Translations under genes and position numbers: made by a program
The notes under the pieces: generated by a model
Told to the model about the DNA's origin: nothing
Databases searched by the model: none
What the model saw: only the letters and a program-made list of their open reading frames with translations
Assembly: GCF_013122565.1 (NCBI RefSeq)
Contig: NZ_CP053258.1
Strand: one strand, 5' to 3'
Length of the DNA: 64,000 bases
Source: Escherichia coli
Lineage (GTDB): Bacteria; Pseudomonadota; Gammaproteobacteria; Enterobacterales; Enterobacteriaceae
Shown: positions 1 through 64,000 of the stretch, piece after piece
Position numbering within the stretch: the stretch's first letter is position 1
Layout: each line of letters opens with the position of its first letter

Positions 1-294
1 TATCTGAATCAGCTTTCAGCGCAGGGCATTCGCGTGGTCGGCATGAACTATAAAGACGATCGCCAGAAGGCAATCAGCTGGCTGAAAGAGCTGGGCAATC
101 CTTACGCGCTAAGCCTGTTTGATGGCGACGGCATGTTAGGGCTGGATCTCGGTGTCTATGGCGCGCCAGAAACGTTCCTTATTGACGGCAACGGCATCAT
201 TCGCTATCGCCATGCGGGCGATCTCAATCCTCGCGTCTGGGAAGAAGAGATCAAGCCGCTGTGGGAGAAATACAGTAAGGAGGCCGCACAATGA
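1..294 (+). CDS. ccmG: Thiol:disulfide interchange protein CcmG/DsbE, C-terminal part (5' end lies outside the window)
   Basis: Reading frame is open from base 1; translation (…LIDGNGIIRYRHAGDLNPRVWEEEI…) matches the CcmG/DsbE thioredoxin-fold C-terminus; the stop overlaps the ccmH start (ATGA at 291-294). Confidence 0.8.
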   Translation, partial: YLNQLSAQGIRVVGMNYKDDRQKAISWLKELGNPYALSLFDGDGMLGLDLGVYGAPETFLIDGNGIIRYRHAGDLNPRVWEEEIKPLWEKYSKEAAQ

Positions 295-1343
295 GGTTTT
301 TATTGGGCGTGCTGATGCTGATGATCTCCGGCTCAGCGCTGGCGACCATCGACGTGTTGCAGTTTAAAGATGAAGCACAGGAACAACAGTTCCGTCAGCT
401 CACTGAAGAACTGCGCTGCCCGAAATGCCAGAACAACAGCATTGCCGATTCCAACTCGATGATTGCCACCGACCTGCGCCAGAAAGTGTATGAACTGATG
501 CAGGAAGGTAAAAGTAAAAAAGAGATTGTCGATTATATGGTGGCGCGTTACGGCAACTTCGTCACTTACGATCCGCCGTTAACGCCGCTGACCGTATTGC
601 TGTGGGTGCTGCCAGTAGTGGCTATTGGCATTGGCGGTTGGGTCATATACGCCCGCTCGCGGCGTCGGGTACGCGTGGTGCCGGAAGCGTTTCCTGAACA
701 AAGCGTGCTGGAAGGTAAGCGTGCCGGATATGTTGTTTATCTGCCGGGTATTGTGGTGGCGTTAATTGTGGCTGGCGTCAGCTACTACCAGACTGGCAAT
801 TATCAGCAGGTGAAAATCTGGCAGCAGGCCACGGCACAGGCTCCGGCGTTGCTGGACAGGGCGCTGGATCCGAAAGCTGATCCGCTCAACGAAGAAGAGA
901 TGTCGCGCCTTGCGCTGGGGATGCGTACTCAACTGCAAAAAAATCCGGGAGATATAGACGGCTGGATTATGTTGGGCCGCGTTGGCATGGCGCTGGGTAA
1001 CGCCAGTATTGCCACCGATGCATACGCTACTGCATATCGCCTCGATCCGAAGAACAGTGATGCTGCACTGGGTTACGCTGAAGCGTTGACACGTTCATCT
1101 GATCCCAACGACAACCGCCTGGGGGGTGAACTACTACGCCAGTTGGTGAGAACGGACCATAGCAATATCCGTGTGTTAAGCATGTATGCGTTTAATGCCT
1201 TTGAGCAGCAGCGATTTGGCGAAGCCGTTGCCGCGTGGGAGATGATGTTGAAACTCTTACCTGCCAACGATACTCGCCGTGCTGTGATTGAACGTAGTAT
1301 CGCGCAGGCGATGCAACATTTGTCGCCGCAGGAGAGTAAATAA
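291..1343 (+). CDS. ccmH: Cytochrome c-type biogenesis protein CcmH (fused CcmH/CcmI type, 350 aa)
   Basis: 350-aa ORF with signal peptide, an LRCPKCQN heme-handling motif, a transmembrane segment and a TPR-like C-terminal domain; position after ccmG. Confidence 0.9.
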   Translation: MRFLLGVLMLMISGSALATIDVLQFKDEAQEQQFRQLTEELRCPKCQNNSIADSNSMIATDLRQKVYELMQEGKSKKEIVDYMVARYGNFVTYDPPLTPLTVLLWVLPVVAIGIGGWVIYARSRRRVRVVPEAFPEQSVLEGKRAGYVVYLPGIVVALIVAGVSYYQTGNYQQVKIWQQATAQAPALLDRALDPKADPLNEEEMSRLALGMRTQLQKNPGDIDGWIMLGRVGMALGNASIATDAYATAYRLDPKNSDAALGYAEALTRSSDPNDNRLGGELLRQLVRTDHSNIRVLSMYAFNAFEQQRFGEAVAAWEMMLKLLPANDTRRAVIERSIAQAMQHLSPQESK

Positions 1344-1347
1344 AAAG

Positions 1348-1380
1348 TGGCCCGATGGTGATTCCATCGGGCTATTTTTA
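1348..1380. terminator. Putative bidirectional intrinsic terminator between the convergent ccmH and narP genes
   Basis: GC-rich hairpin (cccgatgg…ccatcggg) followed by a T-rich run, immediately after the ccmH stop. Confidence 0.5.
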
Positions 1381-2025
1381 TTGTGCCCCGCGTTGTTGCA
1401 GGAACAGAATGGTGGCCGCCACGCGTGAGCGGACATTGAGTTTACGCAGCAGATTGCGAATATGTACTTTTACTGTCTGCTCGGAAATATTCAACACCGA
1501 GGCAATTTGTTTATTTGACAGCCCCTGTGCCAGCTCGTGCAGAACATCCAGCTCGCGCTCCGTCAGCACGCTGAAGGGATCTTCTTCCGCGCCAAACATT
1601 TCACGTTCACGCAAGTACTGATTGACGCGTTCGCTAAAGACTTTGCTGCCTTTCGCTCCGGCACGAATCGCTTCCAGCAACACTTCCGGGTCGCTGTCTT
1701 TCAACAGATAACCGTCTGCGCCTGCGTCTATCAGCGCAAAGACATCGCTGGAGGCATCTGATACGGTCAGGATAATAATTTGCGCGGTAACGCCATCCCT
1801 GCGCAAGGCATTGAGGGTATCCAGGCCACTCATACCTTTCATATTGAGATCCAGCAAGATCACGTCGATATCCAGTCTATTCGCCAGATCGATAGCACTC
1901 GCGCCGTCGCCTGCTTCGGCGACCACTTCAAAGCCAGGATCAAGCTCCAGTAACTGACGAACACCGCGTCGCATAAGTGGATGATCATCCACAATCATCA
2001 CCTGAAAAGGCGTTGCTTCAGGCAT
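1378..2025 (-). CDS. narP: Nitrate/nitrite response regulator NarP (NarL/FixJ family)
   Basis: Translation starts MPEATPFQVMIVDDHPLMRRGV…; receiver domain plus LuxR-type HTH; start trimmed to the internal ATG giving 215 aa. Confidence 0.9.
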   Translation of the reverse strand: MPEATPFQVMIVDDHPLMRRGVRQLLELDPGFEVVAEAGDGASAIDLANRLDIDVILLDLNMKGMSGLDTLNALRRDGVTAQIIILTVSDASSDVFALIDAGADGYLLKDSDPEVLLEAIRAGAKGSKVFSERVNQYLREREMFGAEEDPFSVLTERELDVLHELAQGLSNKQIASVLNISEQTVKVHIRNLLRKLNVRSRVAATILFLQQRGAQ

Positions 2026-2344
2026 AGTAGTCTCCTGAGGTTTTATTAGAATCATTATGTTTGAGCGTAGCGTTGGTAACGCTACCAGGCGCGTGAATGT
2101 TACCCCATTTTATGTATGGACATGTAGTGAAAACTACAACCTTGTCGTTCGCTTCGGCATCATTTTCATTATAAAGACGGAATTTTGCATCAGCTTCTCA
2201 TCAAGAAAAACACCTAAAAAATCAATCACAATACTTGTGCATTTCTTTAAACAGTTTTTAAAAACTGACTCCGGGTATGGAGCTATGGGTATTTTCCGTA
2301 CCCAATGCTTTTAACAGCAATTAATTTCATAGGATGAAAGCTCA

Positions 2345-4936
2345 ATGCATCAATCTGGTTCTGTTTCTCTTTGTCGTTCCGCAATATCTGTTCTGGTGGC
2401 TACAGCGTTATATTCACCCATAGCATTGGCATCAACAGTTGAGTATGGTGAGACAGTTGATGGTGTTGTCCTGGAAAAAGATATCCAGCTGGTTTATGGG
2501 ACCGCCAATAATACGAAAATCAATCCTGGCGGAGAACAGCATATTAAAGAATTTGGTATAAGTAGTAATACTGAAATTAACGGCGGGTATCAGTACATTG
2601 AAATGAATGGCACCGCAGAATACTCCGTATTAAATGATGGTTATCAAATTGTTCAAATGGGTGGCGCGGCAAACCAGACTACCCTCAATAATGGTGTGCT
2701 ACAGGTTTATGGCGCAGCGAATGATCCCACGATTAAAGGCGGGCGCTTAATCGTTGAAAAAGATGGGATTACCGTCCTTGCCGCTATCGAAAAGGGAGGA
2801 TTACTGGAGGTTAAAGAGGGGGGGTTAGCGATTGCGGTAGATCAGAAAGCCGGCGGTGCTATTAAAACAACCACGCGGGCCATGGAGGTATTCGGAACAA
2901 ACCGTCTCGGTCAGTTCGATATCAAGAATGGTATTGCTAACAATATGCTGTTGGAAAACGGCGGAAGTTTGCGAGTTGAAGAAAATGACTTCGCTTATAA
3001 TACTACTGTAGATAGTGGCGGCTTACTGGAGGTTATGGATGGCGGGACTGCAACTGGCGTTGATAAAAAAGCAGGCGGAAAATTAATTGTCTCAACGAAT
3101 GCGCTGGAAGTGAGTGGTACAAACAGTAAAGGCCAATTTAGTATAAAAGATGGTGTGTCAAAAAATTATGAACTGGACGATGGTTCCGGGCTCATTGTTA
3201 TGGAGGACACGCAGGCCATTGATACTATCCTTGATGAGCATGCCACTATGCAATCGCTGGGAAAGGATACTGGTACGAGAGTGCAGGCAAATGCGGTATA
3301 TGATCTGGGTCGATCAGATCAGAATGGAAGTATCACGTATTCCTCTAAAGCCATCTCTGAAAATATGGTTATCAACAATGGCCGCGCTAATGTCTGGGCA
3401 GGCACAATGGTTAACGTTTCAGTCAGAGGGAATGATGGCATTCTTGAGGTCATGAAGCCGCAAATAAATTATGCACCCGCTATGTTGGTGGGTAGTGTCG
3501 TGGTTTCTGAGGGCGCTTCTTTAAGAACGCATGGTGCCGTGGATACCAGCAAAGCGGATGTTTCGCTCGAAAATAGCTCATGGACCATCATTGCCGATAT
3601 CACTACGACGAACCAAAACACCCGCCTCAATTTAGCCAACCTTGCGATGTCTGGCGCAAATGTGATTATGATGGATGAGCCAGTGACTCGTTCATCTGTG
3701 ACGGCAAGTGCGGAAAATTTCACTACGTTGACCACCAATACCCTGTCGGGAAACGGCAATTTTTATATGCGTACCGATATGGCTAATCATCAGAGCGATC
3801 AGCTCAACGTCACCGGACAGGCAACAGGTGATTTCAAAATATTCGTGACGGACACCGGTGCCAGCCCGGCAGCAGGAGATAGCCTTACACTGGTAACAAC
3901 GGGCGGCGGTGATGCTGCATTTACGTTGGGCAATGCCGGAGGCGTTGTTGATATCGGTACGTATGAATATACCTTGCTGGATAATGGCAATCATAGCTGG
4001 AGTCTGGCAGAGAATCGCGCGCAAATTACCCCTTCAACCACTGATGTGCTAAATATGGCGGCAGCACAACCGCTGGTATTTGATGCAGAACTGGACACCG
4101 TGCGTGAGCGTCTTGGTAGCGTAAAAGGCGTTAGTTACGATACGGCGATGTGGAGTTCGGCAATTAACACCCGCAACAACGTGACCACTGATGCGGGCGC
4201 TGGTTTTGAGCAAACATTGACGGGCCTGACGCTCGGTATCGATAGCCGTTTCTCCCGTGAAGAAAGCAGTACAATTCGCGGCTTGTTCTTTGGTTACTCT
4301 CATTCTGATATTGGTTTTGATCGCGGCGGCAAAGGCAATGTCGATAGCTATACCCTGGGTGCTTATGCCGGTTGGGAGCATCAGAACGGTGCCTATGTTG
4401 ATGGGGTGGTGAAAGTTGACCGTTTTGCCAACACCATCCATGGCAAGATGAGTAATGGGGCAACAGCGTTTGGCGATTACAATAGTAACGGCGCGGGTGC
4501 TCATGTTGAGAGCGGGTTCCGTTGGGTTGACGGATTGTGGAGTGTTAGACCCTATCTGGCCTTTACCGGCTTTACCACAGATGGTCAGGACTACACGTTA
4601 TCAAACGGCATGCGCGCGGACGTGGGAAATACCCGGATATTACGCGCTGAAGCGGGAACGGCGGTAAGCTATCACATGGACCTGCAAAACGGTACGACGC
4701 TGGAACCCTGGCTGAAAGCCGCCGTGCGTCAGGAATACGCCGATTCTAACCAGGTGAAAGTTAATGACGATGGCAAATTTAATAATGATGTGGCTGGAAC
4801 CAGTGGCGTTTATCAGGCTGGGATAAGGTCATCGTTTACCCCGACGTTAAGCGGTCATTTGTCAGTCAGCTATGGCAATGGCGCAGGGGTAGAATCACCG
4901 TGGAATACTCAGGCGGGTGTGGTCTGGTCGTTCTGA
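2345..4936 (+). CDS. yejO: Adhesin-like autotransporter (type Va secretion), apparently intact, 863 aa
   Basis: N-terminal signal peptide, repetitive Gly/Thr/Asn-rich passenger region, C-terminal beta-barrel translocator ending in …AGVVWSF; located next to tRNA-Pro and narP. Confidence 0.8.
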   Translation: MHQSGSVSLCRSAISVLVATALYSPIALASTVEYGETVDGVVLEKDIQLVYGTANNTKINPGGEQHIKEFGISSNTEINGGYQYIEMNGTAEYSVLNDGYQIVQMGGAANQTTLNNGVLQVYGAANDPTIKGGRLIVEKDGITVLAAIEKGGLLEVKEGGLAIAVDQKAGGAIKTTTRAMEVFGTNRLGQFDIKNGIANNMLLENGGSLRVEENDFAYNTTVDSGGLLEVMDGGTATGVDKKAGGKLIVSTNALEVSGTNSKGQFSIKDGVSKNYELDDGSGLIVMEDTQAIDTILDEHATMQSLGKDTGTRVQANAVYDLGRSDQNGSITYSSKAISENMVINNGRANVWAGTMVNVSVRGNDGILEVMKPQINYAPAMLVGSVVVSEGASLRTHGAVDTSKADVSLENSSWTIIADITTTNQNTRLNLANLAMSGANVIMMDEPVTRSSVTASAENFTTLTTNTLSGNGNFYMRTDMANHQSDQLNVTGQATGDFKIFVTDTGASPAAGDSLTLVTTGGGDAAFTLGNAGGVVDIGTYEYTLLDNGNHSWSLAENRAQITPSTTDVLNMAAAQPLVFDAELDTVRERLGSVKGVSYDTAMWSSAINTRNNVTTDAGAGFEQTLTGLTLGIDSRFSREESSTIRGLFFGYSHSDIGFDRGGKGNVDSYTLGAYAGWEHQNGAYVDGVVKVDRFANTIHGKMSNGATAFGDYNSNGAGAHVESGFRWVDGLWSVRPYLAFTGFTTDGQDYTLSNGMRADVGNTRILRAEAGTAVSYHMDLQNGTTLEPWLKAAVRQEYADSNQVKVNDDGKFNNDVAGTSGVYQAGIRSSFTPTLSGHLSVSYGNGAGVESPWNTQAGVVWSF

Positions 4937-5000
4937 TAACAGAAAATAAACAGGCTGTGATGTGTCGCGGTCTGTTTATCGAATTAAATGCAGATATAAA

Positions 5001-5030
5001 AAAACCAACCGTAAAGGTTGGTTTTTTTTG
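5001..5030. terminator. Bidirectional intrinsic terminator (serves yejO on + and tRNA-Pro on -)
   Basis: Hairpin aaccaacc-gtaaa-ggttggtt flanked by an A-run upstream and a T-run downstream. Confidence 0.65.
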
Positions 5031-5037
5031 GGATTTT

Positions 5038-5114
5038 TGGTCGGCACGAGAGGATTTGAACCTCCGACCCCCGACACCCCATGACGGTGCGCTACCAGGC
5101 TGCGCTACGTGCCG
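5038..5114 (-). tRNA. proL: tRNA-Pro
   Basis: 77-nt sequence on the minus strand reading CGGCACGTAGCGCAGCCTGGTAGCGCACCGTCATGGGGTGTCGGGGGTCGGAGGTTCAAATCCTCTCGTGCCGACCA, with a paired acceptor stem, T-loop GGTTCAAATCC and encoded CCA. Confidence 0.85.
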
Positions 5115-5188
5115 ACTCGTGGCTGTTAATACTACCGTTTTCCACACCGATTGCAAGTAAGATATTTTGCTAACTGATTTATAATTAA

Positions 5189-6949
5189 TCAGTTAGCGAT
5201 AAAACGCTTCTCGTCTGTCAGTACTTGCAATAACAAACTTAACTGTGGTTTTTCATCTTTCACTCTTTCACCACGTAAGTTGTAAGTACGGTATTTACCG
5301 TTATTGTTCAGCACCAGCGTCTTTTTCGGGGTGGTAATTGCCAGCGTATCGTTATCCGCGGCGGTAACCCAGTAATGACGGCGTTGAGGGTTGAACAAAT
5401 CCTGACCTTGCGAATATTCGCTGGCAGGTGTGCTGACATGTAGCAGGCGTTGCATCAGCGTCGTCATCAGATCGGTATGATCAGTCAGAGCATTAATACG
5501 CTGCGCCGGCGTGCCTGGCCAGTGAATCACTAATGGTACCTGCAGATGACCGTGGGACCAGTCAAAGGTTTCTTCCTCTTCGCTCAGCGGAATACCCCGA
5601 CCGGCAGTGATAATCACCACCGTATTGTCCAGTTTGCCAGAATCACGCAGTGCATTGAGCACGCGGTTGATCTGGTCATCGACATTGCCTGCCGCCCGGC
5701 TATATTTCCGTGAAAATGCCTGCTGATTGCTGTCGTCAATGTTAGTGCCATTGAAAGAGACCCACGAGAACCAGCGGTTATCTTCTTGTGCGTAGCGGCC
5801 CAGCCAGTTGATCCACTGCGTGGCGGTCTGCTCGTCGGATTGGGTGCGTACGCTCGGCATCGAGAAATCTGACAACAATGCCTGGCGATACAGCGGGCTG
5901 GTAAAGCCATCTGACGAGAATAACCCCAGCTGATAGCCTTGCTGATTAAGCGCAGTAATTAACGCCGCAGGGGTACGGGTCGACAGAATGCCGTCCATAT
6001 AGCTCGGCGAGATGCCATAGAACAGGCCAAAGATGCCGTTGTCTGTAGTGTTGCCGGAGCTCATATGGCGCGTGAACGAAATATTTTGCTCAGCAAAACC
6101 TGCCAGCGCAGGCATCTGCTTCTCGAAGCGTGAGTAGTTCAGGCCATCGACAGTAATCAACAGCACATTCTGCCCAGTGCCCATATCGCGATAGCGCAGT
6201 TCGCTTAACGGATACTGAACGGAAACGGCGTCTGGATTACCTTGCTCAATAAGACGGCGTTGATACTCCTGCGCATCAAGCAGGCCATGCTTCTCAAGAA
6301 AACGTCGCGCCGTCATCGGGTACGAAAGCGGCAGGTTAGCGCGCTGCATGGTGATCGGGCGATAGAAGTTGGCATCGGCCCAGATATACACCACATGCGA
6401 GGCGATAAAGGCGATAAATAAGAATGCGGCCAGCGGGCGCGCGAAGCGTCGACGACGCGTCAGGCTGCGCAGCTTTTGCCAGCTCCACGTCGCAAACACC
6501 AGTTCAAGCAATAAAATAACCGGCACGCTGATGAACATCAGCTGCCAGTCGCGCGCCATCTCATTTTCGTCTGGGTTGATAACCAGTTGCCAGACGATGG
6601 GATTAAGATGGAGATGGAAACGAGTAAAGACTTCGCTATCGATCAGTAATAGCGTCATTCCCGCCGTTGCCAGAATGACGGACAAAAACCTCATCAGCCT
6701 CTGGGAGCCGACGATAAAGGTCAGCGGGAAGAGGATTAGCAAGTAGGTGGCAAACACCAGGAAGCTGAAATGGCCGATAATGCTTACGTAGGAATAAATG
6801 CGACCAGCAAGCGTGGTCGGCCAGTCGGCGATAAACAGGTAACGGCTGCCAATGACGAGCGAAAGCAGAATATTGAACAGTGCAAACCAGTGCCCCCAAC
6901 TGACCATCTGGGAGACTTTTTCACGGTAGCGCTGACGATGAGTTACCAT
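5189..6949 (-). CDS. yejM: Inner-membrane sulfatase-fold protein YejM/PbgA (regulator of LPS/cardiolipin homeostasis)
   Basis: 586-aa ORF with five N-terminal transmembrane helices and a periplasmic alkaline-phosphatase/sulfatase-like domain; conserved position. Confidence 0.9.
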   Translation of the reverse strand: MVTHRQRYREKVSQMVSWGHWFALFNILLSLVIGSRYLFIADWPTTLAGRIYSYVSIIGHFSFLVFATYLLILFPLTFIVGSQRLMRFLSVILATAGMTLLLIDSEVFTRFHLHLNPIVWQLVINPDENEMARDWQLMFISVPVILLLELVFATWSWQKLRSLTRRRRFARPLAAFLFIAFIASHVVYIWADANFYRPITMQRANLPLSYPMTARRFLEKHGLLDAQEYQRRLIEQGNPDAVSVQYPLSELRYRDMGTGQNVLLITVDGLNYSRFEKQMPALAGFAEQNISFTRHMSSGNTTDNGIFGLFYGISPSYMDGILSTRTPAALITALNQQGYQLGLFSSDGFTSPLYRQALLSDFSMPSVRTQSDEQTATQWINWLGRYAQEDNRWFSWVSFNGTNIDDSNQQAFSRKYSRAAGNVDDQINRVLNALRDSGKLDNTVVIITAGRGIPLSEEEETFDWSHGHLQVPLVIHWPGTPAQRINALTDHTDLMTTLMQRLLHVSTPASEYSQGQDLFNPQRRHYWVTAADNDTLAITTPKKTLVLNNNGKYRTYNLRGERVKDEKPQLSLLLQVLTDEKRFIAN

Positions 6950-6968
6950 AACCTGTTATCTGTTTCCC

Positions 6969-7196
6969 TTAGTGCGCTTTGTCTTCGTTGATAGAGGACT
7001 GTAAGGCGCGGGCAAAAGAGTTGGCAATTGCCTGGCGTTGGGCCGGGGCAATGCTAGTGTTGATAAGGTTAGTGACCATGTTGCCTAACACCATCAGGGA
7101 AAGGTCGGTCGGAGCCTTATGTTTTTCCAGTACGTTGAGCAGCTCTGCGAGCAATTGTTCAACTTGTTCATCACTGTAGCGGGAAATTTGTGGCAT
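6969..7196 (-). CDS. yejL: UPF0352 small protein YejL
   Basis: 75-aa ORF ([26 protein letters not shown]…), conserved position between yejM and yejK. Confidence 0.8.
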
Positions 7197-7377
7197 AAAT
7201 CGAAATCAGTTAGTTGATGAAAGGGCAACATATTACCGTAGCAACGGTTTTTTTTCTGCTTTTTTATGCGTTAAATCATTCTCGTTACGCTGCCTTCTGT
7301 AAAATGACCGCCATCTTTTATTGCGTCGCTTAACCGGCGGTGGTTGAATACCGCCCGGTCTTAAAGGAGAGTTTATC

Positions 7378-8385
7378 ATGAGTCTGGATATCAACCAGAT
7401 TGCTCTGCACCAGCTTATCAAGCGTGATGAGCAGAACCTTGAGCTGGTGTTGCGCGATTCATTGCTGGAACCGACAGAAACCGTCGTTGAGATGGTGGCA
7501 GAACTGCATCGGGTCTATAGCGCCAAAAATAAAGCTTACGGCTTGTTTAGCGAAGAGAGTGAACTGGCGCAGACGCTGCGCTTACAGCGTCAGGGCGAAG
7601 AGGACTTTCTGGCATTTAGCCGCGCGGCAACCGGTCGCCTGCGTGACGAATTAGCGAAATATCCTTTTGCTGACGGTGGATTCGTGCTGTTTTGCCACTA
7701 CCGTTATCTGGCGGTGGAGTATCTGCTGGTGGCAGTCCTGAGCAACCTGAGCAGTATGCGCGTTAACGAAAATCTCGACATCAACCCAACCCATTATCTT
7801 GATATCAATCATGCGGATATTGTTGCGCGTATCGATTTAACCGAATGGGAAACCAATCCAGAGTCGACCCGCTATCTCACTTTCCTGAAAGGGCGAGTAG
7901 GGCGCAAAGTGGCGGATTTCTTTATGGATTTCCTCGGGGCCAGCGAAGGGTTAAACGCGAAAGCGCAAAACCGTGGGCTGTTGCAAGCGGTTGATGATTT
8001 CACTGCCGAAGCACAACTGGATAAAGCAGAGCGACAGAACGTGCGCCAGCAGGTTTATAGCTACTGTAATGAGCAGCTGCAGGCAGGCGAAGAGATTGAA
8101 CTGGAGTCGCTGTCGAAAGAGCTGGCAGGCGTCAGCGAAGTGAGCTTCACGGAGTTTGCGGCTGAAAAAGGCTACGAACTGGAAGAGAGCTTCCCGGCAG
8201 ACCGTAGCACACTGCGTCAGTTGACGAAGTTTGCCGGTAGCGGCGGTGGCTTGACTATTAACTTTGATGCGATGCTGTTAGGTGAACGCATCTTCTGGGA
8301 TCCGGCGACCGATACCCTGACCATTAAAGGCACGCCGCCGAATTTGCGCGACCAATTGCAGCGCCGGACGTCTGGTGGGAACTAA
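7378..8385 (+). CDS. yejK: Nucleoid-associated protein YejK (NdpA)
   Basis: 335-aa ORF ([19 protein letters not shown]…), conserved gene order. Confidence 0.9.
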
Positions 8386-8765
8386 ATCTCCAACGCGAAT
8401 GTTTCTTTTCGGAGAAACAGTTGCGGGATAATCACAATTCTTGTCAATCAGTTAGTGAGATGACTTGCTGATTGACCTTTCATTCGAAAATGTTTTCTCT
8501 GTTATTATACTTAGTGTTACTGAAAATATTATTCTCTTATCCCCTTTATTCGATAATAAATCGGTCTGGTCACTATTTCCGCCGTTTTTTGTGAGCTGTA
8601 ACACTGGAAAAATCATTCTGTTTAATTATATTGAGTTTACTTGGCGTTATATGTTGTTATTTGCTTTGACTATATAAAATGCAAATGTATTCTTAATGTC
8701 AATATTATTGTCGTTATGTTTGACTCATTATATTAATCGTATGAATAGTTTTAAGGATTCACCGC

Positions 8766-9338
8766 ATGGAGCAAGAAAATCCTGAAGATAGAAAGTGTTG
8801 TCGACCGAAAAAAACGTTCTCTTTAACCAGAAAATTACTGGTATGTTTTATCTTTACCCTCATTGTATTCAGTGGTTGTTTATTTGTCGTTATGAACACG
8901 GTCATTCATAACACCAGCACTGACAGCTTTTGCCTGGGTTGTCATGAAATGAAAGACAACATCCTTACCGAGAGTTTCAAAAAATCCATTCATGGCAGTA
9001 ATCGTACTGGCGTGAAAGTCGCTTGTGCCGATTGCCATATTCCTGATGAATTTGTCCCTAAGATGATCAGAAAAGCCCACGCCGTTAAAGAGGTTTGGGG
9101 GCATATGACAGGCGTAATTGATACGGCCGATAAATTCGATGCACATCGTGGCGAAATGGCAAAAGCGGAATGGGCAAGAATGAAAGCAAACAATTCGCAG
9201 GAATGCAGAGACTGCCACGATATTTCTAAATTACAGAAAAAATTTATGGCGCCGTTCCATGAGGCTTCTCTTAAAGAAGGGAAAACATGCATTGATTGTC
9301 ATGCCGGCATTGCACATAAATTACCAGCAGTTCATTAG
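8766..9338 (+). CDS. NapC/NirT/CymA-family membrane-anchored tetraheme cytochrome c (putative quinol dehydrogenase)
   Basis: 190-aa ORF with an N-terminal transmembrane helix and four CxxCH heme-binding motifs (CLGCH, CADCH, CRDCH, CIDCH); AAGGA Shine-Dalgarno sequence 8 nt upstream; AT-rich codon usage. Confidence 0.85.
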   Translation: MEQENPEDRKCCRPKKTFSLTRKLLVCFIFTLIVFSGCLFVVMNTVIHNTSTDSFCLGCHEMKDNILTESFKKSIHGSNRTGVKVACADCHIPDEFVPKMIRKAHAVKEVWGHMTGVIDTADKFDAHRGEMAKAEWARMKANNSQECRDCHDISKLQKKFMAPFHEASLKEGKTCIDCHAGIAHKLPAVH

Positions 9339-9431
9339 TCATTAATACATGAATGTCATGTCTGTCTGGTTTCAAATAAAAACAAGAAGGGTTTCATGTT
9401 GATTTAAGTTTTTATGTAAAAGGACCATGTT

Positions 9432-11072
9432 ATGAGGAAACTAAAAAGGGGATTCTTATTGGCTGGGGTATTAACGGCACTTTCTCTAAGCGCTTATGCT
9501 GACAGAAATATGAATAAGATCCCGCATATCAATCTGTCGAATCCATCCGTCGAACCAGTTAGTGAGAGAATAATCCAAACAGATATTGTTGTTATTGGCG
9601 GTGGGCTTTCTGGCATGTCCGCAGGGTTGACTGCAGTACAGGGCGGAGCCAAAGTTGTTATTTTTGAAAAACTACCAAGCCTTGGAGGGGCAGGCGTTTA
9701 TCCTGAAGGCAGTTTAGGCATTGGCACCCTTATGCAAAAAAAAGAGGGGAAAGGTGCCACGCTGAATCAAGCCTTTGGTAAGGCGATCGATTTCCATCAC
9801 TGGCGAGCCAATGCTAGTGCATTGCACGCATTAATGAAAAACTCAGGCGAAACCATTGATTGGGTTGCCAGTAATGGCGTTGAGTTTACGACCTTAAAAA
9901 CCACCATTTATCCTCAGTCAGATTCATTATGGACCTGGCATATGTATAAGCATAATGGTGCATCTGTTACTAAAAGCTTTTACAAGAAGATCCTTGATGG
10001 AGGTGGGCAAATCTACACCGAAACTCCTGTTAAGAAGATTCTTCGCGACAAACAAAGCGGTGATGTCGTTGGCGTCGAAGCGGTTAATAGCGTAACAGGG
10101 GAAAAAATCATTGCCTATGGTAAGGGTGTGATTGTGGCGACCGGTGGTTTTGCCAACAACCGTGACATGATTGAAAAATACATCACCGATGTGAATCAGA
10201 AAAACATGGTGCCGGTCAAACTACGTGGCCCCCTGATTGATGGACGCGAAGGCGATGGTATCAAAATGGGGCAAGACATTGGCGCTGATACTGCCGGGAT
10301 GCAAACCATTGCTGGCAATAGCCCATATGTCGATCAAGACCCTCCTATCCGTCAGTTTAATGGCGCGGATTACCAAAAACAGGCCAGAACGTCATTAAGC
10401 CAGCCATTCCTGTGGATTAACCGACAAGGCGAGCGTTTCTTTGATGAGTCACTCGGTTCCAGTTTTACCCTCGTTTATAACGCTATCACCATGAATGGCG
10501 GAGTCATGTATTCTGTCTGGGATGATGCAATGCGCCAGAAGATGGTTAACGAAGGGCCGGTTACACCGTTTAACGCCATCGTGTTGCCTGGGCAGCCGAT
10601 GAAGGCGCTGGATCAGGCGATCGAAATCGGCATGAAAGAAGGGTGGTTATTTAAAGGTGAAACGTTGGACGATCTGGCAAAACAGATCAATGTTCCTGCA
10701 GACAATCTGAAAGCGACGATTGCGAAAGTAAACAAGTATACGGATGAAGGTTTCGATCCTGACTGGGGGCGCAAGAAAGAGCATCTGTTTAAATTTCAGG
10801 ATAAAGGACCGTATTACGCCGTGAAAGGTATTCGGGCTTATTTCCTGACGCTGGGTGGTTTGAAAATGAACAGCGATCTGCAGGTCTACGATACCAATGA
10901 GAAGATTATCCCAGGTCTGTATGTTGTCGGGCAGGATATGGGCGGTCTGTATGACAGCTCCTATGATTTGGTACTTGAAGGATCGGCTTCTGGCTTTGCG
11001 TTGACGTCGGGACGTATGGCAGCGAAACATATTATAAGCACCAGAGTGCAGGCACAGGGAGGAGGCAAATGA
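9432..11072 (+). CDS. Periplasmic FAD-dependent flavoprotein reductase, fumarate-reductase/flavocytochrome-c family (substrate unknown)
   Basis: 546-aa ORF; signal peptide MRKLKRGFLLAGVLTALSLSAYA; dinucleotide-binding fold VVIGGGLSGMSAG; C-terminal FAD-binding motif of the FrdA/SdhA family (…GLYVVGQDMGG…); its stop overlaps the next start (ATGA). Confidence 0.85.
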   Translation: MRKLKRGFLLAGVLTALSLSAYADRNMNKIPHINLSNPSVEPVSERIIQTDIVVIGGGLSGMSAGLTAVQGGAKVVIFEKLPSLGGAGVYPEGSLGIGTLMQKKEGKGATLNQAFGKAIDFHHWRANASALHALMKNSGETIDWVASNGVEFTTLKTTIYPQSDSLWTWHMYKHNGASVTKSFYKKILDGGGQIYTETPVKKILRDKQSGDVVGVEAVNSVTGEKIIAYGKGVIVATGGFANNRDMIEKYITDVNQKNMVPVKLRGPLIDGREGDGIKMGQDIGADTAGMQTIAGNSPYVDQDPPIRQFNGADYQKQARTSLSQPFLWINRQGERFFDESLGSSFTLVYNAITMNGGVMYSVWDDAMRQKMVNEGPVTPFNAIVLPGQPMKALDQAIEIGMKEGWLFKGETLDDLAKQINVPADNLKATIAKVNKYTDEGFDPDWGRKKEHLFKFQDKGPYYAVKGIRAYFLTLGGLKMNSDLQVYDTNEKIIPGLYVVGQDMGGLYDSSYDLVLEGSASGFALTSGRMAAKHIISTRVQAQGGGK

Positions 11073-11479
11073 GTAAGCTATTGAAGAACATTGTCACAAT
11101 CATTCTTGCTGGCGTAATGTGCACCGTTATCGGTATGGTTTCTGCCAGTGCACAAGAGATTGTCGGCATGAAAATGCACAAGACCATTGGTCTGGAATGT
11201 AATAACTGCCATGTTGATGATGTTAAAGCCAACAAGAATATGACGCCAACGTGCGTTAGCTGCCATGCGCCTGGTGAGCGTTATTATCATGGTAAGAAGG
11301 ATTCAGAAGGTAACTCAGTGTTAAAAGAGTATCCGGAGTCGGGTAAAACACGAGTTGCGTCTTTCCATGACTCTCATGGCGGGGAAATTCGCTGTACGGT
11401 ATGCCATACGTCACATGAGAAGGAACCACAGCCACTCTATTGCAACAACTGCCATCAGTTTGATGTGAAGATTAAGTAG
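11069..11479 (+). CDS. Small periplasmic tetraheme cytochrome c
   Basis: 136-aa ORF with N-terminal signal/anchor and four CxxCH motifs (CNNCH, CVSCH, CTVCH, CNNCH); strong GGAGG ribosome-binding site; translationally coupled to the flavoprotein gene. Confidence 0.8.
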   Translation: MSKLLKNIVTIILAGVMCTVIGMVSASAQEIVGMKMHKTIGLECNNCHVDDVKANKNMTPTCVSCHAPGERYYHGKKDSEGNSVLKEYPESGKTRVASFHDSHGGEIRCTVCHTSHEKEPQPLYCNNCHQFDVKIK

Positions 11480-11504
11480 TGAAGGTATTTGTCAGTCGCT
11501 GAAA

Positions 11505-11537
11505 AAGAAAACGGCCCGTAAAGGCCGTTTTCTTTTG
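11505..11537. terminator. Bidirectional intrinsic terminator between the cytochrome gene (+) and rplY (-)
   Basis: Hairpin aaacggcc-cgtaaa-ggccgttt flanked by an A-rich stretch upstream and a T-rich stretch downstream. Confidence 0.65.
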
Positions 11538-11554
11538 TTCAACTTATTCAGCAA

Positions 11555-11947
<393 letters not shown>

Positions 11948-11963
11948 TCAATCAAAACTACCA

Positions 11964-13724
11964 TTAACCGCGTAATTCGTGCGCCCGACGAAAACGACCT
12001 TCGTAATCGAACACTTTTTCACGCACTTGCCAGTACTGACCTTTCATGCGGGCGACGACAAAATCCGGGTGTCGCAATAAGGCTTGCTGGGCGAGGATAT
12101 CGGCGGCGGTTATCCAGCGCAGAGGGATGCCCGGTGTGCGCGTATGCGGGCGGATAAAAAGCTGCTCGAAGGCGGTACGCTGGGCGGGCGTTTGCAGACG
12201 GAAACGCTCACTCACATCCGCGCCGTCTTCATCGTAATAGGTGATTTTCAACCATTCGCCTTTCTCGTCGTGCCCATGTTGCAAAGACATGCCGCTACAG
12301 CGTAATACCAGCGCATCTTTCAGTCGTAGCGCCGCTTTTAACATATCGTCCGGATCAACCAGTACGGTGTCACATTCGCGGCAGCGTCGGGCGGCAATAT
12401 CATTTTCTGCGTTACATTGCGGGCAATTTTTAAAACGGAAACGGAAGTCACATTGTTCGCGATGACCGTCGTCATCTTCAAACCATCCCTGACAGCGGCG
12501 ACCAAAGTGTTCAATCAATGTCCCGTCGGCGGTCGTTTTCCCCCAAAAGGTGTTGGCAAAACCGCAGGCAGGGCAGAAAACCTGTACCGGAACGTTGTCA
12601 CTTTTGCCTTTCGGTGTACCAACTTCCGGTGCGTAGAGATCGTGAGGGTTACCCGCATAATCAAGAATTAAGCAATCAGTCTTGCCGGGGGCCAGACGCA
12701 GACCGCGCCCGACAATTTGTTGGTAAAGACTCACTGATTCGGTAGGGCGCAGAATGGCGATAAGATCGACGTGCGGGGCGTCAAATCCGGTGGTCAGTAC
12801 TGCGACGTTGACAAGATAGCGAAAACGCTGGGCTTTAAAATCTTCAATTAACACATCGCGCTCAGCGCCGGGGGTGTCGCCAGTAATCAGTGCAGCATCT
12901 TCGGCGGGTAGTAATCCCACAATCTCTTTTGCGTGTTCAACGGTGGCGGCGAAAATCATCACCCCTTTGCGCGTTGCAGCAAACTCCATAATCTGGCTAA
13001 TGATGTGCGGGGTAATACGTTGTTGTTTTTTTATCTCGCGGTTGAGATCGGCTTCGCTGAACAGCCCGTTACTCTGTGCCTGCAAGCGGCTGAAATCGTA
13101 TTGCACTACTGGCATATCCAGTCGTTCTGGCGGCGTCAGATAGCCGTGTTTAATCATATAACGCAGCGGCAGCTCATAAATGCAGTCACGGAAAAGGGCT
13201 TTCTCATCGCCGCGTACCATGCCGTGATAATGGAACTGGTAGATCCAGCCTTTGCCCAGTCGAAAAGGCGTGGCAGTCAGCCCCAGCAGGCGTAAGTGGG
13301 GATTCACTTTTGTCAGGTGAGTGAGGATTTGCTGATACTGGCTCTCTTCATCGTCACCAATACGGTGACATTCATCGACAATCAACAGCGAAAATTCACC
13401 CTGAAAGGCATCAAGATTACGGGCGACCGACTGCACGCTGCCAAATACCACTTTACCGTGGCTCTCTTTGCGCTTTAGCCCGGCGGCAAAAATATCGGCT
13501 TCCAGCCCCAGCGCCTGATATTTTGCATGGTTTTGCGCCACCAGTTCTTTAACGTGTGCCAGCACCAGCACGCGACCACGAGCCAGCCGCGCAAGTTCCG
13601 CTATCACCAGGCTTTTACCTGCACCGGTGGGCAGCACGATAACGGCAGGGGTTTTATGACGACGAAAATGGTTGAGCGTGGCATCCACGGCTTCTTGCTG
13701 ATATGGGCGAAGTGTAAAAATCAT
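11964..13724 (-). CDS. radD: Superfamily-2 DNA helicase RadD (YejH)
   Basis: 586-aa ORF with Walker A (PTGAGKS), DECH box and a C-terminal zinc-finger-like Cys cluster. Confidence 0.9.
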
Positions 13725-13873
13725 GGTCTCGCGTAGGTAGATTATTCTGCTAATAGTATGCCACGGATCTTTTTCCCTTGAGGGATGTTGTTAGACCGCT
13801 ATACTGGGCAGACAACAGTTCAGATTTTCGGGTCATTACCCGACCTCCGTTTTTTACAGGCAAAATCACACAC

Positions 13874-14569
13874 ATGCGACTTGATAAATTTATCGCACAG
13901 CAACTCGGCGTTAGCCGTGCTATTGCCGGGCGTGAAATCCGCGGCAATCGTGTCACCGTCGATGGCGAAATCGTTCGTAATGCAGCGTTCAAACTGCTTC
14001 CTGAACATGATGTCGCTTACGATGGCAACCCGCTGGCGCAGCAACACGGGCCACGTTACTTCATGCTCAATAAGCCTCAGGGCTATGTTTGCTCCACGGA
14101 CGACCCTGATCACCCAACGGTGCTCTATTTTCTGGATGAACCGGTAGCCTGGAAACTGCACGCCGCAGGACGTCTGGATATCGATACCACCGGTCTGGTG
14201 CTGATGACTGATGATGGTCAGTGGTCGCACCGCATTACTTCTCCGCGCCATCATTGCGAGAAGACCTATCTGGTGACGCTGGAATCACCCGTAGCTGACG
14301 ATACGGCAGAGCAATTTGCTAAAGGCGTGCAGCTGCATAACGAAAAAGATCTCACTAAGCCGGCGGTGCTGGAAGTGATTACCCCAACGCAGGTTCGTCT
14401 GACCATCAGCGAAGGGCGTTATCATCAGGTGAAACGCATGTTCGCCGCCGTGGGTAACCATGTGGTTGAGCTGCATCGTGAACGTATTGGCGGCATTACG
14501 CTGGATGCTGATTTAGCCCCCGGTGAATATCGTCCGTTAACTGAAGAAGAAATTGCCAGCGTCGTCTAA
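13874..14569 (+). CDS. rsuA: 16S rRNA pseudouridine(516) synthase RsuA
   Basis: Translation from [22 protein letters not shown]… (S4 domain plus pseudouridine synthase core), 231 aa; start trimmed from the longer ORF. Confidence 0.9.
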
Positions 14570-14596
14570 CTTTTCAATGACTTTCAGGAGCCCGTT

Positions 14597-15787
14597 GTGA
14601 CCACCCGACAGCATTCGTCGTTTGCTATTGTTTTTATCCTTGGCCTGCTGGCCATGTTGATGCCGCTGTCGATTGATATGTATCTGCCCGCGCTACCGGT
14701 AATTTCAGCGCAGTTTGGCGTACCGGCGGGCAGTACGCAGATGACCCTCAGTACTTATATTCTGGGCTTTGCGTTGGGGCAGTTAATCTACGGGCCGATG
14801 GCAGACAGCTTCGGACGTAAGCCGGTGGTTCTTGGCGGTACGCTGGTGTTTGCCGCCGCCGCGGTGGCGTGTGCGTTGGCACAAACCATCGATCAGCTGA
14901 TTGTGATGCGTTTCTTCCACGGGCTGGCGGCGGCTGCGGCCAGCGTGGTTATCAACGCCTTGATGCGTGATATCTACCCGAAAGAAGAGTTCTCGCGGAT
15001 GATGTCGTTTGTCATGCTGGTGACAACCATTGCACCGCTGATGGCACCGATAGTTGGCGGCTGGGTGCTGGTGTGGCTGAGCTGGCATTACATCTTCTGG
15101 ATCCTCGCCGTGGCGGCGATTCTGGCTTCGGCAATGATCTTCTTTCTGATCAAAGAAACCTTACCACCGGAGCGTCGCCAGCCTTTTCACATTCGTACCA
15201 CTATTGGTAACTTTGCGGCGCTGTTCCGTCATAAGCGTGTCCTGAGTTATATGCTGGCCAGCGGTTTCAGCTTTGCCGGAATGTTCTCGTTCCTGAGCGC
15301 CGGACCGTTTGTCTACATTGAAATCAACCACGTTGCACCGGAAAACTTTGGTTATTACTTTGCGCTAAACATTGTTTTTCTGTTCGTGATGACCATCTTT
15401 AACAGCCGCTTTGTTCGCCGCATTGGCGCGTTAAATATGTTCCGCTCGGGGTTGTGGATACAGTTTATTATGGCGGCGTGGATGGTCATCAGTGCGCTGC
15501 TGGGGCTGGGATTCTGGTCGCTGGTGGTTGGCGTTGCGGCGTTTGTAGGCTGCGTGTCGATGGTGTCATCCAATGCGATGGCGGTCATTCTTGATGAGTT
15601 TCCCCATATGGCGGGAACGGCATCTTCGCTGGCAGGAACCTTCCGTTTTGGCATAGGGGCAATTGTTGGCGCATTGCTTTCTCTTGCGACCTTTAACTCT
15701 GCATGGCCGATGATTTGGTCAATTGCATTCTGCGCAACCAGCTCCATTCTCTTCTGTCTGTACGCCAGTCGACCGAAAAAACGGTGA
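14597..15787 (+). CDS. bcr: MFS multidrug efflux transporter Bcr (bicyclomycin/sulfonamide resistance)
   Basis: 396-aa, 12-TM MFS protein ([20 protein letters not shown]…); GTG start. Confidence 0.9.
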
Positions 15788-15801
15788 TCTATTGCACAAC
15801 G

Positions 15802-15827
15802 AGGAAGCTAAAAGGCTTCCTTTGTTG
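15802..15827 (+). terminator. Putative intrinsic terminator downstream of bcr
   Basis: Hairpin aggaagc-taaaag-gcttcct followed by ttgttg. Confidence 0.45.
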
Positions 15828-16119
15828 ATGCATGTCAACCACAAATCCATCATTCCCCCGATATATGTTTATTTTATGTAAAATCAATTTATGTAAAAAG
15901 TCACATCATTGTAGTTAAAAAGGTTGAGTTAGATCGCAGAAACGGGTACATATAGCCCCGCAAACGTGACCACGCCCGCAGATATTACTTAAATCAGAGC
16001 CATAGAGGCCACGCAGGCGAGGCATCAATCTTTACGATCTGTATAAAGACGGATTGTTGATGATGTGTTAAAATTGATGTAAACAAATTGTGAAGTAAAT
16101 GTGCTTCCGGGGAAAATAA

Positions 16120-16464
16120 GTGACTTCATTACAACTCTCAATCGTCCATCGTCTACCGCAGAACTTTCGCTGGTCTGCTGGTTTCGCAGGTTCGAAGGTT
16201 GAACCGATTCCGCAAAATGGACCGTGCGGTGACAACAGCCTGGTGGCGCTTAAATTGCTTAGCCCGGATGGTGATAATGCATGGTCGGTGATGTACAAAC
16301 TAAGCCAGGCGTTAAGCGACATCGAAGTTCCATGTTCGGTGCTGGAGTGTGAAGGTGAGCCGTGCCTGTTTGTAAATCGCCAGGACGAGTTTGCTGCAAC
16401 ATGCCGATTGAAAAATTTTGGTGTGGCAATTGCCGAACCCTTTTCAAACTACAATCCTTTTTAA
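16120..16464 (+). CDS. yejG: Uncharacterized protein YejG
   Basis: 114-aa ORF at the conserved position between bcr and yejF. Confidence 0.75.
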
Positions 16465-16467
16465 GCG

Positions 16468-18057
16468 TCAGCTCAACGCCAGTAGCTGACGCGTATACTC
16501 CTGCTGCGGTGCGGCAAACACGCGCGCGCACGGTCCTTGTTCCACTACTTCCCCTTGTCGCAGTACGATAACCTGATGACATAACGCGCGGACAACGTGC
16601 AAATCGTGGCTGATAAACAAATAGGCCAGTTGATGCTTTTGTTGCAATGATTTCAATAGCGTCAATATTTGCGCCTGTACCGTTTTGTCGAGTGATGATG
16701 TCGGTTCATCAAGTATGATCAGCGAGGGCTTAAGAATTAATGCCCTGGCAATCGCAATACGTTGTCGCTGACCACCAGAGAACTCCGCCGGATAACGGTG
16801 GCGTGTTTCAGGATCTAATCCCACTTCATGCATCACGGCTATCACTTGTTGTTCGCGTTGTGCGGCAGAAAGCGTCGGCTGGTGAACCCGTAAGCCTTCC
16901 TCAATAATTTGCAAAACGTTGAGTCGTGGGTTGAGCGAGGAGTTTGGATCCTGAAATACCACCTGAATGCGATGACGAATAGGTAACAGCTGGCGGCGAT
17001 TTAAATTTTGCAGTGGCTGACCGTCAAAGATGATGCTGCCCTGAGAATTAATCAGTCGCAGCAGCGCCAGTCCCGTCGTGCTTTTCCCGGAACCGGACTC
17101 GCCCACTAAACCCAGTGTTTCACCCGCTCGTAGCGTAAAACTGATGTTTTTCACCACCACATTATGATCCACAATGCGCTTCAAAATCCCTTTGCGAATG
17201 GGGAAGGCAACCTGAAGCTGTTCAACATCCAGCAACGTTGAGGCAGGTTCTGGCAACGGCACCGGGTCGCCTGACGGTTCACTGTTGAGTAGCTTTTGTG
17301 TGTAAGGATGAGTGGGTGAGGCAAATAGCGTAGCGGCGTTATTTTGCTCGACACAGCGACCGTTTTGCATTACCGCCACGCGGTGGGCCAGTTTTCTGAC
17401 AATGCTGAGGTTATGAGTAATAAACAGCATGCCCATATTCAGCTCGCCTTGCAGTTCGCGCAACAGCTGTAAAATCTGCGCCTGGACAGAGACGTCCAGT
17501 GCGGTGGTCGGTTCATCGGCAATTAATAATTCCGGTCGCGTTAACAGCGCCATCGCAATCATCACCCGCTGGCGTTCGCCGCCGGAGAGCTGATGCGGAT
17601 AATCTGTCAGCCGTTTTGCCGCCTGGCGGATACCGACGCGATCAAGGCAGTTAAGAATTTCGCCACGAGCCGCTTCCCGACGCATCCCGCGGTGGAGTGA
17701 AAGCACTTCATAAAGCTGTTTTTCCAGGGTATGCAATGGATTTAATGACACCATCGGCTCCTGAAAAATCATGGCGATCTTATTACCGCGTACACCGCGC
17801 AACGTTTGATCGCTGGCATGAAGCAGCGATTCGCCATGAAAACGAATATCGCCGGAGAGATATTCAACCGGCGGGGAAGGGAGCAGGCGTAAAATTGACA
17901 GCGCGGTAACGCTTTTGCCTGAACCTGACTCACCCACCAGCGCCAGCGTTTCGCCAGCCTCAATCTGTAGTGAAACATCATTGACTACTGTACGTACGGT
18001 TTGCTGATGGCGAAAACCCACCGACAAATTTTCAATCGCTAACAGAGTTTGCGTCAT
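16468..18057 (-). CDS. yejF: ABC transporter ATP-binding protein YejF (double ATPase; microcin C/peptide uptake)
   Basis: Two ABC cassettes, each with Walker A (GESGSGKS), signature LSGG and Walker B; start trimmed to [11 protein letters not shown]…. Confidence 0.9.
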
Positions 18058-18058
18058 G

Positions 18059-19084
18059 CTACACCGCCTTATTAGGATCAAATGCGTCGCGGACGGCTTC
18101 ACCAATAAAGATCAGCAAAGACAATAATATTGCCACCGACAAGAAGGCGGTGATCCCAAGCCACGGAGCCTGAAGGTTATTTTTCCCTTGTAACAGCAGT
18201 TCACCGAGTGACGGCGAACCGAGCGGAAGACCGAAGCCGAGGAAATCGAGCGAGGTCAGGGTGGTGATCGAACTACATAAAATAAACGGTAAAAAAGTGA
18301 GGGTAGCGACCATGGCATTTGGCAACATATGACGCAGGATGATACTGCGATCGCTGACGCCAAGCGCCTGCGCCGCGCGGATGTAGTCGAAATTACGGGT
18401 ACGTAAAAACTCCGCCCGCACCACGCCGACCAGACTCATCCAGCCAAACAAGACAGTAATTGCCAGCAGCCACCAGAAGTTAGGCTGTACGACGCTGGAA
18501 AGTAAAATAATCAAAAACAGCGTCGGCATCCCCGACCATACTTCAATAAAGCGTTGCCCCCAGAGATCGACTTTACCGCCGTAATAGCCTTGTAGCGCCC
18601 CCGCCAGCACGCCCATCACGCTGGAACAGAGAGTCAGCATCAGGCCAAACAGAACCGAGATCCGCGTGCCATAGAGAATACGTGCCAGCACATCGCCGCC
18701 GTTGGCATCCGTTCCCAGCCAGTTTTGCTGGGAAGGTGGGGAAGGGAAGGGCTTATCGGTAGCAAAGTTGATACTGGTAGCACCAAAGCGAATCGGTGCC
18801 CACAGTACCCAGCCGTTATTTTCCAGCCGTTGTTTCAGCCACGGATCCTGATAATCAGCCTGACTTGCCAGAGGGCCGCCAAAATCGCTTTCGCTGTAGT
18901 TTTTCAACAACGGGAAATACCAACTGCCGTCATAACGCACCAGCAACGGTTTATCGTTGGCGATAAGTTCAGAACACAAACTCAAACCAAACAAAACGAG
19001 GAAAATCCATAACGACCAGTAGCCGCGACGATTATGACGAAAACGCGCCCAACGGGCCTGATTGACGGGGCTGAGTCGCGACAT
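18059..19084 (-). CDS. yejE: ABC transporter permease YejE
   Basis: 341-aa OppC/DppC-like permease; abuts yejF and yejB. Confidence 0.9.
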   Translation of the reverse strand: MSRLSPVNQARWARFRHNRRGYWSLWIFLVLFGLSLCSELIANDKPLLVRYDGSWYFPLLKNYSESDFGGPLASQADYQDPWLKQRLENNGWVLWAPIRFGATSINFATDKPFPSPPSQQNWLGTDANGGDVLARILYGTRISVLFGLMLTLCSSVMGVLAGALQGYYGGKVDLWGQRFIEVWSGMPTLFLIILLSSVVQPNFWWLLAITVLFGWMSLVGVVRAEFLRTRNFDYIRAAQALGVSDRSIILRHMLPNAMVATLTFLPFILCSSITTLTSLDFLGFGLPLGSPSLGELLLQGKNNLQAPWLGITAFLSVAILLSLLIFIGEAVRDAFDPNKAV

Positions 19085-20178
19085 TAACGTCCCTCAAAAT
19101 CTATACGCGGATCGACCAGCGTATAGCTGATATCACTGACAATATTCAGCAGCAGGCCAATCAGGGTGAAAATATACAAGGTACCAAACATTACAGGATA
19201 ATCGCGCGAGACGGTCGCTTCGTAGCCCAGTAAGCCAAGGCCATTGAGTGAAAACATCACCTCAATCAGCAGCGAGCCGGTAAAAAACATGCTGATAAAC
19301 GTCGCCGGAAAACCGGCAATCACCAGCAGCATGGCGTTGCGGAACACATGTTTCCAGAGAATATTTTTTTCACTCACCCCTTTCGCACGCGCGGTCACCA
19401 CGTATTGCTTGCGCACTTCATCAAGGAATGAGTTTTTGGTCAGCATGGTCAGCGCCGCAAAGCCACCAATCACTGTCGCCAGCACCGGCAGCGTGATATG
19501 CCACAGATAATCGGTGATTTTCTGATACCACGGCAGCGAATCAAAGTTAGCGGAAACCAGGCCGCGTAGAGGGAACAGGTCGAAATAGCTGCCGCCCGCG
19601 AAGAAGACAATCAGCAGGATGGCAAACAAAAAGGCCGGAATGGCGTAGCCGATGATGATAAATGCGCTACTCCAGACGTCAAAGCGGCTCCCATTATAAA
19701 CAGCTTTGCGAATGCCTAACGGAATCGACACCAGATAGATAATCAGCGTGCTCCACAATCCGAGGGTGATGGAAACCGGCAGACTGTCTTTAATCAGCGT
19801 CAGCACCGAGGCGCTGCGAAACAGGCTATCACCAAAATCAAAGCGGATGTAGTCCCAGAGCATTTTGAAGTAACGTTCGTGGATCGGCTTATCGAAACCG
19901 TAGCGATGAGTGATCTCAGCGATCACTTCTGGATCTAATCCGCGTCCACCACGGTAATTACTGTCGCTGATATTGCCGACACCCGTTTGCGCATGGCTGG
20001 CACGAACACCTTCACCGCCTGCGCCGGGTAATACTCCGGCATTACCAAACTCAATGGCGGCGATGGCCTGATCGACCGGACCGCCAGGCGCAATTTGCAC
20101 GATGAAAAAGTTGATAGTGATAATCGCCCATAACGTTGGGATCACCAGCAACAGACGGCGAATCAGGTAAGCGCCCAT
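19084..20178 (-). CDS. yejB: ABC transporter permease YejB
   Basis: 364-aa OppB/DppB-like permease; one-base overlap with yejE. Confidence 0.9.
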
Positions 20179-21993
20179 CTACTCTCCCTGTTGTCTGGCT
20201 GACGGCAGTTTGGCCGCTTTATTAACGTCATACCACCAGGTATCGATACCCAGGCTGTAAACAGGGCGTACAGCGGGTTGGGAGAATTTATCCCACCAGG
20301 CGAGACGGTCTTCCGCCATGTACCACATTGGCAGCATGTAATAATTCCACGTTAATACGCGATCCAGTGCTCGCCCCAACGGCAGTAATTTTTCTTTATT
20401 TCCCTGCGCGGCAATAATTTGGTTGATCAGCGAGTCGATAACCGGGCTTTGCACGCCGGGGGCATTATAAGTGGAATTGATATATTCCGATGACCAGGAA
20501 ATCTGTAAATCGGAACTGGGCCACGGCATCGCCCGCCATAGGCGCGGCATCATGTCATAGTCGCGACTGCGCATGCGGTTGGTGATTTGCGAGTTATCCA
20601 CTTTGCGAATGTCCATGTTGATACCCAGCCGTTGCAGGCTGTGCTGGAACGGCAATACCCACTGACTATTGCTGCTTGCGGGAAGCAATAATTCAAAGCT
20701 GAGCGGCTGACCCGTTGTGGCATTAACGCGTTGCTGACCCTTCAGCACCCAGCCCGCTTCGTTGAGAAGTTTGTCGGCTTTTAACAGGTTGTCACGATCG
20801 TAGCCATCGCCTTTGGATACCGGCGGCTGGTAGATTTGTGTGAAGACTTCTGGCGGTAGATCTTTTTTCATTGGTGCCAGAAGCACCAGCTCCGCGGCGT
20901 CGGGGTAATTTCTGGCCGCGTATTCGGTATTCTGAAAATAACTGTTTGTGCGACTCCAGGCATTGTAAAACAACGCCTTGTTCATCCATTCAAAGTCAAA
21001 GGCGAGAGTGATTGCTTCCCGCACCCGGCGATCGCTGAATACTGGACGTTGGATATTAAACGCCAGCCAGCGCGTATCCTGGGCTGATTCGTTCTTTTGC
21101 TCATCTTTGATGATGTATTTTTTATCGAAATTTTTACCGGTATAACGCGTGGCCCAGTTTTTAGCGTCGTTTTCCATACGCAAATCAAAGGCACCTGCTT
21201 TAAACGCTTCAAAGGCGACATTATCATCGAGGTAATAATCGTAGCGAATGGTGTCGAAATTCCAGCGTCCACGGTTTACCGGTAAGTTTGCTGCCCAGTA
21301 ATCTTTCACGCGGGAATAGACAATATTTTGCCCCATTTTCCAGGACGTGATTTGGTACGGACCACTGGCAAGCGGAGGCGTGGCGAGCGGGTCGCTAAGT
21401 TTGTGATCCTTCCAGTACTTTTCTGGAAATACCGGCAGCGAAAACAGACTCAGCATATCTTCTTTGCCGGGTTTAGCTAACTCAATGCGCACGGTTAACG
21501 GCGCAATGGCTTTGACGGTGGTGCCTTTGTAGACCAGACGAAATTGCGGCACGCCTTCGGTCATAAATTTTTGAAAAGTAAACTCTACATCGCGGGCAGT
21601 AATGGGAGAACCATCATGAAAACGGGCGCGCGGATTAATAGCGACCTCCACCCAGGAATAATCGTCAGCATAGCGTGCGCTTTCGGCAATCAGCGGGTAA
21701 TAACTGCCTGGCTCGTCATCGGAAGTCGTAAATAGCGTGTCGTACAGCTGCTCGGTGCGTGCGCCCGGGTTGCCGCGCAGTGCATAACGGTTGAAATTAT
21801 CGAAGGTGCCGAGGGCTGACAACGTTATCTGCCCCCCTTTTGGCGCGGCGGGGTTCACATAATCAAAATGGTTGAAATTAAACGCGTACCGGGGTTCGCC
21901 CAGCACGGCAAAGGCATAGCTTTCCTTGATAGCCTGCGCCTGCGCACCAAAGGTGAACAGAGCGATAAACAGCAGCAGTATGCGCACAATCAT
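20179..21993 (-). CDS. yejA: Periplasmic oligopeptide/microcin C-binding protein YejA (ABC substrate-binding)
   Basis: About 604 aa with signal peptide (…[14 protein letters not shown]), family-5 solute-binding protein; exact start (21993 versus 21999) is uncertain. Confidence 0.85.
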
Positions 21994-22074
21994 CTGCAAC
22001 GGATTTCCTTTTACTCATCATTAGCCGCAATCCGGCATGCTTTCACTATGAATAATAAGGGACGTAAGCACACC

Positions 22075-23631
22075 TTACCACTGCGGCGTATACGGTTTCT
22101 TCAGCCAGCGAACAAAATCGTCCAGCGGTAACGGGCGACTAATCCAGTAGCCTTGCATGAAATTAACGCCGCGTTCGCTTAGCCATCGCGCCTGTTCCGG
22201 CGTTTCGACCCCTTCAGCAACCGTCAGCATATTGAGGCGTTTCGCCAGCGTCAGCACCGCGTCAAGTACGGGGGAAGTGATCGTTTCCGTACCGATGGCG
22301 TTGATAAATCCACGGTCAATTTTCAGATAATCGAGCGTAAAACGCTCAAGATAGATAAGCGCGCTGTGCCCGGTGCCGAAGTCATCAATAGCAATTTCTA
22401 CGCCGACCGAGTGCAGCCAGGCGAAGAGTTGTGTGGCTTCTTGCTCTTTCAGCATATCGCGCTCGGTAATTTCCAGCACAATCTGGAAATGGTGTGCGGG
22501 CAGGGAAGTGAGCAGTTTCTGGATATCTGCTTTAAAGCTTTCGCTGTGCAGATGGTCCGGCGCAATGTTAATACCAAATTTGACGCCTACTGGCAGCACT
22601 TTTTCTAATTCTGCGGCATCGCGGGCAATTAACTCAAACAGGTGCTGAGTCAGCGGCACAATCATCTTTTGCGATTCGGCAAAGTTAATGAAGGCATCCG
22701 GGGGTATTTCTCCCGCGACAGGATGCCGCCAGCGTAGCAGTACTTCCAGGCCCGTTACTCGCAAAGATTGTGTATCCACCACCGGTTGATACGCCACGTA
22801 AAATTGTTCGCGCTTGATGGCGGTCATGATTTCTCTGCCGGGGCGCATACGTACGCTCATCAGGTAATAGCAGAGCAGGCCAACGACAGTTCCACTCATG
22901 CCGCCCAGTAAAAATGCGTACCACACATCGTTCCATGTCCAGTCATCTGCATAAAGCCGAACGGTCAGAGGAATGCCCGCAATTTTAGTTTCACGGACCG
23001 GCATGTCGGTTAATTCATTAACGTTCATCAAACGTGAAGAAAAGGTAGATAGCGCAGTATTGCCAATAATGAGGGCGACGCCATCGTAATCTTCCTGCCG
23101 TGAACTATAAAAGAGTGAAGGCGTCAGGTTGAGATTCAGAGCGGCAAAGACGCCGCTATTTTTCAGCAAAGGGTTGCGATACCAGATGACGATTGCGGGT
23201 TTGTTCGGCACCATCGGCGTGCCGGGTAAGATCGCCATATCGACGTTTTTATTAATGTCGAGCGCAGGAATCAATTCATTGAGTGGAATGTCCATCTCAC
23301 CGGTCGCAGATGAACAGAATGTTTTTTTATCTTTCACCAGCACAAACGTACGGACATTCATGCTAAACGCCGCGCGAGCGGTCAGTTCGGGGTTAGCCTG
23401 CTGGCAGGTATCTAAGGTCAGCGGCTGAAGCCGGTCAGTAGTGGATTTCAGGTCGGCAAAATAGGTATCGAGATACTTTTGTACGTCGGTAATCAGTGTG
23501 TCGTATTTGACTTCGTGCTTATGCCAGGCTACTAAAAACTGAAGGCAGCTCACCAGTATCGCAATCATCACGCCTGCAACAATGCAGGTAAGCAGGAGCT
23601 TACGTCCAGAATTGGGAGCGCGTATGAACAT
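22075..23631 (-). CDS. rtn: EAL-domain c-di-GMP phosphodiesterase-like membrane protein with periplasmic CSS-motif sensor (Rtn)
   Basis: 518-aa ORF with N-terminal TM, periplasmic domain and C-terminal EAL domain (…ELIARD…, EITER). Confidence 0.85.
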   Translation of the reverse strand: MFIRAPNSGRKLLLTCIVAGVMIAILVSCLQFLVAWHKHEVKYDTLITDVQKYLDTYFADLKSTTDRLQPLTLDTCQQANPELTARAAFSMNVRTFVLVKDKKTFCSSATGEMDIPLNELIPALDINKNVDMAILPGTPMVPNKPAIVIWYRNPLLKNSGVFAALNLNLTPSLFYSSRQEDYDGVALIIGNTALSTFSSRLMNVNELTDMPVRETKIAGIPLTVRLYADDWTWNDVWYAFLLGGMSGTVVGLLCYYLMSVRMRPGREIMTAIKREQFYVAYQPVVDTQSLRVTGLEVLLRWRHPVAGEIPPDAFINFAESQKMIVPLTQHLFELIARDAAELEKVLPVGVKFGINIAPDHLHSESFKADIQKLLTSLPAHHFQIVLEITERDMLKEQEATQLFAWLHSVGVEIAIDDFGTGHSALIYLERFTLDYLKIDRGFINAIGTETITSPVLDAVLTLAKRLNMLTVAEGVETPEQARWLSERGVNFMQGYWISRPLPLDDFVRWLKKPYTPQW

Positions 23632-23730
23632 GATTCCGTTAATTTCCTGAAATTACGACAACATTTAAAAGATAACAATGACCGGACTATAGCCTGGATC
23701 AAGACGCGGAAACATCATTTTCTCTGATGA

Positions 23731-23766
23731 ATGAAAACAAAAAAGCACTGCCTAAGCAGTGCTTTC
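23731..23766 (-). terminator. Intrinsic terminator downstream of mepS
   Basis: Hairpin aaagcactgc-ctaa-gcagtgcttt; on the minus strand it is followed by a U-run (ttttgttttc). Confidence 0.6.
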
Positions 23767-23811
23767 AGTTAACTCGTCAGGATAGCCAAGGGATTGCATC
23801 CAAACGGTTTA

Positions 23812-24378
23812 TTAGCTGCGGCTGAGAACCCGGCGTGCTTCGTTGTAACGCTTCTTCCAGTACGGTTCATTCATGCTGGAAATAATAACACCACTGCTGG
23901 TGGAAGCATGGACAAACTGATTGTTGCCGATATAAATACCGACATGGCGTCCTGTTGAACCGGCACGGAACAGAACTAAATCACCCGTACGCAAATTACT
24001 GCGAGAAACAGATTTACCCATTTCCTGCTGTTCGTAAGTCGAACGCGGAAGTTCTAAGCCAAATTGCTCACGGAATGTACGCTGTACGAAACCAGAACAA
24101 TCGATACCTTTTTTAGTGCTGCCGCCCAGACGATAGCGTACGCCTTTCCAGTCAGCATACTGATCCATAATTCGCGATTTTACGTCGACATTACGAACCA
24201 GGTTTTCAAATTCATCCTGAGAAGCTTGCAGTGATGATGTTTCACTACCCACTGCACGTGTCTCAGGATGCATATTCTTTGCGGTGTTATTTGCACTACA
24301 TGCAGAAAGCAGAACCGCTACTGCAATCGCGGGGATCCCGCGCAAGATATATCTCAAAATCGGTTGAGATTTGACCAT
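23812..24378 (-). CDS. mepS: Peptidoglycan DD-endopeptidase/LD-carboxypeptidase lipoprotein MepS (Spr), NlpC/P60 family
   Basis: 188-aa ORF with lipoprotein signal (LSAC) and NlpC/P60 catalytic core (DCSGFV…H). Confidence 0.9.
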
Positions 24379-24789
24379 GTTGTTTGTTTTCCCTTGAAGT
24401 CCTTAACGACAAATATCGTTATAAAAAAATGCCAAGCGACACGAGACTAATTACCTGGGCATGTTGAAACAATTCCTTAAGGCCAAATCTGTGGACTAAC
24501 GCACAAAATTATATGCTGTGAGGATAATCTACCGCCGAGGCAAAACGAGTTCGAGATTACCCGATTGGTGCGGTCTTGGCGAGCGGTTTTACATGATTTT
24601 TTATAAGAAAAAGTGATACAGAAAGTTAATAAGCGGGATTGGTCAATTAAAGTACGATTGAGTGAAACGCATGCAATCCATTCATTTACTTAGAGAATGA
24701 TTTTTGCTTTCGATGGATGAAAGCACGGTGCGCATCATCAGGATTATCCTCACTATAAAAATAAACCTGATGATGTTAATTACTGTGAG

Positions 24790-25503
24790 TTATTTGTTTT
24801 GGAAATGTTTGTTTTTTCCCGGTAGTGATTTGTCAAAAAAGGTGATTAATCGATCACTTAATGGCGTCAGCAACACCCAGGGCAAACCGATCAATATCAC
24901 GGTCATCGAACCGACAATGATGTCAGTAAACCAGTGTGCGCCAATCATTACTCTGGGAAACGCAAAAACCACAAAAATAATAAGGGCGATAAGACCTGCA
25001 GCTTTGCCGAAATAACGCCACATGAATGCCGAAAAAATAAGCAGCATCATGCCGTGATCGCCGGGAAAGCTATCTCGTGAGGCATCTTTCGTGGGGACAG
25101 AGAGCAGTTCGCTGACGCGGTTAATATCGGTAAAAGTCAATGTTGGGCTGGCCCGTTTTACTGGAATTAATGCCTGACCCAGCTGGTTTAATACCACTGC
25201 AGTTAATAGCATGACCAGACCAATAATCACGATACGTCGTCTACCTGGAGCGTTTTCTTTCAGCCAGAAACTCAGCATCAACATTCCCATCGCCAGCAGT
25301 GAACAACCGTCGAAAGCGCGATTGTTGGTCAATGCAACCAGCCATAAAAAGGCCTTACTTTCGACCAGTTTCTGATTAAAGAAATAAAAAATATCCGCAT
25401 CAATCGGCAACCAGAACCCATGATTAACGGGAATATACCAGGAAAGAAACAGCGCGAGGCCGACAATATTCAACAACACTATTTGCGGCAAATTTTTAAT
25501 CAT
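24790..25503 (-). CDS. lpxT: Lipid A 1-diphosphate synthase LpxT (PAP2 family)
   Basis: Translation MIKNLPQIVLLNIVGLALFLSWYIP…; PAP2 membrane phosphatase fold; start trimmed to give 237 aa. Confidence 0.85.
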   Translation of the reverse strand: MIKNLPQIVLLNIVGLALFLSWYIPVNHGFWLPIDADIFYFFNQKLVESKAFLWLVALTNNRAFDGCSLLAMGMLMLSFWLKENAPGRRRIVIIGLVMLLTAVVLNQLGQALIPVKRASPTLTFTDINRVSELLSVPTKDASRDSFPGDHGMMLLIFSAFMWRYFGKAAGLIALIIFVVFAFPRVMIGAHWFTDIIVGSMTVILIGLPWVLLTPLSDRLITFFDKSLPGKNKHFQNK

Positions 25504-25541
25504 ATTTTCTCTAATTATCTTACTGAAAAACGCAGGCAACC

Positions 25542-26528
25542 TTACGCGGTAGTCGCTAAACGAAGCTTCAACAGCGCGCTCTGCAAGGCATTCCAGTCAG
25601 CTTCGCTGCTGGAAATCAGCTCAATACGACTGTCCGGTGGCGCAACGTTTTGCGTTTCAATGTGCAGGTCATCGCCCTGACGGTTGATTCGCACCAGCCC
25701 TTCGGGAATACGCAGCACGCCTTTGACGCGTTCCACCGGTGCAAGTCGCGCCCATTCCAGAATTCCAATGGTGTCGAATACCGTATCAGCGTCGAATATC
25801 CAGCCGCAGGCCTGATATCCTTGCCCGCTGTTCAGACTGCGACGCCAGCGTTGGTGCTCTGGCAGGCTTAACGCTGCTAACCCTTTTTTCACGCCATGCT
25901 GATGAGAATGCGCGGCGCTGGCGGGCAACTCGGCTAAATTGCGACGCGGCAAATCCAGAAGATGACCGTCAACTTTCCCATGCTCACTGTGAATTAATTG
26001 CCGATCGCCACCATTTTGCTGCCACCAGCGCTGTAGCGCTTGCTCACTTTCGGGCGTCGCACGGTCGGATTTATTGGCGACAATAATGTCTGCGGCAGCC
26101 AGCTGGTCACGGAAGTTTTCATTGCTGGCGCTTTTTTCGTCCAGCAGCAGGCGTGGATCGAGAATGCACAACGTGGCGCGTAGATCTATCCACGGTTCAT
26201 AGACTGGCGCGGTTAAGAGATCGAGGATCTGTTTCGGATGGCCCAGCCCGGTCGGCTCTATCAACAAGCGGTCTGGTTTTCCCTGACGCAGTAAGGTATT
26301 CAACCCTACCTGCATGGGTAAACCATTAACGCAGCACATGCAGCCGCCGGGGATCTCTTTCAGCAATGCGCCGCTATCGGCGAGCAAAGCACCATCAATT
26401 CCGACTTCCCCAAATTCATTAACCAGTACCGCCCATTTTTCGTTGGGATCTTTATGGGCTAACAGATGAAGAATCGACGTAGTTTTCCCGCTGCCGAGAA
26501 AACCGGTGATGAGGTTGGTCCTGGTCAC
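25542..26528 (-). CDS. yeiR: CobW/COG0523-family GTPase (zinc metallochaperone-like) YeiR
   Basis: 328-aa ORF with P-loop GFLGSGKTT and CxCC motif (GGCMCC). Confidence 0.85.
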   Translation of the reverse strand: MTRTNLITGFLGSGKTTSILHLLAHKDPNEKWAVLVNEFGEVGIDGALLADSGALLKEIPGGCMCCVNGLPMQVGLNTLLRQGKPDRLLIEPTGLGHPKQILDLLTAPVYEPWIDLRATLCILDPRLLLDEKSASNENFRDQLAAADIIVANKSDRATPESEQALQRWWQQNGGDRQLIHSEHGKVDGHLLDLPRRNLAELPASAAHSHQHGVKKGLAALSLPEHQRWRRSLNSGQGYQACGWIFDADTVFDTIGILEWARLAPVERVKGVLRIPEGLVRINRQGDDLHIETQNVAPPDSRIELISSSEADWNALQSALLKLRLATTA

Positions 26529-26645
26529 AACGGCTCCGCAATACTCTGATAAGTTAACTGAGCGTTAATCCTGGCTAAAAACGGCAGAAAAGAGAAGGGG
26601 AGAGCGGACGAAGGCGAGCTTCATCCGCTTTAACCGCAGAAATCG

Positions 26646-28112
26646 TTAAATTTTGAGGGTGTTTAATAGCGCCTGATGTGCGCCGAATTGTACGATTTGT
26701 TGCCAGGCTTGTTCGATGGCCTGCACAAAATGCGGGTTATCTGGCAGATCATCACCGAAAACTTCACGCAGGGAAAGCAGGGCGGTGACGCGTTGCTCAC
26801 TGCTGCTGCCCGCAACAAGATCGCGAATTTTATCGCTAAGCGGATCGCGAACATCAATGGCATTTCCGGCATCATCAACGCCGCTGACGTAACGCATCCA
26901 GCCTGCAACGCCTAATGCCAGCAACGACCAGTCCGTTTCGCGCCCCAGATGTATGCGAATACCTGCCAGCATACGTTGCGGTAATTTCTGGCTGCCATCC
27001 ATCGCGATTTGCCAGGTCTTATGTTTCAGCGCCGGATTAGCAAAACGTGCAATTAACTTATCCGCATATTGTGTTAAATCGACATCTTTAATTTGCAGTG
27101 TCGGCGCTTGCTCATTCAGCATTAATGTTCTGGCGGCATGGCGAAATGCGCGATCCTGCATGCAATCACTGATATGGGCGAATCCTGAGAGGTAACCCAG
27201 ATAAGCGAGAAAAGAGTGGCTGCCATTAAGCATACGCAGTTTCATCTCTTCCCATGGCAGGACATCATTCACCATTTGTACACCTGCGACTTCCCAGGCA
27301 GGACGCCCAGCGACGAAGTTATCTTCCACCACCCACTGGATAAACGGTTCGCAGCTAATCGCGCAGGGATCATTTACCCCCAGATGCTGGCTGATTTCTG
27401 CCAGTGATTCGGCGGTTGCAGCCGGAACAATGCGGTCGACCATGGTTCCCGGAAAACTGACGTGCTCTTTTATCCACCCGGCGAGTTCTGGCGAACGTTT
27501 TTCTGCCATTCCCAGCACCGCGTTTTTCACCACATGACCATTGTCGGGAATATTGTCGCAGGAGAGCACGGTAAACGGTGTAAGGCCGCGCTCACGGCGG
27601 CGTTTCAGTGCTTCGACGAGAATACCCGGTGCGGAGTGAGGTTCTTCAGGGGTTTGTAGATCGTGAATAATCCGCGGATTGCTGGTGTCGAGTGCACCGG
27701 TGGCCGGGTCAATACAATAGCCTTTTTCGGTAATCGTCAGGGAAACAATTGCCACCTGTGGCTCGCAAAACTTCTCAATAATTGCCGCTAAGGAATCCAG
27801 TTTTGCATTCAGGCATTCGTGAACGGCACCGACAATTATCGCCTGATTGCCGTCCGCCCCTTTCTCCAGCACGGTATATAAATGGTTCTGTGCGCGGAGC
27901 TGGCTCATCAGTTGATCACCGCTGAACAAGCTGATTTCACAGATCCCCCAGTCACCGCCCTGGGCATTCAGCACACGATCGGTCAGTAACGCCTGATGTG
28001 CGCGGTGAAAGGCTCCAAAGCCAAAATGAACGATACGTGATTGCAACTGCTGGCGATCGTAGCGTGGAGCGTGTACATGATGCGGGAGCGTAACGGAGGC
28101 GATTGTATTCAT
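26646..28112 (-). CDS. yeiQ: Mannitol dehydrogenase-family oxidoreductase YeiQ
   Basis: About 488 aa; long-chain mannitol/fructuronate dehydrogenase family N-terminal NAD fold; start could be at 28121 or 28112. Confidence 0.8.
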   Translation of the reverse strand: MNTIASVTLPHHVHAPRYDRQQLQSRIVHFGFGAFHRAHQALLTDRVLNAQGGDWGICEISLFSGDQLMSQLRAQNHLYTVLEKGADGNQAIIVGAVHECLNAKLDSLAAIIEKFCEPQVAIVSLTITEKGYCIDPATGALDTSNPRIIHDLQTPEEPHSAPGILVEALKRRRERGLTPFTVLSCDNIPDNGHVVKNAVLGMAEKRSPELAGWIKEHVSFPGTMVDRIVPAATAESLAEISQHLGVNDPCAISCEPFIQWVVEDNFVAGRPAWEVAGVQMVNDVLPWEEMKLRMLNGSHSFLAYLGYLSGFAHISDCMQDRAFRHAARTLMLNEQAPTLQIKDVDLTQYADKLIARFANPALKHKTWQIAMDGSQKLPQRMLAGIRIHLGRETDWSLLALGVAGWMRYVSGVDDAGNAIDVRDPLSDKIRDLVAGSSSEQRVTALLSLREVFGDDLPDNPHFVQAIEQAWQQIVQFGAHQALLNTLKI

Positions 28113-28289
28113 AGGAGTCACGTCTTAGTAACGATTAATTAACAATGACAGTGTAAAGTTATATGACAGCAATTGAAATTGGTCTGGATTGTTAATGCGA
28201 TGAAGTGTGAGGGCGATCAATCAACGAGTGAATATTGCGGGCGTAAGGTGTTCAGGAAGCGCAAAATAGAAGATTGGTATAATAAATTA

Positions 28290-28320
28290 AAAAAGGGACA
28301 GCCTGAGCTATCCCTTTTCT
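28290..28320 (-). terminator. Putative intrinsic terminator downstream of yeiP
   Basis: Imperfect hairpin agggacagc-ctga-gctatccct flanked by A-run and T-run. Confidence 0.5.
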
Positions 28321-28334
28321 GCATGCGGATGAAG

Positions 28335-28907
28335 TTAGTCAGCACGCCCCATATAACGGCGTTCTTCGATATGGATACGAATTTTTTCGCCCGGGCTTAA
28401 GTATTCTGGTACCTGAATCACCAGACCAGTGCTCAATGTCGCCGGTTTGTTACGGGCGCTGGCAGATGCACCTTTGATGCCTGGTGCGGTTTCAACGATT
28501 TCCAGATCAACGGTCTGCGGCAGCTCAAGCGCCAGCAATTGACCGTCCCAGGTCAGCACCTGCATGTCCGGCATCCCGCCCTCTGGCATAAACAGCAACT
28601 CTTCTTCAATCTGATCTTTGGTGAAGGTATACGGGGTATAGTCTTCTTTATCCATAAAGACATATTCGTTACCATCGACATAGGAGAAGTCAACGTAACG
28701 GCGGGTCAGCGTCACGGTGTCAACGATATCATCACCTTTGAAACGCTCTTCTACTTTCAGCCCGGTACGGACATCAGAAAAACGCATTTTGTACAGCGTA
28801 GCGGCACCGCGGGCAGTGGGCGACTGAATATCAATGTCCTTAACCAGCAGCAGTTTGCCGTTGTAATTCAGTACCATACCTTTTTTAATTTCGTTCGCTC
28901 TTGGCAT
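28335..28907 (-). CDS. yeiP: Elongation factor P-like protein YeiP (EfpL)
   Basis: Translation [26 protein letters not shown]… (190 aa), EF-P fold paralog; the longer ORF in the track is an upstream extension. Confidence 0.85.
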
Positions 28908-29061
28908 CGAAAAATTCCTGTAGTCGAAAATGTCAAAAATATCGCGACAAAGTACTCGCGACGGGCCTTTCGGGCAAGTGGTATTCGCACTTTTGCTGGT
29001 GCAAAAAAGGTGGTACTGTGCGCGCTCATCAATCCGGTGGTTAACCTTAAGAGAACAACGT

Positions 29062-29316
29062 ATGGAATGCCGTCCGGGTTGCGGGGCGTGTTGCACTGCC
29101 CCTTCAATTTCCAGCCCTATTCCCGGTATGCCAGATGGCAAGCCCGCCAATACGCCCTGCATTCAGCTTGATGAACAGCAACGCTGTAAAATTTTCACCT
29201 CGCCACTGCGGCCGAAAGTCTGTGCAGGCTTACAAGCCAGCGCTGAAATGTGCGGTAACTCGCGTCAGCAGGCAATGACCTGGCTTATCGATCTGGAAAT
29301 GCTGACCGCGCCTTAA
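29062..29316 (+). CDS. yeiW: Cysteine-rich small protein YeiW (UPF0153)
   Basis: 84-aa [19 protein letters not shown]… with about 8 Cys; convergent with setB and sharing an overlapping stop (TTAA). Confidence 0.7.
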
Positions 29317-30494
29317 ACATCTTTAATCCGCAGTAAGCAAAACAGAGTGGCGATAATCATCACCATCGCAAACCAGAACACAGCGTGATAATTCCAGATC
29401 TCGGCGACGATGCCCGCCACTGATCCTGCGATGATCCAGCCCACGCGCGACGTGTTGGTATAGAGCGTGGTGGCTGAACCTGCCTGACCGGGCATCAGAT
29501 CCTGAAAATAGAGCATCCCGATGCCGCCCAGAATGCCAATAAAAATAGCATTTAGCAGCTGCAAGCCCAACAGAATGACAGGTGAATGCGCCATCAGCAT
29601 TCCTGCGTAAAAACAGACGCCACCCACGGCAGCAACGCGCATTAAGAAACGCTTACCCAGACGTTTGGCGAAATATCCGGCAATCAACATGGTCGGGATT
29701 TCCAGCCCGGCGGCGGTCCCCATCATCACACCGGCCAGTTTCTCGGGAAGATGGAGTTCGTTGATAATAAATAGCGGCATGTTGATGATGTACAGGCTGT
29801 TCGAGCCCCACATCAATGTACAAATGACAAACAGCAGCAGCGTATTGCGACGGTTACGGCGCGGCGCTTCAAGCGTGCCGGTCGCCAGCGGAAGCTCTTT
29901 TTGCATCGACGGTAAAAACAGCCATACCATCACGCCGCAAACAATAAACGCTACCGCTGCGCTCAGATACATTACCGTAAAGCTGAAACCCATCGCTAAG
30001 GCATAAGCCAGCGGCGGGCCAATGACCCATGCCAGTGAAACCTGAGCGCGTAAAAAAGAGCTGAACATCACCGCTTCACGTCCGGTTTTGTCGGCATGTT
30101 CACGGGCAAGGGCAAACATTTGCGGGTTAGCGGTCGAGCCAAAACTGCTAAGAAAGACGCCAACGAATAGCAAAACAAAGTAGTTGCGATTCCAGGCAAA
30201 AAGGGTGCAGGCCAGCACGCCTAACAGGCAGCAAAAGACAATCAGCGATTTGCGATCGCCGCGCTTATCAGAGCGCCCGGCGAGAAACTGACTTACCAGA
30301 ATCCCAATGACAGCGCTGCCGGTAAAGAAGAATCCCACCATCGCCGGACGGGCATGTACTTCATCGGTAAGAAAAATACTGAGTGTCGGGGTTTGCAGAG
30401 CGCCCGCAATACCGGTGAGAAAGGCAACGATTAAAAACGCCGTCGAGGTCAGGTCAAACGATTTCGCGCTGGAGACTGCGGGGGAGTTATGCAT
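29313..30494 (-). CDS. setB: MFS sugar efflux transporter SetB
   Basis: 393-aa, 12-TM MFS protein; conserved position upstream of fruB, divergent. Confidence 0.85.
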
Positions 30495-30759
30495 GCTGGT
30501 CGATCACTGGAAGAGGAAGACGCGGAGTTTACGCTGCTTGTCAGAAAATAAACAGACAGCGAAATCAAAAGCGCCACGAATAATCAAAATGCCATTTCAC
30601 TGTTGCTGATTTGCTGCTGACGCTGCTGAAATGAAATTGCTGATAACGGATTTTCCCATCAGCAATTAGGAAAAATGACAAAAAATTGTGCAGCACATCA
30701 AACTTTCGCTCATAACTTTACGGCATTCCTTGCGTGCAGAAACAGAAGTATTATGCTTT

Positions 30760-30775
30760 CTTGAAACGTTTCAGC
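30760..30775. promoter_or_regulatory. Cra (FruR) operator O1 in the fruBKA promoter
   Basis: Near-perfect palindrome cTTGAAACGTTTCAgc matching the Cra consensus (TGAAACGTTTCA). Confidence 0.65.
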
Positions 30776-30826
30776 GCGATCTTGTCTTTAACCCTAAGCC
30801 AGGTTGGCGCTTTTTTTCTCATAGAG

Positions 30827-30847
30827 GCTGAATCGTTTCAATTCAGC
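30827..30847. promoter_or_regulatory. Cra (FruR) operator O2 in the fruBKA promoter/leader
   Basis: Palindrome GCTGAATCGTTTCAATTCAGC located 15 nt upstream of the fruB ATG. Confidence 0.6.
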
Positions 30848-30861
30848 AAGAGAGGAGAACT

Positions 30862-31992
30862 ATGTTCCAGTTATCCGTACAGGACATCCATCCGGGCGAA
30901 AAGGCCGGAGACAAAGAAGAGGCGATTCGCCAGGTCGCTGCGGCGCTGGTGCAGGCCGGTAATGTAGCAGAAGGCTACGTCAATGGCATGCTGGCGCGCG
31001 AACAGCAAACCTCAACGTTCCTCGGCAATGGTATTGCTATTCCCCACGGCACTACCGACACCCGCGATCAGGTGCTGAAAACCGGCGTTCAGGTATTTCA
31101 GTTCCCGGAAGGCGTCACCTGGGGTGACGGTCAGGTAGCGTACGTAGCGATCGGTATTGCTGCCAGCTCGGATGAGCATCTGGGCCTGCTACGCCAGCTG
31201 ACCCACGTACTGAGCGATGATTCCGTTGCTGAACAACTGAAGTCAGCAACAACAGCAGAAGAACTTCGCGCATTGCTGATGGGCGAAAAGCAGAGTGAGC
31301 AGCTGAAGCTCGACAACGAAATGCTGACGCTGGATATCGTCGCCAGCGATCTGCTGACTCTTCAGGCGCTTAACGCTGCGCGTCTGAAAGAAGCGGGAGC
31401 AGTTGACGCCACTTACGTCACCAAAGCCATCAATGAACAACCGCTGAACCTCGGACAGGGCATCTGGCTGAGCGATAGCGCCGAAGGCAATCTGCGTAGC
31501 GCGATTGCGGTAAGCCGTGCGGCAAATGCTTTTGATGTGGACGGCGAAACGGCAGCCATGCTGGTGAGTGTGGCGATGAATGACGATCAGCCCATCGCGG
31601 TTCTTAAGCGTCTCGCTGATTTGTTGCTCGACAATAAAGCTGACCGCTTGCTGAAAGCGGATGCGGCAACGTTGCTGGCGCTGCTGACCAGCGATGATGC
31701 GCCGACCGACGACGTGTTAAGCGCGGAGTTTGTGGTGCGCAATGAACACGGCCTGCATGCTCGTCCAGGTACCATGCTGGTCAATACCATTAAACAATTT
31801 AACAGTGATATTACCGTGACAAACCTTGATGGCACCGGCAAACCGGCAAACGGACGTAGTCTGATGAAAGTTGTGGCACTTGGCGTTAAGAAAGGTCATC
31901 GCCTACGCTTTACCGCCCAGGGTGCAGATGCTGAACAGGCGCTGAAAGCCATTGGCGAAGCTATCGCTGCTGGTCTTGGGGAGGGCGCATAA
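30862..31992 (+). CDS. fruB: Fructose PTS diphosphoryl transfer protein FruB (IIA-Fru plus FPr/HPr-like domain)
   Basis: 376-aa ORF; N-terminal IIA-like domain and C-terminal HPr-like domain (…[11 protein letters not shown]…). Confidence 0.9.
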
Positions 31993-32930
31993 TGAGCAGA
32001 CGTGTTGCTACTATCACCCTTAATCCGGCTTATGACCTTGTTGGTTTCTGCCCGGAAATTGAACGCGGCGAAGTGAACCTGGTGAAAACCACCGGTCTGC
32101 ATGCGGCGGGTAAAGGCATCAACGTGGCCAAAGTATTAAAAGACCTGGGAATTGATGTCACCGTTGGCGGCTTCCTGGGTAAAGACAATCAGGATGGTTT
32201 TCAGCAACTGTTCAGCGAGCTGGGCATTGCCAACCGTTTCCAGGTTGTACAGGGGCGCACCCGAATTAACGTTAAGCTGACGGAAAAAGACGGCGAAGTG
32301 ACCGACTTCAACTTCTCGGGTTTTGAAGTCACTCCCGCCGACTGGGAACGCTTTGTGACTGATTCTCTGAGCTGGCTCGGTCAGTTCGATATGGTCTGTG
32401 TCAGCGGAAGCTTACCGTCAGGCGTCAGCCCGGAAGCGTTCACCGACTGGATGACTCGCCTGCGTAGTCAGTGCCCTTGCATTATCTTTGATAGTAGCCG
32501 TGAAGCGTTAGTAGCAGGTTTGAAAGCGGCACCGTGGTTGGTGAAACCTAACCGCCGCGAGCTGGAAATCTGGGCAGGCCGTAAACTGCCTGAAATGAAA
32601 GATGTGATTGAAGCTGCGCATGCGCTGCGTGAACAAGGTATTGCGCATGTTGTTATTTCACTGGGTGCCGAAGGCGCGCTTTGGGTTAATGCCTCCGGCG
32701 AATGGATCGCCAAACCACCGTCAGTCGATGTCGTAAGCACCGTTGGCGCAGGGGATTCTATGGTTGGTGGCCTGATTTATGGCTTGCTGATGCGTGAATC
32801 CAGTGAACACACACTGCGTCTGGCGACAGCTGTTGCAGCCCTGGCGGTAAGTCAAAGCAATGTGGGTATTACCGATCGTCCGCAGTTGGCCGCAATGATG
32901 GCGCGCGTCGACTTACAACCTTTTAACTGA
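31992..32930 (+). CDS. fruK: 1-phosphofructokinase
   Basis: 312-aa PfkB-family kinase (…GAGDSMVGGLIYGL…); start overlaps the fruB stop. Confidence 0.9.
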   Translation: MSRRVATITLNPAYDLVGFCPEIERGEVNLVKTTGLHAAGKGINVAKVLKDLGIDVTVGGFLGKDNQDGFQQLFSELGIANRFQVVQGRTRINVKLTEKDGEVTDFNFSGFEVTPADWERFVTDSLSWLGQFDMVCVSGSLPSGVSPEAFTDWMTRLRSQCPCIIFDSSREALVAGLKAAPWLVKPNRRELEIWAGRKLPEMKDVIEAAHALREQGIAHVVISLGAEGALWVNASGEWIAKPPSVDVVSTVGAGDSMVGGLIYGLLMRESSEHTLRLATAVAALAVSQSNVGITDRPQLAAMMARVDLQPFN

Positions 32931-32946
32931 CAGCAGGAGAGGCATA

Positions 32947-34638
32947 ATGAAAACGCTGCTGATTATTGACGCTAATCTCGGTCAGGCACGCGCCTATATG
33001 GCGAAGACCCTGCTGGGCGCGGCGGCGCGAAAAGCAAAACTGGAAATCATCGACAATCCGAACGACGCTGAAATGGCGATTGTTCTCGGTGATTCCATCC
33101 CGAACGACAGCGCGCTGAACGGTAAAAATGTCTGGCTGGGCGATATTTCCCGGGCAGTTGCGCACCCTGAGCTGTTCCTGAGCGAAGCCAAAGGCCATGC
33201 GAAACCTTACACTGCGCCGGTCGCTGCGACAGCACCGGTTGCCGCCAGCGGTCCGAAACGCGTAGTTGCGGTGACTGCTTGCCCGACTGGCGTAGCACAC
33301 ACCTTTATGGCGGCTGAAGCCATTGAAACCGAAGCGAAAAAACGTGGCTGGTGGGTGAAAGTTGAAACCCGTGGTTCTGTTGGCGCGGGTAATGCAATCA
33401 CTCCAGAAGAAGTAGCCGCAGCGGATCTGGTGATTGTGGCGGCAGATATCGAAGTGGATCTGGCGAAATTTGCTGGTAAACCGATGTATCGTACCTCTAC
33501 CGGTCTGGCGCTGAAGAAAACCGCGCAGGAACTGGATAAAGCGGTTGCTGAAGCAACGCCGTATGAACCGGCGGGCAAAGCTCAAACGGCGACCTCTGAA
33601 GGTAAGAAAGAGAGTGCAGGCGCATACCGTCACTTGCTGACGGGCGTCTCTTACATGCTGCCGATGGTCGTTGCAGGTGGTCTGTGTATCGCGCTTTCTT
33701 TTGCTTTTGGTATCGAAGCGTTTAAAGAGCCGGGTACGTTGGCAGCGGCGCTGATGCAGATTGGTGGTGGTTCAGCCTTTGCGCTGATGGTGCCGGTACT
33801 GGCAGGTTACATTGCCTTCTCCATTGCCGATCGTCCGGGTCTCACGCCGGGTCTGATTGGCGGTATGCTGGCGGTCAGCACCGGTTCTGGCTTCATTGGC
33901 GGTATTATTGCGGGCTTCCTGGCTGGTTACATTGCGAAGTTAATCAGTACGCAACTGAAACTGCCACAGAGTATGGAGGCGCTGAAACCGATCCTGATCA
34001 TTCCGCTAATTTCCAGTCTGGTGGTCGGTCTGGCGATGATCTACCTGATCGGTAAACCGGTTGCTGGCATTCTCGAAGGGTTGACTCACTGGCTGCAGAC
34101 CATGGGGACTGCGAATGCGGTTCTGCTGGGGGCGATCCTCGGTGGCATGATGTGTACTGACATGGGCGGTCCGGTAAATAAAGCAGCGTACGCATTCGGT
34201 GTGGGTCTGCTGAGTACTCAAACCTATGGCCCGATGGCGGCGATTATGGCGGCAGGTATGGTGCCACCGCTGGCAATGGGTCTGGCAACAATGGTGGCGC
34301 GTCGCAAATTTGACAAAGCGCAGCAGGAAGGTGGCAAAGCCGCTCTGGTTCTTGGTCTGTGCTTTATTTCGGAAGGTGCAATTCCGTTTGCTGCTCGTGA
34401 TCCGATGCGTGTGCTGCCGTGCTGTATCGTGGGTGGGGCGCTGACTGGCGCAATCTCAATGGCGATTGGTGCGAAACTGATGGCACCGCACGGTGGTCTG
34501 TTTGTTCTACTGATCCCTGGCGCTATTACGCCTGTATTGGGTTACCTGGTAGCAATTATTGCCGGTACGCTGGTGGCGGGTTTGGCCTATGCCTTCCTGA
34601 AACGTCCGGAAGTGGACGCAGTAGCGAAAGCAGCGTAA
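32947..34638 (+). CDS. fruA: Fructose PTS permease IIB'BC component
   Basis: 563-aa ORF with duplicated IIB domains (CPTGVAHT) and an IIC membrane domain. Confidence 0.9.
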   Translation: MKTLLIIDANLGQARAYMAKTLLGAAARKAKLEIIDNPNDAEMAIVLGDSIPNDSALNGKNVWLGDISRAVAHPELFLSEAKGHAKPYTAPVAATAPVAASGPKRVVAVTACPTGVAHTFMAAEAIETEAKKRGWWVKVETRGSVGAGNAITPEEVAAADLVIVAADIEVDLAKFAGKPMYRTSTGLALKKTAQELDKAVAEATPYEPAGKAQTATSEGKKESAGAYRHLLTGVSYMLPMVVAGGLCIALSFAFGIEAFKEPGTLAAALMQIGGGSAFALMVPVLAGYIAFSIADRPGLTPGLIGGMLAVSTGSGFIGGIIAGFLAGYIAKLISTQLKLPQSMEALKPILIIPLISSLVVGLAMIYLIGKPVAGILEGLTHWLQTMGTANAVLLGAILGGMMCTDMGGPVNKAAYAFGVGLLSTQTYGPMAAIMAAGMVPPLAMGLATMVARRKFDKAQQEGGKAALVLGLCFISEGAIPFAARDPMRVLPCCIVGGALTGAISMAIGAKLMAPHGGLFVLLIPGAITPVLGYLVAIIAGTLVAGLAYAFLKRPEVDAVAKAA

Positions 34639-34649
34639 TAAAAGGTGTG

Positions 34650-34680
34650 TTACAGGGCAGAAATTTCCTGCCCTGTATCA
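34650..34680 (+). terminator. Putative terminator downstream of fruA
   Basis: Hairpin acagggcag-aaatttc-ctgccctgt immediately after the fruA stop; weak T-tract. Confidence 0.45.
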
Positions 34681-34946
34681 TTGGATGAGCGCAAAGGGAA
34701 TGACCGGCTTATGAATGTAATTTTATGAATTTAAATGGTTTTATCTTTCAGTAGAAACCTGAAACGTTCATCAAACACTAAGGTTATTTCCTCAAGGGCA
34801 GATTATTTTCTGCCCTTTTTTATTGTTCCTGTTCTGTGCATCCCGTCACAAATTCCTCGCTTTTGTAATTCAGGCATTTAATCGCATTTTGTGAGCCTGC
34901 TCAAATCTGCCCATTTTGCCTCTCTGGCGGTAATTTACTTTACGTA

Positions 34947-34994
34947 AAACATGCATACTATGAGCACATGTTTAAATATGAACACATGTTTAAA
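34947..34994. promoter_or_regulatory. Repeat-containing putative operator in the psuK promoter region
   Basis: Two direct copies of CACATGTTTAAA (34965-34976 and 34983-34994) plus an inverted half-site AAACATG (34947-34953), 70-115 bp upstream of psuK. Confidence 0.4.
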
Positions 34995-35061
34995 CCGTCT
35001 TTGCAGTATCTATATTCTTGTGGATTGACAGGGTTGGTAATTTTTTACCAGAGGACGTGCT

Positions 35062-36003
35062 ATGCGCGAAAAGGATTATGTCGTAATTATAGGTTCGGCG
35101 AATATTGATGTCGCCGGATATTCACATGAATCATTAAATTATGCGGATTCAAATCCAGGTAAAATAAAATTTACGCCTGGTGGAGTCGGGCGCAATATTG
35201 CACAAAACCTGGCGTTGCTGGGGAATAAAGCCTGGCTACTTAGCGCAGTAGGCAGTGATTTTTATGGTCAATCGTTGCTAACGCAAACCAATCAATCTGG
35301 TGTTTATGTCGATAAATGCCTGATTGTGCCGGGAGAAAATACGTCGAGCTATTTATCATTACTCGATAATACCGGTGAAATGCTGGTTGCTATAAATGAC
35401 ATGAATATTAGCAACGCTATTACAGCTGAATATCTCGCACAGCACCGTGAATTTATTCAGAGGGCAAAGGTCATTGTCGCGGACTGTAATATCAGTGAAG
35501 AGGCACTGGCATGGATTCTGGATAATGCCGCCAACGTACCCGTATTTGTCGATCCTGTTTCCGCGTGGAAATGTGTCAAAGTGCGCGACCGTCTAAATCA
35601 GATCCACACTCTCAAACCAAACCGCCTTGAAGCGGAAACCCTGAGTGGGATTGCGCTGTCAGGGCGTGCAGATGTGGCAAAAGTTGCTGCCTGGTTCCAT
35701 CAACATGGCCTGAACCGACTGGTATTGAGCATGGGCGGCGACGGCGTTTATTACAGCGATATCAGCGGTGAAAGTGGCTGGTCTGCGCCGATCAAAACCA
35801 ATGTCATTAATGTTACCGGAGCGGGCGATGCCATGATGGCGGGGCTTGCTTCGTGTTGGGTAGACGGAATGCCGTTTGCCGAATCTGTTCGTTTCGCACA
35901 GGGATGTTCGTCAATGGCGCTCTCCTGTGAATACACCAATAACCCCGATTTATCGATTGCCAACGTTATATCGTTAGTGGAGAACGCAGAATGTCTGAAT
36001 TAA
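35062..36003 (+). CDS. psuK: Pseudouridine kinase (PfkB family)
   Basis: 313-aa ribokinase-like ORF (…TGAGDAMMAGL…); overlaps psuG by 13 nt. Confidence 0.85.
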   Translation: MREKDYVVIIGSANIDVAGYSHESLNYADSNPGKIKFTPGGVGRNIAQNLALLGNKAWLLSAVGSDFYGQSLLTQTNQSGVYVDKCLIVPGENTSSYLSLLDNTGEMLVAINDMNISNAITAEYLAQHREFIQRAKVIVADCNISEEALAWILDNAANVPVFVDPVSAWKCVKVRDRLNQIHTLKPNRLEAETLSGIALSGRADVAKVAAWFHQHGLNRLVLSMGGDGVYYSDISGESGWSAPIKTNVINVTGAGDAMMAGLASCWVDGMPFAESVRFAQGCSSMALSCEYTNNPDLSIANVISLVENAECLN

Positions 36004-36929
36004 AAATTTCCCCTGAATTATTACAAATTTCCCCGGAAGTGCAGGACGCTTTAAAAAACAAAAAACCGGTTGTGGCGCTGGAATCGACCATTATTTCTCA
36101 CGGGATGCCGTTCCCACAAAATGCCCAGACCGCAATTGAAGTTGAAGAAACTATTCGTAAACAGGGCGCAGTACCTGCCACTATCGCCATTATTGGTGGC
36201 GTGATGAAAGTGGGTTTAAGCAAAGAAGAAATTGAATTACTGGGTCGTGAAGGGCATAACGTGACTAAAGTTAGTCGTCGCGATTTACCTTTTGTCGTTG
36301 CCGCCGGAAAAAATGGCGCAACCACCGTGGCTTCAACGATGATTATTGCGGCGCTTGCCGGAATTAAAGTATTTGCCACCGGCGGAATTGGTGGTGTTCA
36401 TCGCGGGGCGGAACATACCTTCGATATTTCTGCCGATTTGCAAGAACTGGCAAATACTAATGTCACCGTTGTTTGTGCCGGGGCGAAATCTATTCTCGAT
36501 TTAGGCTTAACTACCGAATATTTAGAAACTTTCGGTGTACCGCTAATTGGCTATCAGACCAAAGCGTTGCCTGCGTTTTTCTGCCGCACCAGCCCGTTTG
36601 ACGTCAGCATTCGTCTCGACAGCGCCAGTGAAATTGCCCGTGCAATGGCGGTGAAATGGCAAAGCGGGCTGAACGGTGGCCTCGTGGTAGCGAACCCGAT
36701 CCCGGAACAGTTTGCGATGCCGGAACAGACCATTAACGCTGCGATTGATCAGGCAGTGGCAGAAGCCGAAGAACAGGGAGTCATTGGTAAAGAAAGTACG
36801 CCATTCCTGCTGGCGCGCGTTGCTGAGCTGACCGGCGGTGACAGCCTGAAATCCAACATCCAGCTGGTGTTCAACAACGCCATTCTGGCGAGCGAAATTG
36901 CCAAAGAATATCAGCGTCTCGCGGGTTAA
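35991..36929 (+). CDS. psuG: Pseudouridine-5'-phosphate glycosidase
   Basis: 312-aa ORF of the IndA/PsuG family; conserved position. Confidence 0.85.
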   Translation: MSELKISPELLQISPEVQDALKNKKPVVALESTIISHGMPFPQNAQTAIEVEETIRKQGAVPATIAIIGGVMKVGLSKEEIELLGREGHNVTKVSRRDLPFVVAAGKNGATTVASTMIIAALAGIKVFATGGIGGVHRGAEHTFDISADLQELANTNVTVVCAGAKSILDLGLTTEYLETFGVPLIGYQTKALPAFFCRTSPFDVSIRLDSASEIARAMAVKWQSGLNGGLVVANPIPEQFAMPEQTINAAIDQAVAEAEEQGVIGKESTPFLLARVAELTGGDSLKSNIQLVFNNAILASEIAKEYQRLAG

Positions 36930-37022
36930 TTTCTGACGGGCAGAAAGCCGTCGCCCGTACTCATCAAGCATACCAAAACCTGGCGCTGACGCCGGGTTTA
37001 CTGGCATGAAGGGAAAATCATT

Positions 37023-38273
37023 ATGGATATAATGAGAAGTGTTGTGGGGATGGTGGTGTTACTGGCAATAGCATTTCTGTTGTCAGTGAATAAAAAGAGC
37101 ATCAGTTTGCGCACGGTTGGAGCCGCACTGCTGCTGCAAATCGCTATTGGTGGCATCATGCTCTACTTCCCACCGGGAAAATGGGCAGTAGAACAGGCGG
37201 CATTAGGCGTTCATAAAGTGATGTCTTACAGTGATGCCGGTAGCGCCTTTATTTTTGGTTCGCTGGTTGGGCCGAAAATGGATGTCCTGTTTGACGGTGC
37301 GGGTTTTATCTTCGCCTTTCGCGTACTTCCGGCGATTATCTTCGTCACTGCGCTCATTAGTCTGCTGTACTACATTGGCGTGATGGGGCTGCTGATTCGC
37401 ATCCTTGGCAGCATTTTCCAGAAAGCCCTCAACATCAGCAAAATCGAATCTTTTGTCGCAGTCACCACTATTTTCCTCGGGCAAAATGAGATCCCGGCGA
37501 TCGTTAAACCGTTTATCGATCGCATGAATCGCAACGAGTTGTTTACCGCAATTTGTAGCGGGATGGCGTCCATTGCTGGTTCGATGATGATTGGTTATGC
37601 CGGAATGGGCGTACCAATTGACTACCTGTTAGCGGCATCGCTGATGGCGATCCCCGGCGGTATTTTGTTTGCACGTATTCTTAGCCCGGCAACCGAGCCT
37701 TCGCAGGTCACATTTGAAAATCTGTCGTTCAGCGAAACGCCGCCAAAAAGCTTTATCGAAGCGGCGGCGAGCGGTGCGATGACCGGGCTGAAAATCGCCG
37801 CTGGTGTGGCGACGGTGGTCATGGCGTTTGTCGCAATTATTGCGCTGATCAACGGCATTATCGGCGGAATTGGCGGCTGGTTTGGTTTTGCCAATGCCTC
37901 TCTGGAAAGTATTTTTGGCTATGTGCTGGCACCGCTGGCGTGGATCATGGGTGTGGACTGGAGTGATGCCAATCTTGCGGGTAGCCTGATTGGGCAGAAA
38001 CTGGCGATTAACGAATTCGTCGCTTACCTGAGTTTCTCCCCATACCTGCAAACGGGCGGCACGCTGGAAGTGAAAACCATTGCGATTATCTCCTTTGCGC
38101 TTTGTGGTTTTGCTAACTTTGGTTCTATCGGTGTTGTCGTTGGCGCATTTTCGGCTATTTCGCCAAAACGTGCTCCGGAAATCGCTCAGCTTGGTTTACG
38201 GGCGCTGGCAGCAGCAACGCTTTCCAACCTGATGAGCGCGACTATTGCCGGGTTCTTTATTGGTTTAGCTTGA
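37023..38273 (+). CDS. psuT: NupC-family (CNT) nucleoside transporter PsuT (YeiM)
   Basis: 416-aa polytopic membrane protein; about 90% identical to the nupX product in this window. Confidence 0.85.
   Translation: MDIMRSVVGMVVLLAIAFLLSVNKKSISLRTVGAALLLQIAIGGIMLYFPPGKWAVEQAALGVHKVMSYSDAGSAFIFGSLVGPKMDVLFDGAGFIFAFRVLPAIIFVTALISLLYYIGVMGLLIRILGSIFQKALNISKIESFVAVTTIFLGQNEIPAIVKPFIDRMNRNELFTAICSGMASIAGSMMIGYAGMGVPIDYLLAASLMAIPGGILFARILSPATEPSQVTFENLSFSETPPKSFIEAAASGAMTGLKIAAGVATVVMAFVAIIALINGIIGGIGGWFGFANASLESIFGYVLAPLAWIMGVDWSDANLAGSLIGQKLAINEFVAYLSFSPYLQTGGTLEVKTIAIISFALCGFANFGSIGVVVGAFSAISPKRAPEIAQLGLRALAAATLSNLMSATIAGFFIGLA
37023..38273 (+). repeat. Dispersed duplication, copy A (psuT coding region; leader motif at 36933-36956)
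   Basis: Near-identical at the protein level (about 90%) to copy B, with shared 5'-leader motifs. Confidence 0.7.
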
Positions 38274-38281
38274 GTTTTATT

Positions 38282-38317
38282 GCCGGATGTACTCGCTTAT
38301 TAAGCGTTGCATCCGGC
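38282..38317. repeat. REP (repetitive extragenic palindromic) element
   Basis: GCCGGATG…CATCCGGC palindrome typical of E. coli REP units, between psuT and yeiL. Confidence 0.6.
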
Positions 38318-38340
38318 AATCGCACTATTGCAAATAATAT

Positions 38341-39000
38341 TTACTGCATCATCCCGGAGAATTTATTCTCCGGGTCCATCTCCAGCGCCAGTCCTGACAA
38401 CTGCTTTCTGTTTTTAATTAGATATCCTTTCTTGCTTTTAATTAATAAACCGTCGTGAATGAATTGTGCGAGAACATATAAAAGATGTCGATAAGAAACG
38501 CCTAAATACTCTGCCGCTTGCGTATGCTTTTCGTGATAAAGATCACCTTCTTGTGAGAGTAATATAAATGCTGCCAGGCGATTCACTAACGGAAATGATT
38601 GATTCTGAGTTAAAGAAACAATATTACGATAATTTTTATGACTTAAGGTGACGCAAAGTTTTCGTAAAAATAGGGTGTCGTTTAATAACAGCGGACGGTA
38701 ATGTTTCATAGGGAGCGCAAGGCACCAACACTCTTCAATAGCCTGTACCGCACGCGGTTCATGGTCTTTATCGATTAACTCAATCTCACCAATAAAACAG
38801 GGGGCGGCAAAGAAATCGATCAGCGACACGCGACCATTAGCTAGCGTGGCGTAAAGCCTGGCGCGGCCTCGCGTCAGGTAAAACAGCCAGGACGGCTGTT
38901 GCCCTTCCTGCACAATGTAGTCACGCGCTAAAAAATGAAACAGCCGCGTATCGGCTGAAACATCCGTTAAAAAGCAATCCTTAAACGCGGATTCACTCAT
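38341..39000 (-). CDS. yeiL: CRP/FNR-family transcriptional regulator YeiL
   Basis: cNMP-binding-like domain plus C-terminal HTH; start trimmed to [10 protein letters not shown]… (219 aa). Confidence 0.8.
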
Positions 39001-39168
39001 CAATTGCTGCTTAAGATCATTATTGTGGATTTCTTTCACGATGTTTATCCGCTATGAGATTTCTCATATTTAGCATACGTACGCTGTTGTTAAGATTCAA
39101 TCATCGGCCCGATCGAAATTTCTTTGCTGTAGAAAAAATAACGCAACTGGAAACAGAGGAAATAAACA

Positions 39169-40110
39169 ATGGAAAAGAGAAAAATTATTCTGGATTGTGA
39201 TCCGGGTCATGATGATGCTATTGCTATAATGATGGCGGCGAAACATCCGGCAATAGATTTATTAGGCATCACTATTGTAGCGGGTAATCAGACGCTTGAT
39301 AAAACATTAATTAATGGCCTGAATGTTTGCCAGAAACTGGAGATTAATGTTCCGGTTTATGCGGGGATGCCACAACCCATTATGCGGCAACAAATCGTTG
39401 CCGATAATATTCACGGTGATACCGGACTGGATGGCCCGGTATTCGAGCCGCTGACCCGCCAGGCAGAAAGCACTCATGCGGTGAAATACATCATTGATAC
39501 CCTGATGGCAAGCGATGGCGATATCACTCTGGTGCCGGTTGGTCCGCTTTCAAATATCGCGGTGGCAATGCGTATGCAACCCGCGATCCTGCCCAAAATC
39601 CGTGAAATTGTGCTAATGGGCGGCGCTTACGGTACAGGCAACTTCACGCCATCTGCCGAGTTCAACATCTTTGCTGACCCGGAAGCCGCACGCGTGGTGT
39701 TCACCTCCGGCGTTCCATTAGTGATGATGGGCCTCGATCTTACCAACCAGACCGTTTGCACCCCGGACGTGATTGCACGAATGGAAAGGGCAGGCGGCCC
39801 TGCCGGAGAGCTGTTCAGCGACATCATGAACTTCACTCTCAAAACCCAGTTCGAAAACTACGGCCTGGCTGGCGGCCCGGTGCACGACGCCACCTGCATC
39901 GGTTATCTGATTAACCCTGATGGCATTAAAACCCAGGAGATGTACGTCGAAGTGGACGTCAACAGTGGCCCTTGCTATGGGCGTACCGTCTGCGACGAGC
40001 TGGGCGTTCTTGGCAAGCCCGCTAATACCAAAGTCGGCATCACTATTGATACCGACTGGTTCTGGGGCTTAGTCGAAGAGTGCGTGCGCGGCTACATCAA
40101 AACCCATTAA
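39169..40110 (+). CDS. rihB: Pyrimidine-specific ribonucleoside hydrolase RihB (YeiK)
   Basis: 313-aa ORF with N-terminal DxDxxxDD nucleoside-hydrolase motif (DCDPGHDDA). Confidence 0.9.
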
Positions 40111-40209
40111 GTGTTGATAACAAGCCGGGTCAGTATCGCAAGATGCAGGCCCGGCTATTTCTGAGGGGCAGAAAGCCGTCGCCCAATATGACATGAAGAG
40201 ATAATCACT

Positions 40210-41460
40210 ATGGATGTCATGAGAAGTGTTCTGGGAATGGTGGTATTGCTGACGATTGCGTTTTTACTGTCAGTAAACAAGAAGAAGATCAGCCTGCGTA
40301 CCGTTGGCGCGGCGTTAGTGTTACAGGTCGTGATTGGCGGCATTATGCTTTGGTTACCGCCAGGGCGTTGGGTCGCTGAAAAAGTCGCTTTTGGCGTGCA
40401 TAAAGTGATGGCGTACAGCGACGCGGGTAGCGCATTTATCTTCGGTTCTCTGGTCGGACCGAAAATGGACACCTTATTTGATGGCGCAGGATTTATCTTT
40501 GGTTTCAGGGTGTTACCGGCAATTATCTTCGTCACCGCGCTGGTGAGTATTCTCTACTACATCGGTGTGATGGGGATCTTAATTCGCATTCTCGGCGGTA
40601 TCTTCCAGAAAGCATTAAATATCAGCAAGATCGAGTCATTCGTCGCGGTCACTACCATTTTCCTCGGGCAAAACGAAATTCCGGCGATCGTCAAACCCTT
40701 TATCGATCGTCTGAATCGCAATGAATTATTTACAGCGATTTGTAGTGGCATGGCCTCGATTGCTGGTTCGACAATGATTGGTTACGCCGCGCTGGGCGTG
40801 CCTGTGGAATATCTGCTGGCGGCATCATTAATGGCGATCCCTGGCGGGATCTTGTTTGCCCGCCTGTTAAGCCCGGCAACGGAATCTTCGCAGGTTTCCT
40901 TTAATAACCTCTCTTTCACCGAAACACCGCCAAAAAGCATTATTGAAGCCGCTGCGACAGGGGCAATGACCGGGCTGAAAATCGCCGCAGGTGTGGCGAC
41001 AGTAGTGATGGCATTTGTCGCCATCATTGCGTTAATTAACGGTATTATCGGCGGCGTTGGCGGCTGGTTTGATTTTGAACATGCCTCGCTGGAATCCATT
41101 TTAGGTTACCTGCTGGCCCTACTGGCGTGGGTGATGGGTGTTGACTGGAGTGATGCGAATCTTGCCGGGAGTTTGATTGGTCAGAAACTGGCAATAAATG
41201 AATTTGTCGCTTATCTCAATTTCTCACCCTATCTGCAAACAGCTGGCACTCTCGATGTTAAAACTGTGGCGATTATTTCCTTCGCGTTGTGCGGTTTCGC
41301 TAACTTTGGTTCTATCGGGGTAGTGGTGGGGGCGTTTTCTGCGGTTGCGCCACACCGCGCGCCGGAAATCGCCCAGCTTGGTTTACGTGCGCTGGCGGCG
41401 GCGACACTTTCTAACCTGATGAGCGCTACCATTGCCGGATTCTTTATTGGTTTAGCGTAG
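40210..41460 (+). CDS. nupX: NupC-family (CNT) nucleoside transporter NupX (YeiJ)
   Basis: 416-aa paralog of psuT (about 90% aa identity by eye). Confidence 0.85.
   Translation: MDVMRSVLGMVVLLTIAFLLSVNKKKISLRTVGAALVLQVVIGGIMLWLPPGRWVAEKVAFGVHKVMAYSDAGSAFIFGSLVGPKMDTLFDGAGFIFGFRVLPAIIFVTALVSILYYIGVMGILIRILGGIFQKALNISKIESFVAVTTIFLGQNEIPAIVKPFIDRLNRNELFTAICSGMASIAGSTMIGYAALGVPVEYLLAASLMAIPGGILFARLLSPATESSQVSFNNLSFTETPPKSIIEAAATGAMTGLKIAAGVATVVMAFVAIIALINGIIGGVGGWFDFEHASLESILGYLLALLAWVMGVDWSDANLAGSLIGQKLAINEFVAYLNFSPYLQTAGTLDVKTVAIISFALCGFANFGSIGVVVGAFSAVAPHRAPEIAQLGLRALAAATLSNLMSATIAGFFIGLA
40210..41460 (+). repeat. Dispersed duplication, copy B (nupX coding region; leader motif at 40161-40184)
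   Basis: Paralogous to copy A; shared leader motif ctgaSgggcagaaagccgtcgccc and a conserved ribosome-binding region. Confidence 0.7.
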
Positions 41461-41474
41461 CGCGCAATTTATGA

Positions 41475-41508
41475 GCCGGATAAGATGCGGTCAAGCGTCG
41501 AATCCGGC
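41475..41508. repeat. REP-like palindromic element
   Basis: GCCGGATAAG…AATCCGGC palindrome between nupX and yeiI. Confidence 0.5.
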
Positions 41509-41515
41509 AACATTG

Positions 41516-42604
41516 TTACACCATTGGCACTAATGAAAGCGCGTTATCGGCAGACAGGGTAGGGTTGTTTAAGCTGCCGCTGGCGCGTGAAATTGCCGCG
41601 CAGGCCATCGCAAAACGGGCGCTGTCACGGAAATTGTTTCCCTCCAGAAAGCTATATACCAGGCCCGCCATAAAACCATCGTCAGCACCAAAACTGTCTA
41701 CTGTCGTATGCGCTGGTGCGGTCAGCAAAAATTGTTCTCCATCCTTTTCGCTGCAATAAACTGACTCATCGGGCAAATAAACAAACAGTTGCTGAACACC
41801 TTGCTGATGCAACGCATTCACTGCGGCATTACGGTCAACATCGCTGGTGATCGCCTGTCCCCATAAAATTTCCAGCTCCGGTAAAGTGGGTTTCAGGGTA
41901 TGAATATGCGCCAGCCAGTGTTTGATTTTGCCCGCTTTGAATTCTGAAACGGTATCGACAAACACCGGGATCTCATCAGCGAGGGTAAAGACCCATTCCA
42001 GCGCCTCGGCTGTCAGGTTGCAATCAGCCAGTACCACGCCCGCATGACGAAGTAAATCGCGCGACCCGTTCAGTAGTTGCGGTGTCAACTGTTCCAGCAG
42101 ATGGGTATCGTTAATCGCCAGCACGGTTTGATCGTCTCGATTGGCAATTGCCAGATACGTCGATGTGCTTTGACCATGCAAACGAACGCAGCCGGAGACA
42201 TTCACGCCGGCACGGCGCGTTTCTTCCAGGAGCATTTCGCCATAAAAGTCATCGCCAATCACTGAAAGCAAATGGACGTCGCGGCCTAACAGCGCCAGAT
42301 TGTGGGCGATATTGCGTCCAACGCCGCCCGCCGAGCAATGAATTGTACCGGGATGAGAAGCCGCTTGCGGGTAACGGATATCCGCCATCCCGCGAATATC
42401 CATATTGATTGTCCCCACCACTACGCAGTATTCCTGCTCGGTGAGAATGTAACCTTTGCCTTTAATCCGGCCTTTGCGCATTAAATCCATAATATGCGCC
42501 GCAACGCGCGAACGACTGATTTGCAGCATGTCCGCAATTTCGTTCTGCTGAATCAGCGGGTTACGCCGTAAAATTGCAAGGATCTCCTTTTCCCGGTTAT
42601 TCAT
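41516..42604 (-). CDS. yeiI: PfkB-family sugar/nucleoside kinase with N-terminal HTH domain (YeiI)
   Basis: 362-aa ORF; N-terminal winged-helix (…QNEIADMLQISRSRVAAHI…) fused to a ribokinase-like domain; paralog of psuK. Confidence 0.85.
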   Translation of the reverse strand: MNNREKEILAILRRNPLIQQNEIADMLQISRSRVAAHIMDLMRKGRIKGKGYILTEQEYCVVVGTINMDIRGMADIRYPQAASHPGTIHCSAGGVGRNIAHNLALLGRDVHLLSVIGDDFYGEMLLEETRRAGVNVSGCVRLHGQSTSTYLAIANRDDQTVLAINDTHLLEQLTPQLLNGSRDLLRHAGVVLADCNLTAEALEWVFTLADEIPVFVDTVSEFKAGKIKHWLAHIHTLKPTLPELEILWGQAITSDVDRNAAVNALHQQGVQQLFVYLPDESVYCSEKDGEQFLLTAPAHTTVDSFGADDGFMAGLVYSFLEGNNFRDSARFAMACAAISRASGSLNNPTLSADNALSLVPMV

Positions 42605-42606
42605 CT

Positions 42607-43464
42607 TCAGGCTACCGCTTTTTCAGTTTGTTGCGCTTTCAGCCAGGCGATCTCTTCTGCCCAGATATCCGGGTTGATGGTTTCAAGGATCAGCGGAATG
42701 CCGTCGAAACGGTCATCCTGCATGATCCAGCGGAACGCATCATGACCGATATTGCCTTCACCGAGGCTATGATGGCGGTCAACGCGGCTGCCAAAGGTGC
42801 TTTTCGCATCGTTAAGGTGCATCCCGCGCAGATACTTAAAGCCGACAATACGGGCAAAATCAGCGAACGTTTTCTCGCATTCGGCTGGAGTACGCAAATC
42901 ATACCCGGCAGCGAAAGCATGGCAGGTATCAATGCAGACGCCGACACGGGATTTATCTTCCACGCCGTCGATAATTGCCGCGAGATGTTCGAATTTAAAC
43001 CCTAAGTTACTACCCTGACCGGCGGTGTTTTCAATCACCGCGGTCACACCTTGAGTTTTATCCAGCGCAATGTTGATGGATTCGGCAATACGCGCAAGGC
43101 AATCCTCTTCTGAAATCTGCATCAGATGGCTGCCAGGGTGGAAGTTGAGCAAAGAAAGCTCCAGCTGTTCGCAACGCTGCATTTCATCTATAAAGGCATC
43201 GCGCGATTTTTCCAGAGCTTCAGTGACCGGATGTCCGAGGTTAATCAGATAGCTGTCGTGGGGAAGAATTTGCGCCGATGTGTAGTGATATTTTTCACAG
43301 GCGGCTTTGAATTCATCGATGGTTTGCGTCGTGAGCGGTGCGGCACGCCACTGACGTTGGTTTTTGGTGAACAAGGCAAACGCGGTTGCGTCGATTTCGG
43401 CGGCGCGAATTGCGGCATTTGCCAGACCGCCAGCAGCACTAACGTGCGCTCCAATGTATTTCAT
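42607..43464 (-). CDS. nfo: Endonuclease IV (AP endonuclease)
   Basis: 285-aa [42 protein letters not shown]…; TIM-barrel AP endonuclease family 2. Confidence 0.9.
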
Positions 43465-43537
43465 GCGAGGACTCCTGTTAAACCCGCTGGAGGAAAACGG
43501 TAATGATAGCGGGTTAACAGGAGCAAGATGTAGTGGT

Positions 43538-44587
43538 TTATGCGATGACGCTTTGAATCACATAGTTAATCGCACCACCACCAACAATCAGCCAGGCAAA
43601 CAGTACCAGTGCCATCAGCAGAGGTTTCGCCCCGGCTTTTTTCAGCGCGCTGACGTGAGTGGTCAGACCCAGCGCCGCCATCGCCATTGCCAGCAGGAAG
43701 GTATCCAGCGTTACCAGCATGTTCACCACGCTCTGCGGTAACAGGTGGAACGAGTTAAAGATGGCAACTACGATGAACAAGATGGCAAACCACGGAATAG
43801 TGATTTTGCTTTTCTCGCCGCTGTTCGCCCCAGACAGCTGTTTAACACGCGCCGCCAGCAGGATGAGGAACGGAGCCAGCATCATCACGCGCAGCATTTT
43901 GGAAATAACTGCTGCGTTTTCCGCATCCGGGCTGATGGCATGACCTGCCGCCACCACCTGCGCCACTTCGTGCACAGTAGAACCAATGTAGATACCGAAA
44001 GTTTCCGGACTAAACCATTGAGACATCAGCGGATATATCGCCGGGTAGAGGAAAATCGCGACGGTCCCGAAGATAACAACGGTTGCAACAGCCACGGTTA
44101 CTTTACTGGCTTCCGCTTTCACTACCGGCTCAGTCGCCAGTACCGCGGCAGCACCACAGATACTGCTACCGGCACCGATCAACCAGCTGGTGTGCTTATC
44201 CAGACCAAACACTTTCTGTCCCAGGAAGCAAGCCAGCAGGAAGGTACTGGACAGCGTCAACACGTCAATGATGATCCCACTGATACCGACATCGGCAATT
44301 TGCGAGAACGTCAGACGGAAGCCATAAAGAATGATACCCAGACGTAATAAATATTGCTTGGCAAACAGCACACCACCGTCACAGCTTTTCCAGATGTGCG
44401 GATAGATGGTGTTGCCTAAAACCATCCCCAACAAAATTGCGAGGGTGAGGGCACTAAACCCGGCACCCGCAACCGCGGGAATGGAACCACCCCACAGGGC
44501 GACCCCGGTGATAACTGCACTCAGGGCTAACCCCGGAATAAAATGCCACAGTGTACGATGTTGTTTCTGTAAGGTGATATTCGTCAT
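43538..44587 (-). CDS. yeiH: UPF0324 inner-membrane protein YeiH
   Basis: 349-aa polytopic membrane protein, divergent from the LysR gene yeiE. Confidence 0.85.
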
Positions 44588-44685
44588 AACCCTCTCCTTT
44601 ATCCGGGCATAAGGTTACGACTAACTGGTTTAAAAATAAAATTGATTATATATTTATAATCAATCTTTATAAGTGGTAAGCGACT

Positions 44686-45567
44686 ATGCACATCACCCTC
44701 CGGCAGTTGGAAGTTTTTGCAGAAGTATTGAAAAGTGGATCAACCACCCAGGCGTCGGTGATGCTGGCGTTGTCGCAATCAGCAGTGAGCGCAGCCTTGA
44801 CCGACCTGGAAGGGCAGCTTGGCGTTCAACTGTTTGATCGCGTGGGGAAAAGACTGGTTGTTAATGAACACGGGCGGCTGCTCTATCCGCGTGCGTTGGC
44901 ACTGCTTGAACAGGCGGTTGAAATCGAACAACTGTTTCGTGAAGACAACGGCGCGATTCGTATCTATGCCAGTAGTACCATCGGTAACTACATTCTGCCT
45001 GCAGTCATTGCCCGTTATCGCCATGATTATCCGCAGTTGCCGATTGAACTTAGCGTTGGGAACAGCCAGGACGTGATGCAAGCGGTACTGGATTTCCGCG
45101 TTGATATTGGCTTTATTGAAGGACCGTGCCACAGCACTGAAATCATTTCTGAACCGTGGCTGGAAGACGAGCTGGTGGTTTTCGCCGCGCCGACTTCGCC
45201 GTTGGCCCGTGGTCCGGTCACCTTAGAACAGCTGGCCGCTGCGCCGTGGATCCTGCGTGAACGCGGTTCCGGCACGCGAGAGATTGTCGATTATCTGTTG
45301 CTGTCACATTTACCGAAGTTTGAGATGGCGATGGAATTAGGTAACTCCGAGGCAATCAAACATGCGGTGCGTCATGGGTTGGGAATTAGTTGCCTGTCGC
45401 GACGGGTGATTGAAGATCAATTGCAGGCAGGCACATTAAGTGAAGTTGCGGTCCCTCTGCCGCGCCTGATGCGTACGTTGTGGCGTATACATCATCGGCA
45501 AAAACACCTTTCCAACGCGCTACGGCGCTTCCTGGACTATTGCGATCCCGCGAATGTCCCGCGTTAA
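44686..45567 (+). CDS. yeiE: LysR-family transcriptional regulator YeiE
   Basis: 293-aa ORF; N-terminal HTH ([24 protein letters not shown]…) and LysR substrate-binding domain. Confidence 0.85.
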
Positions 45568-45771
45568 GTTGCTGTACAAGAACATGCTGGTGCTGTGTCG
45601 ATTTCGTGACGCAGCGCCCTCAGCATGCATTCGCCAGAAAAGAGATTGGCTGCTTTACTTATAATCCCTGGGCGATCATGAAGGTGTCTTATAACCGTGC
45701 ATTTCTGCCGGAAGGATTGCCAATCGTCTGCTACAATCGCGCCTCATTTTTAAGATGGATAGCATTTTTGT

Positions 45772-47241
45772 ATGGTTTCCGAAACTAAAACCACAGAAGC
45801 GCCGGGCTTACGCCGTGAATTAAAGGCGCGTCACCTGACGATGATTGCCATTGGCGGTTCCATCGGTACAGGTCTTTTTGTTGCCTCTGGCGCAACGATT
45901 TCTCAGGCAGGTCCGGGCGGGGCATTGCTCTCGTATATGCTGATTGGCCTGATGGTTTACTTCCTGATGACCAGTCTCGGTGAACTGGCTGCATATATGC
46001 CGGTTTCCGGTTCGTTTGCCACTTATGGTCAGAACTATGTTGAAGAAGGCTTTGGCTTCGCGCTGGGCTGGAACTACTGGTACAACTGGGCGGTGACTAT
46101 CGCCGTTGACCTGGTTGCAGCTCAGCTGGTCATGAGCTGGTGGTTCCCGGATACACCGGGCTGGATCTGGAGTGCGCTGTTCCTCGGCGTTATCTTCCTG
46201 CTGAACTACATCTCAGTTCGTGGCTTTGGTGAAGCGGAATACTGGTTCTCACTGATCAAAGTCACGACAGTTATTGTCTTTATCATCGTTGGCGTGCTGA
46301 TGATTATCGGTATCTTCAAAGGCGCGCAGCCTGCGGGCTGGAGCAACTGGACAATCGGCGAAGCGCCGTTTGCTGGTGGTTTTGCGGCGATGATCGGCGT
46401 AGCTATGATTGTCGGCTTCTCTTTCCAGGGAACCGAGCTGATCGGTATTGCTGCAGGCGAGTCCGAAGATCCGGCGAAAAACATTCCACGCGCGGTACGT
46501 CAGGTGTTCTGGCGAATCCTGTTGTTCTATGTGTTCGCGATCCTGATTATCAGCCTGATTATTCCGTACACCGATCCGAGCCTGCTGCGTAACGATGTTA
46601 AAGACATCAGCGTCAGTCCGTTCACCCTGGTGTTCCAGCACGCGGGTCTGCTCTCTGCGGCGGCGGTGATGAACGCAGTTATTCTGACGGCGGTGCTGTC
46701 AGCAGGTAACTCCGGTATGTATGCGTCTACTCGTATGCTGTACACCCTGGCGTGTGACGGTAAAGCGCCGCGCATTTTCGCTAAACTGTCGCGTGGTGGC
46801 GTGCCGCGTAATGCGCTGTATGCGACGACGGTGATTGCCGGTCTGTGCTTCCTGACCTCCATGTTTGGCAACCAGACGGTATACCTGTGGCTGCTGAACA
46901 CCTCCGGGATGACCGGTTTTATCGCCTGGCTGGGGATTGCCATTAGCCACTATCGCTTCCGTCGCGGTTACGTATTGCAGGGACACGACATTAACGATCT
47001 GCCGTACCGTTCAGGTTTCTTCCCATTGGGGCCGATCTTCGCATTCATTCTGTGTCTGATTATCACTTTGGGCCAGAACTACGAAGCGTTCCTGAAAGAT
47101 ACCATCGACTGGGGCGGCGTAGCGGCAACGTATATTGGTATCCCGCTGTTCCTGATTATTTGGTTCGGCTACAAGCTGATTAAAGGAACTCACTTCGTAC
47201 GTTACAGCGAAATGAAGTTCCCGCAGAACGATAAGAAATAA
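45772..47241 (+). CDS. lysP: Lysine-specific permease (APC family)
   Basis: 489-aa, 12-TM amino-acid permease (…IAIGGSIGTGLFVASG…). Confidence 0.9.
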   Translation: MVSETKTTEAPGLRRELKARHLTMIAIGGSIGTGLFVASGATISQAGPGGALLSYMLIGLMVYFLMTSLGELAAYMPVSGSFATYGQNYVEEGFGFALGWNYWYNWAVTIAVDLVAAQLVMSWWFPDTPGWIWSALFLGVIFLLNYISVRGFGEAEYWFSLIKVTTVIVFIIVGVLMIIGIFKGAQPAGWSNWTIGEAPFAGGFAAMIGVAMIVGFSFQGTELIGIAAGESEDPAKNIPRAVRQVFWRILLFYVFAILIISLIIPYTDPSLLRNDVKDISVSPFTLVFQHAGLLSAAAVMNAVILTAVLSAGNSGMYASTRMLYTLACDGKAPRIFAKLSRGGVPRNALYATTVIAGLCFLTSMFGNQTVYLWLLNTSGMTGFIAWLGIAISHYRFRRGYVLQGHDINDLPYRSGFFPLGPIFAFILCLIITLGQNYEAFLKDTIDWGGVAATYIGIPLFLIIWFGYKLIKGTHFVRYSEMKFPQNDKK

Positions 47242-47262
47242 GTTTCCTCCCTTCCTTGCTAA

Positions 47263-47288
47263 GCCCTCTCAACCGAGAGGGCTTTTTC
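47263..47288 (+). terminator. Intrinsic terminator downstream of lysP
   Basis: Hairpin gccctctc-aacc-gagagggc followed by ttttt. Confidence 0.7.
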
Positions 47289-47333
47289 AATTCCATTTCC
47301 CTGACAAATCATGCGGATATAAAATTTAACATT

Positions 47334-47365
47334 TGGATTGATAATTGTTATCGTTTGCATTATCG
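47334..47365. promoter_or_regulatory. Fur box(es) in the cirA promoter
   Basis: tggattGATAATtGTTATCgtttgCATTATCg resembles overlapping GATAAT/ATTATC hexamers of the Fur consensus, about 170 bp upstream of cirA. Confidence 0.55.
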
Positions 47366-47533
47366 TTACGCCGCAATCAAAAAAGGCTGACAAATCAGAG
47401 GCTGTTCCGGCTTTCTGGGATGATCACCTGCATACAAATAAGTCCACCGCGATGCTGCCGTACGCAAGGGGACGTGAAGAAGATGTGAGCGATAACCCAT
47501 TTTATTTTCGTAGTTACCTCATGGAGATATGGA

Positions 47534-49513
47534 ATGTTTAGGTTGAACCCTTTCGTACGGGTCGGGCTGTGTTTGTCCGCTATTTCTTGTGCATGGCCTG
47601 TGTTAGCGGTCGATGATGATGGCGAAACGATGGTTGTCACTGCATCTTCCGTTGAACAAAACCTTAAAGATGCACCTGCCAGTATCAGCGTCATTACCCA
47701 GGAAGACCTGCAGCGAAAACCGGTACAGAATCTGAAGGATGTCCTCAAAGAAGTGCCTGGCGTACAACTGACGAACGAAGGGGATAACCGTAAGGGCGTT
47801 AGTATTCGTGGTCTGGACAGCAGCTATACCCTGATTCTTGTCGACGGTAAACGCGTTAACTCCCGCAATGCCGTCTTCCGCCACAATGATTTCGATCTGA
47901 ACTGGATCCCGGTCGATTCCATCGAACGTATTGAAGTGGTTCGTGGCCCGATGTCGTCGCTGTACGGTTCCGATGCGCTCGGCGGTGTTGTGAATATCAT
48001 CACCAAAAAAATCGGTCAGAAATGGTCGGGTACCGTTACCGTCGATACCACCATTCAGGAACATCGCGATCGCGGTGATACCTATAACGGTCAGTTCTTT
48101 GCCAGCGGACCATTAATTGACGGTGTGCTGGGAATGAAAGCTTACGGCAGCCTGGCAAAACGTGAAAAGGATGATCCGCAAAACTCAACGACCACCGATA
48201 CTGGAGAAACGCCGCGTATTGAAGGATTCTCCAGCCGCGACGGCAATGTCGAATTTGCCTGGACACCGAATCAAAATCACGATTTTACTGCCGGATACGG
48301 TTTCGACCGTCAGGATCGTGATTCCGACTCGCTGGACAAAAACCGCCTGGAACGCCAGAACTACTCCGTCAGCCATAATGGGCGTTGGGATTACGGCACC
48401 AGCGAACTGAAATACTACGGTGAGAAAGTCGAGAACAAAAACCCTGGCAACAGCAGCCCGATAACTTCCGAAAGCAATACGGTCGACGGCAAATACACGT
48501 TGCCGCTGACGGCGATTAATCAGTTTCTCACAGTTGGCGGTGAATGGCGTCACGACAAACTTAGCGATGCGGTGAACCTGACCGGGGGAACCAGCTCCAA
48601 AACGTCTGCCAGCCAGTACGCGCTGTTTGTGGAAGATGAATGGCGGATCTTCGAGCCGCTGGCGCTGACGACCGGCGTACGTATGGACGATCATGAAACC
48701 TACGGTGAACACTGGAGTCCGCGTGCCTACCTGGTTTATAACGCCACCGACACCGTAACGGTGAAAGGGGGCTGGGCGACGGCATTTAAAGCGCCTTCTC
48801 TGTTGCAACTTAGCCCTGACTGGACGAGCAATTCCTGCCGTGGCGCATGTAAGATTGTGGGTAGCCCGGATCTGAAACCAGAAACCAGCGAAAGTTGGGA
48901 GCTGGGGCTTTACTATATGGGTGAAGAAGGCTGGCTGGAAGGGGTTGAATCCAGCGTTACCGTTTTCCGTAACGATGTGAAAGATCGCATCAGCATCAGC
49001 CGTACGTCTGACGTCAATGCTGCACCGGGCTACCAAAACTTTGTCGGTTTTACAGCGGGCGGTGTGCCGGTATTCAGCTACTACAACGTTAACAAAGCAC
49101 GTATTCAGGGCGTGGAAACCGAACTGAAAATTCCGTTCAACGATGAATGGAAACTGTCACTCAACTACACCTACAACGATGGTCGTGATGTCAGCAACGG
49201 CGAAAATAAACCGCTATCCGATCTGCCGTTCCATACTGCTAACGGTACGCTGGACTGGAAACCGCTGGCGCTGGAAGACTGGTCATTCTATGTTTCTGGT
49301 CACTATACCGGGCAGAAACGAGCCGACAGCGCGACGGCTAAAACACCGGGCGGTTATACCATCTGGAATACCGGCGCGGCCTGGCAGGTGACCAAAGATG
49401 TCAAACTGCGCGCAGGCGTGCTGAACCTTGGCGACAAGGATCTCAGTCGTGACGACTACAGCTATAACGAAGACGGACGTCGTTACTTTATGGCAGTGGA
49501 TTATCGCTTCTGA
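47534..49513 (+). CDS. cirA: TonB-dependent outer-membrane receptor CirA (catecholate siderophore/colicin Ia receptor)
   Basis: 659-aa ORF with signal peptide, TonB box (ETMVVTAS), plug and beta-barrel ending in the terminal aromatic residue (…AVDYRF). Confidence 0.9.
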
Positions 49514-49520
49514 TGAGAAG

Positions 49521-49547
49521 ATGCCCGGCGCGGATCCTGCCGGGCAT
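49521..49547. terminator. GC-rich hairpin downstream of cirA (terminator-like)
   Basis: Perfect 9-bp stem atgcccggc…gccgggcat directly after the cirA stop; no clear U-tract. Confidence 0.4.
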
Positions 49548-49571
49548 AATGCCAGAAATTCGGTTCTGGAT

Positions 49572-50894
49572 TTATAACCGATGAAATTTTGCCAGTAAGG
49601 CCAGTGAAAATGTTGTCAGCAAAATGGTAATGACGGCGTAAATATACACGCCTGACCATTCCCAACTGTTTTTCACCATAATAACTGGAAGCCCTGCCAT
49701 TGCCGCGCCTACATAACTAAATAAGCCCCTGAACCCAGTAATGGAACCTGCCGCATCTTTATGCGTAACATCAAGACATCCGACAGCGAATAACATATGT
49801 GGTCCATATAATGCAAACCCCATGATTGTAAAAAGAATAGCCGTTAATGTGTAGGAGACGTCCTGCACCAGCGGCACGAGAACGATGCAAATACATAAGG
49901 CGATGGCAAACATTAATCCGGTCATCCAGCGGTTACTTTTAAACATAAAATCGGACAAGTACCCCGCCAGTAATCCCCCTGCAAGTCCACCTGCTTCAAA
50001 CCAGGATATAATGGAGTTCGCTTTAATCAGGCTCCAGTTATGAACCTGAGAATAATAAATTTGTGGCCAGTCATTGAGGATGGTGCGTGCAATATAGACT
50101 GACATATCCCCGAGGATAATCAGCCAAACTAATGGGTTGGTAAGAATATATTTAATGAAAATTTGCCAAAAACTCAGATCTACCGGGCTTGCTTTAACTT
50201 GTGCAAGTTCTGTCGGGTCGTTGCGCCACTTACCTACGTTAGGCAAACCGAGTGTGCCAGGACGATCTTTAATCGTAAACAGGGCAACAACCCCCATAAT
50301 CAGCGATATTACACCCGGAACATAAAAGCCCATTTTCCAGCTGCCACTAAAAGCAATGGCAAAGCTTGTCAGGAGAGGCGCAAGACTACCGCCAATATTA
50401 TGCGCCGCTTCAACAACTGCCCACCAGCGCCCGCGTTCATTTTTAGAAAACCACGAGGCCATAATTTTTGCCATCGGCGGAAAACTGGTACCCTGAAGAA
50501 TAGCATTAAGGCTATACAGGATATAGAACGCAGCAACGCTGTCTGAAAAACCGAAAAGAATGTTAACAATACCGACGCCAATAAGTACGGGGCCGGTCAT
50601 TGCGCGTGGGTTAATTTTATCGACTAACATGCCCCCTACAAACTTCATGGAGCCATAAAGAATGTAAAAGACCGACGACATGATAGCGAAATCTTGTGCG
50701 GTTAATGACGTATCCGTCAACATCGCCGGCATGGCCGCAGAGAAATTCTTGCGGGTTAAATAAAATACGGCATAAGAGATAAATACAGAGGTGATGATTT
50801 CAATACGAAATTTTTTATAAGTATGATCAACTTCTTCTTTCGGTTTGACCACTGGTTGGTCGGCCTGGCTGAAAATAAATTTTTTCAAGCTCAT
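49572..50894 (-). CDS. MFS organophosphate:phosphate antiporter (GlpT/UhpT/PgtP family); accessory, substrate unknown (phosphoserine proposed)
   Basis: 440-aa, 12-TM ORF; N-terminal region (…YRRLRWQI… / YLVRKNFALAMP in GlpT versus …YKKFRIEI… / YLTRKNFSAAMP here) and overall architecture match the OPA family; AT-rich. Confidence 0.8.
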   Translation of the reverse strand: MSLKKFIFSQADQPVVKPKEEVDHTYKKFRIEIITSVFISYAVFYLTRKNFSAAMPAMLTDTSLTAQDFAIMSSVFYILYGSMKFVGGMLVDKINPRAMTGPVLIGVGIVNILFGFSDSVAAFYILYSLNAILQGTSFPPMAKIMASWFSKNERGRWWAVVEAAHNIGGSLAPLLTSFAIAFSGSWKMGFYVPGVISLIMGVVALFTIKDRPGTLGLPNVGKWRNDPTELAQVKASPVDLSFWQIFIKYILTNPLVWLIILGDMSVYIARTILNDWPQIYYSQVHNWSLIKANSIISWFEAGGLAGGLLAGYLSDFMFKSNRWMTGLMFAIALCICIVLVPLVQDVSYTLTAILFTIMGFALYGPHMLFAVGCLDVTHKDAAGSITGFRGLFSYVGAAMAGLPVIMVKNSWEWSGVYIYAVITILLTTFSLALLAKFHRL

Positions 50895-50926
50895 CGTGAG
50901 TTTCCTTTTCTGTGAACCTTATGGTG

Positions 50927-51814
50927 CTATAGTTTTTCTTCTATAAAAAAGAGAAGCGACTCGAAACCATTAAAATTAATCTGGTTAGTAACTTTTTCCC
51001 GGGTTTTAGGTTTTGCTTTCCATGCCACGCCATACCCGGCATGCAGAAGCATAGGAATATCATTAGCGCCATCTCCGCAGGCAATGATGTTTTCACGACA
51101 AATAGATAACTCTGTCGCCAAATTTATCAGGGTTTGCTTTTTCTTTTCTGCATTCATAATGGGAAAGGTAATTTTGTCAGTTAATAGATCTTCCTGAATG
51201 CGTACAGAGTTAGAAAATGCAAAATCAAGTTGATATTTTTCTTTTAATCTCTCAGTAAAAATATCTAAACCGCCGGATATAATTGCCGTCTTGAATCCTT
51301 TTTCTTTAAGAATGGGAAGAATAGTTTTAAGACCTGGTGAAAGGGTCATCTGTTCACAAACCTGATGCAATATATCTTTATGTGTTCCTTTAAGCATGCC
51401 AATTCGGCGGGTAAAACTGGTATCAAAATCGATTTTTCCTTCCATCGCTTCACGGGTCAGCGCGGTGATTTTTTCAGAGATCCCGAGTCTACGGGCTATT
51501 TCATCGACGCCTTCCTCTTCAACAAAGGTGGAATCCATATCAAAGGCAATAATTCCCTCAGCCGGTAAGTCCGTAGGTTTGCGGAAAAAATCAAAATGAT
51601 GATGATCAGCACGGTGACGTAAACCAGCATAAAAATCAGGATTGGTTACATCATCTGTTAATACTAGCTTTAGATACTCTTTATTTATTTGCTCACTGTA
51701 ATTCGTTGTTAACGAAAACACCGAGGATGAAACCTTTAAATGTTGCAAATAATGTTCCAGACATTTTTTGGTGATGTCGATGCCTGTTGGCGACAAGAAA
51801 TAAATAATCGTCAT
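50927..51814 (-). CDS. HAD-superfamily phosphoserine phosphatase paralog (SerB-like)
   Basis: 295-aa ORF with HAD motif I (FDMDST), motif III Lys and motif IV (GDGANDIPML); strongly resembles E. coli SerB (…DMDSTAI…, …GDGANDLPMI…AKPK…). Confidence 0.8.
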   Translation of the reverse strand: MTIIYFLSPTGIDITKKCLEHYLQHLKVSSSVFSLTTNYSEQINKEYLKLVLTDDVTNPDFYAGLRHRADHHHFDFFRKPTDLPAEGIIAFDMDSTFVEEEGVDEIARRLGISEKITALTREAMEGKIDFDTSFTRRIGMLKGTHKDILHQVCEQMTLSPGLKTILPILKEKGFKTAIISGGLDIFTERLKEKYQLDFAFSNSVRIQEDLLTDKITFPIMNAEKKKQTLINLATELSICRENIIACGDGANDIPMLLHAGYGVAWKAKPKTREKVTNQINFNGFESLLFFIEEKL

Positions 51815-52023
51815 TTACCGCTCCTTTTTATCTGCAATGATTATAATAAGGTTTCGTAGCGGCTGATGTATCTAACAATCACAGTTGTGAATGTTAAATA
51901 AAAGATAAAAAAGTGCTTTTTTTGATACCCTGAAATAATAAGATACTAAAAGTACCATTTTTGATACCTTTGCCAGGATATAACGAATAACGAGTTTCAA
52001 CGTTGAAGGAATCATTTACAAAA

Positions 52024-53376
52024 ATGGAAAGCTGCTTAGATATATTCAAGATAGTTATAGGTCCATCCAGTTCCCGCACTGTCGGGCCAATGCGTGCGGC
52101 TTATAATTTTGTCTCACAATTGAAACAGCGAGAAATGTTACCTTTGTTGCGGAAAATTGATGTCGAACTTTATGGCGCACTGTCATTAAGCCGCAAGTGC
52201 CATAATGTTGATGTGGCGATTTATCTCGGTTTGCAAGGTCACTTACCTGACAGCGTTGATATCCGCATGGAAATGTCCGCCATCAGGCGTGCGGAAACTG
52301 AGGCGACGCTGGAAGTTATGCCTGGTGTCAACGTTGGTGTAGCCATTATTTCTAATCCACAGGCGCACCCGGGGCATCCTTATGCGATGACATTTCGTGC
52401 CAGAGATGACTGGTTTACGCTTTATGAAGAAACCTGCTTTTCTGTCGGCGACGGTCAGGTTCAAAAAGCGGGAGAGGCGATGATTCCCTCCTCAGTCACT
52501 CCACATCCTTTTGAATTCCAGAACGCAAACGAATTATTAAAACTTTGTCAGCAAAACGGATTATCTGTTGCGGCATTAATGATGAAAAACGAACTACACT
52601 GCCAGACTTCTGATTTTTTGCATGACGATCTCAATAAAAAATGGGAAGTAATGAAGGATGCGGTCTATCGCGGGATGCATACAGAGGGATTACTTCCTGG
52701 TCCGTATCAGGTTAACCGTCGTGCCTGTGCTTTATATAAATCGTTGCAGGCAAAGGGGTTTACCAATGACTTCCTGACTACGATCAATTGGGTCAATACT
52801 TTTGCCATTGCGGTGAGCGAAGAAAATGCTGCAGGTGGACGCGTCGTGACAGCACCCACCAACGGCGCGAGCGGTATTATCCCGGCCGTACTGTGTTGGT
52901 ATGACAAATTCATTCACGAGCTTGATACTTACTCCGTTACCCGCTTTTTTCTGACCGCCGGTGCCATAGCCATTCTGTTCAAAAAAAATGCCTCTATTCT
53001 GGGGTCTGAAGTTGGATGTCAGGGGGAAATAGGCGTTGCCAGTTCAATGGCGGCAGCAGGATTAGCAGAACTTATGGGCGGGTCAGTGACTCAGGTACTC
53101 AGCGCGGCAGAAATTGCGATGGAACACCATTTAGGTTTGACCTGTGATCCAGTTGGCGGGCAGGTACAAATTCCTTGTATTGAACGAAATGCTATTTCAG
53201 CCGTGAAAGCTATCAACGCAACGACGATGGCTTTGAGTCGCATAAGCGAGCCGTGCATTACGCTGGATGAGATAATTTCCGCGATGTATGAAACCGGAAA
53301 GGATATGAGCGCTAAATACCGGGAAACTTATCATGGCTGTCTTAGCAAATTGCAGCCAAGAAAAAAGGACGCGTAA
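52024..53376 (+). CDS. L-serine dehydratase paralog (SdaA/SdaB family, Fe-S dependent)
   Basis: About 450 aa; N-terminal IGPSSS(R/H)TVGPM motif, central …[23 protein letters not shown]… and C-terminal …[19 protein letters not shown]… all near-identical to E. coli SdaA; start set at the ATG following an AAGGA ribosome-binding site (the ORF track begins 21 nt upstream at TTG). Confidence 0.8.
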
Positions 53377-53377
53377 G

Positions 53378-53767
53378 ATGAAATACAATACCATGAATAA
53401 CAACGAAATTATTTTATCTCTGTGCGCACGTATTAAAGAAACGCGGATCTCATTATCATTGACCCAGCAGCAGTTAGCCGATCGTGCATTGGTGGGCATT
53501 GCAACGGTCAAGCGGATTGAAAAGGGGGGAAGTTTAAATCTTGATACCCTCATTTCTCTTCTGCGCGCGCTGAATAAATTGCAAAATCTCGATGCCATAT
53601 TGTTCGAAGCAGAAATGCGTAATTTCAATGAAAATACTTCCAGCGGCGAAGGGGCAGGGCGACTTCAGGTGCGCCAGCAACTGACAGATTTAAACCAGAA
53701 GTCTCCAGCCCCGCACGCAGATGACCGTGATTTTAGTACGGCGCTGGAAAATACTCTTTGCTGGTGA
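53378..53767 (+). CDS. Small XRE-family helix-turn-helix transcriptional regulator
   Basis: 129-aa ORF with HTH (…SLTQQQLADRALVGIATVKRIEKG…); start set at the ATG 1 nt after the serine dehydratase stop. Confidence 0.6.
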   Translation: MKYNTMNNNEIILSLCARIKETRISLSLTQQQLADRALVGIATVKRIEKGGSLNLDTLISLLRALNKLQNLDAILFEAEMRNFNENTSSGEGAGRLQVRQQLTDLNQKSPAPHADDRDFSTALENTLCW

Positions 53768-54637
<870 letters not shown>

Positions 54638-54861
54638 TCATCATACCGTTTATTCAATGTGCTGTGAGTAACTTTCACTTCCGTATTTGCATAACGATGT
54701 TTTAACATCTGCTGATGAAAGGCAGCGGCAATTACAATAATTATCGCTGTGAATACTGGATTATGTGCGCCGCCTCACGCACAATAATCAGGCTGTAAAT
54801 CAGCTTAATAACTTTGCCCCCACGCAGGGCGGAGGCGTCACACCTGCAGGAGAAATCATAA

Positions 54862-55530
54862 ATGCCATCACTCAGTAAAGAAGCGGCCCTGGTTCATGAA
54901 GCGTTAGTTGCGCGAGGACTGGAAACACCGCTGCGCCCGCCCGTGCATGAAATGGATAACGAAACGCGCAAAAGCCTTATTGCTGGTCATATGACCGAAA
55001 TCATGCAGCTGCTGAATCTCGACCTGGCTGATGACAGTTTGATGGAAACGCCGCATCGCATCGCTAAAATGTATGTCGATGAAATTTTCTCCGGTCTGGA
55101 TTACGCCAACTTCCCGAAAATCACCCTCATTGAAAACAAAATGAAGGTCGATGAAATGGTCACCGTGCGCGATATCACTCTGACCAGTACCTGTGAACAC
55201 CATTTTGTTACCATCGATGGCAAAGCGACGGTGGCTTATATCCCGAAAGATTCGGTGATCGGTCTGTCAAAAATTAACCGTATCGTGCAGTTCTTTGCCC
55301 AGCGTCCGCAGGTGCAGGAACGTCTGACGCAGCAAATTCTTATTGCGCTACAAACGCTGCTGGGCACCAATAACGTGGCTGTCTCTATCGACGCGGTGCA
55401 TTACTGCGTGAAGGCGCGTGGCATCCGCGATGCAACCAGTGCCACGACAACGACCTCTCTTGGTGGATTGTTCAAATCCAGTCAGAATACGCGCCACGAG
55501 TTTCTGCGCGCTGTGCGTCATCACAACTGA
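54862..55530 (+). CDS. folE: GTP cyclohydrolase I
   Basis: 222-aa [27 protein letters not shown]…, with the TSTCEHH zinc-binding motif. Confidence 0.9.
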
Positions 55531-55546
55531 TTAAAAGGCAGGAACC

Positions 55547-56704
55547 ATGGAGCGCAACGTCACGCTCGATTTTGTTCGCGGCGTCGCCATTCTGGGGATC
55601 CTGCTATTAAACATCAGCGCCTTTGGGCTACCAAAGGCGGCTTATCTCAATCCCGCCTGGTACGGCGCTATTACGCCGCAGGATGCATGGACCTGGGCAT
55701 TTCTCGATCTCATCGGCCAGGTGAAATTCCTCACGCTTTTTGCGCTGCTGTTTGGTGCTGGCCTGCAAATGTTGCTGCCCCGTGGCAGACGCTGGATCCA
55801 GTCGCGGTTAACGCTGTTAGTCTTGCTGGGCTTTATTCACGGTTTATTGTTCTGGGACGGCGATATTCTGCTGGCTTACGGGCTGGTGGGCTTAATCTGC
55901 TGGCGGCTGGTGCGCGATGCGCCATCGGTAAAAAGCCTGTTTAATACAGGCGTCATGCTTTATCTGGTGGGGCTTGGCGTTTTGCTGTTATTGGGGCTGA
56001 TTTCCGACAGCGAGACCAGCCGCGCCTGGACGCCGGATGCATCGGCTATTTTGTATGAAAAATACTGGAAGCTTCACAGCGGCGTTGAAGCGATCAGTAA
56101 TCGTGCCGATGGTGTTGGCAACAGTTTACTGGCACTGGGCGCACAGTATGGCTGGCAACTGGCTGGGATGATGCTCATTGGTGCGGCGCTGATGCGCAGC
56201 GGCTGGCTGAAAGGGCAGTTCAGCTTACGTCACTATCGTCGTACTGGTTTTGTGCTGGTGGCGATTGGGGTGACCATTAACCTTCCTGCCATCGCCCTGC
56301 AATGGCAGCTGGACTGGGCGTATCGCTGGTGTGCCTTCTTACTTCAGATGCCGCGGGAACTGAGTGCGCCGTTTCAGGCGATTGGCTATGCGTCGCTGTT
56401 TTATGGCTTCTGGCCGCAATTGAGCCGCTTTAAGCTGGTGCTGGCGATCGCCTGCGTCGGACGGATGGCGCTGACCAACTATCTATTGCAAACGCTGATT
56501 TGTACCACGCTTTTTTATCACCTCGGTTTGTTTATGCAGTTTGACCGTCTGGAATTGCTGGCGTTTGTTATTCCGGTATGGCTGGCTAATATCCTCTTCT
56601 CTGTTATCTGGCTGCGTTACTTCCGCCAGGGGCCGGTGGAATGGCTCTGGCGTCAGTTAACTTTGCGTGCTGTCGGACCGACAATATCTAAAACATCAAG
56701 ATAA
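55547..56704 (+). CDS. yeiB: DUF418-family inner-membrane protein YeiB
   Basis: 385-aa polytopic membrane ORF at the conserved position. Confidence 0.8.
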   Translation: MERNVTLDFVRGVAILGILLLNISAFGLPKAAYLNPAWYGAITPQDAWTWAFLDLIGQVKFLTLFALLFGAGLQMLLPRGRRWIQSRLTLLVLLGFIHGLLFWDGDILLAYGLVGLICWRLVRDAPSVKSLFNTGVMLYLVGLGVLLLLGLISDSETSRAWTPDASAILYEKYWKLHSGVEAISNRADGVGNSLLALGAQYGWQLAGMMLIGAALMRSGWLKGQFSLRHYRRTGFVLVAIGVTINLPAIALQWQLDWAYRWCAFLLQMPRELSAPFQAIGYASLFYGFWPQLSRFKLVLAIACVGRMALTNYLLQTLICTTLFYHLGLFMQFDRLELLAFVIPVWLANILFSVIWLRYFRQGPVEWLWRQLTLRAVGPTISKTSR

Positions 56705-56845
56705 CGATCTGGATCACATTCGTTAACAAAACGGCTGTAACCGTTTCCATTGCTGTGACTCGATTCACGAAGTCCTGTAGTCAGTGCTGACAAAATAGCC
56801 GCCAGCAAGCAGTCATTTACTGCAATCTCATAACAGGTAGTGAAT

Positions 56846-57886
56846 ATGATCACCATTCGTGATGTAGCGCGTCAGGCTGGCGTCTCTGTGGCAACGGTTT
56901 CCCGGGTGCTCAATAACAGCACGCTGGTCAGTGCCGACACGCGTGAAGCAGTAATGAAAGCCGTGAGTGAGCTGGATTATCGGCCAAACGCCAATGCCCA
57001 GGCGCTGGCAACTCAGGTTAGCGATACCATTGGCGTGGTGGTGATGGACGTTTCTGATGCGTTTTTCGGCGCGCTGGTAAAAGCGGTGGATCTGGTCGCC
57101 CAGCAGCATGAGAAATACGTGCTAATCGGCAATAGCTATCATGAAGCGGAAAAAGAGCGTCACGCTATTGAGGTGTTAATTCGCCAGCGTTGTAATGCGT
57201 TGATTGTTCACTCAAAAGCATTGAGTGACGATGAACTGGCACAATTTATGGATAACATTCCCGGTATGGTGTTAATCAACCGCGTTGTGCCGGGGTACGC
57301 CCATCGTTGCGTTTGCCTGGATAATCTCAGCGGTGCCCGAATGGCGACGCGCATGTTGCTGAATAACGGTCATCAACGTATTGGTTATCTTTCTTCCAGC
57401 CACGGCATTGAAGATGACGCCATGCGTAAAGCAGGCTGGATGAGTGCGTTGAAAGAGCAGGATATTATTCCGCCGGAAAGCTGGATTGGCACTGGTACGC
57501 CGGACATGCCGGGCGGTGAGGCGGCGATGGTTGAACTGCTGGGGCGCAATCTACAACTTACCGCTGTATTTGCTTATAACGACAATATGGCCGCTGGCGC
57601 ACTGACAGCATTAAAAGATAATGGCATTGCGATTCCGTTACATCTCTCAATCATCGGTTTCGATGATATTCCCATCGCCCGTTACACCGACCCGCAATTA
57701 ACGACCGTGCGTTATCCCATTGCTTCAATGGCTAAATTAGCCACCGAACTGGCCTTGCAGGGGGCAGCAGGCAATATTGATCCTCGTGCCAGCCACTGTT
57801 TTATGCCGACGTTAGTGCGTCGTCATTCTGTCGCAACTCGCCAGAATGCGGCGGCGATCACTAACTCAACAAATCAGGCGATGTAA
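56846..57886 (+). CDS. galS: LacI/GalR-family repressor GalS (mgl/gal isorepressor)
   Basis: Translation [25 protein letters not shown]… with a periplasmic-binding-protein-like effector domain; about 346 aa. Confidence 0.9.
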
Positions 57887-58165
57887 CCGCTTTCAATCTG
57901 TGAGTGATTTCACAGTATCTTAACAATGTGATAGCTATGATTGCACCGTTTTAACGTTGTAACCCGTATGTAACAGTGAATAATCACTTTCACCGAGGTA
58001 ATAGCGTCATAACAACAATTAAAGCCGTTTTCTGGAGCGTTACCGGGCATGGAAGAACGAATTTTAAAAAGTAAGCTTCGGCGTTCAGTAACACTTCATT
58101 AACTCTACTGCCCCGCCGAGCATTTATCTCAAGCACTACCCTGCATAAGAAAAACCGGAGATACC

Positions 58166-59164
58166 ATGAATAAGAAGGTGTTAACCCTGTCTGCTGTGAT
58201 GGCCAGCATGTTATTCGGTGCCGCTGCACACGCTGCTGATACTCGCATTGGTGTAACAATCTATAAGTACGACGATAACTTTATGTCTGTAGTGCGCAAG
58301 GCTATTGAGCAGGATGCGAAAGCCGCGCCAGATGTTCAGCTGCTGATGAATGATTCTCAGAATGACCAGTCCAAGCAGAACGATCAGATCGACGTATTGC
58401 TGGCGAAAGGGGTGAAGGCACTGGCAATCAACCTGGTTGACCCAGCAGCTGCGGGTACGGTGATTGAGAAAGCGCGTGGGCAAAACGTGCCGGTGGTTTT
58501 CTTCAACAAAGAACCGTCTCGTAAGGCGCTGGATAGCTACGACAAAGCCTACTACGTTGGCACTGACTCCAAAGAGTCCGGCATTATTCAGGGCGATTTG
58601 ATTGCTAAACACTGGGCGGCGAATCAGGGATGGGATCTGAATAAAGACGGTCAGATTCAATTCGTACTACTGAAAGGTGAGCCGGGCCATCCGGATGCAG
58701 AAGCACGTACCACTTACGTGATTAAAGAGCTGAACGACAAAGGCATCAAAACTGAACAGTTACAGTTAGATACCGCTATGTGGGATACCGCTCAGGCGAA
58801 AGATAAGATGGACGCCTGGCTGTCTGGCCCGAACGCCAACAAAATCGAAGTGGTTATCGCCAACAACGATGCGATGGCAATGGGCGCGGTAGAAGCACTG
58901 AAAGCACACAACAAGTCCAGCATTCCGGTGTTTGGCGTCGATGCTCTGCCAGAAGCGCTGGCGCTGGTGAAATCCGGTGCACTGGCGGGCACCGTACTGA
59001 ACGATGCTAACAACCAGGCGAAAGCGACCTTTGATCTGGCGAAAAACCTGGCCGATGGCAAAGGTGCGGCTGATGGCACCAACTGGAAAATCGACAACAA
59101 AGTGGTCCGCGTACCTTATGTTGGCGTAGATAAAGACAACCTGGCTGAATTCAGCAAGAAATAA
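58166..59164 (+). CDS. mglB: Periplasmic D-galactose/D-glucose-binding protein
   Basis: 332-aa ORF with signal peptide (…[22 protein letters not shown]…). Confidence 0.9.
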
Positions 59165-59172
59165 GACTGATT

Positions 59173-59200
59173 GGGCGCAGTCTATTACTGCGCCCTTATT
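59173..59200 (+). terminator. Intra-operon hairpin (attenuating terminator) between mglB and mglA
   Basis: 9-bp stem gggcgcagt…actgcgccc followed by ttattg. Confidence 0.5.
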
Positions 59201-59224
59201 GTATGACCAACAAGGTAAAATTAT

Positions 59225-60745
59225 ATGGTCAGCTCAACGACTCCGTCCTCCGGGGAATACTTGTTGGAAATGAGCGGTATCAACAAGTCCTTTCCTGGTG
59301 TTAAGGCACTTGATAACGTTAATTTAAATGTCCGGCCACATTCTATCCATGCATTAATGGGGGAAAACGGCGCAGGAAAATCAACATTATTAAAATGCCT
59401 GTTTGGTATTTATCAAAAAGACTCCGGCACCATTTTATTCCAGGGTAAAGAGATCGATTTCCATTCTGCAAAAGAAGCCCTGGAAAATGGTATTTCGATG
59501 GTACACCAGGAGTTAAACCTGGTATTACAACGTTCGGTGATGGATAACATGTGGCTGGGGCGATATCCCACCAAAGGCATGTTTGTCGATCAGGACAAAA
59601 TGTACCGCGAAACCAAAGCGATTTTTGACGAACTGGATATTGATATCGATCCGCGTGCGCGCGTCGGCACATTATCCGTTTCGCAAATGCAGATGATCGA
59701 AATCGCCAAAGCGTTTTCCTATAACGCGAAAATTGTGATTATGGATGAACCGACTTCTTCGTTAACCGAAAAAGAGGTCAATCATCTGTTCACTATTATT
59801 CGTAAATTAAAAGAGCGCGGCTGCGGTATTGTTTATATCTCGCATAAAATGGAAGAAATCTTCCAGTTATGTGATGAAGTTACCGTATTGCGCGACGGTC
59901 AGTGGATCGCTACCGAACCGTTGGCAGGGCTGACGATGGATAAGATCATCGCCATGATGGTTGGGCGTTCTCTTAACCAGCGTTTCCCTGACAAAGAAAA
60001 CAAGCCGGGCGAAGTCATCCTCGAGGTGCGTAACCTGACGTCACTGCGCCAGCCGTCGATCCGTGATGTCTCGTTTGATCTGCATAAAGGGGAGATCCTC
60101 GGTATTGCCGGTCTGGTGGGGGCGAAACGTACCGATATTGTTGAGACGTTATTTGGTATTCGCGAGAAATCGGCTGGCACCATTACGTTGCACGGCAAAA
60201 AGATCAATAACCATAATGCCAATGAAGCCATAAACCACGGATTTGCTCTGGTAACTGAGGAGCGCCGCTCAACGGGAATTTATGCCTATCTGGATATTGG
60301 TTTTAACTCGTTAATTTCCAATATTCGCAACTACAAAAACAAAGTTGGTTTACTGGATAACTCGCGGATGAAAAGCGATACCCAGTGGGTGATTGATTCG
60401 ATGCGGGTAAAAACGCCGGGGCATCGGACGCAAATTGGTTCGCTCTCAGGTGGTAATCAGCAAAAGGTGATTATTGGGCGCTGGCTACTAACGCAACCGG
60501 AAATATTAATGCTCGATGAACCGACGCGCGGTATTGATGTCGGGGCGAAGTTTGAGATCTATCAGTTAATTGCCGAACTGGCGAAGAAAGGCAAAGGGAT
60601 TATTATTATCTCCTCTGAAATGCCTGAGTTGTTAGGGATAACAGACCGTATTCTGGTCATGAGCAACGGTCTCGTTTCCGGAATTGTCGACACAAAAACA
60701 ACAACGCAAAACGAAATTCTGCGTCTTGCGTCTTTGCACCTTTAA
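59225..60745 (+). CDS. mglA: Galactose/methyl-galactoside ABC transporter ATP-binding protein (double cassette)
   Basis: 506-aa ORF; Walker [10 protein letters not shown] and signature LSGGNQQK. Confidence 0.9.
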
Positions 60746-60760
60746 GATTAGGGGCTTCCC

Positions 60761-61771
60761 ATGAGTGCGTTAAATAAGAAAAGTTTTCTTACTTACCTGA
60801 AAGAGGGCGGTATTTACGTCGTTCTTTTAGTTTTGCTGGCGATTATTATTTTCCAGGACCCAACATTTTTAAGTCTGTTGAACTTAAGTAATATTCTCAC
60901 CCAGTCATCGGTGCGTATTATTATCGCGCTCGGTGTGGCAGGGTTAATTGTCACCCAGGGGACCGACCTTTCTGCAGGTCGCCAGGTGGGGCTGGCGGCA
61001 GTAGTAGCGGCGACGTTATTGCAGTCCATGGATAACGCCAACAAAGTGTTCCCGGAAATGGCGACGATGCCGATTGCGCTGGTTATTCTGATTGTCTGTG
61101 CCATTGGTGCGGTGATCGGTTTGATCAACGGTCTGATTATCGCTTATCTCAACGTGACGCCGTTCATTACCACGCTCGGCACGATGATCATCGTCTATGG
61201 CATCAACTCGCTCTATTACGACTTTGTCGGGGCGTCGCCGATTTCTGGTTTCGACAGTGGCTTCTCTACCTTTGCTCAGGGCTTTGTCGCGCTGGGGAGT
61301 TTCCGTCTCTCTTACATCACCTTCTACGCGTTGATTGCGGTGGCGTTCGTCTGGGTGTTGTGGAACAAAACCCGCTTCGGTAAGAACATTTTTGCCATTG
61401 GCGGTAACCCGGAAGCGGCAAAAGTATCTGGTGTCAACGTCGGCCTGAACCTGCTGATGATCTACGCGTTGTCTGGCGTGTTCTATGCCTTTGGCGGGAT
61501 GTTAGAAGCCGGACGTATCGGCTCTGCCACCAACAACCTCGGCTTTATGTATGAGCTGGATGCTATCGCGGCGTGCGTGGTAGGCGGTGTATCGTTCAGC
61601 GGCGGTGTGGGGACGGTGATTGGCGTGGTGACCGGGGTAATTATTTTTACCGTCATCAACTATGGCCTGACGTATATCGGCGTAAACCCATACTGGCAGT
61701 ACATCATCAAAGGGGCGATTATTATCTTCGCCGTAGCGCTGGATTCACTGAAATACGCGCGTAAGAAGTGA
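60761..61771 (+). CDS. mglC: Galactose/methyl-galactoside ABC transporter permease
   Basis: 336-aa polytopic permease. Confidence 0.9.
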   Translation: MSALNKKSFLTYLKEGGIYVVLLVLLAIIIFQDPTFLSLLNLSNILTQSSVRIIIALGVAGLIVTQGTDLSAGRQVGLAAVVAATLLQSMDNANKVFPEMATMPIALVILIVCAIGAVIGLINGLIIAYLNVTPFITTLGTMIIVYGINSLYYDFVGASPISGFDSGFSTFAQGFVALGSFRLSYITFYALIAVAFVWVLWNKTRFGKNIFAIGGNPEAAKVSGVNVGLNLLMIYALSGVFYAFGGMLEAGRIGSATNNLGFMYELDAIAACVVGGVSFSGGVGTVIGVVTGVIIFTVINYGLTYIGVNPYWQYIIKGAIIIFAVALDSLKYARKK

Positions 61772-61786
61772 TGTAATTGTGGATAT

Positions 61787-61836
61787 TGCCGGATGCGCTG
61801 CATCCGGCAATCGGTGCCAAATGCCGGATGCGTCTC
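61787..61836. repeat. Tandem REP elements
   Basis: tGCCGGATGCGctgCATCCGGCaa followed by tGCCGGATGCGtctc; classic REP consensus between the convergent mglC and preA genes. Confidence 0.65.
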
Positions 61837-61841
61837 TGGTT

Positions 61842-63077
61842 TTACAACGTTACCGGGTGTTCTTTCTCTCCCTTCTTAAACTTCACTTCTCCGAGATCAA
61901 TACAACCCACCGGGCAGACGTGACCACAAAGCAGACAACCCACACATTTCTCGGTATTACAATGCGGTGTGCGGGTTTTCTCGCTCCATTCCATCGCCTG
62001 GTGACCGCCGTCGTAACAGGAAATATAACAGCGTCCACAGCCAACACATTTATCAAGATTGATACGGGGATAGACAATATAACTGCGGTCTAAATCTTCC
62101 GCCGGGACAATATTGTTATTCGCCAGACCTACCATCTCCTGCAACGAATCAAATCCCTGATCGGCGAGATAATGCGATAACCCGCTCGCCATATCTTCTA
62201 CGATGCGATAGCCGTACTGCATAATGCCGGTGGTGACCTGTAACGTTGCTGCGCCGAGCAATAAAAACTCCGCCGCATCCTCCCAGGTTTCAATACCGCC
62301 GATACCGCTGATTGGGAAATCGCGCAGTTCTGGATGGGTGCGCATTTGCTGAATGAAGCGCAGGGCGATCGGTTTTACCGCTTTACCGGAATATCCGGAA
62401 ATACTCGATTTTCCGTTAACGATCGGCATACCGATTTTCTGATTAAGATCGATATTGGTGATGGATTTAACGGTGTTAATCGCCGCAATGCCATCTGCGC
62501 CGCCGCGCTTCGCCGCCAGCGCCACTTCGCACATATCACCGATATTCGGCGTCATCTTCGCCAGCATTGGCAGCGTGGAACCCCGTTTCACTGCCCGACA
62601 ATATTTTTCTACCAGCTCCGGGCTTTGCCCGACATCGCTACCCATCGCATGAGAAGTCATTTGCGGACAGGAGAAGTTGCACTCGATCATATCCGCGCCA
62701 GCTTCTTGCACCAGGCGCGCCAGCTCCTCCCATTGCTGCTCATTTTCCCCCATGATCGAAGCGATCAATACTTTGTCCGGGTAATCTTCCTTCAGCCGAC
62801 GCAGGGCGGCCAGATTCTCTTCCAACGGATGTTCAGCAATCTGCTCCATATTTTTGAAGCCGATAAAACCGGTATCTTCTTTCACCAGATGATCAAAACG
62901 CGGCGAGACTTCGTTGGCGATAAAAAAGCCGATCGTTTTAAACACCACACCGCCCCAACCTGTGTCGTAGGCTTTGGCACACATCTCATAGCAGTTGCCT
63001 ACCGGCGAAGAAGAGAGGCAGAATGGGTTGGGAAACTTCACGCCGCAAAAAGTAATCGAAAGATCTTTCGTTAACAT
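61842..63077 (-). CDS. preA: NAD-dependent dihydropyrimidine dehydrogenase subunit PreA (DHOD-like TIM barrel plus 2×[4Fe-4S] ferredoxin domain)
   Basis: About 411 aa; FMN-binding TIM-barrel core and C-terminal CxxCxxCxxxCP motifs ([11 protein letters not shown]…, [12 protein letters not shown]). Confidence 0.85.
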
Positions 63078-64000
63078 GAGCAAGCTCCCTCTAAATAGTG
63101 ATGAATCGCCTCGGCGGCTTCTTTCCCGGTTTTCACGGCATAGACCACGGTTTTGTCACCCTCAACAATATCGCCAGCAGCAAAGACTTGCGGATCGCGG
63201 GTCTGATAATTTTGTGTTTTGATGGTGTTACGCTGCGGCTCTAACTCCGCAAAGGCATCCAGTCTGGCATGCTGACCGACGGCGAGAATAATTTTATCTG
63301 CCACCATCGTCAGTTCGCCCGATAACCGTACATGCTTAAACGTGACTTTATTGCCTTCCACGGCTACTGGCGTGAATCCATCGATGATCGAAACGCCCAG
63401 CTCCCGGGCGCTGGCAAACTCTTTTTCGCTTGCCGGAAACTCATCTAACTCTTCACGCGCTACGCAAGTTACCGCCTGACAGCCGAGAACTTTCAGCGTG
63501 CTGGCTACGTCCATCGCGACATCACCGCCGCCGATAATTAATGCGCTTTGTGGAATGCTGATATCGCCTTGCGCCTGTCGTGCACGTTGCAGGAAGTCGA
63601 CGGCAATCTCAACGTCGCTATGCTCAAACAGCGGTAGCCCGGAACCGCTTGATAACCCCACGGTGACCAGTACCGCGCGGTTTTCCGCTTTCAGTTGCTC
63701 CAGGGTGAGTGTTTTACCGACTTCGTTGTTGCACTTAATGGTCACGCCCATTTTTTCAATACGGGCGATTTCTGCATCCAGCACTGATTGCGGTAACCGA
63801 AATTGCGGAATACCGTTACGCAACCAGCCACCGGGGTGCGCTTCTTTCTCATAAATCGTGACGTCATAACCCTGGTTTGTTAGCGTCACACTGGCCTGCA
63901 ATCCGGCAGGACCTGCGCCAATAATCGCGACTTTGCCGAGCGTTTTAGTACCGGGCTGATAAATTTCCATCCCGGTTTGTTGTTCAAAATCAGTAACAAA
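63071..64000 (-). CDS. preT: NAD-dependent dihydropyrimidine dehydrogenase subunit PreT, C-terminal about 310 aa (N-terminus outside the window)
   Basis: Frame is open to the window edge; FAD/NAD Rossmann motif [12 protein letters not shown]; stop overlaps the preA start. Confidence 0.8.

Follow-up and report, generated by a model that had tools for sequence, protein, structure and literature searches.

A Four-Gene Block between cirA and yeiG in Escherichia coli: A Candidate Module for the Use of External O-Phospho-L-Serine

THE FOUR-GENE BLOCK

The analyzed window, i.e., the whole stretch of 64,000 nucleotides of E. coli DNA, contains the following genes and control region:

49572..50894, minus strand: OPA-family MFS transporter gene, 440 aa
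50927..51814, minus strand: SerB-type phosphoserine phosphatase paralog (predicted), 295 aa, with an N-terminal ACT-like and a HAD catalytic domain
51815..52023: putative divergent intergenic control region, 209 bp, 31% GC against 50% in the window
52024..53376, plus strand: single-chain Fe–S L-serine dehydratase paralog, 450 aa
53378..53767, plus strand: XRE-family HTH regulator gene, 129 aa

The first-pass annotation had described the two enzymes as a two-gene unit. The unit comprises four genes instead, as a transporter of the organophosphate:phosphate antiporter (OPA) family and an XRE-type HTH regulator have to be added. The AT-rich divergent intergenic region that had been pointed out between the enzyme genes was found as described. 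The phosphatase and dehydratase genes are transcribed divergently. On the same strand, the transporter gene follows the phosphatase gene after 32 nt, and no terminator-like site was found in this gap; it is probably co-transcribed with the upstream SerB-like gene. On the other side of the intergenic region, the regulator gene begins 2 nt past the dehydratase stop, and its own stop codon abuts that of yeiG. The operon structure suggested for the block is read from this layout. Two extra serine enzymes are by themselves ordinary, and they are already annotated as such.

THE SerB-LIKE PHOSPHATASE

The phosphatase contains the motifs FDMDSTF, GDGANDIPML, and WKAKPK and passes the NCBIfam model TIGR00338 serB (210.3 bits, cut-off 144.15), which bears out the earlier claim that all SerB catalytic motifs are present. 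With 205 bits, it stays far below the cut-off (413) of NF008350, the model for the enterobacterial housekeeping SerB. The housekeeping SerB is a biosynthetic enzyme. Identity to K-12 SerB is 41% over 189 aa and is limited to the catalytic domain (residues 87–275); the first 86 aa cannot be aligned to it, and no nucleotide similarity between the phosphatase gene and serB could be detected.

Residues D92, D94, S95, T96, S180, K225, D248, N251, and D252 are invariant across the clade, and the catalytic residues align to D11, D13, S99, K144, D167, and D171 of the phosphoserine phosphatase (PSP) of M. jannaschii (1F5S). Moreover, E101, M124, F130, and R137, which are clade-invariant as well, occupy the positions of M. 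jannaschii E20, M43, F49, and R56, cap residues that we take to be the contacts to the serine moiety. The protein matches PDB entry 4EZE (S. Typhi t0658) over its full length (E = 6.5e-116), this being the solved Salmonella ortholog with 62% identity. The name given to 4EZE in its deposition is just ‘HAD family hydrolase’. An AF2 model of the phosphatase (pLDDT 93) has a TM score of 0.93 to 4EZE and of 0.84–0.86 to the ACT-PSP SerBs of M. avium and Brucella, the modeled fold being ACT plus PSP, as in bona fide SerBs. With E. coli SerB (b4388), M. jannaschii PSP (1F5S/1L7P), and 4EZE, the protein has in common the HAD type-IB fold, the catalytic and phosphoserine-contact residues and an ACT-like N-terminal domain, although the N-terminal domain of E. 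coli SerB is unrelated to it in sequence. Another difference is that serB stands alone, while the phosphatase gene of the block has transporter and deaminase genes as neighbors. These features point to a SerB-type phosphoserine phosphatase of HAD subfamily IB, which is predicted to hydrolyze phosphoserine. Between genera, the phosphatase is only 59–62% identical, compared to 88–91% for the transporter orthologs in Salmonella, Citrobacter, and Scandinavium, and is evolving much faster.

THE SdaA-LIKE DEHYDRATASE

The dehydratase open reading frame (52003–53376) opens at a TTG codon, but translation most likely begins with the ATG at 52024, because the RefSeq annotation of an ortholog and the N-terminus of SdaA both agree with it. 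The protein passes the NCBIfam model TIGR00720 sda_mono (545 bits, cut-off 345) and fails the SdaA/SdaB/TdcG models NF011614 (509 vs. 873 bits) and NF011598 (464 vs. 942 bits). It is 50, 52, and 53% identical to SdaA, SdaB, and TdcG, respectively, whereas those three are 73–77% identical to one another; at the nucleotide level, the identity to sdaA, sdaB, and tdcG is 67–72% over parts of the gene. The Pfam domains SDH_beta and SDH_alpha are listed on its orthologs. Like SdaA, SdaB, and TdcG, it is a single-chain Fe–S L-serine dehydratase by these matches, and the three cluster cysteines C332, C374, and C385 are invariant with those enzymes and align to PDB entry 4RQO (E = 5e-108).

Two conserved N-terminal motifs are changed in the clade of the block, SSSH to SSSR and GKGH to RKCH. 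In addition, the C-termini of its members, ..QPRKKDA or ..QPRKRG, lack the cysteine found in SdaA, SdaB, and TdcG, whose last residues are ..CD or ..CG. This C-terminal cysteine is presumably an intrinsic inhibitor in the Legionella enzyme (4RQO). Because of the motif replacements and the missing cysteine, the substrate or the regulation of the dehydratase may therefore differ from that of SdaA.

THE TRANSPORTER AND ITS PREDICTED SUBSTRATE

The transporter matches Pfam MFS_1 (E = 2e-46). Its best NCBIfam match is the UhpC subfamily, with 422 bits against a cut-off of 564, and the cut-offs of PgtP (340/408), GlpT (277/633), and UhpT (195/497) are not reached either. All of the GlpT residues R45, K80, H165, R269, and E299 are kept, the first four having R48, K84, H165, and R270 as their aligned, invariant equivalents. 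Judged by these residues and matches, the protein is a member of the OPA family within the MFS, as are UhpC, UhpT, and PgtP.

The subfamily has a signature of its own, consisting of V/L161-E162, H366, D375, and R389. E162, H366, and R389 are present in every relative of at least 64% identity, save a few aberrant or partial entries. In an alignment that did not include the PgtP sequence, all other OPA proteins examined have N at position 162, Q or V at 366 and V, K, or T at 389. More specifically, GlpT has N, V, and T at these positions, and W161-N162, Q366, and V389 occur throughout the UhpC-like proteins examined. A 52%-identical homolog that has no phosphatase neighbor also lacks E162, H366, and R389. 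R389 aligns with K391 of UhpT, without a D388 partner. D388 and K391 of UhpT are taken here to be specificity positions, an unpartnered base of the K391 type presumably being linked to carboxylated compounds like the PgtP substrates. A zwitterionic phosphate ester with a carboxyl group would be a good match for an extra acid one helical turn from H165 together with a base at the K391 position that is left uncompensated. Gene context and residue signature together suggest that the substrate is phosphoserine.

The same architecture could also serve another carboxylated or aminated phosphate ester, e.g., O-phospho-L-threonine, O-phospho-D-serine, or a phosphorylated hydroxy-acid, with the specificities of the ‘SerB’ and ‘Sda’ proteins having shifted. 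Such a shift would be in line with a transporter that stays under every named NCBIfam subfamily cut-off, one 54%-identical homolog of which adjoins a 2-hydroxyacid dehydrogenase gene and not a phosphatase gene. The fast evolution of the phosphatase and the changes in the dehydratase clade (H18 to R, GKGH to RKCH, no C-terminal Cys) point the same way. However, the positions at which M. jannaschii PSP contacts the amino and carboxyl groups of phosphoserine do not vary in the clade, both enzymes score above curated equivalog cut-offs, and Fe–S serine dehydratases are specific for L-serine. Another ester is hence regarded as unlikely, and phosphoserine is kept as the predicted substrate.

THE INTERGENIC REGION AND THE REGULATOR

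A footprint alignment of four genera (seven sequences) revealed conserved blocks inside otherwise diverged intergenic sequence. The elements concerned, and the ribosome binding site of the phosphatase gene, are the following:

51821–51826: Shine–Dalgarno sequence AAGGAG for the phosphatase, read from the sequence
51840..51847, minus strand: palindrome ATTATAAT (ATTGTAAG in Citrobacter), candidate −10 element (TATAAT) of the phosphatase–transporter operon
51878..51884: invariant ATCACAG, in invariant columns of the footprint alignment
51909..51929, plus strand: direct repeat copy 1, AAAAGTGCTTTTTTTGATACC, candidate regulator binding site
51948..51968, plus strand: direct repeat copy 2, AAAAGTACCATTTTTGATACC, 39 nt from copy 1

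The palindrome ATTATAAT is conserved in six of the seven sequences of the alignment, and may be part of the promoter of the phosphatase–transporter operon. No match of at least 9/12 to the sigma-70 consensus was found in the intergenic region, and no promoter for the dehydratase gene could be convincingly placed there by eye. The invariant ATCACAG is part of an inverted repeat in E. coli, TCACAGTTGTGA (51879–51890); an assignment as a CRP site or Pho-box was dropped, as the arrangement of half-sites does not fit. A search of the region for riboswitches or leader RNAs gave no Rfam match, even at E ≤ 1.

The direct-repeat pattern occurs twice in the 64-kb window, where 0.1 occurrences are expected by chance. 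The repeats are conserved in the orthologous intergenic regions and can still be recognized upstream of the SerB-like gene in L010. Their conservation suggests that the divergent promoters are co-regulated. As to the protein that binds them, we infer that it is the regulator encoded in the block. This protein gives weak NCBIfam matches to HTH families, below cut-off, and a weak match to PDB entry 4GHJ, a ‘probable transcriptional regulator’; HTH_3 is listed on its orthologs, and its identity across genera is 71–74%.

DISTRIBUTION AND EVOLUTION

The block is present between cirA and yeiG in 85–89 of 5,426 complete E. coli genomes (<2%). Housekeeping serB and sdaA are each found in 5,424 of the same 5,426 genomes, and the block genes are therefore extra copies. 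This bears on the possibility that they are back-ups for cytoplasmic serine homeostasis, an alternative biosynthetic SerB and a serine-detoxifying deaminase, next to a transporter that is either unrelated or a UhpC-like sensor. The ACT plus PSP architecture is indeed that of biosynthetic SerBs, and the top family match of the transporter is the receptor subfamily of UhpC, which works as a sensor (PMC8154325). Nevertheless, the near-universal presence of serB and sdaA leaves no gap to fill, no partners of the UhpA/UhpB type are found near the block, no gene of the block is better conserved between genera than that of the transporter, and the adjacency of transporter and phosphatase persists in unrelated contexts. 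A role as back-up enzymes is thus considered decidedly unlikely.

The unrelated contexts are those of Photobacterium lutimaris and two metagenomic contigs, in which the transporter–phosphatase pair has other neighbors and another gene order; no dehydratase gene is adjacent to the pairs of Photobacterium and L095. In Salmonella, Citrobacter, and Scandinavium, the block occupies the identical cirA–yeiG site, and in a further lineage all four genes occur together next to yeiG. A contig scan with the SerB-like alignment, which relies on generic HAD patterns, had two extra Citrobacter loci of the subfamily among the matches listed and is of little use for judging the distribution. The block seems to be widespread in Salmonella, given orthologous protein clusters of 3,428 and 6,223 sequences, and apparently corresponds to STM2195–STM2198 in S. 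Typhimurium LT2 and to t0658–t0660 in S. Typhi.

The first-pass annotation had called the locus an island that had arisen by duplication or horizontal transfer. The term is apt as far as the accessory distribution in E. coli and the atypical GC3 are concerned (0.34–0.47 in the block vs. 0.57–0.60 in the flanks, and below the Salmonella orthologs as well), but it does not agree with the lack of mobility genes, the cirA–yeiG site shared between genera and the IS1-mediated decay. No integrase, transposase, or tRNA gene was found in or beside the block. Its borders fall within the cirA terminator hairpin and at the final codons of yeiG, no repeats being present there, and the insertion site is the same in all E. 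coli carriers. No plasmid copies were found in E. coli. Plasmid matches above 60% identity were restricted to Salmonella ‘single cell’ records of 0.3–0.5 Mb and one 9.8-kb fragment; these are most likely mislabeled chromosome. A plasmid or phage origin was rejected, as there is no genuine plasmid carriage.

Both enzymes had also been said to differ clearly from the housekeeping copies, which the identities given above confirm (41% to SerB in the catalytic domain, 50–53% to SdaA/SdaB/TdcG). Neither a nucleotide identity above 95% nor dead catalytic residues were found, and the genes are intact, distant paralogs. The pairwise identities to serB, sdaA, sdaB, and tdcG exclude a recent duplicate or assembly artefact. 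Moreover, both enzymes form narrow clades that are roughly equidistant from all other homologs; duplication within E. coli, as one of the two proposed origins, is therefore unsupported. Low GC and a patchy distribution in E. coli could still be taken as signs of a recent horizontally acquired island, or of an artefact derived from serB and sdaA. This is improbable in the extreme: the block occupies one chromosomal site in several genera, its transporter diverges between genera as fast as the genes on either side, mobility genes and border repeats are lacking, genuine plasmids never carry it, and its nucleotide similarity is absent for serB and partial (67–72%) for sdaA, sdaB, and tdcG. Compared with a fresh island, the better fit is a block that has long resided in the cirA–yeiG region of the Escherichia/Salmonella/Citrobacter group and has disappeared from most E. 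coli.

Loss from approximately 98% of E. coli implies that the function is dispensable there. In E. coli strains MB53 and 35, the block has IS1-associated deletions and a frameshift. Together with the small number of carriers and the low GC3 relative to flanks and Salmonella orthologs, these lesions could mean that the block in E. coli is a decaying remnant without current function. Against this, all four ORFs are intact in the window, the intergenic motifs are retained, and dN/dS among four E. coli alleles (mutual dS 0.05–0.23) is 0.02–0.06 for the transporter, 0.16–0.24 for the phosphatase, 0.11–0.14 for the dehydratase, and 0.03–0.11 for the regulator. All four block genes are under purifying selection, and a functionless remnant is deemed very unlikely.

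A PROPOSED PATHWAY FOR EXTERNAL PHOSPHOSERINE

We propose that the four genes form a module that regulates itself and allows the cell to use O-phospho-L-serine from outside, a reading to which we give a somewhat better than even chance. The OPA-family protein would import phosphoserine in exchange for internal phosphate. The SerB-type phosphatase would then convert phosphoserine to L-serine and phosphate, with the released phosphate feeding the antiporter, and the Fe–S dehydratase would break serine down into pyruvate and ammonia. Both promoters would be controlled by the XRE-type regulator, whose translation would be coupled to that of the dehydratase, and this control would probably be exerted at the pair of conserved 21-nt direct repeats that lies between the divergent genes. 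Both the substrate and the inward, catabolic direction of flux are predicted from the genes. An earlier suggestion was that the phosphatase paralog is co-expressed with the deaminase and acts in a catabolic context. A catabolic role is the best reading, and it is coherent because the transporter belongs to the unit; the two enzyme genes are divergent, though, and not co-transcribed.

Several elements argue for this pathway: the intact catalytic and serine-contact residues of the phosphatase, passing of TIGR00338 and TIGR00720, the kept cluster cysteines, the transporter signature, the transporter–phosphatase linkage in unrelated contexts, the conservation of block and repeats across genera, and purifying selection. 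The fast-evolving phosphatase, the altered dehydratase motifs, the Photobacterium and L095 pairs without a dehydratase and the loss from most E. coli argue against it. A search of the literature found no paper on this cluster, on phosphoserine transport or on 4EZE. In its broadest form, the proposal is that Enterobacteriaceae have a dedicated, regulated route for import and catabolism of a free phospho-amino acid, built on the first phosphoserine-specific OPA antiporter (E162, H366, R389), widespread in Salmonella and Citrobacter and waning in E. coli, and possibly one so far overlooked source of serine-derived carbon, nitrogen, and phosphate in the gut. This wider claim is put forward tentatively, at slightly less than an even chance.

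If the pathway is real, phospho-amino acids would be a new substrate class for the organophosphate:phosphate antiporter family, and a function would be assigned to a block that has been annotated gene by gene only, despite the availability of the 4EZE crystal structure since 2012. Serine catabolism matters for the fitness of enterobacteria in the gut. The difference between Salmonella, where the block is seemingly widespread, and E. coli, where it is present in less than 2% of the complete genomes, would then offer a clean natural experiment.

COMPARISON WITH KNOWN SYSTEMS

The organization of the block resembles that of glpTQ/glpABC of E. coli, where the operon of an OPA antiporter, that for glycerol-3-phosphate and phosphate, and a catabolic operon, whose enzyme uses up what has been imported, diverge from a common control region. 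In contrast to this system, the transporter of the block is only 30% identical to GlpT and has a phospho-amino acid as its predicted substrate, the route includes a cytoplasmic phosphatase, and the regulator is a small XRE-type protein. UhpC, the top-scoring named subfamily for the transporter, differs in that the block has no two-component partner. The logic of a transporter plus a deaminase is also found in sdaC-sdaB. In the sdaCB and tdc systems free serine enters the cell, whereas entry in the block is proposed to take place via the phosphate ester.

Gene organization and proposed function

Four ORFs lie between cirA and yeiG:

47534-49513, plus strand, cirA, flanking gene on the transporter side
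49572-50894, minus strand, MFS transporter
50927-51814, minus strand, HAD phosphatase
52003 (TTG, start of the ORF) or 52024 (ATG, likely start), plus strand, Fe-S serine dehydratase
53378-53767, plus strand, HTH protein of 129 aa
53768-54604, minus strand, yeiG, flanking gene on the regulator side

The ATG is the likely dehydratase start because it agrees both with the SdaA N-terminus and with the start annotated by RefSeq in the ortholog. A region of 209 bp with 31% GC, noticed in the first-pass annotation for its AT-richness, indeed separates two diverging pairs, phosphatase-transporter and dehydratase-regulator. Transporter and phosphatase genes share a strand, and no terminator-like site was found in the 32-nt gap between them. 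The regulator ATG lies 2 nt past the dehydratase stop, and the regulator stop abuts that of yeiG. As the stop codons of these convergent genes are directly adjacent (window 53765-53770), a terminator would not fit between them; in the Salmonella locus L006 the two genes overlap by 12 nt.

The most economical reading of these sequences is that the block would be a phosphoserine utilisation module. The antiporter would import phosphoserine, which the phosphatase would hydrolyse to serine and phosphate, the latter feeding the antiporter. The dehydratase would then deaminate serine to pyruvate and ammonia, under control of the local regulator. The block's layout is like that of glpTQ/glpABC, and its proposed purpose like that of sdaCB. 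The catabolic role proposed at first pass for the two enzymes pointed in the right direction, but was incomplete, as transporter and regulator had been missed. Public annotation already covers each gene singly; new are the predicted pathway and the candidate transporter signature. A literature search covering a minority of subscription journals found nothing on the block or on bacterial phosphoserine transport.

Phosphatase and dehydratase

The phosphatase carries the motifs DMDST, GDGAND and AKPK, as first reported, and scores above the curated SerB equivalog cut-off, while failing the enterobacterial full-length SerB model. Within its catalytic domain, 189 residues align with K-12 SerB at 41% identity; residues 1-86 cannot be aligned to that protein, and no nucleotide similarity to K-12 serB was found. 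In an alignment, all catalytic residues of the M. jannaschii phosphoserine phosphatase are kept and invariant across the clade, as are its cap residues that contact the serine moiety. The protein matches PDB 4EZE, the S. Typhi t0658 structure deposited as an unpublished structural-genomics entry, over its full length. Its AlphaFold model (pLDDT 93) has a TM score of 0.93 on 4EZE and superposes whole-length on SerBs of M. avium and Brucella that combine an ACT with a phosphatase domain, its N-terminal domain having the beta-alpha-beta-beta-alpha-beta topology of ACT.

The dehydratase exceeds the cut-off for single-chain L-serine ammonia-lyase and keeps the three cluster cysteines. It is 50% identical to SdaA, 52% to SdaB and 53% to TdcG of K-12, whereas these three share 73-77% identity among themselves. 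Its clade further differs from them in two conserved N-terminal motifs (SSSH to SSSR, GKGH to RKCH) and lacks their C-terminal cysteine, which in the Legionella enzyme is an intrinsic active-site plug.

Both enzymes are therefore deep paralogs, distinct from the housekeeping proteins as had been claimed, and not recent copies of them. Since housekeeping serB and sdaA occur in 5,424 of 5,426 complete E. coli genomes, carriers of the block own both sets. Back-up biosynthesis is less likely than phosphoserine utilisation.

Transporter

The transporter belongs to the organophosphate:phosphate antiporter family; its highest score is against UhpC, yet it stays under every named subfamily cut-off. 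The GlpT residues R45, K80, H165, R269 and E299 are conserved. Among relatives of at least 64% identity, all but a few partial or aberrant entries have V/L161-E162, H366, D375, T386 and R389 in common. The remaining family members examined, including UhpC-like proteins (~40% identity) and a 52%-identical protein without a phosphatase neighbour, carry W-N, Q/V, E/G/D and V/K/T/I at the signature positions. E162 lies one helical turn from H165, and R389 aligns to UhpT K391, whose partner D388 is absent. With the added acid and the unpaired base, the protein would be suited to an amino-acid phosphate; such an argument from residue to substrate has a precedent in UhpT. The main rival to phosphoserine utilisation keeps the same logic for another substrate; the subfamily scores leave space for it, and the conserved cap residues of the phosphatase favour phosphoserine.

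At locus L094 (3060-4385), a 52-54%-identical transporter homolog without the E162/H366/R389 signature diverges from a D-2-hydroxyacid dehydrogenase gene, with no phosphatase there. This may be a related module for another substrate.

Control region

The intergenic region was aligned across four genera, and conservation islands were read from the alignment:

51840-51847, palindrome ATTATAAT, candidate -10, perfect on the minus strand, conserved across genera
51878-51884, ATCACAG, conserved in the four-genus alignment
51909-51929 and 51948-51968, two 21-nt direct repeats, 39 nt apart, conserved in the four-genus alignment

The candidate -10 is suitably placed upstream of the phosphatase ribosome site AAGGAG. 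A consensus scan of the region identified no promoters. The 21-nt pattern is found nowhere else in the 64-kb window (0.1 expected by chance), is present again in the orthologous intergenic regions and can be recognised ahead of the phosphatase gene in contig L010, which lacks the dehydratase. The repeats probably serve as operators of the HTH protein encoded in the block. The region holds no Rfam element; the only matches at gathering threshold in the window, a tRNA gene and an L25 ribosomal-protein leader (5041-5114, 11861-11886), are unrelated to the block.

Distribution and history

Of 5,426 complete E. coli genomes, 85-89 have the block, invariably on the chromosome with cirA on one side and yeiG on the other; in genomes without it, a 31-bp hairpin spacer joins these genes. 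No other E. coli allele is closer than 98% to that of the window, the others grouping at about 96-97% and 94%. Decay is a less likely account of the block. IS1-associated deletions and a frameshift have damaged it in two strains; across four E. coli alleles (dS 0.05-0.23), dN/dS is 0.02-0.06 for the transporter, 0.03-0.11 for the regulator, 0.11-0.14 for the dehydratase and 0.16-0.24 for the phosphatase. In strain MB53, IS1A removed the dehydratase 3' part and the regulator, and the transporter is frameshifted; strain 35 has lost most of the phosphatase and the entire dehydratase to IS1A.

Salmonella, Citrobacter and Scandinavium carry the four genes at the site they have in E. coli, and in one more lineage they abut yeiG. 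Together with borders free of repeats and mobility genes in the E. coli comparison, this speaks against the simple island first proposed. Recent transfer is likewise less likely. GC3 of the block in E. coli (0.34-0.47) is below that of the flanks (0.57-0.60), and in Salmonella it is near the flanks, the phosphatase excepted. Between E. coli and the three genera, the transporter is 88-91% identical, comparable to flanking yeiG (86-91%), dehydratase and regulator 71-77%, and the phosphatase 59-62%. The best fit is long residence of the block and its loss in the majority of E. coli; recombinational replacement is a possible alternative. Diversity in yeiG (53768-54604 compared with three other E. 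coli loci) is unusually high, reaching a dS of 0.55 between carriers, with 0.01-0.06 for folE next door, and its last two codons are not the same in carriers (..QYLQE) as in non-carriers (..QYLLK), which suggests that the junction is recombination-prone.

On the transporter side, the Citrobacter loci L007-L009 have an opposite-orientation TonB-dependent receptor gene (10582-12567; product 36% identical to CirA), and locus L104 has AraC and glycoside-hydrolase genes instead. The block is thus anchored to yeiG rather than cirA. In Photobacterium lutimaris and one metagenomic lineage, the transporter (68% and 67% identical, respectively) is followed by a SerB-type phosphatase, in unrelated surroundings and with reversed gene order. 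Contig L010 pairs a phosphatase gene with that of an 86%-identical transporter and also encodes an HTH homolog of reduced length; no dehydratase was seen on it. These pairs indicate that transporter and phosphatase form the conserved core, to which the dehydratase is an enterobacterial addition.

The block seems widespread in Salmonella, given protein clusters of 6,223 sequences for the transporter and 3,428 for the dehydratase. It appears to correspond to STM2195-STM2198 of LT2; 4EZE is t0658, and STM2195/t0660 is listed in a fitness study as a putative DNA-binding protein that K-12 lacks (PMC3487940). Transposon insertions in STM2195, the presumed regulator ortholog, are under-represented in S. 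Typhimurium and not in S. Typhi; for so small a gene this is thin evidence, which would fit a repressor that is costly to lose.

Follow-up and report, generated by a model that had tools for sequence, protein, structure and literature searches.

A small XRE-family protein as the probable local regulator of a divergent serine-catabolic cluster beside yeiG in Escherichia coli

The catabolism of L-serine provides the Enterobacteriaceae with a fitness advantage in the gut. In E. coli K-12, the genes involved are those of sdaCB, sdaA, and tdcABCDEFG, with tdc being regulated by TdcA/TdcR together with global factors, and none of the K-12 serine-catabolic loci is known to include an XRE regulator. 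The cluster described here is similar to these loci in that it encodes a monomeric Fe-S L-serine ammonia-lyase, and the relatives of its regulator accompany an SdaC/TdcC-type permease and an sda gene, i.e., the same gene pair as sdaCB. It differs from them in that an organophosphate-antiporter-type MFS transporter and a SerB paralogue replace the serine permease. In this respect, the cluster recalls the UhpT/UhpC, GlpT, and PgtP systems, in which a phosphorylated nutrient is taken up and then broken down in the cytoplasm, both under the control of a local regulator, although the regulator here is a small XRE protein, unlike UhpAB, PgtAB, or GlpR. The only genes listed in a 2026 review of L-serine use by bacteria are sdaA, sdaB, and tdcG (PMC13168631), and no literature naming a dedicated regulator of the sda genes was found. 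Searches for the cluster itself (phosphoserine transport or utilisation, the Salmonella genes STM2195-2198 and STM14_2708-2711, and XRE with serine dehydratase) returned only incidental mentions; STM2195 is given as a 'putative DNA-binding protein' (PMC3487940), and STM14_2709 is found in a fitness list (PMC9308263). The present analysis proposes a family of candidate regulators of sda operons together with its operator motif, and given that this is still an XRE-family local regulator, the advance is one of assignment and not of principle.

The closest known proteins are the XRE/Cro-CI regulators (434 Cro/CI), with which the regulator has in common a five-helix HTH core that scores over the Pfam cut-off, and 434 Cro is found among its PDB relatives. 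The predicted sites are also similar to phage operators, as short tandem dyads with an A/T-rich, non-contacted centre. Unlike the phage XRE regulators, the regulator is chromosomal, tied to a metabolic operon, and has no prophage context, and it departs from the XRE models in its N-terminal extension (MK[YF]xTMxNxEII) and in a tail of approximately 60 residues with R[IV]RxK and NxVxW, which is covered by no Pfam or NCBIfam model. The best-scoring curated subfamily is HipB/Y4mF (TIGR03070), in which an unstructured tail with a conserved Trp likewise comes after the HTH, but in contrast with HipB, no HipA-like kinase or toxin gene is adjacent to the regulator, and serine dehydratase genes are found there instead.

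The window, i.e., the whole 64 kb stretch of E. coli DNA that was analysed, contains the following features of the locus:

49514-49571: left border of the cluster, with the cirA terminator hairpin ATGCCCGGC-N9-GCCGGGCAT
49572-50894, minus strand: MFS transporter of the organophosphate:phosphate antiporter type, 440 aa
50927-51814, minus strand: SerB-like HAD phosphoserine phosphatase paralogue, 295 aa
51840-51847, minus strand: ATTATAAT, a conserved palindromic and putative -10-like element, best placed for the promoter of the serB-like and MFS genes
51878-51898: box A, ATCACAGTTGTGAATGTTAAA, a conserved block of the control region with no assigned factor
51913-51928: O1, predicted operator GTGCTTTTTTTGATAC, which precedes O2 by 39 bp (19-nt pattern match at 51910-51928)
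51952-51967: O2, predicted operator GTACCATTTTTGATAC, dyad GTATC-N6-GATAC (19-nt pattern match at 51949-51967)
52024-53376, plus strand: L-serine ammonia-lyase (Fe-S type) paralogue, 450 aa, with its ATG at 52024, the first gene of the sda-regulator operon
53365-53369, plus strand: AAGGA Shine-Dalgarno sequence of the regulator, within the last sda codons and 8 nt before the ATG
53378-53767, plus strand: XRE/HTH_3 regulator gene, 129 aa, member of an sda-linked subfamily (from the ORF, Pfam, and conservation)
53765-53770: stop-to-stop junction TGA/TTA, with zero intergenic bases (TTA at 53768-53770 is the yeiG stop TAA reversed)
53768-54604, minus strand: yeiG (S-formylglutathione hydrolase/esterase), 278 aa, ending in ...HAQYLQE and the stop

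The gene layout proposed in the initial annotation was found to be correct at both ends of the regulator, with the ATG (53378-53380) located 1 nt past the sda stop (TAA, 53374-53376), and the 129 codons followed by the TGA at 53765-53767, with no bases before the yeiG stop. With a single nucleotide separating the sda stop from the ATG, the regulator is probably coupled translationally to sda, and the spacing of these two genes is also tight in other genera, at -11 to +4 nt. Several observations show that the regulator ORF is a real gene. Its match to Pfam HTH_3 (PF01381) over residues 19-66 scores 37.5 bits (cut-off 23), its dN/dS is 0.02-0.09, both within Escherichia and between genera, and the identical CDS of 129 aa was annotated by PGAP in E. 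coli S3 as well as in further strains. The first two residues of this form (M1-K2) are invariant in the alignment of the close family. A longer form of 144 aa, starting from the upstream ATG at 53333, was rejected because the extension is not conserved.

On the basis of its sequence, the regulator belongs to an unnamed XRE subfamily, for which there is no existing database name. The signature of this subfamily consists of an N-terminal M[KR][FY]xT[ML]xDxEII..LC.RIKETR, the HTH, a helix with LRAL..L.QLE, the basic motif R[IV]RxK, and a C-terminal NxVxW. The window protein has this architecture, with RLQVRQQ replacing the basic motif and ENTLCW retained. A search with the subfamily profile returned 296 representatives at E<=1e-10, and an L-serine dehydratase gene adjoins the subfamily members in every context examined, whether co-directional, convergent, or divergent, usually together with an SdaC-type serine permease. 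For example, one locus (L018; regulator with 53% identity) has the order serB-MFS-HTH and a convergent sda, with a 36-nt gap, beside prophage genes, while the order serB-MFS-HTH is also found in L017, where the identity of the regulator is 40%. A third locus (L020) has the gene order of the window, but with an Rrf2 gene in the place of yeiG and a gap of 184 bp.

The more distant members, with 33-38% identity, also adjoin sda genes in all three cases in which the context was readable. A narrowed subfamily alignment recovered 38 Klebsiella oxytoca-type loci from metagenomes, and a convergent sda was located downstream in all 35 of those with enough flank, the other three, which end at the contig end, being left out of this count. 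In these loci, sda lies 81-121 nt downstream of the regulator gene, and 496 nt in one case, and in both the distant and the K. oxytoca-type lineages the partner gene encodes an SdaC/TdcC-type serine transporter. In a control set of 20 generic XRE loci, no sda gene was found within 7 kb. The plasmid collection contained a single paralogue of the K. oxytoca type, carried by an IncFIA plasmid of E. coli with resistance genes in the place of sda, and the only matches in the phage collection were two unannotated 2-kb records. The remaining matches were mis-binned pieces of the Salmonella chromosome. The earlier suggestion of a likely cognate regulator is strongly supported by homologues that stay with serine-dehydratase genes despite the changes in gene order and chromosomal context, and by the conserved dyad sites found in the divergent control region.

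The Sda paralogue scores 545 bits against TIGR00720, the model of the monomeric Fe-S L-serine ammonia-lyase (cut-off 345), and the MFS transporter is nearest to the UhpC, PgtP, and GlpT models (E values of 1e-126 to 1e-82), yet falls under every curated cut-off. The UhpC model is that of a sugar-phosphate sensor/transporter. The predicted pathway leads from phosphoserine to pyruvate, with phosphoserine suggested as the substrate by the gene neighbourhood alone. The O-phosphoserine would be imported by the MFS transporter of the organophosphate antiporter type and dephosphorylated by the SerB paralogue, and the resulting serine would be deaminated to pyruvate and ammonia by the Sda paralogue, in parallel with the sdaC-sda operons that the relatives of the regulator accompany elsewhere. 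This pathway would then be available to Citrobacter, Salmonella subspecies, and a 1.6% minority of E. coli.

The control region, 209 bp long, separates the serB-like/MFS operon from the sda-regulator operon. In an alignment of 17 lineages, in which the intergenic region has otherwise diverged, O1 and O2 appear as repeats of 19-21 nt that form conserved blocks at a spacing of 39-40 bp, and their pattern has exactly two matches in the 64 kb, against 0.07 expected. The 16-bp dyad GTATC-N6-GATAC is found upstream of the sda operons in four lineages, in two or three copies located 33-40 bp apart, while a fifth lineage has only weak sites with two mismatches in the dyad. For example, two sites are 39 bp apart in L057, three are 40 and 33 bp apart in L053, two weaker sites are 38 bp apart in L096, and the K. 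oxytoca site reads GTATCATTTTTAATAC. No dyad site was found upstream of sda in L055, a distant member from a GC-rich organism. Box A is equally conserved, and it could be the site of the regulator, in which case O1 and O2 would belong to another factor. The start codon of the serB-like gene is at 51814, with a GGAG Shine-Dalgarno sequence at 51820-51823. A simple consensus scan for promoters gave no sigma-70 match within the control region; the sole -10-like hexamer is TATAAC, at 51979-51984, just downstream of O2, and a TTGATA is present inside O2.

The best explanation overall, which we consider probable, is that this XRE factor controls its divergent four-gene cluster locally, and that the yeiG junction is ancestral. 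The regulator would act as a dimeric XRE-family transcription factor on its own cluster, with the two 16-bp dyads, O1 and O2, as its most likely binding sites. This binding is predicted from the conserved dyads that are found beside the family members. From O1 and O2, the regulator would set the expression of both operons according to the availability of serine, and as its gene closes the sda operon, in translational coupling with sda, it would also control its own synthesis. The effector would be L-serine or a close metabolite, and the control would be local and probably serine-responsive. Any direct sensing of serine by the regulator is putative, given that no ligand-binding domain can be recognised in the protein and its tail is predicted to be disordered.

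Repression is somewhat favoured over activation as the mode of this control. The reading of the regulator as an activator, which would work from tandem sites upstream of weak promoters, with positive autoregulation through the sda-regulator operon, is the less probable of the two, although it retains an appreciable chance. Neither promoter has a good -35, the serB-like side combining a perfect -10 (ATTATAAT) with a poor -35, the tandem sites approximately 39 bp apart and upstream of the likely starts fit the geometry of an activator, and the sites in L057 are located between the divergent genes, away from the -10-like element of the regulator itself. On the other hand, O2, with its TTGATA, directly precedes the sole -10-like hexamer (TATAAC, 51979-51984), which would fit the occlusion of a promoter, and repression is the mode of action of most small XRE proteins that have been characterised.

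The regulator consists of the HTH core (approximately residues 8-66), an extended helix (approximately residues 69-86), and a low-confidence tail. The AF2 model of the regulator by itself was mediocre, with a mean pLDDT of 65, and Foldseek, run with this model on the PDB, gave nothing beyond meaningless matches to long helices, none of them at E<=1e-3. Despite its predicted disorder, the tail has conserved elements, the basic R[IV]RxK followed by Y-x6-N-x-V-x-W, with the Trp being the last residue of the window protein and invariant in the close family. The HipB tail, which also ends in a Trp, acts in partner contact or proteolysis. The tail of the regulator may, rather doubtfully, be a switch, i.e., a site of partner docking or a protease degron, and not a small-molecule pocket. 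Serine status would then be sensed indirectly, e.g., via the dehydratase, the transporter, or proteolysis, and an antitoxin-like regulatory module would have been re-used for a catabolic operon. Docking of the tail on the dehydratase was probed with an AF2 model of an Sda-(GGGGS)6-regulator fusion, a workaround for a monomer model based on a shallow paired alignment of 19 rows. Helices are placed in it at regulator residues 8-25, 30-37, 41-48, 55-64, and 69-86, while the pLDDT of the tail was 29-39, so that this weak test lends docking no support.

Returning to the yeiG side of the regulator, the gap between the two genes is 0 nt in eight species representatives and becomes a 12-nt overlap in three others, which together are all 11 that have the gene; in Citrobacter, the TGA is followed by TCA, forming the palindrome TGATCA. 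This tight convergent arrangement may be functional, if antisense read-through couples serine catabolism to the expression of the S-formylglutathione hydrolase, but we consider this improbable. It is favoured by the persistence of the 0-nt gap or 12-nt overlap across genera, and by a scan of both strands that found no intrinsic-terminator-like site at or near the junction, as the initial annotation had noted. The initial annotation also suggested that convergent transcription lacking a terminator may interfere with yeiG. In addition, the 31 bp that separate yeiG from cirA in island-free E. coli contain a hairpin, while in the island-bearing strains the corresponding hairpin is at the cirA border, approximately 4.2 kb from yeiG. 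Against this, the relatives of the regulator adjoin other genes, with the 184-bp gap in L020, the approximately 100 nt to sda in K. oxytoca, and the 36 nt in L018, and since the family members function beside these other genes, contact with yeiG is not part of the regulator system. The zero gap may also persist simply because deletions would harm the invariant Trp or the end of yeiG, while insertions are rare, and any untranslated read-through could be ended by Rho. No Rfam family was found in the junction region, and the RNA folds flanking the junction are unremarkable (z = -2.1 and -0.2), with the weak signal on the yeiG 3' side (z = -2.1) depending on long-range pairing of the repeat GAAAATAC/CCAGCG, which is not conserved in other species.

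The same junction had been read initially as a precise insertion point at the yeiG 3' end, and the comparative evidence does not support this. On comparison of the sequences, the zero-base junction is an inherited and stable feature of the site in Escherichia, Citrobacter, Salmonella, and Scandinavium. The four-gene cluster is located between cirA and yeiG not only in E. coli but also in Escherichia whittamii, Salmonella, many Citrobacter species, and Scandinavium, with named carriers at this site including C. koseri, the C. freundii complex, and S. enterica subsp. diarizonae, arizonae, and enterica. The cluster genes are 90-99% identical between two Salmonella subspecies and 58-94% identical between genera, and their divergence matches both the species tree and that of the core genes on either side.

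For the origin of the contact with yeiG, the recent insertion of a four-gene island precisely after the yeiG stop, with the flush junction as its scar, is very improbable. This would account for the presence of the cluster in just 89 of the 5,426 complete E. coli genomes (1.6%), for its G+C of 35-47%, which is lower than that of the flanks, and for the break in homology with the island-free strains at the very end of yeiG. However, the site and its flush or overlapping contact are common to all 11 species-representative carriers, from several genera, and between genera the four genes have diverged as their flanks have. No integrase or tRNA was found between 44000 and 58000 (the only tRNA of the window is at 5041-5114), and no direct or inverted repeat of at least 8 nt is common to both borders of the cluster. 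The alleles of the island-bearing E. coli, which are 94.8-97.9% identical to the window and differ among themselves by up to 5-8%, are also old and mosaic, with a dS of up to 0.195 in the regulator.

The end of yeiG itself varies with the state of the site. In the island-free E. coli, which have the 31-bp spacer, a shortened cirA hairpin is followed by 6 nt and then by the yeiG stop. Their final two yeiG codons and stop are also not those of the island-bearing E. coli, with LLK-TGA (...HAQYLLK and the stop) in comparison with LQE-TAA. As these codons and the stop vary with the island state, a breakpoint cannot be placed cleanly after the stop. In the island-bearing strains, no clear counterpart was found either to the 14 nt past the arm of the cirA hairpin or to the last 9 nt of yeiG of the island-free strains. 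The tail LLK of the island-free E. coli is that of Citrobacter, while the island-bearing E. coli and E. whittamii have L(Q/R)E, a pattern which indicates that the history of loss was not a single deletion from the present island-bearing haplotype. Loss of the cluster from most E. coli is nevertheless the more economical history, and it would correct that of the locus to one of an ancestral cluster which is being lost, and not of one newly inserted.

Finally, it is highly improbable that the regulator is present here by chance, as a phage CI/Cro repressor or as a type II antitoxin like HipB/Y4mF or MqsA/HigA, given that, while its best NCBIfam matches are the couple_hipB/Y4mF antitoxin (TIGR03070), RstR, and MqsA, PHROG repressor families match it (as generic regulator matches only), its PDB relatives include HipB and MqsA as well as 434 Cro, and its HTH and disordered tail with a conserved Trp resemble the layout of E. 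coli HipB, all three of the NCBIfam scores fall below the respective cut-offs (41.6 vs. 71.65 bits for TIGR03070, 24 vs. 80 bits for RstR, and 22.5 vs. 61.8 bits for MqsA, TIGR03830), PADLOC returned no match, BLASTP against a HipB sequence gave no match (E = 24), neither the window nor any of the orthologous loci has a toxin-like or phage gene next to the regulator, and its neighbours are consistently sda genes.

The 129-aa regulator, an uncharacterised new member of a well-known kind of regulator, the XRE/HTH_3 family, is encoded by the last of four extra genes found between cirA and yeiG in a region of the E. coli type (yeiH-yeiE-lysP-cirA ... yeiG-folE-yeiB-galS), where a 209-bp A+T-rich region separates two divergent operons. 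The coordinates confirm the sequence described by the initial annotation, i.e., a regulator ORF in flush contact with the yeiG stop codon:

minus strand: MFS transporter of the organophosphate:phosphate antiporter type; best models UhpC, PgtP and GlpT, each below its cut-off
minus strand: SerB-like HAD phosphatase; TIGR00338, 210 bits against a cut-off of 144
plus strand: monomeric Fe-S L-serine ammonia-lyase (sda), start best placed at ATG 52024; TIGR00720, 545 bits against a cut-off of 345
53365-53369, plus strand: AAGGA ahead of the regulator ATG
53374-53376, plus strand: serine dehydratase stop, TAA
53378 (ATG) to 53765-53767 (TGA), plus strand: regulator ORF, 129 codons
53768-53770, minus strand: reverse-complement yeiG stop, TTA, the next three bases after the regulator TGA
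53768-54604, minus strand: yeiG ORF, 278 aa, an esterase by Pfam; the RefSeq equivalent is yeiG, S-formylglutathione hydrolase

The HTH_3 match of the regulator exceeds the Pfam cut-off, and the 129-aa CDS was called identically by PGAP in several E. coli genomes. An alternative in-frame ATG exists at 53333; the extra residues it would give lack conservation, and throughout the close family the short form starts with an unvarying M1-K2. Values of dN/dS of 0.02-0.09, within Escherichia and between genera alike, indicate that the regulator is under strong purifying selection, with a somewhat more relaxed tail (0.12-0.26). Identification as a phage repressor was rejected, as was a type II antitoxin, given scores below the cut-offs, no toxin neighbour and no PADLOC match. 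The likeness to HipB, in which a conserved Trp likewise lies in a disordered tail behind the HTH, is one of architecture only, and BLASTP found no similarity between the two proteins. All family members are named simply “helix-turn-helix transcriptional regulator” in the databases, and a literature search turned up no publication about the cluster or about control of serine dehydratase by an XRE protein; a 2026 review on how bacteria use L-serine names sdaA, sdaB and tdcG only (PMC13168631).

The flush contact had been read as a precise insertion junction at the yeiG 3' end, a reading that is rejected here. These four genes occur in unchanged order, with yeiG on one side and cirA or a different TonB-dependent receptor on the other, in C. 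koseri, several species of the C. freundii complex, S. enterica subsp. diarizonae, arizonae and enterica, Scandinavium and E. whittamii. Among the 11 species-representative genomes that a genome scan identified as carriers, the regulator TGA is flush with the yeiG stop in eight, mostly as the palindrome TGATCA, and overlaps a slightly longer yeiG by 12 nt in the other three. The protein identities of the four genes follow the species tree, being 90-99% between two Salmonella subspecies and, between genera, 58-69% for the phosphatase, 72-80% for Sda, 69-78% for the regulator and 88-94% for the MFS transporter, with 73-100% for the flanking genes. In addition, the borders share no repeat of at least 8 nt, and no integrase or tRNA was found near the cluster. 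In Citrobacter (L003, 1873-3858; L009, 1864-3849), an opposite-strand TonB-dependent receptor only 38-39% identical to CirA takes the place of cirA, so that the left neighbour is not conserved, in contrast with yeiG on the right.

Within E. coli, the whole cluster is present in 85 of 5,426 complete genomes, always chromosomal and in a single copy, and IS1-cut remnants occur in four more. The IS1 insertion in E. coli VE-T9 (L016, 2558-3532), also seen in E. coli strain 35, cost the cluster its SerB-like gene and the greater part of sda but spared the MFS and regulator genes and the flush contact with yeiG. Island-bearing alleles are 94.8-97.9% identical to the window, with a regulator dS of up to 0.195, and by these values are old and mosaic. 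Given the distribution, the identities, this age and the lack of signs of mobility, we conclude from the sequence comparisons that the arrangement was already present in the ancestor of these genera and has since disappeared from most E. coli.

Comparison with island-free strains did not resolve the junction to a clean point after the yeiG stop. Their cirA-yeiG spacer is 31 bp with a short hairpin; in both states the cirA terminator hairpin keeps its left arm, and on the right homology restarts only within yeiG, which ends ...YLLK-TGA in island-free strains but ...YLQE-TAA in every island-bearing E. coli allele, so the breakpoint cannot be placed neatly after the stop. As E. whittamii shares the L(Q/R)E* tail of the island-bearing E. 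coli, and Citrobacter the LLK* tail of the island-free strains, two haplotypes may have long coexisted or been exchanged within Escherichia. The yeiG gene is unusually polymorphic between island-bearing strains, differing by 9-11% of nucleotides over 600 bp (window 53999-54598) from L013 (E. coli 2013C-4282); the neighbouring folE differs by less than 1%. In one S. enterica subsp. enterica locus (L011, 8001-8390), the regulator starts with GTG, and a nonsense change (TAC to TAA) cuts it short 11 codons ahead of its normal end, eliminating the conserved ...ALENSLCW tail; together with truncated SerB-like entries from serovars of this subspecies in the protein search, this suggests that the cluster is decaying in some Salmonella lineages.

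The premise of a further proposal, that convergent transcription without a terminator could interfere with yeiG, holds: neither strand has a terminator-like hairpin close to the junction. In island-bearing strains no hairpin adjoins the yeiG stop, and the hairpin of the 31-bp spacer is located at the cirA border, some 4.2 kb away. Since regulator family members lie beside other genes at gaps of 36-184 nt, the contact with yeiG is not part of the system, and constraint on the two C-termini suffices to explain the stable zero gap. Two elements internal to the regulator gene, GAAAATACTTCCAGCG (53637-53652) and CGCTGGAAAATACTC (53743-53760), can pair in antisense yeiG 3' RNA (fold z = -2.1); as the residues encoded by the first are not conserved in other genera, this pairing is probably fortuitous.

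The suggestion that the protein is the cognate regulator of the island is supported, and grows into a prediction for the whole family that includes an operator motif. The close family and the SerB paralogue share one narrow taxonomic range, and the family was never found apart from the cluster. Rearranged versions of the cluster retain a homologous regulator: a Salmonella contig with prophage genes carries serB-MFS-HTH with a convergent sda (regulator 53% identical, ending ...VVIW), a metagenome contig carries serB-MFS-HTH (40%), and a further contig has the cluster in its usual order but beside an Rrf2 gene instead of yeiG. A profile search of 1.84 billion representative proteins revealed a wider unnamed subfamily of 100-150-aa proteins, with an N-terminal motif, HTH, extended helix, basic R[IV]RxK and C-terminal NxVxW, in which every member with readable context adjoins an L-serine ammonia-lyase gene. 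The regulator gene is directly downstream of sda in L055 (a GC-rich member), convergent with an sdaC-like/sda pair in L053 (a metagenome-derived genome) and divergent from sdaC-like/sda/sda in L057 and L058 (an E. coli-associated variant). Among 38 Klebsiella oxytoca-type metagenome loci, a convergent sda lies downstream in all 35 with enough flank (at 81-121 nt, or 496 nt in one), the other three being cut by the contig end; in a separate two-locus group (L059, L083) the distance is 55-117 nt. The partner gene in those lineages encodes a serine/threonine transporter of the SdaC/TdcC type that exceeds the TIGR00814 cut-off. None of 20 generic XRE loci retrieved by a comparable scan has an sda gene within 7 kb. 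Given these rearranged and distant loci, the constant partner is the dehydratase, and not the yeiG, MFS or SerB genes.

The control region, aligned across 17 lineages, is poorly conserved overall, with sharp conserved blocks:

conserved block: phosphatase-gene Shine-Dalgarno
51840-51847: palindromic -10-like ATTATAAT
51878-51898: box A, ATCACAGnTGTGAATGTTAAA / ATCACAGTTGTGAATGTTAAA, as conserved across the 17 lineages as the predicted operators
conserved blocks: two copies of AAAGTRYYNTTTTTGATAY, each with the dyad GTATC-N6-GATAC
51913-51928: predicted operator O1, GTGCTTTTTTTGATAC, dyad
51952-51967: predicted operator O2, GTACCATTTTTGATAC, dyad

The O1-O2 spacing of 39 bp is kept (39-40 bp), the spacer sequence is not, and in the 64-kb window only these two sites match the 19-nt pattern (0.07 expected). 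This dyad recurs upstream of the sda operons beside distant family members: in L057 and L058 (GTATCGTAAATAATAC, with a second, weaker site at a distance of 39 bp), L053 (three sites, 40 and 33 bp apart) and the K. oxytoca loci (GTATCATTTTTAATAC); locus L096 has two weaker sites 38 bp apart, and no dyad was seen upstream of sda in L055. When a protein family, its target operon and a motif occur together in several lineages, comparative genomics usually takes them for a regulator and its operator, and such a pair is predicted here. Box A, which in Salmonella is a direct repeat (ATCACAG-AT-ATCACAG), precedes the -10-like element of the promoter for the serB-like and MFS genes.

Regulator dimers would bind O1 and O2 and govern both operons, and the regulator, whose translation is coupled to that of sda at the end of the operon, would also set its own level. 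The control region contains no recognised consensus promoter; repression is somewhat favoured over activation, as small XRE proteins are usually repressors and O2 lies just upstream of the only sda-side -10-like hexamer. The regulator has no recognisable ligand-binding domain; AlphaFold predicts residues 86-115 to be disordered, with a short terminal helix, and the tail was not ordered in a modelled fusion with Sda, which lends no support to direct enzyme-regulator contact. Whereas relatives pair a serine permease with the dehydratase, the cluster has an organophosphate antiporter-type MFS transporter and a phosphoserine phosphatase paralogue in place of the permease. The simplest reading of this gene neighbourhood is that external O-phosphoserine would yield serine, and this in turn pyruvate and ammonia, with phosphate also released, a route placed under the same serine-linked regulator.

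Finally, some loci present features of their own. Around 35 tandem CGCTAAT heptamers separate the regulator gene from the convergent sda in L053 (~6500-6740). In L057/L058 (1573-6795), where the regulator (WP_414757636.1) is divergent from the genes for an sdaC-like permease and two sda copies in tandem, a ProQ-domain gene starts 3 nt after the regulator gene, and nearby PerC and integrase genes suggest a mobile element. Rfam matches at gathering score in the window, a tRNA (5041-5114, minus strand) and a gammaproteobacterial ribosomal protein L25 leader (11861-11886, minus strand), are unrelated to the cluster. The conjugative resistance plasmid pBH100alpha of E. coli (IncFIA, NZ_CP025254.1; L052, 7001-7441) carries a K. 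oxytoca-type regulator paralogue (146 aa, 41% identical), in which aph(3')-Ia and ISKpn26 take the place that sda has in the chromosomal relatives.

Follow-up and report, generated by a model that had tools for sequence, protein, structure and literature searches.

The original prediction for this 64,000-nucleotide stretch of Escherichia coli DNA (hereafter the window) placed a tandem cluster of REP elements at 61787-61836, between mglC and preA, and single REPs after psuT and nupX. This raises the question of whether these palindromes are intact REPs, decayed ones or something else, and of what they might do at the 3' ends of the genes that they separate. Gene names were taken from the ORF listing and from matches to annotated E. 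coli genomes, which give three spacers:

psuT/yeiL spacer, 67 bp, convergent: psuT at 37023-38273 (+), yeiL at 38341-39039 (-)
nupX/yeiI spacer, 55 bp, convergent: nupX at 40210-41460 (+), yeiI at 41516-42604 (-)
mglC/preA spacer, 70 bp (61772-61841), convergent: mglC at 60761-61771 (+), preA at 61842-63083 (-)

Every unit falls inside one of these 55- to 70-bp spacers between convergent ORFs, an extragenic location as expected of REPs, and the ORF coordinates confirm the predicted gene context. The preA stop codon occupies 61842-61844; the listed ORF reaches 63083, and the preA annotations of related genomes span 1236 nt. According to a recent preprint, convergent-gene spacers are the commonest REP context (bioRxiv 10.64898/2026.03.23.713779). 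Window and K-12 MG1655 are collinear, with 98.2-98.7% identity, and the E. coli-type backbone assigned to it is sound on that ground rather than by virtue of its REPs. Among 5426 complete E. coli genomes, the best match to positions 36000-60000 reaches 98.2% over 24 kb with identical gene order; this collection, from which Shigella is absent, includes no close relative of the source strain, which may belong to Shigella or to a rarely sampled lineage.

We scanned the whole 64-kb window for paired arms of the form GCC[GT]GAT...ATC[CA]GGC. The scan returned exactly three units, at 38282-38317 (36 nt), 41475-41508 (34 nt), and 61788-61808 (21 nt), against a mean of 0.03 in 300 Markov-1 randomizations of the window, indicating that the pattern is not due to chance. 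The bare 8-mer GCCGGATG shows at best weak enrichment on its own (7 in the window versus 2.9 expected; 3 of 100 shuffles reach 7). Both single units are recovered where they had been placed, and the coordinates of all sites are correct to within 1 or 2 bases, but tandem GCCGGATGCG...CATCCGGC units, as described for 61787-61836, are not what is present there: a short perfect palindrome and a half unit stand in place of two complete units. Rfam, run over the 64-kb window at gathering thresholds, places no family over the three sites. Its matches elsewhere, a tRNA gene at 5041-5114 (-) and a gammaproteobacterial L25 (rplY) leader at 11861-11886 (-), are unrelated to them. The features are as follows:

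38279-38320 (core 38282-38317), no strand: REP-derived single hairpin ATTGCCGGATGTACTCGCTTATTAAGCGTTGCATCCGGCAAT, from comparison with K-12 psuT
41471-41509 (core 41475-41508), + strand (REP orientation): single REP with a decayed head, ATGA for GTAG, then GCCGGATAAGATGCGGTCAAGCGTCGAATCCGGC-A
61785-61811, no strand: 27-nt perfect mini-palindrome, arms ATTGCCGGATGC (61785-61796) and GCATCCGGCAAT (61800-61811), center GCT
61812-61820, no strand: short 9-nt linker CGGTGCCAA, the counterpart in alignments of the K-12 REP/iREP-tail linker ACAGGAGCCAA
61821-61839, + strand: truncated half iREP ATGCCGGATGCGTCTCTGG, the left arm and loop of a z1-like unit with the right arm missing

The psuT hairpin extends from 5 nt past the psuT stop codon to 20 nt before that of yeiL. 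It lacks GTAG and combines the right arm of the K-12 REP with a left arm that is iREP-like (ATTGCCGGATG..GCTTA); its right half is identical to the tail of the K-12 psuT REP, and its left half is like the tail of a z2-type iREP. The nupX unit runs from 14 nt past the nupX stop to 7 nt before the yeiI stop, and the site reads TTTATGAGCCGG in the window versus TTTGTAGGCCGG in K-12. Between mglC and preA, the mini-palindrome begins 13 nt past the mglC stop codon, has no GTAG/CTAC and no stem mismatch, and consists of a 21-nt REP-arm core (61788-61808) that becomes 27 nt when the ATT/AAT extension is counted. The half iREP has GCCGGATGCG at 61823-61832 with no downstream CATCCGGC partner and stops 2 nt short of the preA stop codon. 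It is found in every Escherichia allele examined, and K-12 keeps a full iREP, ATGCCGGATGCAACGCTGGCGCGTTTTATCCGGCCTAC, at the same locus. A BIME would comprise a complete REP and a complete iREP joined by an S or L linker; at 61785-61839 no such pair is present: the tails of two units are fused, and behind them come a short linker and a half iREP.

REPs are targets of IS1397 (PMC1525189), and in E. coli BH100 (NZ_CP024650.2; locus 1180-1260) a copy of this IS3-family element is inserted in the mglC-preA spacer right after CTGG, in the iREP loop. The half iREP of the window likewise ends at CTGG, and from this shared end comes the idea that 61821-61839 might be the relic of an old IS-associated deletion.

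To what extent do these units correspond to REPs? With up to 3 mismatches allowed, a strict 37-nt Y/Z REP consensus has no match in the window. In K-12, canonical GTAG-tagged REPs occupy the three corresponding spacers: one after psuT, two after nupX (iREP-linker-REP), and 3.5 between mglC and preA (REP-S-iREP-linker-REP-S-half iREP). We take these K-12 sites to be REPs from their sequence (GTAG plus the Y/Z pattern of the REP consensus); the NC_000913.3 record as used carries no repeat_region features over 45 kb. In all three spacers, the window units align base for base to the K-12 REPs in their tails, and the mglC-preA site, for which comparison with K-12 had been proposed, indeed aligns to the K-12 REP/BIME array of 3.5 units. 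Their alignment to GTAG-tagged sites indicates that the window units are REP-derived.

A profile built from six K-12 REPs and run against the 64-kb window gives a similar picture. The three sites and the half unit are the top five matches, with nothing comparable elsewhere in the 64 kb (E = 0.002, 0.05, and 0.08 for the three units, the nupX unit being best at E = 0.0023; the half iREP matches at 61836-61822 on the minus strand). Alignment is near full length for the nupX unit only (model positions 5-35) and is limited to the tail half in the psuT and mglC units. Profile positions 1-4 stay unaligned in every unit, and the flanks where the tag is expected read ttatt/aatcg, atga/acatt, and atatt/aatcg, whereas all K-12 orthologs carry GTAG/CTAC. 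With respect to palindrome length (about 30-40 nt with GCC(G/T)GAT/ATC(C/A)GGC arms), the psuT unit has 36 nt, the nupX unit 34 nt, and the mglC unit 21 nt, and 61823-61839 is a half. The stem mismatch is kept as an internal bubble in the nupX unit, appears as an internal loop in the psuT unit, and is absent from the perfect 12-bp stem at mglC.

Positional K-12 alignments and profile matches both establish homology to known REPs. The prediction that these are REP elements stands as a statement of descent, but the units are decayed and none has GTAG/CTAC; similarly, consensus scanning gives a divided answer, with the profile and the K-12 alignments pointing to REPs while the strict consensus finds none and the psuT and mglC units match in their tails only. 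We consider it likely that the units descend from E. coli REP/BIME elements, that they are degenerate and probably immobile, and that they would serve as two-way 3'-UTR hairpins in their three convergent-gene spacers.

All three window forms are common E. coli alleles and not oddities of one strain. Among the 5426 complete genomes, the 70-bp mglC-preA spacer with mini-palindrome and half iREP occurs in 2443 (45%), the window form of the psuT site in 1724, and the single-unit form of the nupX site in 4449. The mglC-preA alleles comprise this 70-bp form, a 126-bp spacer with 1.5 units in O157, and a 242-bp spacer with 3.5 units in K-12. The short allele exists in two sub-variants, with center GCT or GTC, both of which have a perfect 12-bp stem.

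All units fold whichever strand is transcribed (z-scores between -2.1 and -5.8 relative to shuffles). The mini-palindrome RNA forms a 12-bp stem of -19.6 kcal/mol on both strands, next to about -20 to -21 kcal/mol for canonical K-12 REPs, and the psuT hairpin reaches -25.8 and -21.8 kcal/mol on its two strands (z-scores of -5.8 and -5.2). Stems start 5 nt past the stop codon for psuT, 14 nt for nupX, 13 nt for mglC, and 7 nt for yeiI; for preA, an alternative arm pairing starts 10 nt past the stop. The suggestion that REP units act here as terminators is not borne out: no hairpin is followed by a T-run on either strand, and a terminator scan found no hairpin with a T-run in 61600-62000 or at the psuT and nupX hairpins.

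REP hairpins resist 3' exonucleases and mark the steady-state 3' ends of Rho-terminated mRNAs (PMC6061677). In the preprint cited above, REPs between convergent genes are associated with higher expression of both and can act both ways, and terminal REPs have no general effect on mRNA half-life (bioRxiv 10.64898/2026.03.23.713779), so any effect here may be small or context-dependent. Transcription of either convergent gene would allow the palindrome to fold into a hairpin of about -20 kcal/mol without a U-tract. Such a hairpin would block 3'-to-5' exonucleases, thereby setting and protecting the 3' ends of both mRNAs, and might reduce transcription running on into the opposing gene. The units would probably protect or define 3' ends in both directions and might attenuate read-through. 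Terminating ribosomes can stall at REPs that lie within 15 nt of the stop codon (cited in PMC12306157), a range that includes the hairpin starts at psuT, nupX, mglC, and yeiI (5-14 nt); ribosomes may stall at these stop codons.

The mglC-preA spacer of other species bears on whether the units do anything at all. We sampled species-representative genomes with an mglC 3' end (120 loci, 116 usable). A hairpin with a T-run (perfect hairpin, at most 150 nt from mglC) is present in 84 of the 116 loci of other enterobacterial species. Two or more REP arm motifs occur in 6 of the 116, and among these only four Escherichia loci also lack a hairpin-plus-T-run terminator. On these sequences, the REP array in the Escherichia spacer stands where most of the relatives sampled have an intrinsic terminator. 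That most other Enterobacteriaceae sampled have a two-way terminator in this spacer suggests that some 3'-end structure is needed there, which weighs against the strongest competing explanation, namely, that the units are neutral relics, REP-derived but without effect on neighboring genes. Neutrality would sit well with the appreciable frequency of the half-plus-mini, 1.5-unit, and 3.5-unit alleles, and with the lack of a general half-life effect of terminal REPs in the preprint (bioRxiv 10.64898/2026.03.23.713779). The mini-hairpin, however, is the only strong structure left in the short allele, and both sub-variants keep its stem perfect. We regard neutral relics as unlikely, though as a possibility to be taken seriously, and favor two-way 3'-end hairpins.

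How the mini-palindrome arose can be approached through diverged lineages. E69, E1V33, and SCPM-O-B-8794, which are 90-94% identical to the window, have an mglC-preA spacer of the form iREP-linker-REP-S-half iREP. This spacer shares its outer arms, ATTGCCGGATGC...GCATCCGGC, with the window mini-palindrome; the right flank is also the same, and the left flank is close (...GGGATT in E69 versus ...GGATATT in the window). The left flank in E. albertii is of the K-12 type. The mini-palindrome aligns to the iREP tail plus the REP tail of other Escherichia alleles. In its simplest reading, the mini-palindrome looks like a collapsed head-to-head BIME: an iREP-linker-REP would have lost its GTAG-bearing inner halves and the linker (60-82 bp), and the two complementary tails left behind would form the 27-nt perfect palindrome, followed by the short linker and the old half iREP. 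At nupX, a near-full REP would have had its head mutated from GTAG to ATGA, and at psuT an iREP-like left arm would have been fused to a REP right arm. Collapse rather than growth is the direction suggested by four outgroup alleles.

A simple deletion between direct repeats in an SCPM- or E69-type precursor was considered and rejected, the ACGC repeats giving a 24-nt product versus the 21 nt observed. The central nucleotides, GCT or GTC, are explained by no direct-repeat deletion in the precursors examined. Searched against E. coli genomes, the SCPM-type spacer identified no within-species precursor allele at mglC-preA, its matches being other BIME loci. This canonical BIME query matches a median of at least 25 places per E. 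coli genome; the window variants, unlike it, match one place per genome in a megablast search that needs 28-nt exact words and is a weak test for this reason. The K-12/O157/E. albertii allele has a unique left flank, GTGG-TCCGCATTCGGTCA, that starts with TCCGCATTCGG, a 9/11 match to the REP tail GCCGCATCCGG. Possibly this stretch is a further decayed REP arm, in which case the history of the alleles would be more complicated.

The opposite order of events, in which the mini-palindrome is an older small seed and REP/BIME sequence was inserted or amplified later in K-12, O157, and other Escherichia, appears improbable to us. The arms of the mini-palindrome consist of REP tails, which implies that REP sequence existed before it. 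Full units, and never the mini form, are present at the four non-coli or cryptic Escherichia loci examined, and relatives outside Escherichia have an unrelated intrinsic terminator. In favor of an older seed, BIME copy number per locus varies between strains (PMC3333891), and the short allele is frequent, at 45% of genomes. In addition, the window linker differs from that of K-12 at about 3 of 10 positions, indicating that the short allele did not arise from the K-12 form by a recent deletion.

The collapsed-BIME reading leads to a bolder proposal: that GTAG-less palindromes, the one at 61785-61811 and possibly the one at 38279-38320, are natural footprints of BIME/REPIN excision or collapse. 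We give this only a small chance. If it were true, mglC-preA would be a natural experiment with three segregating alleles (mini plus half, 1.5, and 3.5 REPs), suited to testing in vivo loss of REP doublets and the effect of REP dosage on a convergent pair; the ancestral intrinsic terminator of this pair would have been lost. The proposed precursor, an inverted pair of REPs, resembles the REPINs of REPIN/RAYT systems, in which a pair of oppositely oriented REPs folds into one larger hairpin (Bertels and Rainey 2011, PMC3116915; Nunvar 2010, PMC2817692). Unlike a REPIN, which is an intact mobile doublet, the mglC-preA site retains only the outer stem.

Slightly less probable still is the specific version in which TnpA_REP itself excised the inner part of the BIME. 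The enzyme cuts and rejoins BIME single strands in vitro (PMC3333891), and the missing segment is exactly the GTAG-bearing inner part. Reported cleavage, however, occurs at C|T (TGCC|TGAT in z-type iREPs; GCC|TAC) (PMC3333891), whereas the window junction is further inside the stem (GATGC|...|GCATC), and the flanking arms are GCCGGAT, without the type I C|T site. Slippage across the hairpin would yield the product without any enzyme, and we favor such hairpin-mediated slippage over enzymatic excision because the junctions differ from the published C|T sites.

Both GTAG and a stem mismatch are needed for TnpA_REP to bind and cleave, and the enzyme does not act on perfect palindromes (Ton-Hoang et al. 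2012, PMC3333891). The units are probably immobile, because GTAG is absent from all of them and the mismatch is absent from the mglC unit. The three window copies are probably immobile relics that TnpA_REP should neither bind nor cut. The K-12 stretch matching window positions 24357-64000 has no transposase-like gene among its genes. It is very improbable that the window contains a canonical intact BIME cluster and two canonical single REPs that match the consensus and are still recognized by the REP transposase. The units do have the GCCGGAT...ATCCGGC arm motif, at sites with K-12 REP orthologs, but the strict consensus fails at up to 3 mismatches, no unit has GTAG/CTAC, which recognition requires together with the mismatch in published assays (PMC3333891), the mglC unit is 21 nt long with every base of its stem paired, and what had passed for a second "unit" is half of one. 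Least credible of all is that these are ordinary Rho-independent terminators resembling REPs by chance: strong GC-rich hairpins do sit right behind stop codons, but the negative terminator scans of the spacers and the missing T-runs on both strands contradict this identity, and the sequences align to REPs and not to the Citrobacter terminator.

That Citrobacter two-way intrinsic terminator, AAAAAGCCCGGTGCAG...CTGCACCGGGCTTTTTT, occupies the same spacer between the same convergent genes and is likewise a single strong symmetric hairpin. It is flanked by A- and T-runs, whereas the window hairpin has no U-tract and is unrelated in sequence. The window units share the GCC(G/T)GAT...ATC(C/A)GGC arms of E. 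coli REPs or palindromic units (Y, Z1, Z2) and BIMEs (Gilson/Bachellier; PMC3333891), as well as extragenic position between convergent genes, comparable hairpin stability, strain-variable unit number, and K-12-orthologous loci. They differ from canonical REPs in lacking GTAG/CTAC, in the length of the mglC unit (21 nt, or 27 nt extended, versus about 30-40 nt), in the perfect pairing of that unit without the two-base mismatch, and in the presence of only half of a second unit at mglC. For REP325 in yjdMN, the preprint describes a 3'-UTR REP hairpin proposed to protect the upstream mRNA and attenuate read-through (bioRxiv 10.64898/2026.03.23.713779). REP325 is a 12-unit array between tandem genes that was tested experimentally, whereas the window units are single, decayed, convergent, and known from sequence.

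REP/BIME elements, their position between convergent genes, strain variation in copy number, and roles at mRNA 3' ends are long established, and the finding matters little beyond annotation. A scan for the arm motif alone over-calls intact REPs. The window copies should be annotated as REP remnants, because they lack the GTAG tag and, in one unit, the mismatch, both of which the transposase needs. With at least three common alleles, mglC-preA would be a convenient natural system for testing REP function.

The psuT and nupX sites also have a history in common. The two genes are paralogs with about 79% nucleotide identity, and the REP tails downstream of them are homologous (TTAAGCGT(T/C)GCATCCGGCAA). 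Their 3' ends are crossed, in that window psuT resembles K-12 nupX and window nupX resembles K-12 psuT, which suggests duplication of the gene together with its REP, or gene conversion between the two loci. In E. coli NRZ99027-1, an insertion of about 129 bp (about 335-465 of the locus) that is absent from the window adjoins the psuT REP and contains CCCCAGTCACTTACTTATGTAAGCTCCTGGGGATTCAC; this insertion resembles an ERIC/IRU repeat.
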